64,000 bases of DNA, from contig JAMWBK010000005.1 of assembly GCA_029953675.1 (NCBI GenBank), positions 1,054,001-1,118,000 of the forward strand, written 5' to 3'. The notes beneath the pieces are model-generated. The model searched no databases, was not told where the DNA came from, and saw only the letters and a list, made by a program, of their open reading frames with translations. Source of the stretch: Rhodosorus marinus CCMP1338. Taxonomy: Eukaryota > Plantae > Rhodophyta. A program made the position numbers and the translations under genes. Within the stretch, counting starts at the first letter, position 1. Every line of letters starts with the position of its first letter. Shown piece by piece: positions 1 to 64,000 of this stretch.

Positions 1-930
1 TCGACCGCGTCGTCCAACTCCTTTCGCCCCACAAACGCTGCTTTTCCCTCGCAGCCTTTGGTCTTCCGGGTTGCTGTTTTGCATCTGGAGCGCGATGTCG
101 CCTGCGCCTGGAATTGTGGTCATCAAAAAAATTCCATGGATAGCAGGTAGCATTCTCTGAGTGATCCTTGGTCAACCCAGTTCTTCGGTTCTCCTCGTGC
201 TCAGTTCACTGTTTTTTCGTCGTCACCAGGAGAATTCCGAGGTAGTTTTCGTCATCGTGAAGCGGGTGAATAACCCGCTTCCCTGTGGCCGGCTGTCTAC
301 CCAGCGGAACCAGAAAGAGGACGTACAACTGCTTGCCTCTCTTGGGAGGGCCGGCTTTGTAGTGAAATACTATCCTCGCAATGCAAATGTTCTGAATGTG
401 GTGCAGGAAATGACCTCGCCCACAGCGAATCCTACGTCTTTCCAAGGTTTCTTAGCTGTATTAAATGGACTCTCGCGGAGAATCTTCACTAGCAGTCAGC
501 AACTCAGCGCCCACTAGACACCAGGAGATTAAATGAGATTGGGTCTCACGAATTCAACCCGCTTCGACAGTGAGATCCACTCTGCGAGGCAGTAAAGGAG
601 TAAAACGCTATGGCGGTTAACATAGTGGCAGGTTCCTAGTCTCTCGGTCAAAATGTAACTCCAAACCAACGCGTTCTTGGGCGTAGCGTTTTCAACTAAA
701 TCTCTTCACAGCATCTGAAACCGTTCTTAGCGCACCGATCTGGAAATGCGAATTTTCAAGAGAGAGCGACCGGGTCGTGTCATTGGATCCCAACGTAGCC
801 AACAGACGCGAAAAAAGGATGCCAGGCATCGAGCGGTCGAAACAAAAATGCGGTTAATAGGAATTATATTCAAATTGTAGGCGCGGACCTAAACATCCAG
901 TGAACGCCGTCCAACCGTTTCAAGGATCTA

Positions 931-1419
931 TTAGTCATCAACCTGCTGAACGACGTCAGACATCCACTTGTACTTTTTTCTGATTTCCGCCTTCTCAGCT
1001 TCAGTGAAGTCGTTCACGATTCCGAAAAGCTCTTGAATTTCTTCAGTACTCTTGCCCCTGATAAGCCCAGCAATTGCTTTGCATGCAAGATCAAACAGGT
1101 CCTGGATCAACAACTGATGCGCAATCTCCGCAAGCGGGAGAAGCACTTCCTTGTCAATCTTCACGAAGTCCTTGTCCCATTTCTTGATATCCTCTTCCGG
1201 GTAATCTCTCCGAAGCGCGTCGTAGTGGTACTGGCAATACTTGACCACCAACGCAAGAATCGCCGATTCGACGCGATTGAGAGGAACCACCTTCGCGTCC
1301 TCAGTCAAATCAGCAAGGGTATCGGCAACAATTTGAGATTTGATAGCCACACCGTAATCCACTTCAAACGCATCCCCTTCTTTGCTCACCAGCACTATCC
1401 TCCGCCCCGTCGTTGCCAT
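931..1419 (-). CDS. SKP1: SKP1-like protein (divergent, intronless)
   Basis: N-terminal POZ-like IVLVSKEGDAFEVD, LVVKYCQYH, WDKDF, and C-terminal LACKAIAGLIRGKSTEEIQELFGIVNDFT match the Skp1 pattern. ATG at 1419. Confidence 0.85.
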   Translation of the reverse strand: MATTGRRIVLVSKEGDAFEVDYGVAIKSQIVADTLADLTEDAKVVPLNRVESAILALVVKYCQYHYDALRRDYPEEDIKKWDKDFVKIDKEVLLPLAEIAHQLLIQDLFDLACKAIAGLIRGKSTEEIQELFGIVNDFTEAEKAEIRKKYKWMSDVVQQVDD

Positions 1420-1545
1420 CTGTTTAACTCCCAACTGACACAACACACAGAAACACTAGTCAAATTTTAAAAAAATACAAAGCCTACTCTTCTCCTACCA
1501 TGACGCAATCCCTCCGTCACCTCCCCACATCCATCTAAAGCTTCC

Positions 1546-1591
1546 CACCAGCGGGTAGGACAGTTATATACCCTGTCCTACCCGCTCGGTG
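1546..1591. repeat. Perfect 14-bp inverted repeat enclosing a TATA-like loop upstream of SKP1
   Basis: AGCGGGTAGGACAG (1550-1563), a 9-nt spacer TTATATACC, then CTGTCCTACCCGCT (1573-1586). Extends by 4 more bp with one bulge. The loop reads TATATAA on the minus strand. Confidence 0.85.
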
Positions 1592-2440
1592 CTCATTCGA
1601 TTCGATATCTCAAAACGTTTTAGGTAATGAAAATCCACACAAGACGTTTTTATTAGCAAAGTTCATAATAGAGGCTATGGATAAGTTTTATGGATAAATT
1701 ATAGGTTGTCTATGAATAATCGAACTATTTTGGTAACGTAGTAATTATTTAGGGAATTCAATCTATTTGTTTTTTCCGAAATTAGTAAGATGAAGAGTTA
1801 ATAATTGGCTGAGTTGAATATATCTTTTGGAAATAAATTAGGCTATTGTGTGAGGACGCGGTTGGGGAGGGGTTCTTCAGTTGGCGTACAAGGTATCTTC
1901 CTGTGTCCGCTAGGCGTCGCGGTGCTACGGCTAGCTCACCAGGGGGGGACCTGAAAGAGAGCAAATCATTACGCTTGCTCGATGACGTACTCTATATTTG
2001 GCCCTCTCGGAGTTGTCTCACCGGAATTGTGTCCCGCTCGTTGTCTAGTGAGTTGGAATTGTAGGCAGGGTCGCTTCTCGCTGGTTTCGTGGCCCCTTTT
2101 GTAAGGCTCATCTGCATATTTATTGCCTCCTCACGGCACCTTCTTTAAAGCTCTGACGTTCCTCCCTACCTTGCTGTTGGGCGCTCGTCGTCTGTCTTCG
2201 TCCGCGCTCCTCAACGCGGTTGGGCTCTTGAGATGATGATGATGAGTTGGAAAGGGGAGAGTAGCGTAGAGAGGGATCTACTGTACATGAAGGTAGACGT
2301 TTATTGACTACGATCCCGCCGCTTTCTCGTCTTTCCGATTTTGGGAAGGGACGTTCTTGTGATGGAAACTGGCGTAGTTGCCGGGAAACATATCGCTGTA
2401 GACCTTTGGCAAGTCAGTTATGGGCGGCCTGGAGACTTTT

Positions 2441-2851
2441 TCAAAGCAAATTACCTCCATAGAGAAAAGATTTGTAGGCAGGTAGATAGTAAAAGGATAG
2501 CGAACACATTATCCGCCGGGTACCCGTGTTTCTCCGGACGGGATTGTTGTTTGCTTGCGAATAAGCAAATCCATTCACTACAAGGTTACCATAGACCAAG
2601 TCATTCCCCTGCGTGTCTAGTACTAGAGTTCCGAGCGCTGGTGTTTTTGACTTATCCACTGCGTTATCCAGGGCAGCTTTGAGCCGAACCTCAGAAAGGT
2701 CAAAAAAAGTTAAGGAAGTGTTTGCCAATCCTCTACATGCCGCCCGCACCCGTTCGCGCTCGGTATGAGAACAGACTAGCATGAACCCGTTAGCAAGCAC
2801 GACGACAGCAAAAGCAGTCTTCAAACGCTCCAATGCGCATAGAGCCATCAT
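2441..2851 (-). CDS. Possible hypothetical protein (exon structure unresolved)
   Basis: 136-aa ATG-initiated ORF with a hydrophobic N-terminus; no recognisable family. Confidence 0.25.
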   Translation of the reverse strand: MMALCALERLKTAFAVVVLANGFMLVCSHTERERVRAACRGLANTSLTFFDLSEVRLKAALDNAVDKSKTPALGTLVLDTQGNDLVYGNLVVNGFAYSQANNNPVRRNTGTRRIMCSLSFYYLPAYKSFLYGGNLL

Positions 2852-3303
2852 GCACTCTCCTCAAAAGGTCCAGTCCGCCGAAGATGAAAATCCAAAACAG
2901 AAGCCGTGGACCTGTCTCCCAAATGAACGTTGTTTAAGAGTTTGAAATCGATTGACTATCCTAAATGATTGATTGCTCATCCGGTGTATTTATGGACCGA
3001 TTGTCAGTAATATATGAAATGTAGAAGAAATTCGGTCGTATAATTATTTCTGCTTCAAATGGAAGTTTGAACTACGGTCGCGCTTTGGAATTGATCGGAC
3101 GGGATCCTCCATATGATGGTGGGGAGCGTCGGCCTACACAGTTTAGTATCCGAGACGGTCGGATGGGGCCGTCAGTGATCCTTCCTGGGCGGCCGAGATA
3201 CCAAGCCTGCTAGGTTCCGGCTCTGTGTATACTGGAGCGTTGGCATCTGACTGGGAGAATCGGCATCGTCGTCAGATACCTTCATTCTCCACGACTTCTG
3301 AAG

Positions 3304-4033
3304 ATGAGGTTTCACCGGGAAGCCTTCCGGCCTTGCTTGGCGTCGCTTATGAGACCTCTTTGGGTTGAAATAGTGTCCCTGCTCTTCAGCCGAGACTATC
3401 TCGATCAGCAGTCTTTTGCTGCTTTTTGGAAATTCACGGCTTGCGGTAACGATCATCGTCTGGATCGTGAGGTGGAAAGATCTTCGCAGAGAACATTCCA
3501 CCTATCCAGATACTGGCCAGACGAGTTGTGGTCACTTTTACAGTTCTCTGCCAACAATGCTTCGGCGGTACAGTGCGTCCGTGCGAGAGTTTCACAAAGC
3601 CTTCGGTCTTGATCGTGTGCTTGGTATAGTACACTGCGAGTTCCACGACCCAACTTGCGTCACCAATGCTAACAGTACAACAGTGCTTGAATTTAGACTG
3701 CTTCAACCCAGTCTAGAGCTCCGCTGGCACACACTATTGAACGGACTGGACGTGTTGGAGAACACCCGCTTGATCAATCCGGTGCTGAAAGATAATTCAC
3801 GAATTTTCTGGGACAGCTGCTCAGCCCGTACTCGGGACACCAATCAAGCTTCGTGCTCCGACATTAAAATTTGCTCGATTCTGCCAGAAACAGTGAGGAG
3901 GACCGATCTAAACCTCTCAGCTGGAAACGATCGCAAATATACCAAGCAAACTGCTGAGTTGAAGAGTTTCAGCAGGCTCCTCCAGAGCGGGGAGGGGCAC
4001 CTAGCACACAAGCAGAAGCCGCAAAGTCAGTGA
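3304..4033 (+). CDS. Possible hypothetical gene (overlapping ORFs, strand and exons uncertain)
   Basis: ORFs of 102 and 205 aa on the plus strand, with competing ORFs on the minus strand; no motif recognised. Confidence 0.2.
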
Positions 4034-6968
4034 GAAACATCATCCGTCAGACTCCAAACTCGAGCACGGATTTTTTTTTTTTCAAGGGGTGAAGAAAAAT
4101 ATACAAATCAATCGCAGAAAACTAGCCGTGTAATTCTTAGATCTCTCGGTGGGTAAAAACCTAAACTACTAATAATAAAGAAACATCAACATGTTCAGCA
4201 TGAATATCATCACCTGGAAAAAAAGAATATCATCTAGGAAGCAAACACGTCCGTATATGTCAGAAAGGATAGTGTGTCAAGGATCCTCTTTCTTTTGAAA
4301 AAGAAGGGGGTCACACAGGAATTTCGATACCGCTAAGTTTCAGGAAAAACGTCTGGAATGGAAAAGCAGAACAAAGAAATTGTTTTTTCTGTTTTAATAG
4401 GGCCGGATTTGATGTTCTCAAAAAGAGTTTTTCAGCGCTCTCGGAAGAGAGAGCAGTCTGGTGTCTTGGAAACAATCGGGGGTCGACTGACACAGATAAT
4501 AAATATGCGCCAACCCCCCTTCCCGATTCCTTCTCATGTAATGAAACTCTTCAAAAATTTAATAGACGAACCAAGAAGCAGTGTGAGAACGTTGTTTGGG
4601 AAATCTTGCCTAAAATAGAATGGTACTGCGTATCACCATACCCGACGATCCTAATTCGATGAAAAAACGAGGTATTCAGTATTTTCTAAAGCAGATTCCG
4701 CAGATTTAGATTTTTTTGTCGTTTAGCAAGATCTGAGAGGTTGAAGGTCACTACTTATAGCCAGTAGTATCCACGTTGAGTTTGCTTATACAGGACTCGC
4801 CGCAAGAGGAGCGTAGTTAGTAGGGGGGTGAAACGGGTTTTCTCTTGTTTTTTCGAAGCAAATTTGATGATATTGGTTTCGTCGGGATTGTCACCATGTG
4901 TTTTCCCTTATTTGTTCGATGCTGACACACCAATGTTTGACTGAAAATCGTGTGAAATATTGTCCCACCGGGGAACGGTATTGATCTAAGTGGCTAGAAT
5001 ATTCGACCATCGACCATTAGAGTGACCTCAGTGCCTAGAACTGAACAATTTTCAACCCCTTCTGAGGAAAACTTTCTGAGAAATTGAGCGTTGTGATTTC
5101 TTGGTCCAATCAAACTAGACGAGGCCAGTTCTAACGAGCTGAGAGCTCTGGAAACCAATAATATCGTGTGAAAAAAAGAGAAAAATTGATAGAGCCCGTT
5201 AAATTCACCCTTGATTTACTTATATAAATCATATAATTACACGCGTACCAAAAAATGTCGTATCGGGCATTTCATTGGTGGGAGAGAATGTCGGACAACT
5301 TTATTTGCTAAAATATTAATCCTTCTTACCCCCCCTCTTCCCCCAAACAGGAACCTTGAAGACAACACAGGGAGACCCTTACCCCCTTCACAAGCAATAC
5401 GTGGATGGATTCACCCGTTTCGTATATTCGAATATTTATACACAATACTAGCAAAACGGGCTATCGTGGAAACAAATATTCCCCACCCTCGAGATGTCAG
5501 CAAAATTTTGTAGCGCTCCAGATGGATATTTTGCCAGCATTGCAAATCGCACGGAGCGGGGAGGGTGGAAAGGAGTCCAAATCGGTTTGCAAGGGGGTTC
5601 TACGAATTCAACTCCACCACCATAGATGTTGGACGTACGCAGGCACGAATACTCCGTATTATTTCCGAAAATATATATTCGTGTTTTTGGGGGGGGTCGC
5701 AGGTGGACGTTACATCTAGTTTTTTGAACATGAGACCTTTGTCCATCTTTTTCCCCCCCCTCTGTTCCTCGAAGATTTTCATGTAAGCATAAATTCCGGA
5801 CCTCAAAAGTGACTCATCGAACTGGCCTAAGCAGAAGGGAAAATCGAACGTGTTTCTGTATTCTCGATTGTGAGCGCAGGACGAGGAAAATGTGGAGGGG
5901 GAGCGGGGGGAGGGAGGATTGGGAGAGAGCCGGGGAGGGGCGGATTGGACGTTCCGGAATTTTCACCCATGCGGAACATTGTCAAGCATCTAAAATCCCT
6001 TCTCCACGATAAACGCCGTAATTATTATCATAATATATAACGATGTATCTATGGTTGGTGTGGGAGGATGACAAATCACTGGGAAAAAAGTATGCCGGGT
6101 TTGGTGTGGGCCATGGGACCCTCTCTTTTATGCTTACTAGAGGTAGGGAGCAGAATTGCCGTTCTATGGCTCGTCAAAAATTCTTGTTCTCGTTTGTTTT
6201 TTGTACCCCATAGCCTGCAACTGGTTGTTGTGTTCCAGGTTGCCCATTCCACCCCTTATTTCCGCCTCCCCCCTCCCCTTTAGAAAGCGGACGACCTCTT
6301 TTCTAGTTTTCACTGCGATGGGTGTCAAGAATTTTTCCTCACGGGGTAAGTACCCAATCGGTGCCCTCAATCCTTTCTAACATATTCAGTCATATTCTTA
6401 AATAATCGAAATAATATAAAGTAAACTTGATGTTCTGTGCTTCTATGGCCATGGGTAAGAAGAAATCGACTAACGGCTGCTCGTGCTGTAAGGGAAGGTA
6501 AATGGATTGGGGGGGGTGGTTGGTGTCGGATTGGATTTTTAACGTAGAGTGAGAAAATTGAGAAAGGGGGGTATAGGATTATGTGGGAAAAGATGAGACG
6601 TTCGAAAACGATGTGGAAAATGAAATATCGTCTGGGCCTTAGCATGGGTTTTTTAAAGGATTTTTTGGTCCAATGTTTCGCGACTATACTGTTGCTCAGT
6701 ATTTAGAGCTTTGCGATGATGAGGTGCAGACAACTGTAGACGTGGATTGTAGGGTGACACCGGGGACTATCCGTAATTGTGGTATATACCGTGGTGTGGT
6801 TTGCTGTGCATCGCTAGCTTTCTGCGGGAGCGAGGGGGGAGGGTGAAGATTGTGTGTGGGTGTTTGTGTGTTTGAGAGTATTTTGAAGAGGTCCTGCACT
6901 TGGAGCTGCGGGAAATTGGAAGTGGACTGCAGTTGTAAACTATAGATCCCCGGAAATCGAAGTGCAAG

Positions 6969-7511
6969 ATGAAGCTTTCGGTTGTTTGTGTTGTGGCTTT
7001 CCTGGCTGTCGGGGCGGCTTTTGCTCTGCCCGGAGATGTAAGTGAGAAGGAAGTAGAGTTGTTGAGTGAGACTTCCTCCAGGTTGCCGGCCTGTTGTGGA
7101 AATGTGTTTAACAATATTGGCTACTATGACTATGGGGACAAGTACAGTGTGAAGAGCAAGCTTTCCCGGTGTGATGCATCGGCACCGGGATCTCGCAACT
7201 GCAGAGTAGACTGCGTTCTGCAGCCGACCTCGCAGTCGTGTATTGTCTGCTGTGCCATTAAGAACAGCCTTCGAATTTTCAAGAACTTCGGAAGAGAGAA
7301 TGGATTCTATGCTTGCAAGCAGCGATGCAAGAGAATGTTCGCATGCAGATCGGGAGGTGGGCCACCATCAACGCGACCCGTGTGCGGAGGAATGGACTGC
7401 AGCCACATTACGAGGAAGGATACGGGACCCGTTGGCCACCAGTGTGTCTACAACTCAAAGGGAGGATTCTGTGAGTGCGTGTTGCCCGGTTCGATCATGA
7501 GCCTTACTTAG
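6969..7511 (+). CDS. Secreted cysteine-rich protein (180 aa)
   Basis: Clear signal peptide MKLSVVCVVAFLAVGAAFA followed by a mature region with 16 Cys; single uninterrupted ORF. Confidence 0.8.
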   Translation: MKLSVVCVVAFLAVGAAFALPGDVSEKEVELLSETSSRLPACCGNVFNNIGYYDYGDKYSVKSKLSRCDASAPGSRNCRVDCVLQPTSQSCIVCCAIKNSLRIFKNFGRENGFYACKQRCKRMFACRSGGGPPSTRPVCGGMDCSHITRKDTGPVGHQCVYNSKGGFCECVLPGSIMSLT

Positions 7512-8671
7512 TTAGGTCGAGTAGACCGAACAGCCTCGGATCACTGGTCTTGTATTTTACGGTCATTAGACGATTTTCAGTTTCAAGAGTAAAGAGCGAA
7601 AACTATGTTCAGAATGCGTAAGGGAATCCTTCCTAGATGTTGAGCTGTTGTGGCTCACAAACACTGAACGTACTGTAGGAGCTGGTTAGTCGTGAACACT
7701 AGCCTTTCAGAATACGCAAGCTAGCTTAGGCATTGATACTGTTCAGCCGAGCAGTACAATCCCAGTTCAAATCGCCAGCATCCAAAGGACGGACAAGTTT
7801 TCACCCAAGTTGCGCGGAAGCCAAACTCCTCAAGCTAGGAGGGACGCCACAAGGTTCTTGACGCTGAGGCGATTTTGAGACGCTTATGCGAACGCGGGAT
7901 AAGCTCCTCAAAGCAGAAAATCTATTTCTCAAAAAGTCAGAGAGCCCGGGTCATGAACAGTTGCGCGCGTTTCATGGTTCGCCGTCAACCACAGCTACTC
8001 CCTGAAAGAATCCAAATTCCAAGAAGCCTCCAGAGAAGAAACGGTTTGTTCCTTTTTTTAGATCAAATATCACAAAATATCCATAAAAAGGCTCTGATAT
8101 CTTAAACTAAGGGTAGTCGCCTAATTAATGCTATCTGAATCCCAAAATTATTCAGTTAAAACAACTCCTGGGGAGAGCCCAGGCGCCCCCGGACAATGCT
8201 GGGCTGAGACTTGGAAGGCTACGCAAAAATTTGGCATGAACCGCAGTGCCAGTGCATACCTTCCTCCTCCTCAGCCCTTGGGCTTCCAGCCTGGGGTTTC
8301 GTTGCTCGCTTGTACCTCCGCCGTTGTGTTTCTCTCTGGGTTTCCTGTCCTGGTGCTGTGCATGCTCATTATGCCATCTACTACTGCGGTGTGCTTTCTC
8401 TAACCCTGTGGTGGAGGCCGGATACCCTTGACCTTTAAACACTACCCAAGTTAGAATATCTAGACGTCTGGTTTCTTCAGAGTTGCCCTCGTTGAGACCC
8501 GATTGCTCGGAGGATGCTGTGAGAGGTTCACCATCCGCTGTCGTCCAAAATCTGTCCAAAATGTTTTGTTTTTCTTCCCTATATGAACCGAAACAGTCCT
8601 TCGTTCATTAGCGCGGGAGCGCAACTTCCACGGAGGTCCGAAAACCCCTGGTCAAAGCTCGGCCCTCGCAT

Positions 8672-9918
8672 TCACGAGAGGCTCTTTCGGGCATTCAGAA
8701 TTGACTCTGCAATCGGCAAGTCCTCCGGCGTTGTGATCTTTATGTTCGTATACTCTCCTGAAGAAGGAAGGAAGAACAAACACAACAGGGTACGACTGAG
8801 CGCATTAGAATTAGGCCACCCCTGCAAAACTAGCTCCCATTCCCAAGTTTTAGGACGAACTAGAGGCCCCAGCAATCAGTAGTTCTGGGATTTAGGGCTC
8901 CGAACGCACCCATAGTGAGTTTCACTGGTCTCCCAAGCTGCTCGACAATAGAGACATCGTCCGTGACTTCGAGATCTTGCTCACGGACCAGATCGAAACC
9001 TTCGGTAAGTACTTTTTTCTCCACAACCTGCGGCGTTTGAACCTCCCAAAGACGAGATCTACGAGAAAAAGCACAGGGTTAGACGGGTTCATCCAGTCCA
9101 ACTCTCCTGTCCGGTTTGTTTGCTCACCTCTGAATGGTTCTGAGCACAAAGCTACCGTCTTCACTTTCCTTGACTGTGGCTTTACAAGGCACTCCCAAGA
9201 CAGCTGCTCCATGGGCCTCTGCATCGTTTAGAACCTTGCGAATCTCGTCGGGAGTAACCAGAGGCCGAGCAGCATCGTGAACGCAGATAAGACCAGCGTC
9301 ATTCACAGTGGCCTACCACGAAACAGGACAAGTACGACGATCTGAGCGATTGATCTCAAAAGAAAACCCAGAGTGGACTCTTGATTTACCTTCTGAAGAC
9401 CGTTATAGACAGAATCCTGTCTCTCGTTTCCCGGGCTTGCGAAGTGTAGTTGACGGTCACCGCTTGAGAGATCCGCATAATCTTCGTGGTACGACTCATC
9501 AACAACAAGGACGACCTGATGGAGAAGGACGTTATGTTTGAGTGCATGTTTTCCTGTACGACTGCTCACGCGCACCCTGCGAATCTCGCGTAAGATCGCT
9601 TACCTCCGTCACCTCCGGGAGGGACAGGAAAAGCTCAAGCGAGCGGTGTAGTATGGTCTGTCCATCCAGAACGAGAAACTGCTTCGGCACGTCTGCCTTC
9701 ATCCGCTTTCCTACCCCACCGGCGAGCACAATCGCGCATACCTGCCTCGACACTGTGCCAGTTTCAACCACGTCTGAGCTGGACATGGAAATCCGTGCTG
9801 CTTGTCGCCCACAGGATTTCCTTGACCGAAGAGATGGCCGGCATAGCTCCCTATTTCGATCTAAGGGGGTTACTTTCGATCCTCTGACGTGAATCAAGCA
9901 ACCCTCAACAAAAGCCAT
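8672..9918 (-). CDS. ispD: 2-C-methyl-D-erythritol 4-phosphate cytidylyltransferase, plastid-targeted, 4 introns
   Basis: Motifs AIVLAGGVGKRM, PKQF, RQDSVYNGL, VHDAARP, EVQTPQ, VTDDVS and NIKITTPEDL are joined by GT-AG introns. MAFV transit-peptide start. Confidence 0.95.
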
Positions 9919-10434
9919 TTCCCCTACGCTCTCTCGACCCTCTTCCCCCGTTCGGAATACCTCGCGTAGACAGGGCACACACCTCCCCTATCTCCTCGCT
10001 CTCTATCTCACGTCGGGATCTATTCGCTAATCGAATAAACAGACGATTCTTCTCGATTGATCAATCCTGCTGTTTCCAGGAAGTAACCAGCCGGTGATCT
10101 GCAAGCAGCTTTGTCAATCTGTTTTTTTTTTGTTCCGATTGTGGCTTCTCCGGACCCTTGGGTCAACGGCAAGAGTTGTAACCGGCTCACGGGGACCAAG
10201 GGTCATAGCTATTAGAGTTCTGTCTTGCATGTACGGACGAGTTGCATTCATAATTCCAAACTTGTATTTACTTAGTGCCTCATATGCTAAAGAATACTGC
10301 TGTATCAATACGCAGAAGTGTTGGGGGTTAGTGCTTTCGTGCAACCAGACGGCTTCTTTTTCGACCGGTCGCCATCCTGGCGTGTAGACGGGGTGTCCTC
10401 CAGCTCCCTCGTTCTCCCATTACCGCCGGGCAGC

Positions 10435-10665
10435 TTAGCTCGATGCGTTGGGGAAGTCCGTTCCGGGGCGATCGAGGGTCCCGTAAGCGGCCCTCACGGC
10501 ATAAGCCGCCTGGAGGAGCGCGTAAAAGTACAGCATCAGGATACCGTAGAAGATCAGCAGGGCACCGAGAATCTGGCCCCATTCCCAGGCGGTGTTGCCC
10601 CAGATTTCCGTCCTTCCATCACGCTTCTGAACCGGGTTGCTAATTTTCGGGCAGCTGCACTTCAT
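10435..10665 (-). CDS. Small single-pass membrane protein resembling the N-terminal/TM segment of X,K-ATPase beta subunits
   Basis: 76-aa ORF with strongly C/G-ending codons and one TM segment. EIWGNTAWEWGQILGALLIFYGILMLYFYALLQ aligns without gaps to the beta-subunit segment as I recall it. A likely intron (GTTAGT...TACTAG) lies just upstream of the ATG. Confidence 0.7.
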   Translation of the reverse strand: MKCSCPKISNPVQKRDGRTEIWGNTAWEWGQILGALLIFYGILMLYFYALLQAAYAVRAAYGTLDRPGTDFPNASS

Positions 10666-12598
10666 CGTTTTTCTTTCGGCCTAGTAAACCAAAGACCAAA
10701 ACACAACTAACTTCCTTGTTAACTCAAAATCCCCCACCCCCCGCCCCGCCAACACCCCACCCCTCAAAAGCAAAGAAAGCTAACCAGATCCCCAGCCACC
10801 AGCCTCCTTCACCTCCCCCTCCCCCACCACGGACATTTCCATGGAAATGTCAACGGACTAAATACTCGATGGAAATGGTCAGTTTACAACTAGGACGCGT
10901 GTCCTTACTTAGCATGTCATTCACTGAGTGGTATAAACGCGATTCCTTTAAAACAATAAAATTCAACATATATGACATAAAATCAATACAATATAATATA
11001 TCTAAACCAATCTTTTTATCCTTTTTCAGTCCGATGTCCAATAAACGTCGAATTATCACGGCAACTATTGTAGAATAAAGCAGAAATTACAAAGATGGAA
11101 TCCCGCCGTATGGTTTGGTGAAGGCTCCGTTCAGCAAATGAGAACTTGTGAGAACCTCCCCTAACAGAACGCTAGAGGAGAAGACGCGTGCGTGATTATT
11201 ATTGGATTATGAAGGATCGGTTTGGACACGTGGAAATAGGAAGTGGATAATGTTATAGGGGAAATAGGAAAAGTACAGGTTGCGCTGGCCTGCGAGAGGA
11301 ATGGTGTCGTGTTTGGAAAGCGGGCGCGGAGACGGTGAGAGATTCATTTTTACAGTAAAACGATATATTTGTTTTCCATCTTTTTCGTGGTGGTGGATGT
11401 TCTCTTTTTCTTTCTCCGACAGGGTAAGGGGGAGTGGGAAGAGAAAGGAATTTGGGGTGGTTGCCCAGGGGGGGGGATTTGGGTTTGTGAAACCCTTAGA
11501 GATTTGCACCCCCCTTTACAGGAGAACAAAAAATTCGTTTACTTCGTAATTCTGGAGCTTTTAGGTATATATGTGAAAGAAATACAACTTGTATAAGTAG
11601 CTATAAACTTCCCCCATTTTGAGTTTTTGGCCGGTTTGACGGTTGATTATTAAGAACAAGTCATGACCAAAAAAAATAGTAAAAGGGGGGGGGGGGGTTA
11701 TGGTTGCATTTTATTTAGTGAGCCTTTTGGAGCTTCTTGACGGGGCAGCCTTAGCGCTTCAAATGTCGCCAGACAGTCAAGACCTTTAATTGATTGATTT
11801 TCCGAAAAGGCGTTTTGGGTTGGAATGTCATTTGGGTTGAAGGATAAAATGTGGAATGCCACGATAGCGTTTGGCTGGTGAGGAGGTTGGGGCAAGCATT
11901 GTCAGATGTTCTCGCTCTGGTACAGGACTAGAGCGCCCATGATTTGACTAGCAAAGTCAAAAGGTGCCTACTTTGCAAGGACGGGGAAGGCACGATATCG
12001 AGCCTTTTGTCACGTGCTCTCTGAACGTCGCGATCTGGGAACTGGAATGACCTGCTTTGCACGTGATCGCGAATGGTTGTGCGATCCCGGCGACGTTCAC
12101 GAGTGCTTGGGTCCAGCCAGACCTCCAAAACTAGCAATCACGTAGGCGGACGCTTCGAAACCAGCGAAGCCTTTCGAGTTTCAGGATTGCATCCTATTGT
12201 CCACAGCTGTGCTCCCAGACTGGCGAGGATTGAGACCGCCTGGGTATATGGAGATAAGCCTTCATTATTTCGCAGTCCAGTCCAGGAGCTAGAATCCGGC
12301 AAGCAGACACACACTGAACGGTTTGAAGCTTTGGAACTGGCGGGTGCCCGCATGAACTCGCGTCTGTGGATCATTGGTACTTAGTATCTCTTCTTGGCAA
12401 GATAAAAAGGCGTTCCCCAAGACGTTGAAGAGCCGAGAAAGTATCGAAGCAGGGTATCATTTTGTTCATTCACAGGTTAACTTATATAAGTGTCCAGATT
12501 CGAATTATTTGAACAGAAGTACATCTCTAGAAGTGAAATGCCCACCGGAGCCATGTTCTAATGTCATATGCGAAGAGCCAATGGCTTGAACATCGCTT

Positions 12599-13773
12599 TC
12601 AGCCATTGAAAAGCTGGTTCTTAATAGTAAGGCTCAAAAGTCCCCTTATCTGCTCATTCGACACTTTTTGCGCCTCAGCCATGACCTGCATCATGTCAGC
12701 TTCATTAGAACTGCTATTTGGGAGCAAGTATCCGATCGTCGCATCTCGACGGTCTCTCTCTATGTGCTTCATTCTCTTGCTCAAGTCGGTGATCTGTCTG
12801 GCCAGCTGAGCCCGATCTTCCAACAAAGGAGACGTGGAGAGCGTGCTCGCCCAGAAACGGTTCCAAACGGCCTCTAGTAATGACGCATCCAGCTTGGACT
12901 TGAAACATTTGATTTCGAGCTTGTAGTACTTGGAATGATGATGCCCGTACTCAGCTATCTTCTCCAACGGAATAACCTGGTGGGAGCTCAGCATTTCCTG
13001 CCTCGGCTGATAGTCCTGTGAGTTAGGAACAAGAGTGACTCAATAACCAGACCCAGAAAAGCGAAAACGGCGAGTTCCAATCTCCGCTGGAACTTTTGTG
13101 AGCTCACTTTCTTGTACGTCCGGAACGCTCCAATATCTACCTTGCCGGAAGACATGGTTCGGATCGGATCAACGACAATAGCCACCCAGGGATCTGAATA
13201 GTCTTGATGTTGCCTCTGGGTATTCACATCAATCCCGCTGAGCCAGCAACCATAGTCGGGGTGGGAATGGTACCAACCTATGGAGTTTTCCTTCCTGTTC
13301 ACCTCCTGACCAGAGCACTGATAGTTGACTCGAAATTCTTCACCGTTGTCGAGAGCCTCCACGCGTACTTCCGTCCCTTCAACAGGAAGCGGAAACGAGT
13401 CCATAACGATGAACGAGTGGGGTTCGAACTTTCCCATCAGCGAACCCATGACCTCAAACCTTCCGCCTGACTTGGCATGCATAACCATCTTGATCAGTGC
13501 CAGAGCAGACACATGCACATACTTGAAATAATTAGGGTCCTTCTTCCAAGGCTGCTTCCTCCTCATGGCCTCCAGCGCTTCGTTGTCGTACTCGAACCAT
13601 TCGTGAGAAGTGTCAACCTTGTTGGCAGTCTCCCAATTCTGTAATGCCCGCTTCGCGTCCATCTCTGAGAAAAACAAACCAAAAACGGACAAAATCCTGA
13701 AAGAGCGGAAAAGCGTCGATGAGTAATGTTGTCTAACTCTCCAGAAGTCTAAACCTTCTCCGCCCCATGCCAT
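12599..13773 (-). CDS. CSN5: COP9 signalosome subunit 5 (JAMM/MPN+ deneddylase)
   Basis: ALIKMVMHAKSGG-FEVMG, PVEGTE, GWYHSHPDYGCWLSGIDV, VDPIRTMSSGKVDIGAFRTY. One clear intron near 13.0-13.1 kb and a probable short first exon (MAWGGE). Confidence 0.9.
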
Positions 13774-14778
13774 CCCCTTGCTAGGCCATTGCGAATTGAG
13801 GGCCAGTACGGTGCTTATTGGTGTGTTTGAGGTAGAGAAAGAGACCAGAAAGCTTCTATTCCAGTCTAAAGATGAAGGAAACGTGCTGATTTCCATACAA
13901 ATCGAACCTTAATCTATCGACAAAGGTTGTGAAGCTACGCTTTTGAAGAGGTTCAAGGTTCATCATGAGCCCCACTCAAAAAAAAAATATCTGTTTGTCC
14001 CCGCAGCTCTCCGTCTACAAGATGGTGCAGCCGAGTGTGATCAAGCCTATCTCCTCTAAGCAGGTTTGCTAATGCTGCCAGAGCAGCTCATTTTGGACGC
14101 AATTTTTGCAGAGGATCTCCCAGCGGGCTCTGTTGTGGTTTGACACGAAAACAAAAAGCCTCAAGAGTCTCTTTCAAACAGGAAGACCAAAAGTCAAACT
14201 ATTGCGAACCAGCCATACTCCCGGGAAAAGACCAAGCAAACATCTTTCAATTCTTCTAGATCTCAAAGGTCGTGAAAACCTGTCTCAAAGGCTAACCCAA
14301 ACCAGTCATCGACTGCGCGACTGTGCCTCCGCTAGATCCATCGACCTTCAAAGCCTTCTTCCCTAGTCTCCCTCGATCACTGATCCTCGATAAGTCCTCA
14401 ACAGACTTACAATAGGCTCAAAATTTCTAAACTTAGATATTGCAACTGAATTAATGAAAATTATTAGACAAATAGTCTTTGATCTGAAACCAATTTATCT
14501 AGTTCTGGGTGCTGAGGATTCCTCTTAGACTAAAAGGAAAATCTCTGGTACTAGTGCCTAATGTTACACTGAATTCTTGATTTCTGAGAGTTTTTATTTG
14601 TCCATGATCAACATGCAGCTTCTTCGTTTTCGGATAGTTAGTTCAGTACTAAAGCATGTTGGCATGGATGGTCGGGGGGGCAACCCTGCAAAGTGGAGTG
14701 TATGTGGAGCAAGGTGACTATGTTTGTTAGACTTGAATGACTTGGTAACGTCCTCTTTGTATTTGTATCCATTGAAAG

Positions 14779-15903
14779 ATGCAGTTTTCGTTTAACCTCT
14801 CGAAAGAAAAAGAGGATGGGTCGGGTTCTAGTAGACGAAGAATGTCCCTGCTGCCCTCCGAGCAAACCGAAAGAAGGCTACCGTTCTTCATGAAGGAGAT
14901 GGGTTTCGGCACGGACAGAGGTGAAAGCGCAAGAGTAGAGTCTAGAGGGAAAGAAGAATTCGGAAATTCTCCCTCAATAGGATACAAGAGGAAGAGCCAA
15001 CATTGTTCTGGGCTTGCTCACAACCGGTACTCCCCACTTCGATCAATTGTATTTCGGCTCAAGAAAATCGCCTAACAGTCCTGTTTCTTGGTTGAGTACG
15101 AATAGACAAGATGCAAAGGTCCAGTCTTGCGTGGAGAACTCGGCGAGCACATCGCCGTCGGGCATATCTGATGACACTGGACGTGCTCAGGAAGATCTGT
15201 TGAGTCCACCCTTCCCTAGCTCTCATAAAGCCCTCATACGCATGATGCACGTCATTTGCTGATTTCACACTTCACTCAGGTCACGAGAAAGGAAAAGCCT
15301 ACCAATAGGGCTGGGGAGAAGCAGCGAATTGCGGAAAAGTCTGTCCCCAGTGGAATTCAAGGACCCTAACGATCTCAACCTACCCATGAGGAACTCTCTA
15401 AAAGCAACACCGCGAAGCATAGAGAGGCCTTTCATGACGTCTGTTCAGCCCCCTGGCAACCCCGCACTGCCATTGAGAATCCATACTCCAAGGTCCAAGC
15501 GCTTGCTTCAGCCGGGCTCTCAACAAGCCCCTCCACCAGCTATTACCACTGGCTCGGCAACGCATAGTCGGAACGGCCACCCAGACCTCGAAAATCAAAT
15601 GAGCAAAGTTCAGGGCCTGATAGTAAGAGCCAAAACCGGAGCTGAAGCGATGCATAAACTTCAGCGTCAGCACGAGGTTGACCAGGTAGCCTTGAAAGAG
15701 CTCGAAGGTATGCTGAAGAGCTCCCGATCACGATTACGCAGTTCGGGATCCACCTGGCTAAATTTGATTGAGTATCGTGCTTAAGAAAACATCCTCATGG
15801 CCAAGAATCGAGCTCTCGCTCTTGCATCACCGTCCCGAGTATCGCGGCTGGTCGCGAAGAGTACGAGCTTAGTAAGGACAGTGGCAGAGCTACTCGAAGA
15901 ATG
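14779..15903 (+). CDS. Hypothetical multi-exon protein with C-terminal coiled coil
   Basis: Ser/Pro-rich ORFs followed by heptad-like LENQMSKVQGL...EVDQVALKELEGMLK and a probable last exon ENILMAKNRALAL...AELLEE-stop. Boundaries uncertain. Confidence 0.4.
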
Positions 15904-16283
15904 AGGATCAATAACTGTGGATCACAAAGTTCAGCTTGGAGGAGCACATCATTCAGATATTAAGTAGTTTTTATCTGAACTCCTTAAATTTAAATCGGAA
16001 GCGCACTGAACATTTTGACAGCTCTGCCGCAGCACTCGAGTCAGCTCATCCTAGGCGGGGTCCACAGCGGGATTCCCTGCAGAGCTTCATAAGAGCAAAC
16101 CGTCAAGCTGGCTCCATCACGGACAGACCTCGATTGATTAAGGGTCAAAAGAAATCCGTTCGATTGCACAAGCAACATCCCTCTTGATCAGCTGTACACA
16201 GAGGAATTCCGAGCCGGCCTGCTGCTGACACCACTTGCTCAAAAGTCACAGTCCAATTCACAAGTATCTGCTCTCACTCAGCT

Positions 16284-18506
16284 TCATCCTTGAACCAGCT
16301 TTGCATTTGCCTGCGCACTTTCAACTTTTTTCATCAAGTCAACGAGCTCGTGGTCCGCAAAGTTGACCAAGAAGTGCGGCAGCAGGTGCTCTTCTTCCTT
16401 TTCGACATGTTCCGTGTCCAAAGCAGTGAAGCGGTATACTTGGAGGAACAGCTCTGTGGCCTTTGCCTCGTTCAAAGTACTAATCAAATCGTGAAGTTGG
16501 GTGAGTCGTCCGCTCTGTTTATAATGGTCAACAGAGTACGCCTCAGCAACTCCGGGCTTGCGTTTCACGAGCTCCGGGAACAGAATAGCATCCGCAATGC
16601 GACAATGCATGGCAAGCGCTTCAGCCAAATTGTAGTACGTAGACTCAAGCACCTGAATCTGCAATCAAAGATACAGTATCAAAAGAGTTAGTCCTAGCAG
16701 CACCAGCAAGGTTCACGAGGCAACTTCACATATGGCAACGTAAGCTCACATTTTCCTCTGTACATTCGCTAACCAAAACCGACGACGCTTCGGAGAAATC
16801 GTTCCGAAGTTGCCGAATATCCGAGCTCAGGCCAACAAAGAAGTCCGCAAACTGACTTTTAACAGCTGAGTCCGCAGTTCCCACGTCCGCTCCCGGTACA
16901 AACGGTTGGATGTCCTGCTTTTCCGCCCGCAAAACATTATCGACCAAGTTGCTGCCCTGTCCACGGCTTTGATCGTTGATCATGCCTCCGTATCCATTTC
17001 GCGGATCCTCCATTCGGAGACTGTCATTTCGGTCTGTCGACCGGTCAGGTTTCGCCTTCGCGGCAAATTCTAATGAGTACAGCTTAATATACAACTCTTG
17101 AAGATCTCCCACATCGTCTGTAGGAATGAACCTTGGAGGAAGCATGCTCGGGTCTTGAATGAATCCTAAGATGTTACTCCGCACGCAACTCAGATGCTCT
17201 GAAATCCATCTTCGCAAAAGAACGTGGAAAGGAGAAACAATCGATCGTTAGCCTATGCTTAGAGAGCGACTTCTTGCTGTGCTCACGAAAGCCTACCTGG
17301 TTGCTTCCGGGGGCCGAGTGTAATCCTGTCGAATGGAAATATGCCAGGCGGCCAGAAAAGTTCCATCATAGCTTCCAATAGGCCCGTTCTTTCTCACATA
17401 GCAGGAGAGACAATTCGGGGTTCGGCACTGCGGAGGGAAGCCACAAGCGCACAGAAAACTCCGAAGCGTAAACTCTCCGCTATCAGGATAGTGCTCTCCG
17501 TCTCGAAGAATCACAACAACGTTGCTGAAACGGACTGCCAACAAAGCAGGATGCCTTGATTTGAACCTAATATTAGGAGCTTGGAAGTATCTCATAAGCC
17601 CTGCCCACGAATTATCAATTGGCTCCTCAACGGTACGGCCGTGATGATCTGAAATCTTCTTCACAAAAACCCTCGTAAATAGCTCCGGTGAGAAAGGGGA
17701 GTGAATTGAAACCTCCGACGCACTTCCCGCTGATTCTGACTTTTTTCTCTTCTTATCTGCATCCTTTCGCGAGTAAACTGAAAAGGCGCTCGAAATGAGC
17801 GACGCTAACACGTATTGATTACCAAGCGAATCTCTTTCTACAATGGAGACCAAGAAGTGGAACCTCTTCCCTCCGTGCGTGTTGCTCGTGCCTACAATTA
17901 CGTAACGGAGCGGAGTGAGAAATCTCTTGCCTTTTTGGAGTGATTCTTGCTTCTGTGCTTACCCATTAGCCTTAGTCTAGAAAACCGGCATTCGCTATCT
18001 ACTATGTGCGACACCGCATATTTTTGATCCCTCTCGGGTACAATGAGACCGACGTCTTCCAACTCGTTCGAATTGCTGGCAATACACACGATCGAGAACC
18101 GTACTTCCAAGTTCTGCCTCCCTTCCTTGTCGTTCACTCGCACGCATACTTCTGGAAGGCGCCATGTCTTGTGCCACCTCCATTCTTGTTTCTCAGCATC
18201 CCACGACAGAGGCTTGTCCAAAGACACAGATACATTCAAACTGCCTGGCCACTCGCTGGGAAGCGTAAGCCTACTGTCATTCGCAAAGCCGCGCACAACT
18301 GACGCTCTGCATCGCTCCCAGGAGAAGTCATGTTTGCGATCGTCAGCAACCACGACGTTATCAGCTTCCCAGGGTAAGTCTTGAGGATCCTGGGCAAATT
18401 TGAGCTCCGCCTTCGCCGGCCCGCCGAAATCCAGCTCACCTCCCCCCTCGCGGATCCCGGACCCGACTGAATCAAACCCTCTGTAGCCTTTCGTTAATCC
18501 ATCCAT
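16284..18506 (-). CDS. Putative transcription factor: Ig-fold (p53/CudA/NDT80-like) DNA-binding domain + Cys cluster + C-terminal hemerythrin (HHE) domain
   Basis: Four ORFs join in frame through three phase-compatible GT-AG introns, giving FSRLRLMGTSNTHGGKRFHFLVSIVE...SAFSVYSRK followed by an NLS-like KKRKK. The C-terminus HCRIADAILFPEL...YSVDH...EHVEKEEEHLLP follows the HHE pattern. Confidence 0.8.
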
Positions 18507-20744
18507 GGGCTCAGCAGTATTAATTAACCAAACCAAACTACGTAGAGACAATCGACCCTCTGTACGCCAAAAAACCCCAAACCGATTCACGACCACGGTA
18601 CTGACAGCGATAACCTCCAACTTGCTCCCATCCTTTGCTGACCCTCTGCTCCACCTTCACACAAAAGTACACTATCCGTTCCAGACAACCCCAGAACGCC
18701 AACCCCCTTCCAAAAAAACCAACCGTCCACGTCCTGACCCACTCCTCAACTCTTCCTCCCAGTTCCCAAGGACAAGCCCGTGCAACAGCTCCTCACAAAC
18801 AAGTAGTCAAACCTAAATCCGCTTTCAAAAGCAAAAACACCCGAAAAAAGAATTTTCTTCTTTTGGTCCACGCTCCCTTCTCTGCTACCCTGCCACCTGT
18901 GAACAATGACCACCTCCCCCCCCCTCCTGAACGACGGTCAATGTCCCTCCCTCCTAACCAATGACCAATCTTACCCGTCCCCCTTCCCCCCCCCTTGCTT
19001 CTGAACGATACCCAATCTCCCGAATCTTGAACCCTCAAATCTTCACCTCCAATACACTCAACTCGCAAAGCCCCTCAACCCCGCCCTCTCCTCATCCTCC
19101 CAACCTCGTAAAACTCATGAAGGTCCCCAACTTAAAAAGCCTCATCTTTCGCCAAAAGCTTAAAAAAAAAAAACTTACCTCGTCCTTATCAAAATCAACA
19201 ACCAAACAGCAAAAGCGAATCCACATGCGAGCCACCGTACTTCCGACCATCATCCCCTCTTCCAATCTCCAAATTTCTCGATATTATAATAAAACAGAAA
19301 AATAAAACAGTATTTGTTATTCCCGGAAATCTTACATTCCCTCCCCCTTCGTGTCATTCGTTAATATTTCCCTCGTAAAAACTGAAAAACGTAAGAAGGA
19401 GCGCTCGAAACTGTCATACATCCAGAAAAGTGACAACGCCATCCCCCCCAAAAAGAGTTAAAAAGGGGATTTCGTTTCCCATCAGCACCGAGTTGATAGA
19501 TAAAGCTCCGTTTTATAGTTATTTTTATAGTAATAAAAACAGTCCTTGGGATTCTTTTTTTTGGATTAGATTCATGGCTTGTGGCGAGATAGAAGGGGGG
19601 GGGGAGGGCGTGGAGATGTGTACAATAGAAATTGAAACTGGAGAGTCAGTCATTTTTAATATATGATTGGATTTTCTGGTGCTTTTCTTTTCTTTCATAG
19701 GTGAGTTTTCTAAAATAGATTGATAAAGAGAATTCCGCATGAATCAATGGTCGAATGAGATTTGTATTACGGATAAAATATTAAGTAGTTCCGGAAACAT
19801 GTATAAAAAAGTAACGAATTTTATGAGCGAGCAGGGGGGTTTGCAATTCGCGAGTTCACATCCATTTGGGCGGCGCTTCCCCCCTCTCCCCCCCAATCCC
19901 GATGAGTTTCTGAAGATTATTTGCCCCTAGTACTCACTCCTCCCCTCCCTTCCCCTTTTCCTTTCACACTACTCATGGCCGGGTTTCGTTGGAAAAATAA
20001 TAATAAAATCTAATTTTGGAGGGGATGGATATCCTGTTCTGGTGCTTCGTACTTTTTCGTACTCCTTTTTTTTTTTGTAGGGTTGGAATGGTTCTCGCCC
20101 CTCCCCCCCCAAACAAGTGAATAATAATCAATTTTTTCCAGAAAGGATCTGGGTCCAGGGTTGTGTAGAATAATAGTACGTTCGTAGGTACTTCTCTTTT
20201 TTAATCAAAAGTTGAATCCACATTTCGAACATGCATTTTGGTAATGTTAGGGACTAATTTGTACTATACACACACTATGTACTAATATGTGTGGGTGTGT
20301 ACGAAGGAGCATATTGAGCGTTGAGTATCGTGGGTCGAGGGGTACGAGATCAGAGCTCCGACCCGCATGCTCAAGGTGCTTGGAGTACTGAACAAGAATT
20401 TGAACGGCGTGGTTTGCGATACACACCGTGGGTTCACCTCGAAATACATCAATCAAAGGTATTCCAGTAGCACGAACGAAGGGTAGTACGAAGCTATAGT
20501 TGGATCGCCCGAAGTACATAGTAAGCGGGTCGCGGTGATCAGCCCTTCGCGGCTACCCCCTACCTCTATCAGCACCGCCTCATCGCCAGTTTTGAGGTTG
20601 CTAGTGCTGCATTTTTAGGATGCTTTTGAGAAAAGGAAGACGTCTGGGCGAGCACGAAGACGTTGCTAATGTCAGCCGGAAACTTCCATTCCTGGAGCGC
20701 TCGGTATTAGGTGAACAGAGCAGCCGATCGGTGTTACCACTTCC

Positions 20745-21837
20745 TTAGATCTTTTTACTTTCGAGCAGAGATCTGATTTTAGTTTTCAAGAGGTCGGAGT
20801 CCTCGCTCTCATCGGATAGCCTTCCAGATATTATGCCTGGCGTTTTCGCTTTCAAGTCTTCCTCAATAAAATGCATATGCTTGAAATTCAGCAACGACTC
20901 TATCGCCGCGTATCGCAACGTCCAATCCTCGCAGTCAACCAGCAGTTGTAGTGTGGCATATGCATCGTTGGCGTCCTCCTTGTCGTCGTAGTTCAGGCTG
21001 GCCAGGACGCCACATGCAGTCCTACGGCATCTCGGAATTAAATGATCTACAGCACAATCCTTCATGATGAGAAAGACGCTCGGGTCGGCGAAATAGCCCA
21101 AAAGTCTCAAGCCTTCTCCCTGAGCGGAGTAGTTCAATCCTTTCAAAAGCTGGTGGGAACAAACAAGGCGGAGCCAGCTGAGATGAGTACTGAAATCATT
21201 TCGAAGAAGGTTTATCGGAATGCAACCACGGGCCACGGCTCTAGGTTTCCAAGGGCTTGCAAACTCTTACACTGAGAATTGGAGAGATAAGACTGGCGTC
21301 CATGACCTCCTCCAGCGCCCGAGATGCCGCGTTCACGTGGTGCATAGCTGGCAAGGTCAGGCAATCCACAAGAACTACCTTGAGCTCCTCGTAGTCGGCT
21401 CTATGCGCGAGCACCTCGTCAACAGCCCGCTCATATTCCTCAATCGTGCCGGCACCGTCCTTAATCGTGTGAACACTGTTCTGCAAAGAAATCGGAAGGT
21501 TGGACACGTCCACTAACCCGATTCAACAAGACACCAGTTCAGTCCTAGGAAACCTCAACGAGGGAGCGATCTGTATCGGCCCGAGCTTTTGCGACTCAAC
21601 AAAGCAGTAGAGGTCGTAAAGCCGAGGAACAGCCCCTGAGTGTGACAACGTACCCTCATACTTTAGACCTCCAAAACGAGCTGTCCAGCTCCTAGCACCA
21701 GAAAACTTTACGCTTGGTTTTTTGGTGCACAATCGCGAAGGCCCCGGGAACCTCCCCAGGGAACACCCGCTGGCTGAAAAACCAAATCCCAACCAGTTTC
21801 TCGACCCATCTGCCCAAACTGAGTCTAAGCTGTTCAT
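20745..21837 (-). CDS. cpcF: CpcF-like E/F-type phycobiliprotein lyase subunit (HEAT repeats), plastid-targeted, 2 introns
   Basis: Spliced product contains LLKGLNYSAQGEGLRLLGYFADP, RCRRTACGVL and CEDWTLRYAAIESL, which parallel CpcF NYGARAY-IRALA-I-DP, VRRAAAKGL and W--RYAA. Ser/Gly/Arg-rich N-terminal extension. Start could be 21912. Confidence 0.7.
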
Positions 21838-21975
21838 CTGAAGGTACTCTAAGTATTTTCCTCGTGGCACTTCGTGTCTGTGCCGTCCGCCCTGCTCAAT
21901 CTCCCCCACCATGTCAGTTCCGATCTCGATCTCCTCGTCCCCCTACAAGGCCCAACGTCCTGCGACGATTGGGGG

Positions 21976-22397
21976 ATGCAGAACGAGGAACGAGTTTCGG
22001 GTTTTTACCGGTACTTCTCTGCAAAATTTGCTAACCGTGAGCCAGCAGCGCGACCTTGAAAGCTGTAGGAGGAGGCAAAAGCTGTGCGCTTCGTCATCCT
22101 GTTCTCTTCAGGATGCGAGTAACCGTAGATGACGATGCTGCTTTAAGAATAGAGGAATGTGCGAGGCAAGCACGCGAATGGATTGAACAGGACAATAGAG
22201 AGCCGGGATCTCCTCTCTATTATTCGCAAATTCGGGTCCTAGAGTCCGATTTGGGCCTTGGTCTGAGTGAACCGAGGCGCCTCTTCCGCCTGGGGGCAAG
22301 GGCTACCACGCAAAGGCAAGGAATCCAAACCCGACAATACGCCAGTGGTCCCGACTGTCGCTCCGTAGTTCTGCGGAGCGACAGTGAACTATCATAA
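21976..22397 (+). CDS. Hypothetical protein, head-to-head with the lyase gene
   Basis: MQNEERVSGFYR joins through an intron with a GCTAAC branch point to a 113-aa open frame (ALRIEECARQAREWIEQD...). Confidence 0.3.
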
Positions 22398-22874
22398 AAA
22401 AAAAGGATTGAACAAGACCAGAATAGCGTTTTCAGGACCAAAAGGATCAATTTTTAGCTCCCAAAGTTGTAACCTCGGTTTCGGATAAGAAAGTTATAAA
22501 TCTAGAAATTTACGGTTATGGACAGCTGTCCAGCAGCGATCGTCAAAAAAAGGAAGAATCTAGAGCCAGAATCTCCTTGTTTTGAACCAAGATGTGAAAA
22601 AAATTCAAAAAAGTCTGTTATTATGGTCAATGCAACGGGTCAGAAAATGCTAAGATATAGACTCTGTTGACCCTCCATTTTGTTTTCTATTTAACAAGCC
22701 CGGGTCTGTCTCAATGGCTGGTGGGGTTGGGGGAGGCCGGGAGGAGTGTTGGCAGGAAGGGTTGAAGCTGTATGCGGTTAGGGGTTTGAAAGGATTCTTG
22801 AAGGACTCAGTATTAGATTTGAAAAGTCGCGAATTTTGCTTTCCGTTCTCGAGTTTTCTTTGTGATCAGTCGCG

Positions 22875-23929
22875 ATGGGTGAGCGGAAGGTCTTGAACAA
22901 GTACTACCCGCCCGACTTTGACGGGACGAAACTTGTTCGAAATAAGAGGCCCCGGGATCAGTTGGAGCTGATCAGATTTATGCTTCCCGTTACTGTGAGA
23001 TGCAACAATTGCGGCGAGTACATGTACGCGGGAAAGAAATTCAACGTGAAGAAGGAGACCTTGCAGAATGAGGTAAAGACATCTCCTATTTCGCTTGTCT
23101 CTAATTTCGTTTTCTTTAGTCTTGGAATAAGTTTCATGGACGCGTTTACTGAAAGAATTTCATGCGTTCTCGCAGGATTATTTGGGATTGAAGATTTTTA
23201 GATTCTATGTGAAATGTGTGAGTTGTTCCTCGCAGTTCACCATCAAGACTGACCCCAAGAATGCGGACTACATTGCTGAGGCGGGGGCAACGAGAAATTA
23301 TGAGCCCTGGCGGCAGCAGGAACAAGGTATGTACTTACCGAGGTGGCCACTCGCACATGTGACTTTCATAGTTCTAATCTAAGCGTGTTGATATCTTTTT
23401 CACAACTGTAGCCGAGGATGATGTCAAGAAAGCTCTCGACGAAGAGGAAATGGACACGATGGCTGCATTGGAGAACAGAACTCTTGACGCAAAAGAAGAG
23501 ATGGAGATTCAGGATGCTCTAGATCAGTTGCGCCATCTCCGCGCCCAGCAAGGCCACCTCAGCTTTGACCAGCTTTTACGAATCCAAGAGCGCCGATTTA
23601 TGAATACGAGCAGAATTGAGGATGCACGAAAGGAAAAGGCTGAGCTTGAAGACGAGAAGGTTGCCAAAGAAGTATTCCAGAAACGAAGAAATATTGTGAA
23701 ACGGCTCGAAGATCCCTCTGAAGAAGCTGAAAATGTGATGGGCAATGAGCCAGAACCCAAAATTCGTCATACAGCTTCGGAAAATCCCCCCCCGCCGCAG
23801 AAGCCCAAACTAGGGGGGCTTGGAGGCCTGAATATTAAGATCAGCACGTCCAAGAAACCGAGACCTGCAACAGAGAGCAAGGTTGCGCTAGCCAGTCTCG
23901 CGGCTTATCCAGACAGCGAGGACGAGTAG
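22875..23929 (+). CDS. YJU2: Splicing factor YJU2/CCDC94/Cwc16, 2 introns
   Basis: [79 protein letters not shown]. Confidence 0.95.
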
Positions 23930-25247
23930 TCTGTGGCATGTAGCGAAGAAGAAGATATTTGACAACGCCGACACAAACCTGATGCAACATCTCAGGACCA
24001 GGCTGCCGCAGCGGTTAGTGCTCGAATGATCGAACGCAGGAGGGACGAAACTGAAGCATGTGATCGACACAACCTCAAGCCATAGCAGAACGGGAAATCG
24101 AATTTGTTGATTGCAGCTTGTTTTGTACCAAATCCGGGTCACCACTATAGAAAATCTGCCACAACTGGATCTAGAAGAAGACAGACGCAGTAGGAGAGCT
24201 AACTTATTTAACACGTGATCGCGCCAGAACACTAAACCAAATTGGATGATCCAGCAGACAGTCCCACGTTACCAAACGTCGAATCCCTCAAGAAAATAGT
24301 TCTGACCTACCAGGCCAGCCTGCCAATGCGTGGCGGCACCCAGACCTCTGCATGAACTGATAGCAAGGCAATCGGATCATCAAGGGACCGACGTCGACGC
24401 GCTTAGGGTCCTCTGGACCTACCTCGACCAGGCCAACCGCAGCCTCCGCAGACGTACATCGTGGCTCGTTCATCACTCTCGCAATGAAATCTGAATACTA
24501 TTAGTAGTAGCAATAGCCCACTCATGAATGCCTGATTTTCTTCTCTCTATAGGGACTCCCTTAACCGGATGTTCGCCATTCAGTAAAACGACACCAATCC
24601 CCAAGCAACAATTACCCCTATCATGTTTTAAACTTAAAAACGCCTTTTCAGTCTTGGTTTTTTCGTTCATACATGATAATCGACCAACTACTACAGAATA
24701 AAATTCCAACAAACTCATCCGTTGCCTACCCGAGCCGCGCAAAAAAGAATTTCACAAATATTTTATTGGCCAAATTGGTGAATTTTTTTTTGGCCGTGCA
24801 TATTTTTAACACTACTCAAATACCGTCCCATGCATAGAACTGCATTTATAATTTACCGGCCAGAATACCTTGGACCACTGTTACCGCGAAAACAATATCT
24901 TTTTGGAGCGAAAGCTTTCTGTAGTTAGTGTGAATTAGTACACATTAGTATATTATCTGTTTTGGATTGTGGTTATGAAGGACGCGCTCGCTGATGATTG
25001 AGTGCAGTGGTGGCTGGGGGGGTGGCGGGGGTAGTGAGAAGCGAATCGGGCAGTAGTTTAGGAGGCCTTCTGGAAGATCTTTGTATGTATCTGAGTTCGA
25101 ATGGGAGCGATTGCAGAAGATTCTGTTTGCTTTTGGCTGTTTGGTTAGTTGTATGTATTTATGGATATGATTAAATTGGTTCTGGTAGCAGTGACATTTT
25201 AGTTTTCGGGAGGAAAGGGGGGAGGAGGGAGGGTGTTTGAGGGACTG

Positions 25248-26318
25248 ATGGCGCCGAATTGTGGACAAAAGTTTGAGCGGGTGTTATCGTGCATGGAGGA
25301 GAAGCACTCTTCGCACTCTTGTAGAGATGTGGTTCATGAGTTTCTGATGTGCCAGAGGGAGGTGAGCAGTGGTGAATCATTAGTTTACAATACGCGTTGG
25401 GGAGCACATTGGTAGTTGTTTTTCTTTTTGTGAGGAATGGGAAACGCTTGTGTTGGACGAATTTTCATGTACCGTTTCTCTCGATTCGAGCAGACGTTAC
25501 CGGGATCCGCTTGGCCTTGTTCCTGAACAGAATGTCCTCCCTGGTTTTGTCCATTGCAGTTTGTTCGCACCGCGGCCGGGGAACAGCAGGTGAAAGGACC
25601 TGCCATGGTGAGAGAATCAGGTAAGCCTGTAGCTGTCGCTGACGCCATGCCTTCTCAGAACACACAAATCACCCCGCGGAGGGAGATTCAGTTGATCATC
25701 AATATGAACCTCGTGAACTCGATGGCAAGAGCGGCCAAGCACCAGGCCTTGGCAGTGAAGGATACATGGTGAGTTTTGCTGACAGCCTCTTCGGCATCCC
25801 TGGCTGAAGCTATGGAACCGATGATAACCCCCCCCCCCCGGGGGCGAAAAGAGTCTGAAAGGGCTGAAGACGCTACATGCAGGTCTGCTCTTATTAGATC
25901 ATTTCCAACTGACCACCCTAAAATATATATTATATTTTGTGCTTTCTGAGCATATAGGAATACGCTTTGGGAACCTGAGACAAGGCAGATTTTCGTCAAA
26001 TATTGCGGTCGAATATGCAAGAACCTCGCTGTAGTTGTAGACAAAACATTTTCAGAAGCTCTAGGTTGGTCGTCGGGTGGCAAGGGCCGATCTTGAATGT
26101 AAATCATAGCCGCAGACAGTGTAGAGGCGCCTCGGGTTTGGGTGGATCGGAGTCCAAGGGCGAACCGCGCAAAGCATCAGGAGACACACCACCAAGGGTC
26201 AAGCCACTATCTATGCCGCCTCGAACAAATTTCACACTTATGCCGTAGTCCCATTTTGCACATAAAAAACCACTCTTCGAACTTTTTGTATTCTTTTTCT
26301 TCCGAAAAATGCCTTTAG
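25248..26318 (+). CDS. Twin CX9C (CHCH) domain protein, multi-exon; 3' end tentative
   Basis: First exon encodes C-GQKFERVLS-C-MEEKHSSHS-C-RDVVHEFLM-C (exact CX9C-X9-CX9C) and ends at a GAG|GTGAGC donor. Downstream exons can be joined with compatible phases. Confidence 0.55.
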
Positions 26319-26455
26319 AGGTCGATACATGATTCACAGATAATAAAGTAGCAAAAGAATTGTGAGCTCTACAAGCGTTTCCCAAATATTGTACATATTG
26401 TACAAGGATCCCGTTTCCGTCACGTCGCCTGGTCAGAGACCGGTTCCACTTCATA

Positions 26456-27811
26456 TCACTTTGCGATTGCCTCAGTTTCAGTGCGCTTATCCTTCTCAGA
26501 CTGGAATAGGCAGATCGTTGCAGTGATCATGTTCAACAGGGGAAAGGCGAAGGGTGCGTTCGGCATGTAGGGAGCGGCCCCGTCGTGTGTGGAAAACACT
26601 CCAAACACCAAAGACATCAGCAGCGACCCAAATCCAGTTTGCAAAGTGCTCATTGCGGACAGGGAACCTTGCAAAGATCCCTGTTCTGAAGTTGGTACCT
26701 GCCTGGCTATGATAGCCCGCAAAGTCGGAATCGCTATCCACCCAAACGAGCCGACGAAAAGAGACGCGTAGGCATGCCAAGACTTCGTCATGAAGGTCAT
26801 CACGAGAAGGTATCCAAGCTCCGATATGAACCCAAGTTTCATCGTCGGATACTCTCCAAAGGCCTTAATCGCAAACCGCGTGAGCAAACCCTGGTTTATA
26901 ATTGCCACGATTCCAGCAAACGATAAATAGCGACCAATGTCGGCCGCCTCCCAACTGAGCCTTTCGTGGAAATATAGGTAGGCAATGCCGTGCCAAACCG
27001 TGGTGAAGTTAATCAAGAACTGAGTGGCAACAAGCGACGTCAGATATTTGTCTCGCTTGAAGAGCCGAGTGAAGTTAATAACATCAAGATTGATTGCTCT
27101 CTTGTGTGGATTCTTTAAGGTCTCCGGCATAAACCATATACCGAAAGCCGCTAGTCCGAAAAGGCCAACGCTCGCCCAGAGCGCCGTTTGTTCGTTGAAA
27201 TTGGAGACGATCAATCCGCCGACCATTGGACCCAGCGCGAAGCTCGCGCCCCCAACTACTCCCAAAACCCCAAAGAACACTGGCTCATTCCCAGTCCCTA
27301 CAACAATATCAGCCACACACGCGTTGGCTGTAGTTGGAAAGGCGGATCCGACGCTGGACATGTACTTGGAGAGCACATACATGGGCAGAGTTCTGAAACT
27401 TGCCAGGAGAGCAATTTCCATCGCAAACCCTGCGACTCCGAACAGGAGCACCGGTTTCCGTCCCACACGATCAGACAGCGCTCCAACGTACGGGAGCAAA
27501 ACAAGCTCAAGAGGCATTGTCGCAAAACTGATAATTCCCGAAGCATAAGCAGCTTTTGAGGTGCTGCCGTTCATGATCCTCAACAAAAGAGAGGGCAGAA
27601 CCGGTATCAATATAGAGATAGCAAACGTCACCAAGAACAGAAGAGCCATCACGAATGCAAATTTTCGAACGTCCAGCTCCTGCGCCTCAACTCGTGTTTT
27701 CTCCTCATCATCGCTGAACGCTGTCCGCTCCCCACTGCTCGATCCATACGAACTCTCTCCAGCAAGCGACGTCAACGTCATGTCCTCAGACACCTGTTCC
27801 GTCTCCATCAT
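26456..27811 (-). CDS. MFS transporter, TetA/DHA1 (MFSD14-like) family, intronless
   Basis: About 12 hydrophobic segments, motif A GALSDRVGRKPVLL, motif C-like GGASFALGPMVGG, and EQGSLQGSLS. Confidence 0.9.
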   Translation of the reverse strand: MMETEQVSEDMTLTSLAGESSYGSSSGERTAFSDDEEKTRVEAQELDVRKFAFVMALLFLVTFAISILIPVLPSLLLRIMNGSTSKAAYASGIISFATMPLELVLLPYVGALSDRVGRKPVLLFGVAGFAMEIALLASFRTLPMYVLSKYMSSVGSAFPTTANACVADIVVGTGNEPVFFGVLGVVGGASFALGPMVGGLIVSNFNEQTALWASVGLFGLAAFGIWFMPETLKNPHKRAINLDVINFTRLFKRDKYLTSLVATQFLINFTTVWHGIAYLYFHERLSWEAADIGRYLSFAGIVAIINQGLLTRFAIKAFGEYPTMKLGFISELGYLLVMTFMTKSWHAYASLFVGSFGWIAIPTLRAIIARQVPTSEQGSLQGSLSAMSTLQTGFGSLLMSLVFGVFSTHDGAAPYMPNAPFAFPLLNMITATICLFQSEKDKRTETEAIAK

Positions 27812-29838
27812 TACCAGAGAAAACCGCAACCAATCCCTCTTCTCAACCAGCCATCACCAGAAACCGAATCACAGCAAACGCTCACCAATCACCCACAAGC
27901 GCAGTTCTCTCAAAACATCCAAAAAAACTCGCCTAGCCAACACAACCCACAGGCCAACTATGCTGTAAATACAGCCCTTGCCAAACCCACCCCGAAGCCC
28001 CTCGCCAGCACAAACAGCATGTGCCCCACTTGGCCCCCCTCCCCACTTCTAACACCCAAAGCCGCACCAGGTGCCAATCTCCTTTTATACAACCCCTGGT
28101 TTGTGTCTTCAGTCTTCGAACGACGTAAAACTCTGGAAATTGGGGGGAGTACTAGTCCCCCGTCATCAAATGAAGTCAAACTCACTGCTCTCCTCACCCC
28201 TCACTGGCAACCCCCGTCATTCAATGACCTATGACGTAAAATAAAATCGATCGAAATTCTTTCTTATCACACTGTTTTAACTAACACCCTAAACTTCTTA
28301 AATAAAACATCCATAGACAAATTCTTGATTCCTAAAATATTTCGCAACAAATATTCCCGTGAGAAAATATATCCTTGAGGGCGGATTTCTCGGTTCCCCT
28401 TTCTTTTTTTTGGAAATCAAGGATACACACCCTTCACACACACAAGGACAACACCCCCCCGCACCCCTTTTCTCTTCCCCCAATCAATTCTTGTCCACAA
28501 TTTCGGGGTTCGGTTGATCAACGGTCTCTCCTCTTGAGACGCGTTTGAGATTGAATATGTGAAAAGTGCTTTTGCAAACAAAAACGAAGGAAAAGTTTTT
28601 GTCTTCAGAAGAAGTTCTCATTGGCTTTTTTTCATGTTTGCTATGAGCTTCAGACTTTGAGTGATTGGTTGATTGGTTTATGTATTATAGAATAAAATAA
28701 ATAGAACGTGCAATTTGGTTTCTGGTATTTGAGGCCAATTATTGAAATGGAGAAAATTAATGAGGAAAAGGGATTGTATGTTTTGTAATCATGAATACCG
28801 TAATTATTATGGCACATATACTGATATGAGCATTTCATATTGGCTAATGTCAATGACACTTGCACGTTCATTTGTTGAACTTAATGTCTGAATTATATTA
28901 ATTTGTGAATGGAAGATCGCGGAAGGGGATTGTTGTCCCTTTTCAACGGCAAGTCTGGATACTGGGATGTGACGGGGATGGCCTAAAAGCTTCCAAATAT
29001 TAAGTGTTTTTAGCAGCAGGGGGGGTCTGCTTATTTTCATTGTTGTTGGAAAACGATTCTTGAAGCTTCAAAAACATGTATAAACTATATTTGCAAAGTA
29101 TCCCAACCGCTGGGCAACGTTTCCGGTGTGGTAGTGGTGGGGGAAGGGGGAGGGGGGAAGGGAATAGAGGAACAGTCTCATGTGAAAAAGAGGGAATTTG
29201 TTGGTGAAATGACAGCAATCGTCTGTAGATATTGATTGCCGACCTTGCCCACAGCGTGAGGGGTATATAGGTGGCAGGGCTTCGCTCTGCAGAAGCGAGT
29301 AAAAGCATAACGCTCCGTGGGCTGATTGCACGTAGAGGACATTTCCGAGCTCCTACAGGACGGCACACATAGTCAAGAAGGTCAGGTCCGCGCACACACG
29401 AGCGTCCCGTGTACCCCAATACCTCAAAAAGTTCCCAAGTTGCGAAAGCCACAGAGCTGGTGGAGGCTCTGCTGGGTGTATATACGTTTTGGTGTTGATT
29501 TCTGTACATTTCCACGCAGACTGCTTCCAGAAACGTCAGATGTCACGATGTGCTGGAGCGCACCCTCAACCCTGAAAAGCCTCGCCATGAAACCATCTAG
29601 AATAATCAGGTGAAATGGCCAATGCCATTGTTCGCACAGACTCACGCGGAGACGAAAATAAGCCCCAGGTGGTCGTCCAGTGCTAGTTATTTCGTACGTT
29701 TTTACGCTCGTTAGCTAATTTAATGTAGTAGCAAGTTAGAATTACGCGAGGGCCACAGAGAGCACTCGTCATGGTGTAGCAGACTGGATACAGGGGTGGG
29801 ACATAGCGTCATCGCGACGGGCGAGCCCTGCAGATCCC

Positions 29839-31348
29839 CTACTCGTCAATAGACGCAAAATGCTTGTCTCCAACGACTTTTTTCTCCTTTCCCTCTGTAT
29901 GCTCCAAGGCAATCGACTTGAACTTGTTCATGGCCAGCACAAGATGGACATACTTCCGAAGATTTTTCTCCTGTTCTCGGAGAGACACCAAATCGACGTC
30001 GAGAGGTTTATCGGACAGTTCAGAGGACCGCTTAAACCAATCATGCTCAAGAGCGGCCTGGGCATTCAACCGTTTCAAGGGATCTCGCGAAAGAAGACCA
30101 TGAACGAGGCTCCAAGCATATGGTGAGACCGTCTTCCACACAGGTGAGTCTGGGGTCGCGACGCTTCCTGGTTGCATATGCTCGTCATCAGGATCAAAAC
30201 TCGGTAACTCGCCGCTTATTAGAGCGTACATTACAATTCCGAGGGACCATAGGTCAACAGCTTCATCGTACTCGCTGTCCCCAGTGATCTCTGGTGCCAT
30301 GTACAATGGTGTCCCCACGTACGACTTAAGCTGGCGAAAATCAGCATTCTCTCCTCGGCTCACCGAGCACCGCCTCTCTGCATCGTGTGTTAGTCTCCCC
30401 GCCAGTCCAAAGTCAGCGATTTTGACTTTCAAGCCTTTCTCATACGTGCACAGGATGTTGTCGAGCTTCAAATCTCGATGCACAACGCCACAGTTGTGTA
30501 GGTAGTTGACCGCTTCAAGTAGTTGCTGCATGACGTACTGTGCGTCACTTTCTCTGAATTTGTGCATGCAAATGAGGCGATCAACGAGCATCCCCCCTTT
30601 AACAAGTTCCATCACAATATAAATATCTGCCTTTGTCTCAAACGCGTCAACAAGACGAACGATGCTGTCGTGTAATAAGCGCTGTTGAATGTCAATCTCT
30701 CGTCGCAGCCGTGGGATTATCCTCCTGTCGGTCTTGGACTTCTTAATGACCTTGACGGCGTACACTTCTTCCGGTGCCGTGGCAGATTTGCTCGAGTGTT
30801 CTACTATGCCCTGGTGTACGCTTCCAAAAGCACCAGTCCCAAGCTCATCCTTCAAAGCTATGAACGGCGAAATGTCCTGTCAAAACCCATCAGACGATAG
30901 TTCCTCTGCATCAGCTAACCAGCTCACAGTCGCAAGCTGTGAAAGAGATGAAGGCCCACCTTGCTCGTGACGAGTGCCAGTACTCGCAACCACGCCTTCG
31001 TTTCCTCGTGAGTGTCTGCTTGAAATTGAACGACTCTTTTCGGCGTTGTGACGACGACGTTCCCTCCCTGGCCAACCTGAGCTTTCATTGAGCTGCACCG
31101 AACGGTCCACATGACCTAACCATTTAAATTTCAAAGGCATGTGAGCAAACTATGAGTATTTCTTCTCCAATTTCCCCACTGCGGTTCACTCTTCCCACCT
31201 GATCATCCTTAAACGCCCGTAACCAGAGACTGTTCAACTCTAGATGAAGTCTCTCGGAGAAGAACAGAAAAGCCCTGGTGGAAACATAACCTTTCATACA
31301 CACACGCCGGGAAATTGGCCCATCCTGAGGAAGATGAAAGTCTTCCAT
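29839..31348 (-). CDS. CAMK-group Ser/Thr kinase with N-terminal PH-like domain, 2 introns
   Basis: LGTGAFGSV, YAVKVI, HRDLKLDN, KIADFG, GTPLYMAPE, DLWSLG. Upstream exons carry MKGYV...LELNSLWLRAFKDD and FQADTHEETKAWLRVL (PH C-terminal helix). Confidence 0.9.
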
Positions 31349-32766
31349 TACTGCGAAACAGCTGAAGGCTTTTCAAACAACGAAATCAATCCCCTCCGAC
31401 CGACAAGACGAACCCTCAGCTAGAAACCATGGCAGGAACCGCCTCCACTCGCAATTCGTTCCTAAAACAACAAAACCTCGATCGCAAAATAGGAATCCTG
31501 CTACAAAACCTCGAGACCAAAACCATCACCAACCTCACTCTCCTCACCCTCCCAAACCGAACAGATGACAGCGAGCTTACTTACATACGCCGCTCTCGGT
31601 AGTCCTATGTAAAGTCGAGATCCGTCACAAAAATACTAGAAAAACAACGATCCCCCCGAAGAAACCACGGATATCCAAATCTTAAAATCCAACCCTTCCT
31701 CCCCGTCCCCACCTCCCCACACAACAAGACCTTACACCGTCTCCAACCCACAACCGTCCTCTCATATTCCCTCTCCTCAAGCAGACCAGAAACAATCTTC
31801 ACCAAATCATCCGAGGCTCAGACTAACGGAAAACCCATCAAAACCAAAAACCCAATGCGCTAAACCTTCTGAAAATGTCCTTCGCTCCGCTAACCACCAT
31901 CACCATCACCACCACCCCAAAAAGAAACAAAAAAACCCTCCTAAACCAGGATAGCTAATTCAGGATGGCAAAATCCCTCTCATCCTCGAACTACACCTTC
32001 ACTATCATCCATATCCATCCACTACCGCCACCTCCAAACCGCCTCTTCGAGCTCAATACCATCTCAGTACTCAACCAGCAAATCGGACAACTGACTCAAT
32101 ATCATGAATGTCAATATTTCTAGTAATTTTCCCCAAGTCCTCTCCCCTCCCCCCCCCCCCCCGCCTTTTCCTCCTCTTATCCTCCATTCCCCCCCCCTTT
32201 TTCCAAACAGACTTTTGCCAACCGTTTACGAAGAATTCAAAAGCAAAACCACAAAAACATCAACCCGGAAAAACGAGCCCTTCGGCTAAGACGGTAATAG
32301 AGCCGGAAGTGCAGGGGGTAGAGTCCGTTGAGATGTGTTATCCTTTAACAATCAAATTATCTCGGTTTTGACTTTAGCCCTCTTTTTGAGGAAGAAAACT
32401 CGAGACACTGAGGGAGGCTGATCGATTATTTCTTCCCCCCCGGGGAACTCATCCTTGAAAATATATTTAATTGAAGGAAGATAATTTATTGAACGATTTG
32501 CATGGTTAACGAACCCCCTTCCCAAGGATGTTCTCAGCAGGATGGAAAACGCCTTTTGGGCTGGATACTTCGTCTATCTATCGAGTATCAATCGTTTTCA
32601 TTTTGATTGATTGGATGTGAGAGTAGCTATTTGGACGTTTGGATGGAGGGGTTGATGCGGTTTTGCCTTTGTACGCAGATTTCTTTGCGTACTGAATTTT
32701 TTTTTTTGCGCTTTGGTTTCCGGGTCTTCTCCCTGTTTTGTTTTGTCCCCTCTCTTGCTTGTGTAG

Positions 32767-32921
32767 TACACGCGGCCTTTTGCTCCGAAGAACACGGCCT
32801 TTCGTGGATAGTTTGCTGCTGGGTTGTAGAGGGGGAGCTGACAGGCGTATTGAGTCCGGATGCTTTCGTTATGGCAGTAAGGCCTTATGCTCGGCAGCAA
32901 CTGCCGTTTCGTGGATAGTTT
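32767..32921 (+). repeat. Imperfect tandem duplication (about 45 bp, 107-bp period) with an identical 15-bp core
   Basis: TTTCGTGGATAGTTT at 32800-32814 and 32907-32921, each preceded by similar GGCCTT(T/A)TGCTC sequence. Confidence 0.75.
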
Positions 32922-33348
32922 ATTAATGCGTACAAAAGATTCTGTTCATAAATCTCAGTCAATAGGGTGTATGTATGTGTATATCTTTTCCAATTTTGCT
33001 GGAGACGACAGGTCCTGGGACCCGCCATCTACTTAATATTAAAACGAAGTGACGAACAGCGGTGACCATATAAACCTTCGGAAGCAGGGTCTTCCAGAAA
33101 GAAACCCGCTCAAAAACGAAGCGCGCGGTGACAGCTCTTCAGTCAATCAGGCTCGGAATGAATGAGGCTCAATTAGATTACCAACGGCTGGTTGTAGCCC
33201 TGCCCAGAAGTTGGTTCAAGATAAATATTCAGGTAGTCATCTACAGCATCCCAGTTAGCATCCCCAGCTATAATGGTTTCAATCTGCAATAAGAACAATG
33301 TGTACACGGGTAAGAATCCGGGTAGAGTGCAGAGAGCGAACGGCTGAG

Positions 33349-33852
33349 CTAGCTTACGTTTGTTTCCTGGTCAGGCTGGCTGGGCTGATCAAAGGACGCA
33401 GATTCTTGTCCACTAACCATGCTCGTGAACAGCACGTCCGGGGCGGAATACAAGTTATCAGTAGGAAAGAACACAGCATCAACTGGCGGTTCGGCATCAC
33501 CAGGCGCGGAGGTCTCCGATACTTCTCCGACTTGGTCCAGAGGGAGCATCTCCATCGACATCTCCATACCCTGCTTCACTTTGGGCTGTTCCAGAACCGG
33601 AGTCACAGGAGACCCCGGCGGTGGTCCACGTCCGTTCTGATTCTGCATCTTCTCCAGCTTCAGGAAATGCTTCTGAGCATGAGATCGCACCTGTACTCTG
33701 CTCTTCGTCATAACATACTGGGTGATCTTCATCCAATCTCTTCCATACTCCTCCAGGGCTTCCAAAAACCTCCTATGCTCCTCACTGCTCCATTTCTCAC
33801 GGCGCTTAAGCGCTCGATACTTCCTCTTTGGGGTTGCGTTTTCCTCTCCCAT
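33349..33852 (-). CDS. Single-repeat MYB transcription factor, SHAQKYF class
   Basis: KWSSEEHRRFLEALEEYGRDWMKITQYVMTKSRVQVRSHAQKHFLKL. Confidence 0.9.
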   Translation of the reverse strand: MGEENATPKRKYRALKRREKWSSEEHRRFLEALEEYGRDWMKITQYVMTKSRVQVRSHAQKHFLKLEKMQNQNGRGPPPGSPVTPVLEQPKVKQGMEMSMEMLPLDQVGEVSETSAPGDAEPPVDAVFFPTDNLYSAPDVLFTSMVSGQESASFDQPSQPDQETNVS

Positions 33853-34673
33853 TATCTCAGGCCAAACTCTTCAAACCTCTCTAACTCTCTTTCTCGTTTG
33901 TTCTGCCTCCTCTCTCCACCGTCCTCTGGCTATTGCCTCCTCTTGTGCATCACTCTCTTCCCTTCGACCTGCCTACTATACGCTCTCTTCTAGACCAGCT
34001 GCACTTAAAAAACGAGCTTTTCCCAAGCGAGGGATTCAACTGGTCCAACCAACCAACAATTAAGTCATGTACGAAACAACCCCAAGGAATAAAGAAAACG
34101 CAAGAAGGGGACAAAAAATTAATAAAGACAACATGAAAAACAATTATTTTCGCTCCCCCTGTGAAGCACGCACTCTCCAAAACCATGTTGACACATCTAC
34201 CCCTGAATTTCATATCAACGGTTCCGCCCCAAATACTCACTTTTTATTTCTAAAAACAGAATTTGATGAACAATTATACCTCCCGTTCTATTTCGGGAGG
34301 CTTGGATTTTCTGGAACCAAGCTCAGGCCGCCTCCGATTTTACCCCCCCTTTCTCCAGCTCCAGGAGAAGTAGCAAACCTAATTATTCCCCTTTTTGAAT
34401 ATTCCGAAAGTACGAAAACTCTTCGACTATTCATCATCACCTTCTATTCTAGTATTTTCTTCAATTTTCCTTCTTTTCGAGGGTAAAAGGATTCTTTCTC
34501 TTTTTTTTATGCGATTATACGTCAGTTACTTGGCAGCGACATACACATTTCTCCACCGGGGGGGGTACATCTAGAGGAAAAGAAAGAAAAATTCTTTCAT
34601 ACTTCAGATGACCAGGCTGTTTTCCAAGGAAATAGTGTACTATGAGCCCCTTCAAGTATAGAGACGATTGCGA

Positions 34674-34701
34674 GGGTGGGGGGGATGGGGGGTTGGGGGG
34701 G
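34674..34701 (+). other. G-quadruplex-forming motif
   Basis: Four G-runs of 3 or more separated by 1-2 nt loops. A second such motif lies at about 34955-34987. Confidence 0.6.
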
Positions 34702-37700
34702 CTTCGAGTTAGGCTTCTCTCAGAGCGAGCCGGAGCAGTTCAGGGGGCTCATCTACGTTCTTGAAAATTTCATCCTCTTGATAGACTTGCGCTTTTTTTT
34801 TACCCTGCGTGTTTTCAGCACGCAACATTCATTTTTCCTTTTGTTTGTTCTACTAGAGATGGCGGAAAGAGGGGCAGTTCTTGTCCCCTCAATCAGATTG
34901 GTGCGTTGACCAGGACAGGCTGCTGACTGCATTTTTCAAGGTGTGCAGGCGAGTGGGGAGGGGGGGTGGGGGTGGTTAAGGGGAGGGCGGAATGGAACAG
35001 ATGGCATTGACCCACGTTTTTAGTAAGATTTTCAACGAAGAGACGTCTGGATGGCGTGGAAGATATCATTCAATATTTCACCCCTATGAAACGTGCAAAG
35101 GGTTGGCACGCATGGCTAAAACAGGTTCTAAATATTACTAAAAAAGAAGATAAGCCGGAAGCGCATCTTGCCAAGGGGTCGTCTGATTCGTTGCAAAGGC
35201 GAGTGAACCTATGGAAAGCCGAGGGTTCCCCTAGACTTCCCTTTTTAATACGATTTTCCAGCTCGTTCATCAGCAGGGTCCGACATACTAGGGGAAACGC
35301 GTTGTTTTGTTTCATCTAATTTTCTCATGACCATTCCCCCCCTCCCCTTTGCCTTCCTACTGGACACCGAGCGCATTTCAATAATTTTTTTTTCTTGAAA
35401 CGTTCCATGGTTGGCCACGGTAGGGTTTCTTGCGTATCGCAGCAGGTATTTCTTTTCCGAGATGGTCCAAGAAAACGCCCTTCAAAAATGCTGGTTTTTG
35501 TTATCTAAATTCGAACGTTTGCGGAAAATAGTGGCTGTCGAGAAGAAACCCAAATGGATATATGCCAGAAAAAAAAAAATTCTTGCTGGGCTTTCGACTA
35601 GCTTCTTTGTGAACCATCAATGCACGAAAGCATCCAATGAGGAAGCTCGCGGAAACGGGAACGAGATAGAATATTTAATCTTGACTGATCAATTCCGCGA
35701 ACTAGTTTGGATTTTGACTGAAATGCTGGAGCTCTCGTTCAATTTATGTGACAGTATCTCTTCCACTGTGATCCTAATCCAATGAGACTGCAATAGAAGA
35801 AATCTCAAAAACTTATTCAACAATACATTTAAATAGATTAGAATTTCAAGTAGGTTAATTCGTAAATAGTTTAAATATTTTGGGCTTTGTAAAATTGAAA
35901 ACGCCCCCATGCCCCGAAATCGCAACCTTTCATGGCCCAGATAGCTGAGATATTCTTGCTGTAGAGTGGATACTTTTCAGCGGATTGGTCTAGAGGGAAT
36001 AACAATCTGCCTTTAAGTTAAATTCCGTTCGGATACACTTCTACTCGAAACGTCTTTTCACCAATGAAATCACAGGATTTTAGAAGTTAAAAAATTCTTT
36101 GAATGAAATATCTGTTTCCTGTTTTTTTTTCTGTCGAATAAAAACAAAGCGTCGAGGTTTATGTTGCGTCCGGATTTTTTTGGGGGGGGGGTATGATTTG
36201 GATGGCCCAATGCTTTCTCTTTATGCAATAATTTTGATCTTAAAATATTACTTGCCGACTTCTTTCTTGGTACAACTGTGTCACGACAAGGAAAACAAAA
36301 AAATCTTCTGCTTGTCAGGATTCTTGGAAGAATTCTTTGCCAAAGCATCTTGAGCTGTCATAATTTAGTCAAATACAATTCCATACCTCAGATTTTTTTT
36401 ATAGTTCGACGACCAGATTTTTTTTCTTCTTCTGAATTTTGGTTGACCGCTAGGTGATCGACTTTTTCAAGCTGGATACCTGCCACTATTGCCTCGTCAG
36501 CGCTTTTCATTTTTACTTACCCTGCGTTTAAATATTGCAATGCGACAGACCACCACTTCATGCTGGACCCTCAGGGTGAATAACAAACGCGTCTACGTCT
36601 ACCCCTGGATTACCGATCCAATCCCCATAGTCAGCAACTCCCTCCCCCCCAACCAAAAAAGGGGATTGAAATAGCAATGGAAATCATAGGATCCAATCCG
36701 TCCAGTGAGGGGTTAGTACCAGCAAGCTAGTGAGACATCAAATTTAGTTCGCCCTCTGTTTCAAGAAGAAAATCAAAGCTCCTTTAATGTTGTATTTAGT
36801 ATCAAATGCATTTGGGCTTCATCTTGACTAGGTTCTGCAGACGGGGTGTGGGGAAGGGGGGTGATTGATTTTTTTTTGGTTTTCAGATGACGCGAGAAAG
36901 AGCCCCCACCCACCCCTCTGCGCTCCGAGTGGGCGTTCGCTCTTTGAAAGTTTAATCCAAGATGTGGCTGCCGTTATGCTGAAGTTGGAGTACACAGATT
37001 TTCTTATTGGTGGCGGCGCCAATATTAGAAAAAAACAAGACCCATTTTCTTGAAATCTGCAAGGGGGGAAGGCCGTTTCTAGCTTAGGGCCAAGAACAGT
37101 ATTGGAAACACTAAACTGAAACCCCCCCCTTCACAATATTTTTCATAGCCTTTATATGCATATTTATAATGGAGTTTTGAACAACCGCGATTTTGTGACT
37201 TGTCAGGCGTTACCCCTAGCAGCTATTTACGAGTACCCATCTCCGCGCGGTCCCCCCCCTTTCCTTCAGAACGGGGCTTATTTTATTCAAGGATTTTTTT
37301 CTTTTGTCAAACTGCAATTAAATTTCCCCATGTTTTTAATGCCGTTCCAACTGGGCATTAGTCTAGCCTGCCCTAATGGCGTGTCAAGCCAGGTAGTGAC
37401 ATGCCCTTTGCTTGGATGAGATTTTTTTCATCGAGAAGGTTCCAGACGGGTAGATTGGTGGGTGTGTTTTAAGGCCGACTGATTTCTGATTCCTGATCAT
37501 CGATTGGAAGGTGAGAGGGTGAGGGACTACACCATCCCAGGAAAGTAAAGCGTTTTTTAGCCGATGCGTACATTTCGAGCAGACGGCCGATGGAGGAGCA
37601 TATGGCAGTCGCAAGGCGATATCCAGGAACGAACAGACATGTGCTGCTGAGGTTCCTGTTTCTCGCCGTTTCGAAAAACGTCAGCAGAGTGAAACCTCTT

Positions 37701-39779
37701 TGGAAGCATCCACATCCACAAACTAGCTTGACATCAGTCCACAGTCTCTGGGCTTCCCAGGACGCGTTGATCGTTAAGAACTGAACCGGTCACTCGTGGT
37801 TGCCGTCTGGAGATTTTACGAGATCGATGTTGGTGGAAGGAACATTGTCCGTCAGTGCAATTCGAGAAGGTAGTTCAATTGATCAGGAAGAGTAGGTTTG
37901 CAAGAAATACTTCGAACCGCAGTATAGTCCACACTTAAATACGAGCGGAACCAACTTGTGTGGGGCTTTTAGGGAGTTGTGTGTGGGTTTCGGACTTCGT
38001 CTTTGTTTGTACGTGGAAGGTACTCAATCTGTTGGCCAAAAAAGGAAGCGTGCTTGCGGTTTTGGTAAGTCATACCCAACCGTCACAGGATTATGCATTG
38101 CTACGTCTCAGTAGCCAGTGTAATGTCGGGACCGGGGCTAAGTCCTACCGCGCTTGTCAAAGGTCCGTTTCCACGCCCAACTCGGGGGTAGTTCCACATC
38201 ATGTGCGTTACCTGTCCTCTTAACATGTGTGCATCTAGCTGGGGTGCAATGATCGTGTAGGTAGACGCTCGCTGCGCCGCTCCGACTTCTTGTGGATGAA
38301 TTTCTTGCAGACCCAACTGCAGCTCATACAAATTGCCCCCCTAACAAACAAAGACTTCCCCTCGGTTGAGCTCTGGTTTGCAGTTCACATCAAGTTCGGC
38401 TTCGGTAAAATACCATCCTAGTTTAGCTTGGATGGGACCTGCTAAAGTACGCTCGTGCAGTTTCGCAATGAGCGCACGTCACTGCTTTCCCGCACAAATG
38501 ACCAGCAGCTTCCAGTCCGCGAGCGCGAACCGGATGTTGCCGTCACGGCCAGAATTGCATAGTGTCCTCCTCACCGAGGATTGGATTCGAAGTCGTCGAT
38601 TAGAACCTCCTCGGGAAGCAAGCTGGTGTTTCTTAGGCCAGGGATAGCTAGTAGCAACCTCGACAGACAACATAGGAGAATGCTAGAGCCTTCGAATAGG
38701 ATGCACATCTGCCACTGGAGCCGCCAGTTGCTGTGCAATCCATCAGGCGAAAAGCAGGCGCTCACAGAGAGTTTCCTCATCTCAGCCCTATCAATACGCA
38801 CTTGACAGCTGTGGCCACCAAAAACCCGCACTTCGTAGTTGTGAGAGTGCCAGTAAGCTTTAGTAGTTTGTGTTTACTGATGAGTTAGTAATCACGCACT
38901 TGTGACTGCTGTTTCCCTCTCCTGGGGCACCCACCCGCGGTCGTTAGTTTTCTAGTAAACTAAAAAACGCCGCCACACATGTGTCCCCCATATCAACTTT
39001 TCGGAGCTGCATTTTCATAGACTACTGTGCAGACGGCTTTCTAACGATAGATTCAGTGGCTACTCCGGATCTTCAGCTTGAACCTGGTCACCAAGAACCG
39101 GCGGAGCAGGTTCAAAGACTTGAAGCGCCCACCAATCCCGCAAGCTGCTTATTAACAACTCCGAAGCAAACGCCGATGCTCTCAGAGAGAGAGGGGACGG
39201 TCGTCCACTACCTTACGTCCAAGAAAACCTTTGAAACTTGTCAAACCTCTAAAGCCTACATCAGACTCCATGTACCTCCACTCTCTGCACCTTCGCCTTC
39301 ATCAGCACGCTACCAACGTCTAACAACCAAAAGCAGTTCCGAAAAAAGAAACTATCCATTACATCGTGACCGAGACCGAGACTCGAACTCACGACCTATA
39401 AGATCTAAATACTAATTTTCGATAAAAAAACACAAAACCCTAGAAACCAATGTAAAACCTATGCCTCAATCTTATTTTCTGGTGGATGTTTTTTAATAAA
39501 ATCTCCTGGGTTCTATCATCCGCGGAGAATCGCCGATTCTCAGGGATGGCCGCACTGGGAGGGGATAAGACTTTCTCTTACAATGACCAGTGTGCAAAGG
39601 AAGGGTGGAGGCCCGACCACTAAACAGAAGCTGTATGGGCCTTTGGATGATAGCTTGTGGGATCGAGGTGATACAGGACGAAGCTTAGGCTCTGTACGAG
39701 CGATACGTTGTCTGATTTTGGATAGTGGTTTTTTTTTGCTTTTTGTTTGGTTTTGGCGGTTGGTAATTAGCAGAAAAGC

Positions 39780-41103
39780 ATGCTGAGCTTCACTGGGACT
39801 GGAGTCTTGTCAACGCGGAGGAGCGGGAGGATGAGCCAGGCTATTCGGAAGCGGGTGGTCGTCGCTTCGGTGGTACCCGAAAAGGCTGAGGCGAAAGTGA
39901 GTATCGGGAGTGCCGCGCTGCCAGGGGCTGTGATTGGGTTTTCAGTGGTCAATAGGGTCATCTACAGGACCTTGCTCGTGCCGATGAAGGACTACACTTT
40001 CTTTATTACTCAATTTATTACGTTTGCTTACGTTGCGGTCTACGGGGCTTTTTTGATGTCGAGGCGGAAGAAAGGAATTGTCACTGATGATATGATAGCC
40101 GTGGCCAAGAACAAATGGAAGACTTTCGCGTTGATTGGAGGCCTGGAGGCGCTTACATTGGCTGTCCAATTGTACAGTGGTGCGAGGCTTCCAGGATCCC
40201 TTTTGGGGATTCTTTCCCAAGGAATCTTGCCTTTCACGATGATTTGTTCAATTCTGCTACGCGGCAGGAAATATTCTGCCCTGCAGGTACGCAATATCTC
40301 CTCTGCTCGCGTTTGCTCTTACAAAGTTTTGACCCTAATCTTACGCTGTGCAATAACTTTAGGTCTCAAGTATAGGGGTTATTATTGCTGGTGTTTTGGT
40401 GACTATTTATCCTACTTTCTCATCTCTTTCATCTACTCTTGGAATGGAGCTGCTCGTCAACTCCGCTCTGTTCTTCATGTCATGCGGATTCATTGCACTT
40501 GCGCTCGTGCTCAAAGAAGGCGCGCTTCAGGGAGAAAGCCTGGATATTTTTGTGGTCAACACTTCAAGCTCGTTCATGCAGATGCTCGCCGCGATTGTCC
40601 TGATGCCTTTCTCTTTTGCCGTGGCTCTTGGAGGTCTAAGCCTTGACAAGTCGTTAGACTATGTCCATGCTGGAGTTCGGACTGCAGTTGGTAAGTAGGA
40701 TTCTCCCTGCTCCAATGTTCTCTACCCTCTTGCTTTGCTCTCGTTGGACACTCTTTGTTGGTGGAAGAAGTGCTTTGTTATTCATATTCATAGTTTATCT
40801 TGTACAGGAATGGAAGGCCTACGAGTAACCCCGTATATAGGGTTGGCCTATATGACCGTCAACCTTATTATGAACATTTTGGGGATTACGCTGATCAAGA
40901 ATATGTCAGCTGTAACCGCCATTCTAACTTCCATTGCGACAGTGCCAATAGTGACACTCGTCTTCTGCTTGGATCTTCCCCTTCTGGCGCCTCAACCGTT
41001 CACCCCGCTGTTCGTATTGGGAGTCCTCGCTGTCCTCGTGGGATTGGCTATGTACAACTATGAGGGCTTGCAGAAGGCTCGAGCCGCAAAGGATAAAACT
41101 TAG
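39780..41103 (+). CDS. CLT: CRT-like transporter (chloroquine-resistance-transporter-like, plastid thiol transporter), 2 introns
   Basis: VNRVIYRTLLVPMKDYTFFITQFITFAYVAVYG...GIVTDDM and GRKYSALQV parallel plant CLT1-3. Transit-peptide-like N-terminus. Confidence 0.85.
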
Positions 41104-41122
41104 TCAACCTTTCTCACGCGTA

Positions 41123-43684
41123 TCATGGTGTTGAAAACCCGCGATTTCTCCCTTCCGTTAGGAGCGATCCGTCACCCACAGGTTGGTCAACGCTGGTAGG
41201 CACTCCGCGTTTAAGGTGTTTGTGGAAGCCTTCCCTCGCTCCTTCGAGAGCCGTCTCGTGCTTGAAGGCCACGATGCGATCAATTAACTCGTCGTCTGTT
41301 GGTATGCCGACTCTCCGCATATCCTTAAACGCGTTGACGGCTTCTTGTAAGCTCGCTTGGTTCTGGAAGCCTTCGATCAGCATCTCGTACGCTCTGTATC
41401 CCGGCTTTGGCTGAACCTTCAAGAGTAATTCAAAGATCCTGCACGCGCTGGTTATGTCGCCTAGGGTCAAATAAGCGCTCAAGAACGCCCGGCAGGTGTG
41501 CCCATTTGGGAGTAGGTTGCGCTCTAGCATATTTCCAAGCACGCCCATCGCCTCGCCAAATTTGAAACTCATGCACAAGGCACGAATCATTGAGTTGTAC
41601 GCATGCACATCAGGGAGCATCCCTCTTTCCATAATGTTTTCGAACACGGCATATGCCTTCTCATATTGTCCGTTAATCCCGTATGCGTCAACAATGTGCG
41701 TCATCGTGAAGCAATTTGGAGTGAAGCCCATTCTTTCCTCAAGTTCCCTCAGAACCGAAATCGAACCGTCCGGGTTTCCGCAATGACCATATGCATGCAT
41801 CATGCTCTCGTAAATTGCAAGGGTGGGTCCTTTAACTGCAACCAAGTACGGAGATAAGACCCGGGGGTAAGCAAACAGAGCGACATTCCCGCTAACACTG
41901 GAGGATCTAGTTCAACCTACCTTCGTCTTTGACAGCATCAAAAGCGCCTTTGGCACTAATCAGATTGCGCTGTAGGCCAAACGCCCTGATGAGATGGACT
42001 TGCACATTGTATTTCCTTCTAGGCTGGAGAAGTGCGACATTCTTTGCGCAAAAAATTACTCCTTCTACCTCCTTCTTCAACGCATAGGCCTTTGCCAGCT
42101 TTTCGTAAGTGGCTGGCGTTTTGTTCTGCACCATGTGAAAAGTTTTCAAAGCTTGCCCAAGTTGTCCGTTCATCCCGAAAGCATCAATCATTGCGTTATA
42201 TACACAATCCAGTCCCGTATCACGTCTCCTCTTTGCTTCTTCATAGAGGTCGTACGCATCTCCTATCCTCCCGTCTCGCGCATAATTGATTATAAGACGA
42301 GCATAGTAGCTCCCTGGCGGCTCCATCTAACCATAAGTCAACAAAAGTGAATTAACTCCTTGCCATCCAGAACGCGCCTCAGGACACGCAAAGATGGCTG
42401 TTACAGCTACCCTGTCCATGTTGGGTTACATACTTGTCCCTGTCGGGTGAGAGCGAGAAGCTTCTCAATTGACGCAGTGTCCCCGCATCTCATGTAGCTC
42501 TCAGTCAAACGATCTATATCCTTCATCCTTAGACCTTGAGCACCTTGCATGGCGAGGCTGTGAACATCTCGAACACCAGCTACATCATTCTTCCGAGAGA
42601 ACGCGTCTGCGAGGCCCATCAACGTCTTCCTGTGAGGTTTTATTCTCGCGTCCAACATTTTTTCCACAGCAGCTTTGGCACCTTCAAGATCCCTTGCCTG
42701 CAACCAAGAAAACGGTGACGATGAGAAAGAAAACCATCCTGTCAGAAATGGATATGGTGTTTACAAACGAGCGCGGAACGTTCGCCAGTCCTCTGCGATT
42801 GCTGATGATCTCCTCAGCAATACTATAAAGCGGCACTCGCACTGCCCCTTACTGTGAGGGGAGGCAGAAAGCCTTTTAGTCTTGCCAGTTTGGTTTTGAT
42901 CCAAGACCCTCACCTTGCTGTAGAGCGCAACAAGCTTGGAGTAGAACGCCTCGTTGCGCGTCACGCCTTTGTCCGAGAGCGCTCTTGTGGATACTTCCTT
43001 AAATTCATCATATTTACCCCGGCTCAATGCATCATCCATAAGACACAAGTACATTCCCGGGTCCAGTTTCAACCCTTGATTTTTGAGTTCATCGCCGATG
43101 GGCTGCAAGTCAAGCTTGTTCATGAGCGTCGCATTAAGAACCCATCGCAGTACCAGGGGGGTCAATTCAACGTTGTTTACACGTAAAAGTTCCAAGGTTT
43201 CCCCGGTATTCCTTAGAAGGCGGACGAGGATATGGATACAGGCAGGTGTTATTCTTAGTTCGTTCTCGAACATCTCCGCTATGACCTCTCTTGCCTCAGT
43301 TACCATCTTGCGTTTGGTCAGCACATCAAGGACTGGGACATATGGTCCCACATCCCTGAACTCTGCCTTGGCCTTTCTTTGGCCGATTTTGATTACATCA
43401 CGGGCTTGGTCAACGTGTCCGTGGTATGCCAACAAACGTACCATCTTTTCAACTAGCTTCTGGTTCGCTTGCCCATAACCATTTAGCCACATGTCAGCAA
43501 CCCTCGTACAATCCTCGACTCTTGCTTCCAAGCTCGGAACCCTGAACCACCTCACTCCGCCGTTCGCGAAGATCACGTTCTTCGACGACGCTCTGCGCCA
43601 TGCAGAAGAGCTCGTGTTCAGCATGCTTGACGACAAACGAGCGCTCTCGAGCAAACGATCGCAGCCAGATGTAGAAGAAAACAC
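41123..43684 (-). CDS. Pentatricopeptide-repeat (PPR) protein, at least 3 introns; start uncertain (up to about 44.1 kb)
   Basis: Repeated 35-aa units such as PDVHAYNSMIRALC-FGEAMGVLGNMLERNLLP and PNCFTMTHIVDAYGINGQYEKAYAVFENIMERGML. Confidence 0.88.
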
Positions 43685-45058
43685 GTAGCTAACGACTCTT
43701 CAACTACACGTAAATCTTTCTCCACTTCGCCAGGTATGTCATGGTTGACAGATCAGGAAACCTGAAAACCCGGATCTCCTCCCAGCAGCCAAAAAAAAAG
43801 AAAAAAAGGCCAAACTCAAGATCCCCATACGCTAATCAAACCCTCCCATTCATGCGACACCAAAAAAAGAGAAAAAGCTCCCAATTGAGAGCAAACAAAA
43901 AAATTTCACTACCAGATCCCTCAAACAGTCTCCACAGCTCTTCACAACCCTCCCAGCCCACCCTCTCCCACATCCACATCTCCCACTCCCTCCCAAACCC
44001 CCCCTTCCCCCCCCAAAAAATACTCACCAAGAACCTCCCGACGGCGCGCTCCCCACAGACCTAAAAAAATTTTCATCCATCTTTACATGACACTAACTTC
44101 GGAGAGAGCGAGAGAGTTCTCCATCAATAGTTCGCCTGTGAAAGCAAAACGCTTCCGACGAAAAAAAAAACCAACACACAATCCAAAACAAAAGAAAAAA
44201 AACCCAGATCAATCTTTTTCTCTTCTATATTGATTGAAAAGTATTTTTCTTTTGGTGTCTTCTCAAACGTTCTGATTTCTTCTGCTAAACTGATACTTAT
44301 TCCCATTTCTGTCGACTACTCCCGACCCCCCCTTTTATGTACTCTTTTGTTTCCCTGTATCGGATAGTCCTATTGAGCCGTCCTTGGAGGGGGCAATTTG
44401 TGTTTTTTGGGATCTCTATCAGGAAGCCTTTAATATTTTTATGACCCCTAGTACTATTTCCAGTTGAGTTGTTATTTCCTTTTTTTTATTTTAAATAGGA
44501 AAAATATTATGACGATAAGAACTAATCAGCCCCTGGTGTATTCTTGGTGTTGGTCGAAAAGAGGGATATGAAGGGGGGGAGGAACTTTTCAATGAGCGTT
44601 TCGAAGGTGTGTTGCATAGGGAAAATCCAGAACTTGCTTTTTTGGGAGGGGGGATGGGGAATGCCTTGAATTAGCAAAAAAAAAACTACTTCTGGAGGGA
44701 GGGCCATATTGGTGTTTGGTGTCAATCGAAGATGGATGACACCCTTGCTTTGATCTTTCCTTTTTTTTTGCAGTTTCGTCAAAGGAAAGCGTGAGCCGAT
44801 TGGGTTTTTCAGAAGGGCCAAGGTCTTCATGTGTTGTGGGGATTAGCGGATGGAAGGGAGTGAGGGAGGGGGAGGATGATGGTGTGGGTTTGGGATTGTG
44901 CGGGAGGATACAATAAGGATCTTGGTTTGGTAGATCTGTGAGTTTGCAAAACTGGATCGTTTTTGATTCAAGGTTCGGGTGGGGGGGGGGGGGGGTTTGG
45001 GGAAGGATTTCCTTTTTTGTTTTGGCTAACAGGTTGTAGAGAGAGGAGGTAGCAGAAG

Positions 45059-48000
45059 ATGGCGTCCGTAGTATCGACATCGGAGCTGCTTTCTGTAAGT
45101 TTCGCGCCTTCAGATCTTTGGTTTTTCGGTTTTTTGTTTGGTAGTTGGGGGGTGCCGTTTGGCCTGCTTTTTAATCCTGTACTTGAAGTTGTTGTGCTTG
45201 GAGGGTTAAACTGCCCATGTTGGTTTTCGTTTGATCCCGATCATCGTCTGGGTCCTTGTTAGACGTTTTTGCCTGTTGCTCCCAGGTTCTGACATGTTTT
45301 TCATTCTGTTTCTCACCTGCTGAAATTTAGCTCCCGGCTCTAGGGGTTGATGCCCAGTTTATCTCGTTTCAAAATCTTACTCTTGAGTCGTCCAACTTCC
45401 TGTGCGTTCGCGAGACGAACGCACAGGGTGCAGTTGAGATCGTGATAGTTGATCTTATGAATCCAAGCATCTTGGATCGACGTCCAATGTCAGCAGAGTC
45501 AGTACTTATGAACCCTGAGTCGAAGGTGATGGCCTTACGCGCCAGGGGACAGCTCCAGCTTTTTGACTACGGGACAAGGGCGAAACTGAAGGGAGCCTCC
45601 ATGAGTGAACAGATCGATTTTTGGAAATGGATTAGTCCGAGCACGGTAGGAATTGTGACGCCATCTTCTGTCTATCATTGGAGAAAGGATGATCAGTCAG
45701 AACCCGTGAAGGTCTTTGACCGGCATGCATCCTTGAAAGCTGGACAGAACCCGATGTCGATTATTACATACCGAGCCGATCTGTATGAGGAATGGCTCTG
45801 CCTGGTGGGAATAGCGCCTTCGGTACGTCGAATTCGCACAGACGAATATTCAGTCACTAGGTTTTGCTGGGGATCTCTAATTTGCTCTTTGTGCGTGCAC
45901 GTGCTCTCTTGTACAGGGTGGATCCGTTGTCGGGCAAATGCAATTGTATTCTACGAAGAAAAAAATATCGCAAGCAATAGAAGGCCAGGCAGCGACGTTT
46001 GCCACGATGAACATGTCCGGTCATGAAACAACGTTATTCGCGTTTGCAAATCGGAACGCTCAGGGGGGAAAGCTCCACATCATAGAAGTCGGTCAGGAGA
46101 GGAAGGACGACACCGCGCCAAAATTTGAGAAGAAGCAGGTTCCTGTGAATTTCCCAGCAGACGCACCAGCCGACTTTCCCGTGTCCATGCAGGTAAGTAG
46201 CAAGGAGGAATTTGTATTATACAGACGAGTTCTCATTGCATGCATAGACAACAATGTTTAATCGGTCCTCATTGCGCGGACCTCTCTCTTTCCCCTCACC
46301 GCCCAGGTATCATCAAAGTACGGAATACTCTATCTCGTCACGAAGATGGGCTATGTGCATGTTTTTGATATCGAAACAGCCACTAACATTGCGGTCCAGA
46401 AAGTATCTAGCGATCCCGTCTTCATCTCCACTCCGCACAAGGAATCTGGAGGCTTGGTGGGTGTTGATAGACAGGGACGAGTCCTCCTCACATCGATCAA
46501 CGAGGCAGCTGTTGTGCCTTACGTGCAAAACACGCTTGGCAACCCAGAGCTGGCGATCCGTATAGCCGCGAAGAACGGCTTTCCGGGAGCAGAGCAGTTT
46601 TTCGTACAGAAATTCAATTCTCTCTTCGAAGGAGGACACTACAAAGAGGCTGCAATGATTGCCGGAGAGTCTCCGGCGGGCTTTCTTAGAACGCAAGAGA
46701 CCATGCAGAGGTTCAAGGACTTGCCATCGGAAGAAGGGAAACCTGCGGCATTGCTTGTATACTTCCAGACGCTACTTGAGAATGGAAAGTTGAACAAAAT
46801 TGAGTCAGTCGAACTTGGCGAGCTTCTGCTCTCGTATCAGCGGGTTGAGCTCTTGGAGAAGTGGATCAAAGAGGATAAACTCGAATGCTCGGAAGAACTG
46901 GGAGATGTCATCAAGTCTCAAAATAGTCAGCTCGCAACAGCAGTGTTTGTCAAGGCGGAGGCGCACATGAGGGTGATTCAGGGACTGCTGGAGGCTGGGC
47001 AAACGGAGAAAGTCCCATTGTACGCCGAAAGAGTGGGCCTCAACATCAGCCAAACCGAGTTGGTAAGCATGGCGACCTCGGTAAACCCCACGGCAGCTTT
47101 GCAGTTGATGCAGGATATGGGCAACATGGGAAACGCCCCAACAGACCACAAAGCAATGGTAGAAATGCTGCTCAACAAGGGCATGGTCCAAGAGGCGACG
47201 ACGTATTGTGTGAACAAGATGACCGATTCTGATGAGAATGGGGAAATCCAGACGAAGCTCCTCGAGTCAAACTTACAGTCAGCCCCGCAAGTAGCAGACG
47301 CGATACTAACGAGAAAAGCCTGGACCAAGTTCGATAACAACAAAGTGGCAAAGATGGCCGAACGCGCAGGGCTATACAATCATGCTTTGGCTAGTTATTC
47401 GGATATCGCGGATGTGAAGAGGGTTTTGCAGAATGCTTCGAGTATGGACGCAAACTTCGTCACTGAGTACTTTGGAACGATGAACCCCGACGATGCGGTG
47501 GCGTGCCTTCAGGACCTCGTCCGTGGAGGGCAAAGAGCCAATCTGCCGCTAGCTGTACAAATTGGCTCCAAGTATCACCATGAGCTTGGGACCAACAAGA
47601 TTCTCACCATTTTTGCCTCGCTGAAGAATCAAGAAGCTTTGTTCATGTATTTAAACGGAATAATCGAGAGCTCGGACGACCCTGACATTCATTTCAAGTA
47701 CATTGAAGTCGGGTGCAAACTGCAGCAGTTCCAGGAAGTTGAAAGAATAACTCGGGAGAGTGAGCACTATGAGCCGGAGAGGGTCAAAAACTTCTTGAAG
47801 GATATGAAGCTCAGAGATCCGCGCCCACTGATTAACGTTTGCGACAAGTATAATTACGTGGGAGAGCTCATCAAGTTCATGGTCAAGAACAATCAGCTGA
47901 GGTTTGTAGAAGGGTATGTGCAAAAGGTCAACCCGGCAAGGTGCCCTGTGGTGGTCGGTTCTCTCCTTGATCTAGATCAGGACGAGGAGTTCATCAAAGG

Positions 48001-50987
48001 AGTAGTCATGTCGGTGAAGAACACTGTGAATATCGAAGAGCTCGTGAAGGAGGTGGAGGAGAGGAAAAAGCTTCGGATTCTGCTGCCGTTCTTTGAGTCG
48101 AGGATGCAAGATGGGGACAAAGAACCCGACGTCCATACAGGAATGGCCAAGGTGTACGTGGACTGTAACGTGAACCCGGAGCACTTTCTGGAGACCGATG
48201 AACTGTATGACCATCTCCAGGTAGGCGCTTTCTGTGAGAAGCGTGATCCGCATCTTGCCTTTATGGCGTACATGAAAGGTCAATGTGATGAGCAGCTGCT
48301 TGATGTAACCACGAAGAACCATCTTTTCAAGGAGCAGGCGCAATATCTGGTGGCGAGAGAGGACCTTGACTTATGGGCACAAGTACTAGACGAAGAAAAT
48401 GAACATAGGAAGCTTCTTGTAGAGCAGGTTATCTCGTCCGCTCTTCCCGAAACCAAGGAACCTGAGAAGGTTTCTTCGACAGTGAAAGCCTTCATTGCTG
48501 CCAACATGCCTTCAGTGTTGATGGAGTTGCTTGAAACGTTGGTGCTTCAGACGGTTGGGTCCGTATTCTCGCAGAACAGGAACTTGCAAAACCTTCTTCT
48601 TCTTACCTCCATTAAGGCGGATAAGAGTCGGGTCATGGACTATGTACGAAGGCTGGACAATTTTGACGGTGTCGATGTTGCTCAAATCGCAATAGCCGAA
48701 GAACTCTATGAAGAGGCATTCGCCATTTACGCGAAGATTGAAAAGTACGACCTAGCGGTCGATGTTCTGTTGGATAATATGAAGGATTTCGATCGCGGAA
48801 AGGAATTTGCAGCCAAAGTAGATCGCCCCGAGGTATGGAGCAGACTGGGTGCCGCTCTTGTTGAGAACGATTTGATTATCGAAGGTGTGAACGCTATTAT
48901 GAAGGCGAAAGACCCAGGAGCGTACATGACGGTAATCAGCAAAGCCAAGGATGGTGCCACCAATGAGGACTACAAGGTTATTGTCAAGTACTTGAAGTTT
49001 GCACGAGGAAAAGCCCGCGAGGGAGGCAGCGCTATTGATTCAGAAATCGTTTATGGACTTTGCGTAAATGGACAACTGTCCGAAATGGAGGAGTTCATCT
49101 CGTCCTCCAACCAGGCCGAACTGGAGGAAGTCGGGGACCGCGTGTTCGAGAAGGGTTTATTCGACGCTTCCAAGATCTTGTTCTCGTCCATCAACAACCA
49201 TGCTCGATTGGCCTGTGTTCTGGTTAAGCTTGGGGATTATCAAGCAGCTGTGGACGCGTCGAAGAAGGCGAACAAGATATCAACATGGAAGTTCGTATGC
49301 TTTGAATGCGTCGAAGCAAAGGAGTTTCGACTTGCGCAGACCTGTGGTCTTCAGCTCATTGTCGAAGCATCCGAGTTGCAGGTATGGTTGGTGAAGAGAG
49401 CCTCTGGGCCGTAGTGGTACGTGTCTCTGATGTGTCTCCCCCGCATATGTTTTTCGAAATGCTTCAGGAAGTAATTGACTACTATGAGCGAAGGGGATAC
49501 TTTACGCAGCTCATTGACCTGCTGGATGCTGGTCTTGTGTTGGAGAGGGCTATACCAAATATGTTCACGAATCTTGGGGTTTTACTAACAAAGTACAGGG
49601 AGGAACGTATGATGGATTTCTGCAAAATGTGGTGGCAACGAGCTAACGTGCCAAGGCTCCTCCGAGCATGCGACGATGCAAAGCTGTACGCGGAAAAGGT
49701 CTACCTCCACACTGTTTACAAGGAGTATGACCAGGCCGCTGCGACAATGATCGAACACGCCCCGTCGTCGTGGAGTCCGAGTTCGTTCATTGAGGTTATG
49801 ACAAAAGCTACTAATGTGGATGTCATGGTCAAGGGTACTTGGTTGCTCATACTCGGGTATCGCTTCTGTGTGTCTGTCTGTATTATTCCTCACTCACGTG
49901 CTTGTTTTCGATGGCAATAGGAGTGAGATTCTACATTGAGGAGCATCCTCAGTTGCTCAATGATCTTCTGCAGCTTCTGGGGGGAAAGATGGAAGAGGTT
50001 AGGACAATTGCTATGCTCAAAACTATTAACGCGGAGACATTCGGGCCGCTTGGGATTCTGCCACTGTGCAAGGAATATCTACTGAAACTGCAGGAGAAGA
50101 ACACTGTGGAGGTAAGCCTGGTTTTTTGTGTCAGAGTGAAATGCTAGTTTTGACCTGATAAACGAGGGTTTTGCATTTGATTCGAAGGTTAACGAAGCGC
50201 TGAACAACATTTATATTCGAGAGGGCGATCTCGATTCATTGAGGAGGAGCGCCAAAACCCATAAGAACTTTAACATTCCCGCGCTTGCGCATAGACTAGA
50301 AACTCATGAATTGCTGAACTACCGACGACTTGCCGTTGAGCTCTACAAAGAGGCGAAGAAATACGAACGTGCAATCGAGCTTGCAAAGGAGGACAGTCTT
50401 TATAAGGACGCGATCGATTGCGTAGCCGCTAGCAAGGTAAGCAAGGTTCTGAGCAGACGTAAGCCATAGAGCCGACCTGACTGGGAGGGAATTATTTGCC
50501 AGGATGCCGAGTTGACTGAGCAGTTGGCGCAGTTCTTCCTTGAAAACGGCTTGCGAGAATGTTATTCAGCAGTGCTGTACACGTGCTTTGAATTTTTCCG
50601 CCCCGACGTTGCTATCGAAATGGCATGGTCTCACCAAGTGATGGACTTTACGATGCCGTTTGTGATTCAGACCGTAAAGGAGATCAGCAACCGAGTCATC
50701 TTCCTCGAAGAGGTATGCATGGAGTTTAGTGACACACAATTCTCTTCCGCCAATGACTACATATGGCTTACTGAGCTTGCAAGGGTGTGTATTCCTTCGT
50801 ATAGATTGTCAAAGAACAAAAGGAGAAGGCTGAAGAGGACAAGAAGGCAGTTGATGATGAGGTTAATGATGATACAAGCGTGCTCCTCTATGGAGTACCG
50901 TCGAACATGGGGCAGACGGGTCAACTCATGTTTGGTGGTTCCGGCGGACCGGCTCAATTAACCCTTCCCGCACCGCCGTCTCAATAG
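45059..50987 (+). CDS. CHC1: Clathrin heavy chain, multi-exon
   Basis: VIVDL---RRPMSAESVLMNP, KYGILYLVTKMGYVHVFDIET, LECSEELGD, DPRPLINVCD, FCEKRDPHLA, NPEHFL and HEACYFEFFRPD-like C-terminal motifs; about 1,000-aa central exon. Confidence 0.97.
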
Positions 50988-51395
50988 ATTTCGCCTCGTA
51001 AAGTCCATCCGCTACGGACGACTATCTACTCAGACGGATCTTGATAGAGCGACAGTGATCCACCTTGCCTGTGTGAGTCAGATCACTGGATTAGCTCTTT
51101 TTTTGCTAGTCCTTGAATTGTACAAGTGGACTATGGTCATTGTAGCAGACGCTATTGCCGAAGAGTACTGTAAAGTCAAAAATACGTTTGCTCTTATTCA
51201 GTCGAGATTCACAGAACTGTGCCAGCGGATTTCAGGAATTGCGTTCATATCGATTGCCGTGCTTTGAATGCGAAGGCTACCAGATGGAGCAGTTTGGAAC
51301 ACGCAAGGTCCAAGCTTGTTCAATTGCTACGGATACAAAAAAGTTTTGCTAAGTTTGTCCTCGGTCTATGACACGACGATTTAGTCGTTCAGCCC

Positions 51396-54300
51396 TCATT
51401 TCGCCATGGACTTCAACAAGTCCGAGCTCCCCTCTCCTGCCTCTCCGACCAATTGCGTTAGCATGCCGGATTTGTTCTTGAGTAGATCTGTTGGACGGCC
51501 CATCTCGCCAACATTCCCATTCGACATGACGATGATCTTTCGTACGAGAGCAAGAATTGTGTTAGACGTTGGGCTAGGTAGTGACCTCAATATCGAGTGA
51601 AGGACTTACCTCGTCAGAATCCATAACCGTTTGCAGCCGGTGCGCTATTGTAATCAGGGTGCAGTCATTCTTGAAGTTTCGAATCGCTTGCTGAACTTTC
51701 GTGTCCGTCTCATGATCGATAGATGCAGTAGCCTCGTCCAGTATCATCAGCTTCGCATTGCGCAAGAGTGCCCGACACAAGCACAAAAGCTGCCTTTGCC
51801 CAACAGAAAAGTTCTGTCCTTGGTCATGAACTTCAGAATCCAAGCCATCAGCTAGCCCGGTGATGCATTCTCTCATTGAAACCAAATCTAGGCACTCCCA
51901 TATTTCCGCATCAGTATGCTGCTTAAACGGATCCAAGTTGTGTCGGACTGTCGCCGAGACGAGCATAGGGTCCTGCAACAACAAATAAGGTAAGTCTTCC
52001 TCCCTGGCCGTGTTAACTAGTCATGCTGTACAAACCTGTGTGATGATTGCCAAACGGCTGCGAAGAGTATGAAGACCCAGCGTGGATATGTCCTTCCCGT
52101 CAACTACAATTTGACCATTGGACATCTCAACCATCCTGAAAAGGGCTTGCGCCAGGGAGGTTTTGCCTGCTCCGGTGCGACCCACTACCCCAACGTTCTC
52201 TCCAGAACGCACGCTGAAGGAAATTCCTTTCAGTGCGGGTGGTAAGTCGGACCGATACTTGAGCTCTACCCCTCGAAACTCCACTTCTCCCTTCGTTGGC
52301 CATTCGCCTTCCGCCGGGTCCCCTGCGAGCATAAAGCAAGCTGTCATCACAAAATAGCGCACCTGGCGAATTTCGTTGTAAGCGGATAGTTGTTTGCAGC
52401 AACGTACCTGGCAGATGCTCAGGAGCCTCCGATGGAAGGTTGGAGTAGTGCAGCACCCTCTCTATAGAATTCATTTGAGTCTCCGTCTCCGTTCCCATTC
52501 GGATAAGCCAGCTGAGTGTTTGAGTGATCTGCAACGCATAGCTTATACTCAAGCCTGCCAGACTGGCAGAGATGTACTTCCCACCCAAGACGGCCAAAAA
52601 CGCCGCTGAAGAGACCAAGACAGTGCCAACAGTCTCCAGTCGAACACCTGTTCCGGGGGAAGAAGCAATTCGCCAAATGTTAATCTTTGAAGGAGTAGCA
52701 ACTGCTGGAAGATTCACAGTCGAAGTGGCTTACTGAGCCATCGATTTGATACAATGTTCCAGAGCATTGGCTTCGTGTTCTCGTCAATTCTTTTCTGGTT
52801 CTCAATCATGAAACGATCGCCAGTATCAAAAGCCCTCACTGTGTCGACGCCGACGAGCGTTTCCCCGAAGAAAGCAAGAATCGGTGCTTTGGTGTTTGCG
52901 TCCAGTCTCCGAAGTTCCCTGCACGTCCTTATATAACGATTCCCAATCATATTATAAAACCACGCCAAGGGGATGATGATGAACACAATCCTCCATGTAA
53001 CGAACATGATTACACTCACGTTTGCTAGCATGCCACAAGAACTCACGTACGTCAGTTATTGCGGTTGTTGCACAAATTTCATCCTCCTGAACTCGAGAGC
53101 ATTACCAACAACGCGAACGACACATAGGAGAAACGATGTTACAGCATCTGGGAGCTCTTCGTCAACGCTGGTCTGATCCTTCGCGAAGCGATTAACGATC
53201 CGTCCCAGGGGTGTGGAATCGAAGAAAGAAATCGGGGAACGCATGACGGAACGCAGCATCTTCGAATGAAGTCTTCTACCGGCTTTCACAACAGAGTAAA
53301 CTACGAGGATCGACCTCGCAAACAGCAGAGCCGAGGCCAAAATCGCTAGTGCAGTATAAACTTCTATGTAGTAGTAGTTGTCCGCTTCAGCACCTTCTTG
53401 GATTGCCGCATTTGTCCACCTTGTCAGCCAACCGTCCACGGCAACCTGAGCGCACATAGCTGTCGAAAAAATTATTCTCAAGTTTAAGGAATGCCGAAAT
53501 TTTGCGCTTGCAAAAGACTAGCCTACCAGCCACCGCAAGCAATGCGTAACTTGTGACCAGTTCCATTCCTAGAGCTCGGAAGTAATCCATGTAGATCTTC
53601 CTTTTGACCTTCCCAACTACACGCTCCTCACTAGTCATGAGCTTGCCTTTCTCAGCTTCACCAACCCCTGCTTTCATTGTCCCGTTCTGCAGCTGCTGTT
53701 GAACCTTGGGGGCAGCAATCTTTTTTGAATCCTCAGCGGCCTCTTGTTGGGGCTCCTCCTCTTCCTCATCCTCTGCTGCACTCAGAAAATGGAACGAAAA
53801 GCCTTGGTTCTTGAGCTCCCAGAAGCTGCCGTCGGCCGATACGGTTCCATTCGAGACAACGATCACTCGGTCGACCTTTTCAAGATACTGAACATGATGA
53901 GTTACAAGAAGCCTCGTTTTGTCGGCTAAAAGAGGGCCGTTGATTGCCTTTTCAAACAGATGCTTTCCCACATGTGCGTCAACCGCACTGAGAGGATCAT
54001 CAAGCAGGTAGACATCAGCCTCGCGATATAAGCAACGCGCTAATGCCACTCTTGACTTCTGCCCTCCGGAGAGAATTATTCCTGAAAAAAACCACTCCTG
54101 TCAACTTGCTGGCCCCCCTATTAGCTGCTATGAGTTTAGAATACCTTTTTCTCCAATTTCTGTGGCGTCTCCGGCTGGGAGAACATCAAGATCACTTTCC
54201 AGGCAGCACGCAGATAGTACTGACTTATATCTCGCCTGGTTGAACGGTTCCCCGAAAAGAATGTTCTCTTTCACTGTCGCGTTCATTAACCACGGAGTCT

Positions 54301-56138
54301 GAACGTGAGGGAGAGCAGTAAAAGCAGAGTTAGGAACTCTAAACAATGAAAATCATCCTCGGCACCTGCGTACCTGCGCCGCGTAGGACACCCGTCCGTT
54401 CAAGAACTCCCTCTCCCCATCTGGGGTTAAGCAATGCATCTCCCCAAGAAGCGCGCTTAGGAAGGACGATTTCCCGCTTCCAACTGATCCGACTATAGTA
54501 GTCAGTGAGCCGGGAATAATTTTTATCTGGGGTGACTTCAGGATGACGGGATTAGACGACGTGCTGGTCAAGGGAGTCAGTTCTGATGCTTCCGAGTTGG
54601 ACTCTAACTCCTTCCATCCATAGTCTGCACCATTGAAACCACCCGCGCAACTCTCAGACGTATCTTGCCGGCGACCAGGTGCTTCAGGGCTCAACAAAAA
54701 CTCCCCTAGACCACAAAAAGAAATGAGCAGTCGATCGCCAATTTTGACCAGGGCAGCGCTTCTGTTTGTTTGAAATCTTACTCAGCCTCTTTGAAGAAAC
54801 CGTAGCTTCGATTGAATTATTGATAAGAGAGGGGAACATATTCAGCGGGAAGCGCAGTATGTTAAACAATGCGAGGGCGACAAAGACTCGTTCCGGAGTG
54901 ATTGGAATATTTGTGGCAAAGGCCATTGCCGCAAATGCCGAGGCAGACACGGCGAGGGGAGCCGCGTTCCACAGAACAGAGCCCATGTTACCGAGGAAGG
55001 TTGACGTTTTTAGAGAAGCGAGTTCCGTTTCTGTCCAGAAAGGCGAAGAAGTTAGCTGGCAATAGTAGATTGATCAGCAAATGCGGATAGAAGCTTACCT
55101 CTCGCGGCCGTCACATTCTCGGTGAGCTCTGGCTCCCAAGCGAAAAACTTCACTTGCCGAATGGAGCTCATTACCTCATTCACCGCTCGAACCTAAGCCA
55201 CAAGCACCGATAAAACGGAGTATACGAGTAAGGGACGGAGTCTGTCTGCACCTAGATTATGCGAAGCCGAAAACAATTGCCTACCCGCTCATCTTTTTTC
55301 TTCATGAGATTTCTCTGAGCGACGTTTCTTTTCTTCATAATCGCCAGATTTAGCGGTATAACAACAGCTGTGATCAAGAGACCAGAAACTGCCCCTACCC
55401 CGATCAACTTCCAGAGTATAATAAACGCAGTAAAGATTTGTAGCGGACCGCTCCAGAGCATGTGAGCGTACGGAGTGAGTCGAGGGCCAATTCGATTAAC
55501 GTCATTGCTCAATAAGTTCATCATCTGACCGACGGACTCTTTGTTTCTAGTTCCTGTGGACACTTTAAGTGCCTTCTTGAAGACCGCACTCATAACGCCA
55601 GATCGTATATGTGTGCCTGAGCGAAAGCACATCATAAAATATTGTTGCAGCAGAATTGTCTGCAGCAATGAAGAACAAAATAGCAATACAGCGTAGCGCA
55701 GACCACCACCAGTCGCAATGGTTTGCAACAGTCCGTGCAAAGCGAACGGGCCGACAAAATGCAAGAAATCGTAGATAGCTTTCAACGGGGCAGCCCGCAG
55801 GAACAGCCCACCGTGAGCTCTCGCAACTGCCTTAGCCAAGGAGGCAGACTGTCCCTTTTGCGCTTCCTTCGCCCACTCCTGCTCAAATCTCGCCGCCTGG
55901 AATTCAGCCCGGTCCTCCTCAGAAAGATCGAACAGATCTTCCATAACCTATAAACCAAACAGTGTTTTGGGGTGCCAATGAGCAACTGCAGAACCCCTCC
56001 CAACCAGTTTGAAACCAGAAAGTTGTTTGGCGTGCTCACCAGAGGCCTCTGATACCCTAGCTGCAGAAGTGGATTAAACCACAAGTACAGCATCCGGGAC
56101 CAGAACGTGGCCTTTCCCTCTGGACTCGGGGTACACAT
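51396..56138 (-). CDS. ABC transporter subfamily C (MRP-like, short form starting at the lasso motif), many introns
   Basis: [21 protein letters not shown]; NBD1 [30 protein letters not shown]; NBD2 [28 protein letters not shown]; [14 protein letters not shown]. Confidence 0.95.
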
Positions 56139-57368
56139 CTTGGCGTATACTCGATCGCAACCTGCAGGTTCCCCCACACCACTCCCAACGATCGGAAACC
56201 TATCCCGATCGTAAAAAGCAACCCAAAAAAACAAAACCGAAAATTCAAAAATAAAATGAGCAACCCTCACCAGCAATCTATCTTCCCGTAGATTAGAAGG
56301 AAGTCTCTCTCCCCGTCCCTTCCCTCCTCCTACCCAAAGCCGTCCCTTCAACTTTCATCACCCACCCCTCTTGTTAACCCCAACTCCGCTTACTGCCAAA
56401 ACTCCCAAAAGCCCCAAACCCACCGTTCCCTAGAGCACATTTCACCTCCACGTACCCATATTCTCAAATTTTAATTCTTTTTACCGGGCCAAGTCTTAAG
56501 AAGGTCGATGGTTCCCTCTCAAAATGCAAAATCGTTGAAGGAAAAGTGTTTTGCAAACATGCGCAAAACCCCACAGTTTTCGGGCCAAATCACGAGGGTC
56601 CCCCAATGTTCCTACCGAGCGGCAGCCACTATTGTTTTTAAAGAATTTTGCCTATTTTTAAAAAACTATATTGAATGATGAGCTAGAGCGCTCGTAATCC
56701 TGAATTTCTTTCTCTTTTGGGCAAATCATGCCCACCACGGCATAACCTTGGTATTTATTTTATTAAAATGAAAGGTTCGTTTTAGAACTTGGGTAAGCGA
56801 ACGCAAGGTGGAGGGTTGCTGGGTCATCAAGGTGATGACTTGATTGTTAAGACCGTGAAATGAACACCTGTTGACATAGGTTAAATTTACAGAGTAACAG
56901 ATCGATGAGGCTGGGGTCGTCCGGGTGGGAACGACCACACTCGAAACTGAATATTGAACCGCATCTGGCCACGACAGAGGGTTTGCTCCAAAATGCCATA
57001 ATTCATAGGGTAGCAATGGACCCTGGTAAGTGGCAACGATCAGGAAGTAAAAACATCCAGACCTGGAGCCAGTTCCCGCCCCTGCGCTCGGCCAGCCCAT
57101 TCTCAACGTCTCATTTGCAGTCCCGAACAAAACCCAAAGCCTCTGCATCAGAGAAGCCAGGTGCTGCGGCGGAGGTGCCATATTCGGCTAGAATATTGTG
57201 CCACAAAAAAATTTACCGGATTGCGAAATAACCTACTGGGCACGCACGGAAATCTCTAGTCTGGAATACCGAGGATTACCAGAGTCGAAAAACGCATGTA
57301 GGGATCACCGCACAGTGGCAAAACAAAGCAGGCTCTCGATTGTAGGATGTTAGCCCTGACTAGGAGGA

Positions 57369-57391
57369 TGCGATGTCCTTCGGACATCGCA
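57369..57391. repeat. Perfect 10-bp inverted repeat with 3-nt spacer
   Basis: TGCGATGTCC-TTC-GGACATCGCA. Confidence 0.8.
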
Positions 57392-58130
57392 GCGACGGGA
57401 TGAATGGTTGATCCGTTCGAAAGCTCTCAACCTTGAAACTCACTGCATGTCCTTAAATGGATCTGTTCTCCCACCAAGCAACATCTATCAATCCCATCCT
57501 TGAACCAAACGTTTAGTGAGGAGCCCTCGCCCTTTCATTGGTTACTGTCACCGACTACCATATAATTATTCAATCATATATAGCCACGCGTCCTTAATAA
57601 CAGTTTGGAACAGGATCGAAAGATATTAAAATTAATTAAAATAGAGAACTAGACGACATTGCCAATTTTTTTGTGAGGGGGAGCAGAGGTTCTCAAAAGT
57701 TAATTAAAAACACATTTCGTAGAGAGAGCTCCTTGGAAGACACAAGAAAACAACGTGGTATATGAAACGCAAACAAAACAGGACTCGAACTGGGAAAACA
57801 AAAAAATAAAAGAAACTCGCGCGCTTGTGAATATGTTGAATAAACACGTTCATTCAAAGACAATGACCCTGAAAACTCATACAGTTGATTTTCTGATGAT
57901 TATTTTTTGGGGGGGGTCATATTTTCGTCTGATATAATGTTTCTGTGGAGATACGTGAGTACATATAATATGGAATAGAAGAAGAAAATTGGACGTACTT
58001 GTATGAACATCTTTGACTGGTGACCAGTAAGTCACGTATTAGCAGACAGGTATTTTGAATTTGTTTTCATAGAGACCCGTCCTTTTTTTCGTTTATTACA
58101 TATTATATGGTCTTCCATTTGTCGGAAATC

Positions 58131-58151
58131 GTCCGATAACAATTATCGGAC
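58131..58151. repeat. Perfect 9-bp inverted repeat with 3-nt spacer
   Basis: GTCCGATAA-CAA-TTATCGGAC. Confidence 0.8.
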
Positions 58152-58830
58152 TATTTATGACAACCGGAATTTTCTGGTGGTAAACAAGGGAAAAGCAACC
58201 GCAACGTAATTTAGAGCAAGTACAGTATAGTTTATGAAAGCCGGGATCGCAAAATTCAGGATTTTTTGAAAATTTAAGGATTATTTTTAGGCTGCAGGCA
58301 CCCTATATTGCTGTTTATTTGAGCAAGATTGCTCTTCTTTTTGCAAGGTTCGAACGTGAATGGGTTTTGGGCTGATGTCTATATACTGGTCTCGTGCGGA
58401 TGGGTACAGTGAAGAATGTCGCCCTAAGGGAGGAGTGTGTCATTCACTGGGAATCCAATGCGGGAAAAAGGCAACCGAGGACCTATTTTATCTCATTTTG
58501 TTTTGTCTTGGCTTTTAATTCTTGTTGCTGCGATTCGGTTGGGACTTGAGGAAGGGCTTGCAGAGTGGGATTGCCTTTGTGTTGTTTTTCCTGAGAGAAG
58601 ACTTGCTGGTCGGAACGACGTTTCCTGTGGGTAAAGGATTGTTGCGTTCCTTAGAACTATTTCTATCTTTGCGAGAGATTAGTTTGAAAGAACAGGGATT
58701 TTTATAGAGAGGAGTCTTTTTGTCAGGAATAGACGGGGTTGTTCACCCTCGAGCGTTGCTTTTGGTGGGGGACACGATGAGTACTTTTGGATGGTGAAGA
58801 AGAGGGTTGGGGTTGTTCAGTTGAGACAAA

Positions 58831-61800
58831 ATGGAGAGCGATTGGAGGTCAGAGTTTGACGAAGCCAAGCGCAAGGCCATCCGGGACTGGGCAGAGGATA
58901 AGCTCATGAGTTCATATGCAGATTTGGATATGCCCCCACAGGTCAGTTTCAGTGAATCGAGTTGCTTTTGTTCAGTCCCCTACACGGAAACTGGATTTTG
59001 AGTTTCTTTCTGTAGGAGGACTCGTAGTCCCGAAGGGTGTTGTGAGGCGTCCATTCAAGTTGACCGCTTCCGGTCTGAGGACTTGGCAGTCTTCCTAATA
59101 TGTCGAGCAAACGGAGATTGGTTTAGTACTGACGGCTGTTCTATTTATTTCGTATGCTGAGGACTGTAGGTTGTGAAGGACAAAGTTGCCAAGTTCGAGG
59201 AGCGGGTTTTCGCACTAGCAGGGAGCAAAGAGATTTATGTAAACACCCTGGCAAGCAAGCTCGACGCGATCCGAAAAAACAGAGAGGATAAGCAAAAGCA
59301 GCAGCCTGCCACGCAGGCAACGCCGCAGGCAGCTCAGCCAAACCGTCAGGGAGTAGGGGGCAGTGATGCCAGTCAAAATTTCAATGTAAGCTTCCTGAAC
59401 TTTGAGCAAGTCCTCCGAAACGCCGACTTCTGACCTACCTTGTCTTCAGGGTCAAAGCCATTTGCAAGCCTCATCTGGGAGACAACCAATGAAGTACAGT
59501 CAATATCAGAGAGGGGAGTATAGAACTGTAAACCAAGCAACGTCCCAGCAGATGCCTATGCAGCAAGCAGGTCAGCTTCATCAGAATTCCCTTGGTGCAG
59601 TGCCTCAAGAACAGCAGGCGCAGGTATGGAAATAACCTCATCTCTTCTAAGAGTGGACCTCAGCGACTTTCGAACAATGATTGAGACAAATGCGCAACCT
59701 TCAGTTCAAAGTAATCAAAATCTTCGAATTGCGGGTTCCGGTTTGACGAGCGCGACTAGAACTTCCTTTTAAAACAATTCTCATTGTGCTTTTCGACATC
59801 TGTTTCCAGGCTGGAAATCGGACAGTATGGAGTGAGCTTCAGAGATTGAAAAAGGAGTACGGGGAGGAATTCCACTACTGGGCGCAATCTGTGGCAAAAA
59901 GCAGTCGCGTGCACAGACAGATGAAAGAGCGCGTGTTGGAGTGGGACCGAATACTCCAAATTGGAGATCCGCAGGCACTGTCGCCGAAGATTACCTTCGA
60001 TCGGATTGCGGAAGTTGAGAAGAATATTCGGCAGTACATAAAACCTCGCCGTGATTCACAATCGGGACGGAATTCGGCGAATCCCATGAAAAGGAATTCT
60101 TCTTCGAGTTCCAAGCAAGGAGGACCACCCCAAATGACTCAAGCGCAGTACGCTAAACAACAGCAGATGAATCAGAATATGAAAAGAATCCCACAGCAAG
60201 GGCCTTACACGGGAAATGGCGCTCTACAACCACAAACCGCCGGGGCCAACGTACAGATGGGAAACATTGACAGTAGACCAAATTCGCACCAAGCTCATCG
60301 TGGCCAGCAGACTCAACAGGCGGGCGGGACCCAGACCTCTTCAGAGTATTCTAGCCAGGTGGGTTTGTTGATAAACTTGTCTGAACGGTATCGCTTCGCG
60401 AAAACTTGAAAGACTAAGTTTTGGAATTGCCTGTGATTAGATTCCGTCACACCTCCAGAGGAGTTTGCCTCAGGGAACGCAGCGACCTGCACCTGGTCAG
60501 CTGCAGGACCAAGCATCTATACGGGAAGCACAGCAGCAAATTCTGGCGAGACAACTACAGCAGCAACAACAACAACAGCGCCAGAGAGCGTCAACGCAGA
60601 GGCAAATGCAGCAATTGCAACAGCGTCAACAAAAGCAGGGCACTCAGAAAATAGCGCAACAAATAGCAGACCTGCCTCCTGATATGCAAGCGCAAATGTC
60701 GGAACAACTTGGCCAACCGCAATCACAGCGCCAAATGGTGCAACAGCTTTCCGAGCAGCAAGTGCTACAAGAACTATCCCAGCAGTTGCTACAAAAGAGA
60801 GGCTCCGGACCGCAACGAACGAACCAACAACAACTGGCGGCACAGCTGCAAAAGAGAATGCCCAAACAGCAGATTCATCAAGTACAGCAGCAAATTGCAC
60901 CGAGCAATACTACCCAGATGAGAGCGACAACCGGTGAGCCTTGTTGCAATCAGTAACTAGGCGGACCCTACTTAGTCCCCACCAAATTCTTGCTGATGGG
61001 ATATTTCGTTTCTTGCGCAGGAGGAGCATCTGCCCGTGTTGCTCAAAATCAGCTTCAAGCACAGCAAAAAGAGCTGCAAGATGCGACGCAATACATGAGA
61101 GGACGTCTGAATCAAGCGGCAAATCCTCAGGCCCAAGTACAAAATCAGGGGAAGCTCCTGCAACAACAGCTTCGTCATCCGGACAATGCTCAACAGTATT
61201 CTCAATCTAAGCTCCTAGCAGCGAAGCTTGCGGTTGCTGGCAGAGGTAGGAATTCGCGAATAATTTAACTCTGCTCGCTCTCTCCGCACTCAGCCTAGGT
61301 AGAACCAGCGAAGGAGATGAACTCAGTTTCGATTTTGTGGCACATTGGATATTGTCAGGTGGTGGGAATCAACAAGCCAAGGTTGAACCCGCGACAACCA
61401 AAACAGATGTTGGTCGAGTGCCTGGGGGTGTGGCTGGTGTGAGTCCGCAACAGGTTGCTGCGCGGAATCGCGCATTGATGCAGCAGCAGCAGCAGCAGCA
61501 GAGCGCGCAAAAAGTTGCAAAGGAAGATCCCTATGGGAGCCATGCAAATGTTTCGCAAGCCATGATTGGCAACGGTAGAGCTGAAGTTCAGAACAGTGGA
61601 GAAGCTCAAGACTTGCAGGTGAGCTTGTTGTTCCGATAGACGGGTTTCTGGTTCAAACCTCTCAATTTTCAGCTGAACACGCATAAATTTACCTATCGTT
61701 TCTAAGATGCGGGACCTGCTTGGGGGAACAACGCTTCCAACTGGGGCACGTGCTCTAGCCGCCCAGCGGGGTGCCGCAAGTGGGGGAAGTTTGCAAGGGG

Positions 61801-62973
61801 CGCAAAGACCACCAAACTCAGTTCCTAGGCAAGGGGCCCAGAGGCCACAAATCCAACAGCAACCAAGAAATCATATGGAAGAACTTGGAAGAAAAGTGGA
61901 GAGAGCGCTAAAGAACTCTGCTAGAATCCTTCGTATTGTTCAGCAGCAATGTATGAACCCCGAGGAGGTAAATACTGCCCAGCGAAATATTGAGAAAATA
62001 CCTTCCATAATGTTTTGCTCATTCCATCGCCAATTGTTTTTAATCAACTGGAAAATAGAGAAAGAAGCGAAGAATCGACGAGGCTTTAAGCTCGTTCAAG
62101 AACGTGAAGCCAACCTTGGTTATTGCGAAACGACCAGATGCGAATCAACCCAGGGCACCCGGTCAACCGGAGAAGCACGGAGCAACTCCCAACGATGCAA
62201 GCCGTGTGCGGAAAGCTCCTTCTGAAGGGGTATCCGATGTGCCCTCCCAGACAGCGAAAGTCGCAAAAGTTATGTACAGCTAAATTCGTATGTAGATCCT
62301 GCAGTGGACCCGGTAGCCCTCTGTGCGGCGAGCTTCATTTCGGAAGTCGGCATCGCAACCTGGGAGACGCGAGGGAAAACTGGTAGTCCTGATTGATATT
62401 TAAAGAAAACGGAACAAAACCGTGCGACTCGACAAGACCGCAGCACTCGGACCTTCGAGATGGTTCAATGCGAGCATGGGATGGATTTCGCTCCGATCCT
62501 AAGCAATATGAAAGCTCTCTCGTGCCTCTGCGCATTTCGTTGCTTCAGCACGTTCAAGCATCAATTTCGTTCGACGCGGTCTGGGCGCCATCCAGGGGAC
62601 ACTACTCAGTCCCACAGGCGGAGCTCCTCAGTGGAGTCTCTTTCCGTCCTGGATTCCTCGCTGAAATTCGGAAGAGGAGGCAAAGAGACCTAGCGAACGT
62701 TGCGGCATATCCTTTGTCTTGCTTACCCGACAGCACAGCCAGAGAATCATTCAGAGACCCCATCCACTCCCGTGCCTGCGCAAACTGAACGAACGAACTG
62801 CCCACTTCATCTCAGCATGGCCGACTTGCTGAAATTCATGGTCCGCGCAAGGCTAGCGCCAGTACTCTGCGTATTCACGCATCATCTTGCTCTGTGCCAG
62901 CGACATCGACTTTGCGGAAAATCTTGCTGCCGCTGCAGTAGCTCTCTCCATTTCTGATCGGAAAGCTTCTTGA
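58831..62973 (+). CDS. MED15: Mediator subunit 15-like protein (KIX domain + Q-rich region); 3' exons unresolved
   Basis: Spliced N-terminus DWRSEFDEAKRKAI...KVAKFEERVFALAGSKEIYVNTLASKL fits the plant-type KIX domain, followed by long Gln-rich exons. Confidence 0.7.
61481..61501 (+). repeat. (CAG)7 polyglutamine tract
   Basis: Direct reading, within the MED15-like coding exon. Confidence 0.9.
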
Positions 62974-63384
62974 TTTTTTTAGGTTTGGTTTTGAAGAGCC
63001 TTCTCGCCATTCAAGCTTCCTGAATTCTTCATGCTAGGTATCAGAAATCCACTAAACACACAAGATAGCGGTGGTGCGTTCAGTTCAGCGGGATGAACTC
63101 GTCCGCTCGTACGTTGTCGCAGAGCAATTTTTACCGACGAGTTGGCAATTAAAAGAAGAATGATGATCACAATTGGACTCTTTAAACGCCGTTAAATCAG
63201 TTCTACTGAACACACAGCACCCATAGGGACGTCTTGAGACCCTGAAGTATACTGTGCTAGTTCCCCCCCGACCCTTCCTCCTCGAACGGATAAAGTTTGG
63301 AGATTGTCAGCAGTAGCTCGGGGGTCCTGCACAAGCCCGGAAAGCGGAGTTTTGCTTTTCGCAGAGTGGTTTGGTCAGCTCAAT

Positions 63385-63964
63385 ATGAATTCTTTGCTTC
63401 TGAGACGAATACCGAAAAGGTTGTTCCATTCTTGTCGTCCTCGAATGCACGGGGGTTATGATGTCAGCAAGGTCGATCCGGCGACAGCGGTGGAGATGGA
63501 GTTTGTTGATCGGGATGGGTCAAAGAGGACAGTCTTAGCACCTGAAGGGGCCTCAGTGCTTGATGTAGCACATGCGAACGATATCGAACTTGAAGGTGCG
63601 TGTGAAGGTTCGTTGGCTTGCTCGACCTGTCATGTATATGTGGACGAGGATACTTACGGCAAATTGGATGAGCCTACCGACGATGAAAACGATATGCTGG
63701 ATCTGGCTTTTGCGTTGAAGGAAAAGTAAGCACGTAACATATCTGAAGACTCGCATCAAAGCGCACATGATCAACTTGCCATTCTTTGCGCTACTATCTA
63801 CTTCCCCGCTGAACCCCGATAAATCTCACACTCTGTCGCCCTATAGCTCCAGATTAGGATGCCAAGTGGTGGCCGATAGGAAGACAACGGAAAAGATGGA
63901 GATAACTCTCCCACAGGCAACAAGAAACATGGCCGTTGATGGCTATGTCGCGAAACCTCACTAA
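63385..63964 (+). CDS. FDX2: Mitochondrial adrenodoxin-type [2Fe-2S] ferredoxin, 1 intron
   Basis: LEGACEGSLACSTCHV, DENDMLDLAF, SRLGCQ, LPQATRNMAVDG; Arg-rich presequence. Confidence 0.95.
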
Positions 63965-64000
63965 CTGAACACCGATCAAAAACAAGAACCCTACTGTGAA

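Follow-up and report, generated by a model that had tools for sequence, protein, structure and literature searches.

A short gene on the reverse strand of a 64-kb stretch of the Rhodosorus marinus genome (assembly GCA_029953675.1, contig JAMWBK010000005.1; hereafter the window, meaning the whole stretch analyzed) is annotated between CSN5 and IspD and encodes a 76-aa protein (P0001). The full peptide is MKCSCPKISNPVQKRDGRTEIWGNTAWEWGQILGALLIFYGILMLYFYALLQAAYAVRAAYGTLDRPGTDFPNASS, and its C-terminal tail ends ...DRPGTDFPNASS-stop. PMC10250338, in its data-availability statement, assigns the assembly to the red alga R. marinus, and the original prediction was right to speak of an alga. That prediction singled out the peptide EIWGNTAWEWGQILGALLIFYGILMLYFYALLQA (residues 20–53) and suggested that the protein may be an ancestral or minimal, ectodomain-less beta subunit of the algal sodium pump; the position, length, and peptide that it gave are exact. 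A stop codon lies in frame 5 codons 5′ of the ATG. The gene and its product have the following features.

10435–10665, reverse strand: complete single-exon coding sequence of the 76-aa protein, with an ATG start and a TAA stop at 10435–10437.
10591–10665, reverse strand: predicted cytoplasmic N-terminal segment, residues 1–25 (from the family alignment, AlphaFold2, and N-side Lys + Arg), with the motif K-C-x-x-P-K-x-S-N-P, a hairpin around R-x-D-G (12–21), and a juxtamembrane G23-x-T25.
10507–10608, reverse strand: beta-subunit-like core, residues 20–53, aligning with ATP1B1 23–56 (E-F-L-G-R-T-x-x-S-W ... F-Y-G-x-L-x-x-x-F).
10483–10590, reverse strand: single long helix predicted by AlphaFold2 (pLDDT to 98), residues 26–61, with a transmembrane span at ~30–57.
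10438–10482, reverse strand: short predicted exoplasmic tail, residues 62–76, from the family alignment.
10462–10470, reverse strand: R66-P67-G68 of the family tail motif F/L-x-R-P-G.
10441–10449, reverse strand: N-A-S sequon, N73–S75, not conserved in the family.
10235–10434, reverse strand: probable 3′ untranslated region.

The gene is real and constrained. Its GC3 is 0.75 against ~0.5 GC around the gene, which agrees with the strong bias toward C- and G-ending codons noted originally. A second Rhodosorus-like genome is represented in the Logan assembly of SRR32518361 (L002, 1635 bp); it is ~90% identical here, has the same synteny of this gene and IspD, and is usable for selection tests over the entire 64-kb window. 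The two coding sequences are 95.2% identical and gap-free, and the 5′ flanks are 65% identical with numerous gaps. The 3′ untranslated region is inferred from 86.4% identity, against 69.6% in intergenic DNA farther downstream. Seven synonymous and 4 non-synonymous changes separate the coding sequences (dS 0.15, dN 0.023), and with a dN/dS of 0.15 the gene is under purifying selection, as the original prediction expected. Just upstream of the gene start, the forward strand has a C-rich tract at 10700–10830 (G-rich on the gene's strand; GC skew ~−0.5), followed by a 30%-GC stretch at 10900–11100. The C-rich tract is not kept in the second genome, where a (GTTT)n run is found instead.

Homologs were identified by exhaustive phmmer search of 1.84 billion representatives, which returned 11 further cluster representatives at E ≤ 1e-3. 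Ten of the 11 are 74–117 aa long; the remaining one is a 196-aa transcript translation with a match confined to its first 58 residues. A word-indexed search recovered the query alone with the single protein and five members with the family alignment, so the exhaustive HMMER search was needed. Five relatives come from named red algae (Rhodosorus, Porphyra, Porphyridium, and Rhodella). They include an R. marinus paralog (KAJ8904260.1, NDN08_000784; P0004) with 39% identity to the window protein in a MAFFT alignment, Porphyra umbilicalis OSX76738.1, Porphyridium purpureum FVE85_8288, and a Rhodella violacea sequence (MMETSP0167). Two more are MMETSP transcripts, and the others derive from Logan, ENA/Tara, or NCBI contigs. 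All members with a named source are red algae, and the conserved small homologs foreseen in related algae are thus present in several red-algal classes.

The family consensus is MKxxxPKxSNPxxRRxDGxxxxxGxTGxEWxxxxxALLxLYxxxAxFFxxxLxxAxAIRxxxGTFxRPGxxxP, in which G17, E28, W29, F47, and R58 are invariant. A marine metagenome and Logan subgroup (P0006, P0008, and P0010; loci L008 and L004) has Trp, not Tyr, where beta-1 has Tyr43. P0006 and P0008, two of the three, have extended C-terminal tails that contain cysteine pairs (C-L-P-G-N-Q-G-C and C-L-Y-G-E-P-G-C), and these might form a rudimentary disulfide-bonded ecto-segment. A metagenome locus scan with the marine subgroup gave no confirmed locus, and the alignment of the whole family varied too much to yield search patterns. 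For this family of single-pass membrane proteins of roughly 75–120 residues, so far traced to red algae, no previous account was found in open-access papers or bioRxiv.

The AlphaFold2 model, with the family alignment as input, has strands at residues 12–15 and 18–21 and one helix at 26–61. The most hydrophobic 21-residue segment of the protein is 31–51. Conservation along the helix is periodic, peaking at exactly 100 degrees per residue, a value reached by 0.04% of shuffles, and falls on a face formed by L36, Y40, F47, L51, A54, and R58. Conservation on one helix face is a signature of helix packing on a partner. N-side Lys and Arg predominate in 9 of 11 members, although the N-side net charge is positive in just 7 of 11. 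The enrichment in most members fits a predicted N-in orientation, with a cytoplasmic N-terminus and the C-terminus outside.

Beyond the helix there are just 15–19 residues, and the tail of the window protein is cysteine-free. Most members carry one or two cysteines near basic residues within the first 10–15 residues (MKCSCPK, KKCTKCSNP, PKCSNP, MCKCHNP); those of the window protein are C3 and C5, at 10651–10659. On the predicted cytoplasmic side, they would be a possible S-acylation site. The C-terminal N-A-S sequon had originally been taken to fit type II topology. It occurs only in the window gene and its near-identical ortholog, 3 residues from the C-terminus, and the glycosylation argument was dropped because the sequon is not conserved across the family. 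Foldseek returned no match to the AlphaFold2 model (best E 3.1), as expected of a single-helix model.

The sole Pfam match of the window protein is PF00287, the X,K-ATPase beta-subunit family (13.1 bits, E 0.054; gathering cut-off 23.3), covering residues 19–53 of the protein and 21–55 of the profile. Its best PDB match by sequence is ATP1B3 (beta-3; E 0.37). Such single-sequence matches to beta would not be enough alone. PF00287 was matched by 8 of 12 family members (best E 4.4e-4), with no member reaching the gathering score, and the next Pfam family was matched by two. No better match to an unrelated small membrane-protein family, an outcome that would have spoken against the original prediction, turned up in Pfam. 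When a family profile was searched against 177,635 PDB sequences, the 13 best matches were all Na,K-ATPase beta chains, led by brine-shrimp beta-2 (8k1l_B, E 1.3e-4). The PDB search with the single protein also hit leech tryptase inhibitor, through C-x-C-P-K-I near the N-terminus, and these hits were set down to chance.

Fourteen family members were aligned by HHalign with 14 animal beta N-termini, for the most part vertebrate beta-1, -2, and -3, together with unlabelled fragments and the brine-shrimp and shark pieces. The probability was 94.6% (P 6.9e-8, score 47.7, 59 columns); the aligned region begins at the juxtamembrane G-x-T-x-x-x-W, spans the helix, and ends with R-P-G, which lies opposite the post-membrane P-P-G of beta. 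The controls retained composition and the hydrophobic block; on the same core columns the observed score was 46.2. Scores were 16.0 ± 3.3 (max 26.0) for 200 block-wise column shuffles, 11.3 ± 2.4 (max 28.9) for 200 full shuffles, and 16.8 for the reversed alignment. Without the three most beta-like sequences (P0001–P0003), HHalign still gave 93.8% (P 1.7e-7); the marine-metagenome subgroup alone gave a weak 36% (P 3.8e-4). A beta N-terminal HMM run over the 964 stop-to-stop segments of the window ranked this open reading frame first at 20.8 bits, with the runner-up at 7.7. The profile comparison proposed originally comes out in favor of beta: the family-level similarity to the beta N-terminal and transmembrane module is statistically significant.

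The 13 of 34 ungapped identities first counted against ATP1B1 were reproduced with a chimpanzee ATP1B1 fragment (P0017), which matched the human N-terminus at 100%. In register, family G23, T25, W29, Y/W40, and F47 correspond to beta-1 G26, T28, W32, Y43, and F50. Of the beta motif E-F-L-G-R-T-x-x-S-W with its following aromatic-rich helix F-Y-x-x-F-Y-G-x-L-A-x-x-F, Arg27, Phe38, and Tyr39 are not retained, and A35/L36 stand at the place of Phe38/Tyr39. The enzyme became heat-labile when leucine replaced Tyr39, Tyr43, or Phe50, from which its authors concluded that the conserved aromatics stabilize the alpha/beta unit (meeting abstract, PMC2268108). The beta similarity spans just ~36–59 residues, mainly hydrophobic helix, a setting in which convergence comes more easily than in soluble domains.

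Intron positions were compared between family genes and vertebrate ATP1B1. The first of two introns in the P. umbilicalis gene (L006 10001–10730) is in phase 1 and splits the codon immediately following the conserved Trp (GAA TGG A|gtacg...cacag|TC ACG); the second, in phase 0, lies three codons before R-P-G. Vertebrate ATP1B1 exon 1 read-through fragments end ...GGSW then Cys (T|GT), and exon 2 read-through fragments start with Val replacing Phe33 (g|TT), which places ATP1B1 intron 1 in phase 1 in the codon after Trp32. The first introns of both genes therefore interrupt the same codon in the same phase. By our own estimate, with two introns on each side and ~177 aligned nucleotide positions, exact coincidence by chance has a probability of ~2%. 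The R. marinus paralog has a single phase-0 intron two codons after the Trp, 5 nt from the Porphyra and vertebrate position, and the window gene and several other family genes are intronless. The argument is weakened because the paralog intron is 5 nt off and near-coincident sites occur within the family.

The R. marinus paralog (L007 10001–10339, forward strand) lies beside a P2C alpha gene. Its immediate divergent neighbor is a P-type ATPase (L007 4882–8409, reverse strand); the start codons of the paralog and this 1175-aa ATPase are 1.6 kb apart, head-to-head, with no other convincing open reading frame between them. Against human Na,K-ATPase alpha-3 the ATPase reaches 1020 bits, compared with ~900–1015 bits against the remaining Na,K- and H,K-ATPase alpha chains and no more than 379 bits against Ca-ATPases; by sequence it is unambiguously a P2C pump. 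Compared with alpha-3, it has ~145 extra residues in the M7–M8 extracellular loop (product residues ~900–1045) and is without the SYGQ motif, described, as cited in PMC9609216, as the docking motif for the beta ectodomain. Searches with the insert detected nothing similar in Pfam or PDB, the beta ectodomain included, and the idea that it is a displaced beta ectodomain was set aside.

It is the paralog that adjoins alpha; the window gene has no such neighbor, and no P-type ATPase is present in the 64-kb window. Nor is an ATPase neighbor present within flanks of ≤10 kb at the Porphyridium and Porphyra loci, two Logan contigs, a Tara scaffold, and another Logan contig. P2C alpha genes have been reported in Porphyra/Pyropia and Porphyridium (PMC12066774, PMC7911474). 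The other window open reading frames at 26456–27829 (reverse), 29839–30855 (reverse), 39780–40646 (forward), and 42761–43684 (reverse) match MFS transporter, protein kinase, and CRT-like transporter families, with one PPR-type match that is weak and below threshold; none of them belongs with the P-type ATPases. Two R. marinus clathrin heavy-chain paralogs, at 46346–49414 of the window (forward, a 1022-aa open reading frame) and L007 17574–20237 (reverse), are 52% identical over 481 aa, and each lies within 7–36 kb of one of the two family genes. These pairs, in which gene order is not collinear, may be the trace of an old segmental duplication.

With an ATPase neighbor at just one of ~6 independent loci examined, and with transmembrane helices known for spurious profile matches, the family might have a role unrelated to the sodium pump, its beta likeness being remote or fortuitous and the single alpha adjacency a chance event. 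We consider this unlikely. It needs the coincidence of a profile match of P ~1e-7 with clean shuffles and an adjacency whose chance, for a P2C gene in any of ~12 neighbor slots and assuming ~1e4 genes and a few P2C genes per genome, we estimate at ~1e-3 to 1e-2. Moreover, the partner family named by the sequence is exactly the partner of the neighboring gene.

The window protein is probably one of two R. marinus mini-beta paralogs, homologous to the beta membrane module and serving as a one-helix accessory subunit of a P2C pump. The original idea of a small beta-like protein is supported computationally by the family-level profile match, the homologs, and purifying selection, and it gains weight from two findings that it did not anticipate, the head-to-head placement of the paralog and a P2C alpha gene and the intron position common to Porphyra and vertebrate ATP1B1. 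Mini-beta would insert N-in, leaving its C-terminus outside. We infer that the conserved face would pack on M7/M10 of the alpha chain in the algal P2C Na+(/K+)-ATPase, and that mini-beta would stabilize the pump or aid its maturation, as the transmembrane helix of animal beta does. The role of the ectodomain would be dispensable or would have been assumed by the ~145-residue M7–M8 insert of the algal alpha.

Another reading is a small regulator associated with the pump but without homology to beta, acting in the manner of FXYD proteins, phospholamban, or sarcolipin, with a helix made convergent by packing on the same alpha surface. The likeness to beta is limited to a short juxtamembrane and helix stretch and lies below the Pfam threshold, alpha adjacency speaks for a functional link and not for common descent, and the family has motifs of its own that are not in beta (S-N-P, R-x-D-G, and the invariant E28 and R58). 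We nevertheless regard this reading as very unlikely. Non-membrane positions match in register on both sides of the helix (G-x-T-x-x-x-W ahead of it, P-G beyond it); the match stands ~9 standard deviations above composition-preserving shuffles; the Porphyra intron has its place and phase in common with ATP1B1; and FXYD and other small-regulator families were unmatched in Pfam.

FXYD proteins (gamma subunit, phospholemman) are also small single-pass accessories of Na,K-ATPase, similar in length to the family. They have an N-terminus outside and an extracellular F-X-Y-D motif, and bind at M9. They are type I, whereas the charge distribution of the family points the other way; the FXYD motif is absent from the window protein, and no family member has a Pfam FXYD match. 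FXYD proteins have been reported from metazoans only (PMC7911474). Phospholamban, sarcolipin, and the SERCA micropeptides are tiny single-helix partners of a P2-type ATPase (PMC10654040), as proposed for the family. However, SERCA micropeptides regulate P2A Ca-ATPases, and their motifs differ, with no sequence similarity to the family.

That the open reading frame is no gene, arising by chance or as an upstream open reading frame in the leader of IspD, is strongly disfavored and highly improbable: it is short and lies ~460–640 nt upstream of IspD on the same strand, but homologs occur as stand-alone transcripts and in different gene neighborhoods of other red algae, the frame is kept gap-free with 7 synonymous against 4 non-synonymous changes, GC3 is high, and the family distribution and dN/dS rule out an upstream open reading frame tied to IspD, since homologs elsewhere sit in unrelated neighborhoods.

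As probable homologs of the beta membrane module, the mini-beta proteins can be set beside known beta subunits (PF00287; ATP1B1-3, ATP4B, and arthropod beta/nervana). The family is likewise predicted to be N-in and single-pass, has the juxtamembrane G-x-T-x-x-x-W in the same register, an aromatic residue at the beta-1 Tyr43 position and Phe at Phe50, and a Pro-Gly motif shortly beyond the membrane on the outer side. The phase-1 intron in the codon after Trp is common to the Porphyra gene and vertebrate ATP1B1, and one family gene adjoins a P2C alpha gene. In contrast, the family ends ~15–20 residues past the membrane and is without the ~230-residue ectodomain, which makes up about four fifths of canonical beta and bears its three disulfide bridges and conserved N-glycan sites. 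The P2C alpha beside the paralog has no SYGQ docking motif, the family remains below the Pfam gathering cut-off, and it occurs in red algae, whereas beta is held to have arisen in Holozoa (PMC9609216).

The M7–M8 insert of algal P2C alpha chains has been proposed as the algal equivalent of beta, in pumps without a typical beta (PMC7911474). It addresses the same puzzle, but is an extracellular part of the alpha chain. The insert and the small family would be complementary, because the insert cannot supply a beta-type transmembrane helix and the family could.

The ancestral eukaryotic (or pre-holozoan) P2C pump may already have had a minimal one-helix beta, to which animals added the ectodomain while red algae added the M7–M8 domain to alpha; we put this forward tentatively and hold it to be doubtful. 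Alternatively, red algae may have acquired an animal-type alpha/beta pair whose ectodomain was then lost.

Beta is said to arise in Holozoa, and the P2C pumps of red and green algae are said to lack it (PMC9609216, PMC7911474, PMC10654040), a view that leaves open the folding, trafficking, and stability of algal P2C pumps. A sister copy of the window gene head-to-head with a sodium-pump gene suggests that beta-type subunits are maybe not confined to animals and their closest relatives. A mini-beta subunit of the red-algal pump would place the origin of the beta membrane module beyond animals, or point to an unusual transfer followed by reduction, and would separate, in a natural system, what the beta helix does from what the ectodomain does. 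It would also be a candidate missing component for heterologous algal sodium pumps, including in salt-tolerance work (PMC12066774, PMC7911474); PhNKA2 is salt-induced in Pyropia (PMC12066774). Short proteins annotated as hypothetical would then be able to conceal subunits of well-studied machines. If the ancestral reading holds, the red-algal family would represent the ancestral two-part pump in a living lineage, and similar overlooked partners may exist for further protist P2C pumps now supposed to be beta-less.

Follow-up and report, generated by a model that had tools for sequence, protein, structure and literature searches.

A minus-strand gene in the 64-kb stretch of Rhodosorus marinus DNA analysed here (the window) encodes one 657-residue protein, predicted to consist of three folded parts: a p53-like β-sandwich, an orphan α/β middle domain and a C-terminal hemerythrin-like domain (Table 1). 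Our main reading, to which we give a probability of roughly 0.6, is that this protein is nuclear, that its family is a plausible Fe/O2-responsive factor and that the window copy is probably iron-insensitive. The architecture is undescribed and conserved across red algae, and it is not peculiar to this locus.

Table 1. Exons, introns, domains and single-residue sites of the gene, in window coordinates.
Feature	Position	Strand	Details
Exon 1	17963..18506	-	ATG 18506-18504; aa 1-181; transcript block ends at 17962
Intron 1	17892..17962	-	71 nt, GTAAGC...TTGTAG; transcript alignment
Exon 2	17297..17891	-	aa 182-379; transcript alignment
Intron 2	17210..17296	-	87 nt, GTAGGC...GCGAAG; transcript alignment
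Exon 3	16750..17209	-	aa 380-533; transcript alignment
Intron 3	16659..16749	-	91 nt, GTGAGC...GACTAAC...TTGCAG; transcript alignment
Exon 4	16284..16658	-	aa 534-657 and TGA stop 16286-16284; hemerythrin helices 2-4
p53-like β-sandwich, putative DNA-binding domain	17761..18332 (incl. intron 1)	-	aa ~59-225; AF2 and Foldseek
Basic tail/linker SRKDADKKRKKSESAGSASE	17710..17769	-	aa 223-242; resembles classical nuclear localization signal
Orphan α/β middle domain	17053..17694 (incl. intron 2)	-	aa ~248-432; AF2
Hemerythrin-like HHE domain	16323..16863 (incl. intron 3)	-	aa ~496-645; Pfam and profile
Ser508, codon AGC	16825..16827	-	site of first ligand His of H-HxxxE-H-HxxxE (FBXL5 His15)
Ala555, codon GCG	16593..16595	-	site of bridging Glu of first HxxxE (FBXL5 Glu61)

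Splicing of the window's ORFs across three GT-AG introns joins four exons (18506-16284) into a coding sequence of 1974 nt (657 aa) without an internal stop. Exon 1 encodes an N-terminal tail of low conservation together with most of the β-sandwich; exon 2 completes the sandwich and adds a basic linker and the larger part of the middle domain; and exon 3 supplies the rest of the middle domain, a variable linker and the first hemerythrin helix. In the spliced sequence CRFSRLRLMGTSNTHGGKRFHFLVSIVE spans junction 1, where RLRLMG/TSNTHGGKRFH (slash at the junction) is uninterrupted in all homologs, and the product also includes HCRIADAILFPELVKRKPGVAEAYSVDH...HVEKEE. It is 100% identical to the R. 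marinus ‘hypothetical protein’ NDN08_001280 (NCBI KAJ8904764.1). A 2375-nt transcript contig (L001) from a ∼ 92%-identical strain aligns in four blocks and breaks at all three predicted introns, and an MMETSP transcript ORF (P0049), also of 657 aa, has 27 residue differences and no indels relative to the window protein. The locus is a real, expressed gene and not a chance ORF pattern. A reading made from the sequence alone had proposed that four ORFs form one gene and one protein; the coding sequence, the identity to KAJ8904764.1 and the transcript breaks bear this out, and the junctions that it quoted are exact. No second copy of the gene was found within the 64-kb window, and the neighbours are unrelated housekeeping genes that give no functional clue.

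The AF2 model of the N-terminal region (mean pLDDT 83.6, mostly 86-94) is an s-type Ig β-sandwich that can be superposed on known members of the p53-like superfamily. Its best structural matches in Foldseek are the DNA-binding domains of MYRF (Ndt80-type), CP2c/LSF, p53, RelA, p73 and Grhl2. The MYRF domain (5h5p) is the best match in the PDB (E 2.5e-8, probability 1.00, TMt 0.56); CP2c (8y7v, 5e-5) and p53 (9e-5) are among the others, and 8y7v, 7eeu, 4qo1, 2xwc, 9bdw and 5mr7 each have a probability of at least 0.99. The p53-like Ig fold that the sequence-only reading had guessed from a motif layout thus agrees with the model. STAT1 appears only at rank 41 (E 1.4e-2), the protein has no SH2 or STAT match in Pfam and the domain that follows the sandwich matches no solved structure, SH2 included. 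Conserved motifs of the sandwich are WRWHKTW, FSRLRL, GTSNTHGGKRFH and FSVYSRK, and each of K113, T183, S184, G189 and R223 is shared by 20-22 of the 23 diverse members compared. Among PDB sequences the profile matches the Runt domain alone; this alignment is weak but congruent and covers the F-x-x-L-R-F / (T/R)S..GK.F / V-D-x-R-K layout, including Runt DNA-contact segments. When 19 family members were compared with Pfam by hmmscan at E ≤ 10, none matched NDT80_PhoG (PF05224), P53, Runt, STAT_bind, RHD or CP2, and membership of the Ndt80/PhoG, p53, Runt, STAT, Rel and CP2 sequence families was rejected on these grounds. The last strand runs into SRK and a basic stretch that are conserved among homologs; this tail is predicted to be disordered (pLDDT < 50 at model residues 173-188). 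The dN/dS of the sandwich is 0.016 at dS ∼ 0.3. The modelled N-terminal region points to a p53-like (Ndt80/MYRF/Runt-type) fold; that it binds DNA, and that the protein is nuclear, we only infer.

A layout of DNA-binding domain plus hemerythrin, as proposed earlier, is incomplete: it overlooked the middle domain of ∼ 185 residues, which is modelled very confidently by AF2 (pLDDT 91.8, pTM 0.86) and surpasses every other part of the family in conservation. Its motifs are PFxP, IDNSWxGLxRYFQAPNIRFKSRHP and RFSN, K292 and F303 are invariant even when ciliates are included, and its dN/dS is 0.028 at dS ∼ 0.3. The domain belongs to no Pfam family, and Foldseek matched it to no known structure: the best E was 0.7 in the PDB and 0.46 in BFVD. 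On the same Foldseek searches we rejected its identification as a STAT linker/SH2, a zinc finger or any solved fold. Relatives in Galdieria (‘zinc finger-like protein’) and Tetrahymena carry zinc finger labels that have no Pfam support.

The C-terminal domain is hemerythrin-like (HHE), as had been proposed. Against PF01814 (cut-off 25.3) the window protein reaches 25.0 bits (E 2.8e-5); relatives score above the cut-off (P0055 at 36.5 bits) and most members have a precomputed PF01814 match. The closest solved relative of the family's domain is the hemerythrin domain of FBXL5 (3v5x, 3u9j), which the family profile aligns with from end to end (3v5x, E 5e-5, profile positions 24-170), followed in the PDB search by YtfE and ScdA. 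The more specific label ‘BRUTUS-like’ finds no particular support in these matches: a profile search of the named database gave nothing but family fragments and small hemerythrin proteins of ∼ 214 aa, with no BRUTUS/HRZ among them, and we therefore dropped it. PF01814 is the only Pfam match in the 657 residues; there is no CHY/RING and no F-box/LRR module, in keeping with the earlier view that the sensor domain here does not sit on a ubiquitin ligase.

Iron, oxygen or NO sensing by this protein, the central proposal of the sequence-only reading, is not supported for this particular copy. The H-HxxxE-H-HxxxE positions of the family correspond to His15, His57/Glu61 and His126/Glu130 of FBXL5. 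Two of the six ligands are lost in the window copy, where the first His has become Ser508 and the bridging Glu has become Ala555; all 43 of the other red-algal relatives tabulated have both the His and the Glu. The same AGC and GCG codons occur in the related-strain transcript, and the two substitutions are common to the window copy and its closest Rhodosorus-strain orthologs. The earlier alignment of HCRIAD with HCNAED of BRUTUS already included the Glu to Ala change, which was overlooked. With these two ligands missing, the window copy most likely has no canonical diiron centre and probably does not sense iron or oxygen itself. The second R. marinus paralog, NDN08_003561, retains every ligand.

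Other explanations bear on each of these steps. The fusion might be an artefact of annotation or assembly, the hemerythrin exon coming from a separate gene, and one MMETSP isoform (Transcript_20039, P0050) has this appearance: it keeps intron 3, reads into it after ...SECTEEN and yields separate ORFs of 553 and 160 aa. However, two other datasets contain spliced transcripts that code for the complete protein (656/657 aa), and the same fusion is found in 45 red-algal proteins, intron-free transcript ORFs included. Intron 3, moreover, interrupts the hemerythrin domain. Helix 1 is already encoded in exon 3, upstream of the intron, with helices 2-4 in exon 4, which means that the hemerythrin exon cannot form a gene of its own. 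The transcript alignment, the exact match with the annotated protein and the location of helix 1 rule out a separate hemerythrin gene as well as mis-splicing, and we consider an artefact extremely improbable. The β-sandwich, for its part, might not bind DNA, the family then being a cytoplasmic or protein-binding factor and no transcription factor. This would fit the lack of a Pfam DNA-binding match, the moderate Foldseek TM-scores (0.36-0.56 on target) and the presence of non-DNA-binding Ig-like sandwiches (antibodies, arrestin/VPS26, Asf1) at lower Foldseek ranks. We nevertheless think it quite improbable, since most of the 12 PDB matches at E ≤ 0.001 are p53-like DNA-binding domains, invariant basic/polar residues lie in loops matching the Runt DNA-contact loops and a conserved NLS-like KKRKK tail follows the last strand.

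The window copy could also still be a metal or redox sensor, its residual ligands binding a single iron, another metal or an atypical diiron centre. H551, H578, H617 and E621 (four of the six canonical ligands) are kept along with an extra family-conserved histidine, His624; together with D556 and D510 these residues may form a mononuclear or unusual metal site. Strong purifying selection acts on the hemerythrin domain (dN/dS 0.088 at dS ∼ 0.3), which would fit a domain that still senses in some way. Ligand sets also differ among hemerythrin-like proteins, and some moss sequences are without one ligand (PMC12022348). Set against this, it is the glutamate bridging both irons that has been lost, and an engineered E to A exchange at the equivalent position of BTSL2 abolishes iron binding (PMC12022348). 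A second ligand has gone too, helix 1 having no histidine at all, and the H2 subdomain of BTSL2, a natural precedent for a hemerythrin-like bundle with an incomplete motif, is without a diiron centre (PMC12022348). We judge residual sensing unlikely and prefer an iron-insensitive window copy.

The red-algal family as a whole is a plausible direct Fe/O2-sensing transcription factor. Its β-sandwich would bind DNA via the conserved loops (WHK, TSNxxGGxRFH and SRK with the basic tail), and its hemerythrin domain would hold a diiron centre whose occupancy or redox state would alter how stable or active the factor is, in the way that iron affects FBXL5. Sensor and output would thus lie in one Fe/O2-responsive protein. 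The window copy would be an iron-insensitive variant, either constitutive or acting as a partner of the ligand-complete NDN08_003561, and its four-helix bundle may have been kept for a structural or interaction role. A more far-reaching version is possible but doubtful: that the family is a eukaryotic one-component Fe/O2-sensing transcription factor in which a diiron hemerythrin directly gates the p53-like module, that the module is a large unrecognized transcription factor family of red algae, ciliates and haptophytes with interchangeable C-termini (hemerythrin, FIST, thioredoxin), and that the window copy is an iron-blind paralog modulating or partnering NDN08_003561.

Known hemerythrin iron sensing in eukaryotes (FBXL5, BRUTUS/HRZ) is indirect and runs via ubiquitin ligases. 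If the proposal is true, the fusion of a hemerythrin with a DNA-binding fold would shorten the signalling route, much as in bacterial one-component systems, and red algae, whose iron/oxygen regulation is poorly understood, would have a testable candidate regulator. FBXL5 and the red-algal family each have a single hemerythrin-like domain on a regulatory protein. FBXL5, however, pairs it with an F-box and LRR and acts via ubiquitination, whereas the partner in the family is a DNA-binding-type module; the window copy additionally differs from FBXL5 in the absence of the His15 and Glu61 equivalents. BRUTUS/HRZ and BTSL2, whose hemerythrin-like domains sense iron, are like the red-algal family Archaeplastida proteins with hemerythrin-like domains, but they contain three intertwined hemerythrin subdomains and CHY/RING zinc fingers, compared with one such domain and no fingers here. 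Bacterial hemerythrin O2/redox sensors of the Bhr-DGC and DcrH type follow the same one-component logic of a sensor fused to an output (PMC9388753). Their outputs are prokaryotic (diguanylate cyclase, chemoreceptor), none of them is known to have a p53-like DNA-binding domain, and the homology seen here extends no further than the hemerythrin fold.

The N-terminal module shares its s-type Ig β-sandwich with the MYRF/Ndt80-type domain (5h5p) and the wider p53-like superfamily (p53, Runt, CP2/Grainyhead, Rel, STAT). The motif layout corresponds too, with F-x-x-L-x-F, a (T/R)S...G-K/R-F loop and a final strand that runs into basic residues. It differs from MYRF/Ndt80 in having no detectable sequence-profile membership (Pfam NDT80_PhoG and other models), in its red-algal, ciliate and haptophyte range and in what follows the sandwich: the orphan α/β domain, as opposed to ICA in MYRF, the linker/SH2 in STAT and IPT in Rel. 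The resemblance to CudA suggested earlier concerns nuclear factors that are specific to protists and whose DNA-binding core is STAT-like. CudA-like genes are restricted to Amoebozoa (PMC8808424) and no amoebozoan protein is among the named relatives of the module; on these two grounds we provisionally set the relationship aside.

The search of red algae for the same architecture, which the sequence-only reading had suggested, gave the full three-domain arrangement in 45 proteins, and the hemerythrin fusion is present in at least five red-algal classes. That reading had not recognized the combination of DNA-binding fold and hemerythrin as a described one, and we likewise found no published description of the architecture or family in the literature searched, the coverage of which excludes subscription journals. 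The β-sandwich and middle-domain module is not in Pfam, and a named-database search with a diverse module profile gave no further named or characterized relatives. The module appears to be a large transcription factor-like family that Pfam-based transcription factor censuses of red algae and ciliates have missed. The natural H to S and E to A variant lies beside an intact paralog in the same genome, providing a built-in control pair. Across red algae, ciliates and haptophytes the module has 533 cluster representatives, with carriers in Paramecium, Tetrahymena, Chrysochromulina, Porphyra, Compsopogon and Galdieria, and it is sometimes joined to other C-terminal domains, namely FIST (a sensor domain) and thioredoxin.

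NDN08_001280, a minus-strand gene, is interrupted by introns of 71, 87 and 91 nt, all with GT...AG ends and the third with a CTAAC branch-like element. Splicing yields a CDS of 1974 nt whose 657-aa translation matches KAJ8904764.1 ('hypothetical protein NDN08_001280 [Rhodosorus marinus]') at 100% identity, which places the window in the nuclear DNA of this red alga and confirms the sequence-only reading that four ORFs form one protein. The junctions proposed there were reproduced exactly. Transcript evidence comes from L001, a 2375-nt contig of a strain ∼92% identical: its four alignment blocks break at the same three introns, and the alignment extends to position 18560, upstream of the gene start. 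The MMETSP transcript ORF P0049 likewise encodes 657 aa. Since hemerythrin helix 1 is encoded in exon 3 and intron 3 lies inside the hemerythrin domain, a separate gene holding the hemerythrin exon is excluded; the position of intron 3 and the match of the transcript blocks to the exon model also refute a fusion artefact. Intron 3 (16659-16749) is retained in the MMETSP isoform Transcript_20039 (P0050, P0242), which is left with a 553-aa and a 160-aa ORF. The former runs into intron 3, terminates inside it and lacks hemerythrin helices 2-4; the isoform may represent RNA not yet spliced, or else a regulated form that lacks the hemerythrin domain.

Features of NDN08_001280, its product and its surroundings (window positions unless marked aa)
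Feature	Position	Strand	Basis or note
Exon 1	18506-17963	-	spliced-CDS model
Exon 2	17891-17297	-	spliced-CDS model
Exon 3	17209-16750	-	spliced-CDS model
Exon 4	16658-16284	-	spliced-CDS model
Beta-sandwich	aa ∼59-225		pLDDT mostly 86-94
Disordered basic segment KKRKKSESAGSASEVS	aa ∼227-242		immediately after invariant SRK
Compact alpha/beta middle domain	aa ∼248-432		AlphaFold2
Cysteine cluster	∼17316-17368 (aa 328-344)	-	C328-x-C330-x5-C336-x4-C341-x2-C344
Variable linker	aa 433-495
Hemerythrin-like domain	aa ∼496-645
Antisense ORF, 133 aa	16290-16691	+	unsupported
IspD	9532-9978	-	ORF match
COP9 signalosome subunit 5/JAB1 (CSN5)	12599-13896	-	two ORFs, probably intron-split
HEAT-repeat protein	20745-21236	-	ORF match
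Saf4/Yju2 splicing factor	23450-23929	+	ORF match
MFS transporter	26456-27829	-	ORF match

Pfam returned nothing for the 657-aa protein except a borderline hemerythrin HHE match (aa 529-628, 25.0 bits; cut-off 25.3), and a PDB sequence search with this single protein gave no match. The layout outside the hemerythrin domain was drawn from the family alignment and two AlphaFold2 models. When the modelled beta-sandwich was compared with the PDB by Foldseek, entry 5h5p, the Ndt80-type DNA-binding domain of MYRF, ranked first (E 2.5e-8, probability 1.00, TM 0.56 on target). CP2c/LSF, several p53 core domains, RelA, p73, Grhl2 and NFAT came next; STAT1 ranked no higher than 41. The p53-like Ig fold anticipated from sequence is thus borne out by the model. 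CudA-like factors, also raised in the sequence-only reading, are reported to be restricted to Amoebozoa (PMC8808424). At the sequence level none of the Pfam DNA-binding models matched any of 19 family members at E <= 10, and the window protein falls outside the Ndt80/PhoG sequence family, whose profile test failed. The sole PDB sequence match of the module profile (sandwich plus middle domain) was the RUNX1 Runt domain, at an E of 0.59 that is by itself not significant, aligning F-x-x-L-R-F / TS..G-K-F-H / ...V-D-S-R-K-basic with Runt ARFNDLRFVGRSGRGKSFT...ITVDGPREPRRHRQK. W111, K113, P118, T183, S184, G189, S215, V220 and R223 are each kept in 20-23 of 23 diverse members. We conclude that the sandwich is a new sequence family inside the p53-like DNA-binding fold, with DNA binding as its putative function; a sandwich that does not bind DNA is improbable.

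Conservation within the protein peaks in the middle domain (motifs PFxP, IDNSWxGLxRYFQAPNIRFKxRHP and RFSN; K292 and F303 invariant), which is, besides the sandwich, the only folded part common to distant relatives. Modelled alone by AlphaFold2 it reached pLDDT 91.8 and pTM 0.86. It has no Pfam family, and Foldseek found no match in the PDB (best E 0.7, probability 0.03, TM < 0.2) or in BFVD (best E 0.46). By these tests SH2, STAT linker and zinc finger are all rejected as identities of the domain. One might speculate that the basic APNIRxKxRHP loop contacts nucleic acid or a ligand. In some members of the family the cysteine cluster may bind zinc or act as a redox site; the C341/C344 insertion is found in Rhodosorus, Bangiopsis, Purpureofilum and Timspurckia-type members alone, not in Galdieria or ciliates.

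A search for the complete three-part architecture recovered 45 proteins, every named one red algal and together from at least five classes: Rhodosorus (two paralogs), Bangiopsis, Purpureofilum, Timspurckia, Porphyridium purpureum (FVE85_8437), Compsopogon, several Galdieria species and Porphyra umbilicalis. The module profile, searched against 1.84 billion cluster representatives, matched 533 proteins at E <= 0.001 (275 at E <= 1e-10), with named relatives in Paramecium, Tetrahymena and the haptophyte Chrysochromulina. Among 63 long relatives, Pfam detected hemerythrin in six, FIST_N + FIST_C in one and thioredoxin in one; the remainder have no Pfam domain. The module is thus an evolutionary unit of its own that has acquired different C-terminal domains, which suggests that such domains are interchangeable on it. 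The fusion to the FIST sensor domain is a 1079-aa protist protein, and that to thioredoxin is another relative (P0046, P0062). Database names across the family are 'hypothetical', 'hemerythrin-like domain-containing' or 'zinc finger-like'; the Tetrahymena label 'zinc finger transcription factor sma protein, putative' is automated. We found no description of the family in the literature. P0230 (Galdieria yellowstonensis KAK4525522.1) is 817 aa long and merged with a Nudix/8-oxo-dGTP diphosphatase; its cluster mates have 629 aa, and the merger probably reflects a gene model joined to that of its neighbour rather than a true architecture.

A profile of the family C-terminus aligned end-to-end with the FBXL5 hemerythrin domain (3v5x, E 5e-5) and more weakly with the Fe-S repair proteins YtfE and ScdA. 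The special closeness to BRUTUS proposed earlier found no backing, as a named-database search, limited by its word index, returned zero BRUTUS/HRZ proteins. FBXL5 His15 aligns with the conserved His of helix 1, His57 and Glu61 with HxxxE of helix 2, and His126 and Glu130 with HxxxE of helix 4. We tabulated these ligand columns for the query and 47 retrieved sequences. The first His and the helix-2 Glu are present in 43 of 43 other red-algal members; the window protein has Ser508 (AGC) and Ala555 (GCG) and no His in helix 1. Its 96%-identical ortholog has the same residues, as does the MMETSP strain, and the L001 transcript has identical codons. The window copy thus departs from the HHE-defining motif, H-HxxxE-H-HxxxE in BRUTUS/BTSL2 (PMC12022348). 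In BTSL2 an engineered E->A at the corresponding Glu abolishes iron binding, and the H2 subdomain, with an incomplete motif, has no diiron centre (PMC12022348). The window protein naturally carries this E-to-A change plus a further ligand loss, and is therefore predicted to lack a canonical diiron centre. The window protein still has H551, H578, H617, E621 and the family-specific H624; that a residual, atypical metal site continues to sense is unlikely. The domain is not in decay: against the related strain (dS ∼0.3), dN/dS is 0.088 here, 0.016 in the sandwich, 0.028 in the middle domain and 0.27 in the inter-domain linker. All ligands are intact in NDN08_003561 (P0032), the second R. marinus paralog, which is 34% identical and encoded at another place in the genome.

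The first fold of the window protein is like that of p53-like factors and the last like that of FBXL5/BRUTUS, but the absence of a ligase domain sets the protein apart from hemerythrin E3 ligases; the combination of p53-like fold, orphan domain and hemerythrin appears undescribed. Members of the family would be nuclear DNA-binding factors in which a C-terminal diiron domain signals the availability of iron or the O2/redox state. FBXL5 is stabilised by iron (as summarised in PMC12022348), and by analogy we infer that the diiron domain may act through altered folding, stability or intramolecular contacts. The iron/oxygen sensing first proposed thus stands as a candidate role of the family but is weakened for the window copy by Ser508 and Ala555. 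The window gene is most likely an iron-insensitive derivative in which the bundle still serves structure or interaction, perhaps jointly with the intact paralog. The main interest lies at the family level, in a candidate direct Fe/O2-responsive transcription factor of red algae and in a large unrecognised module family with a domain of unknown fold.

The neighbours of NDN08_001280 are unrelated housekeeping genes, an ordinary nuclear context, and a second module copy was sought within the window and not found. Directly upstream of the gene, the + strand of 18500-19500 has a strong excess of C (of G on the gene strand; GC skew -0.54 and -0.46; poly-C runs at ∼18910-19000), which probably reflects promoter or 5'-UTR composition. 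Chance most likely accounts for the ORF that runs antisense to the hemerythrin exon.
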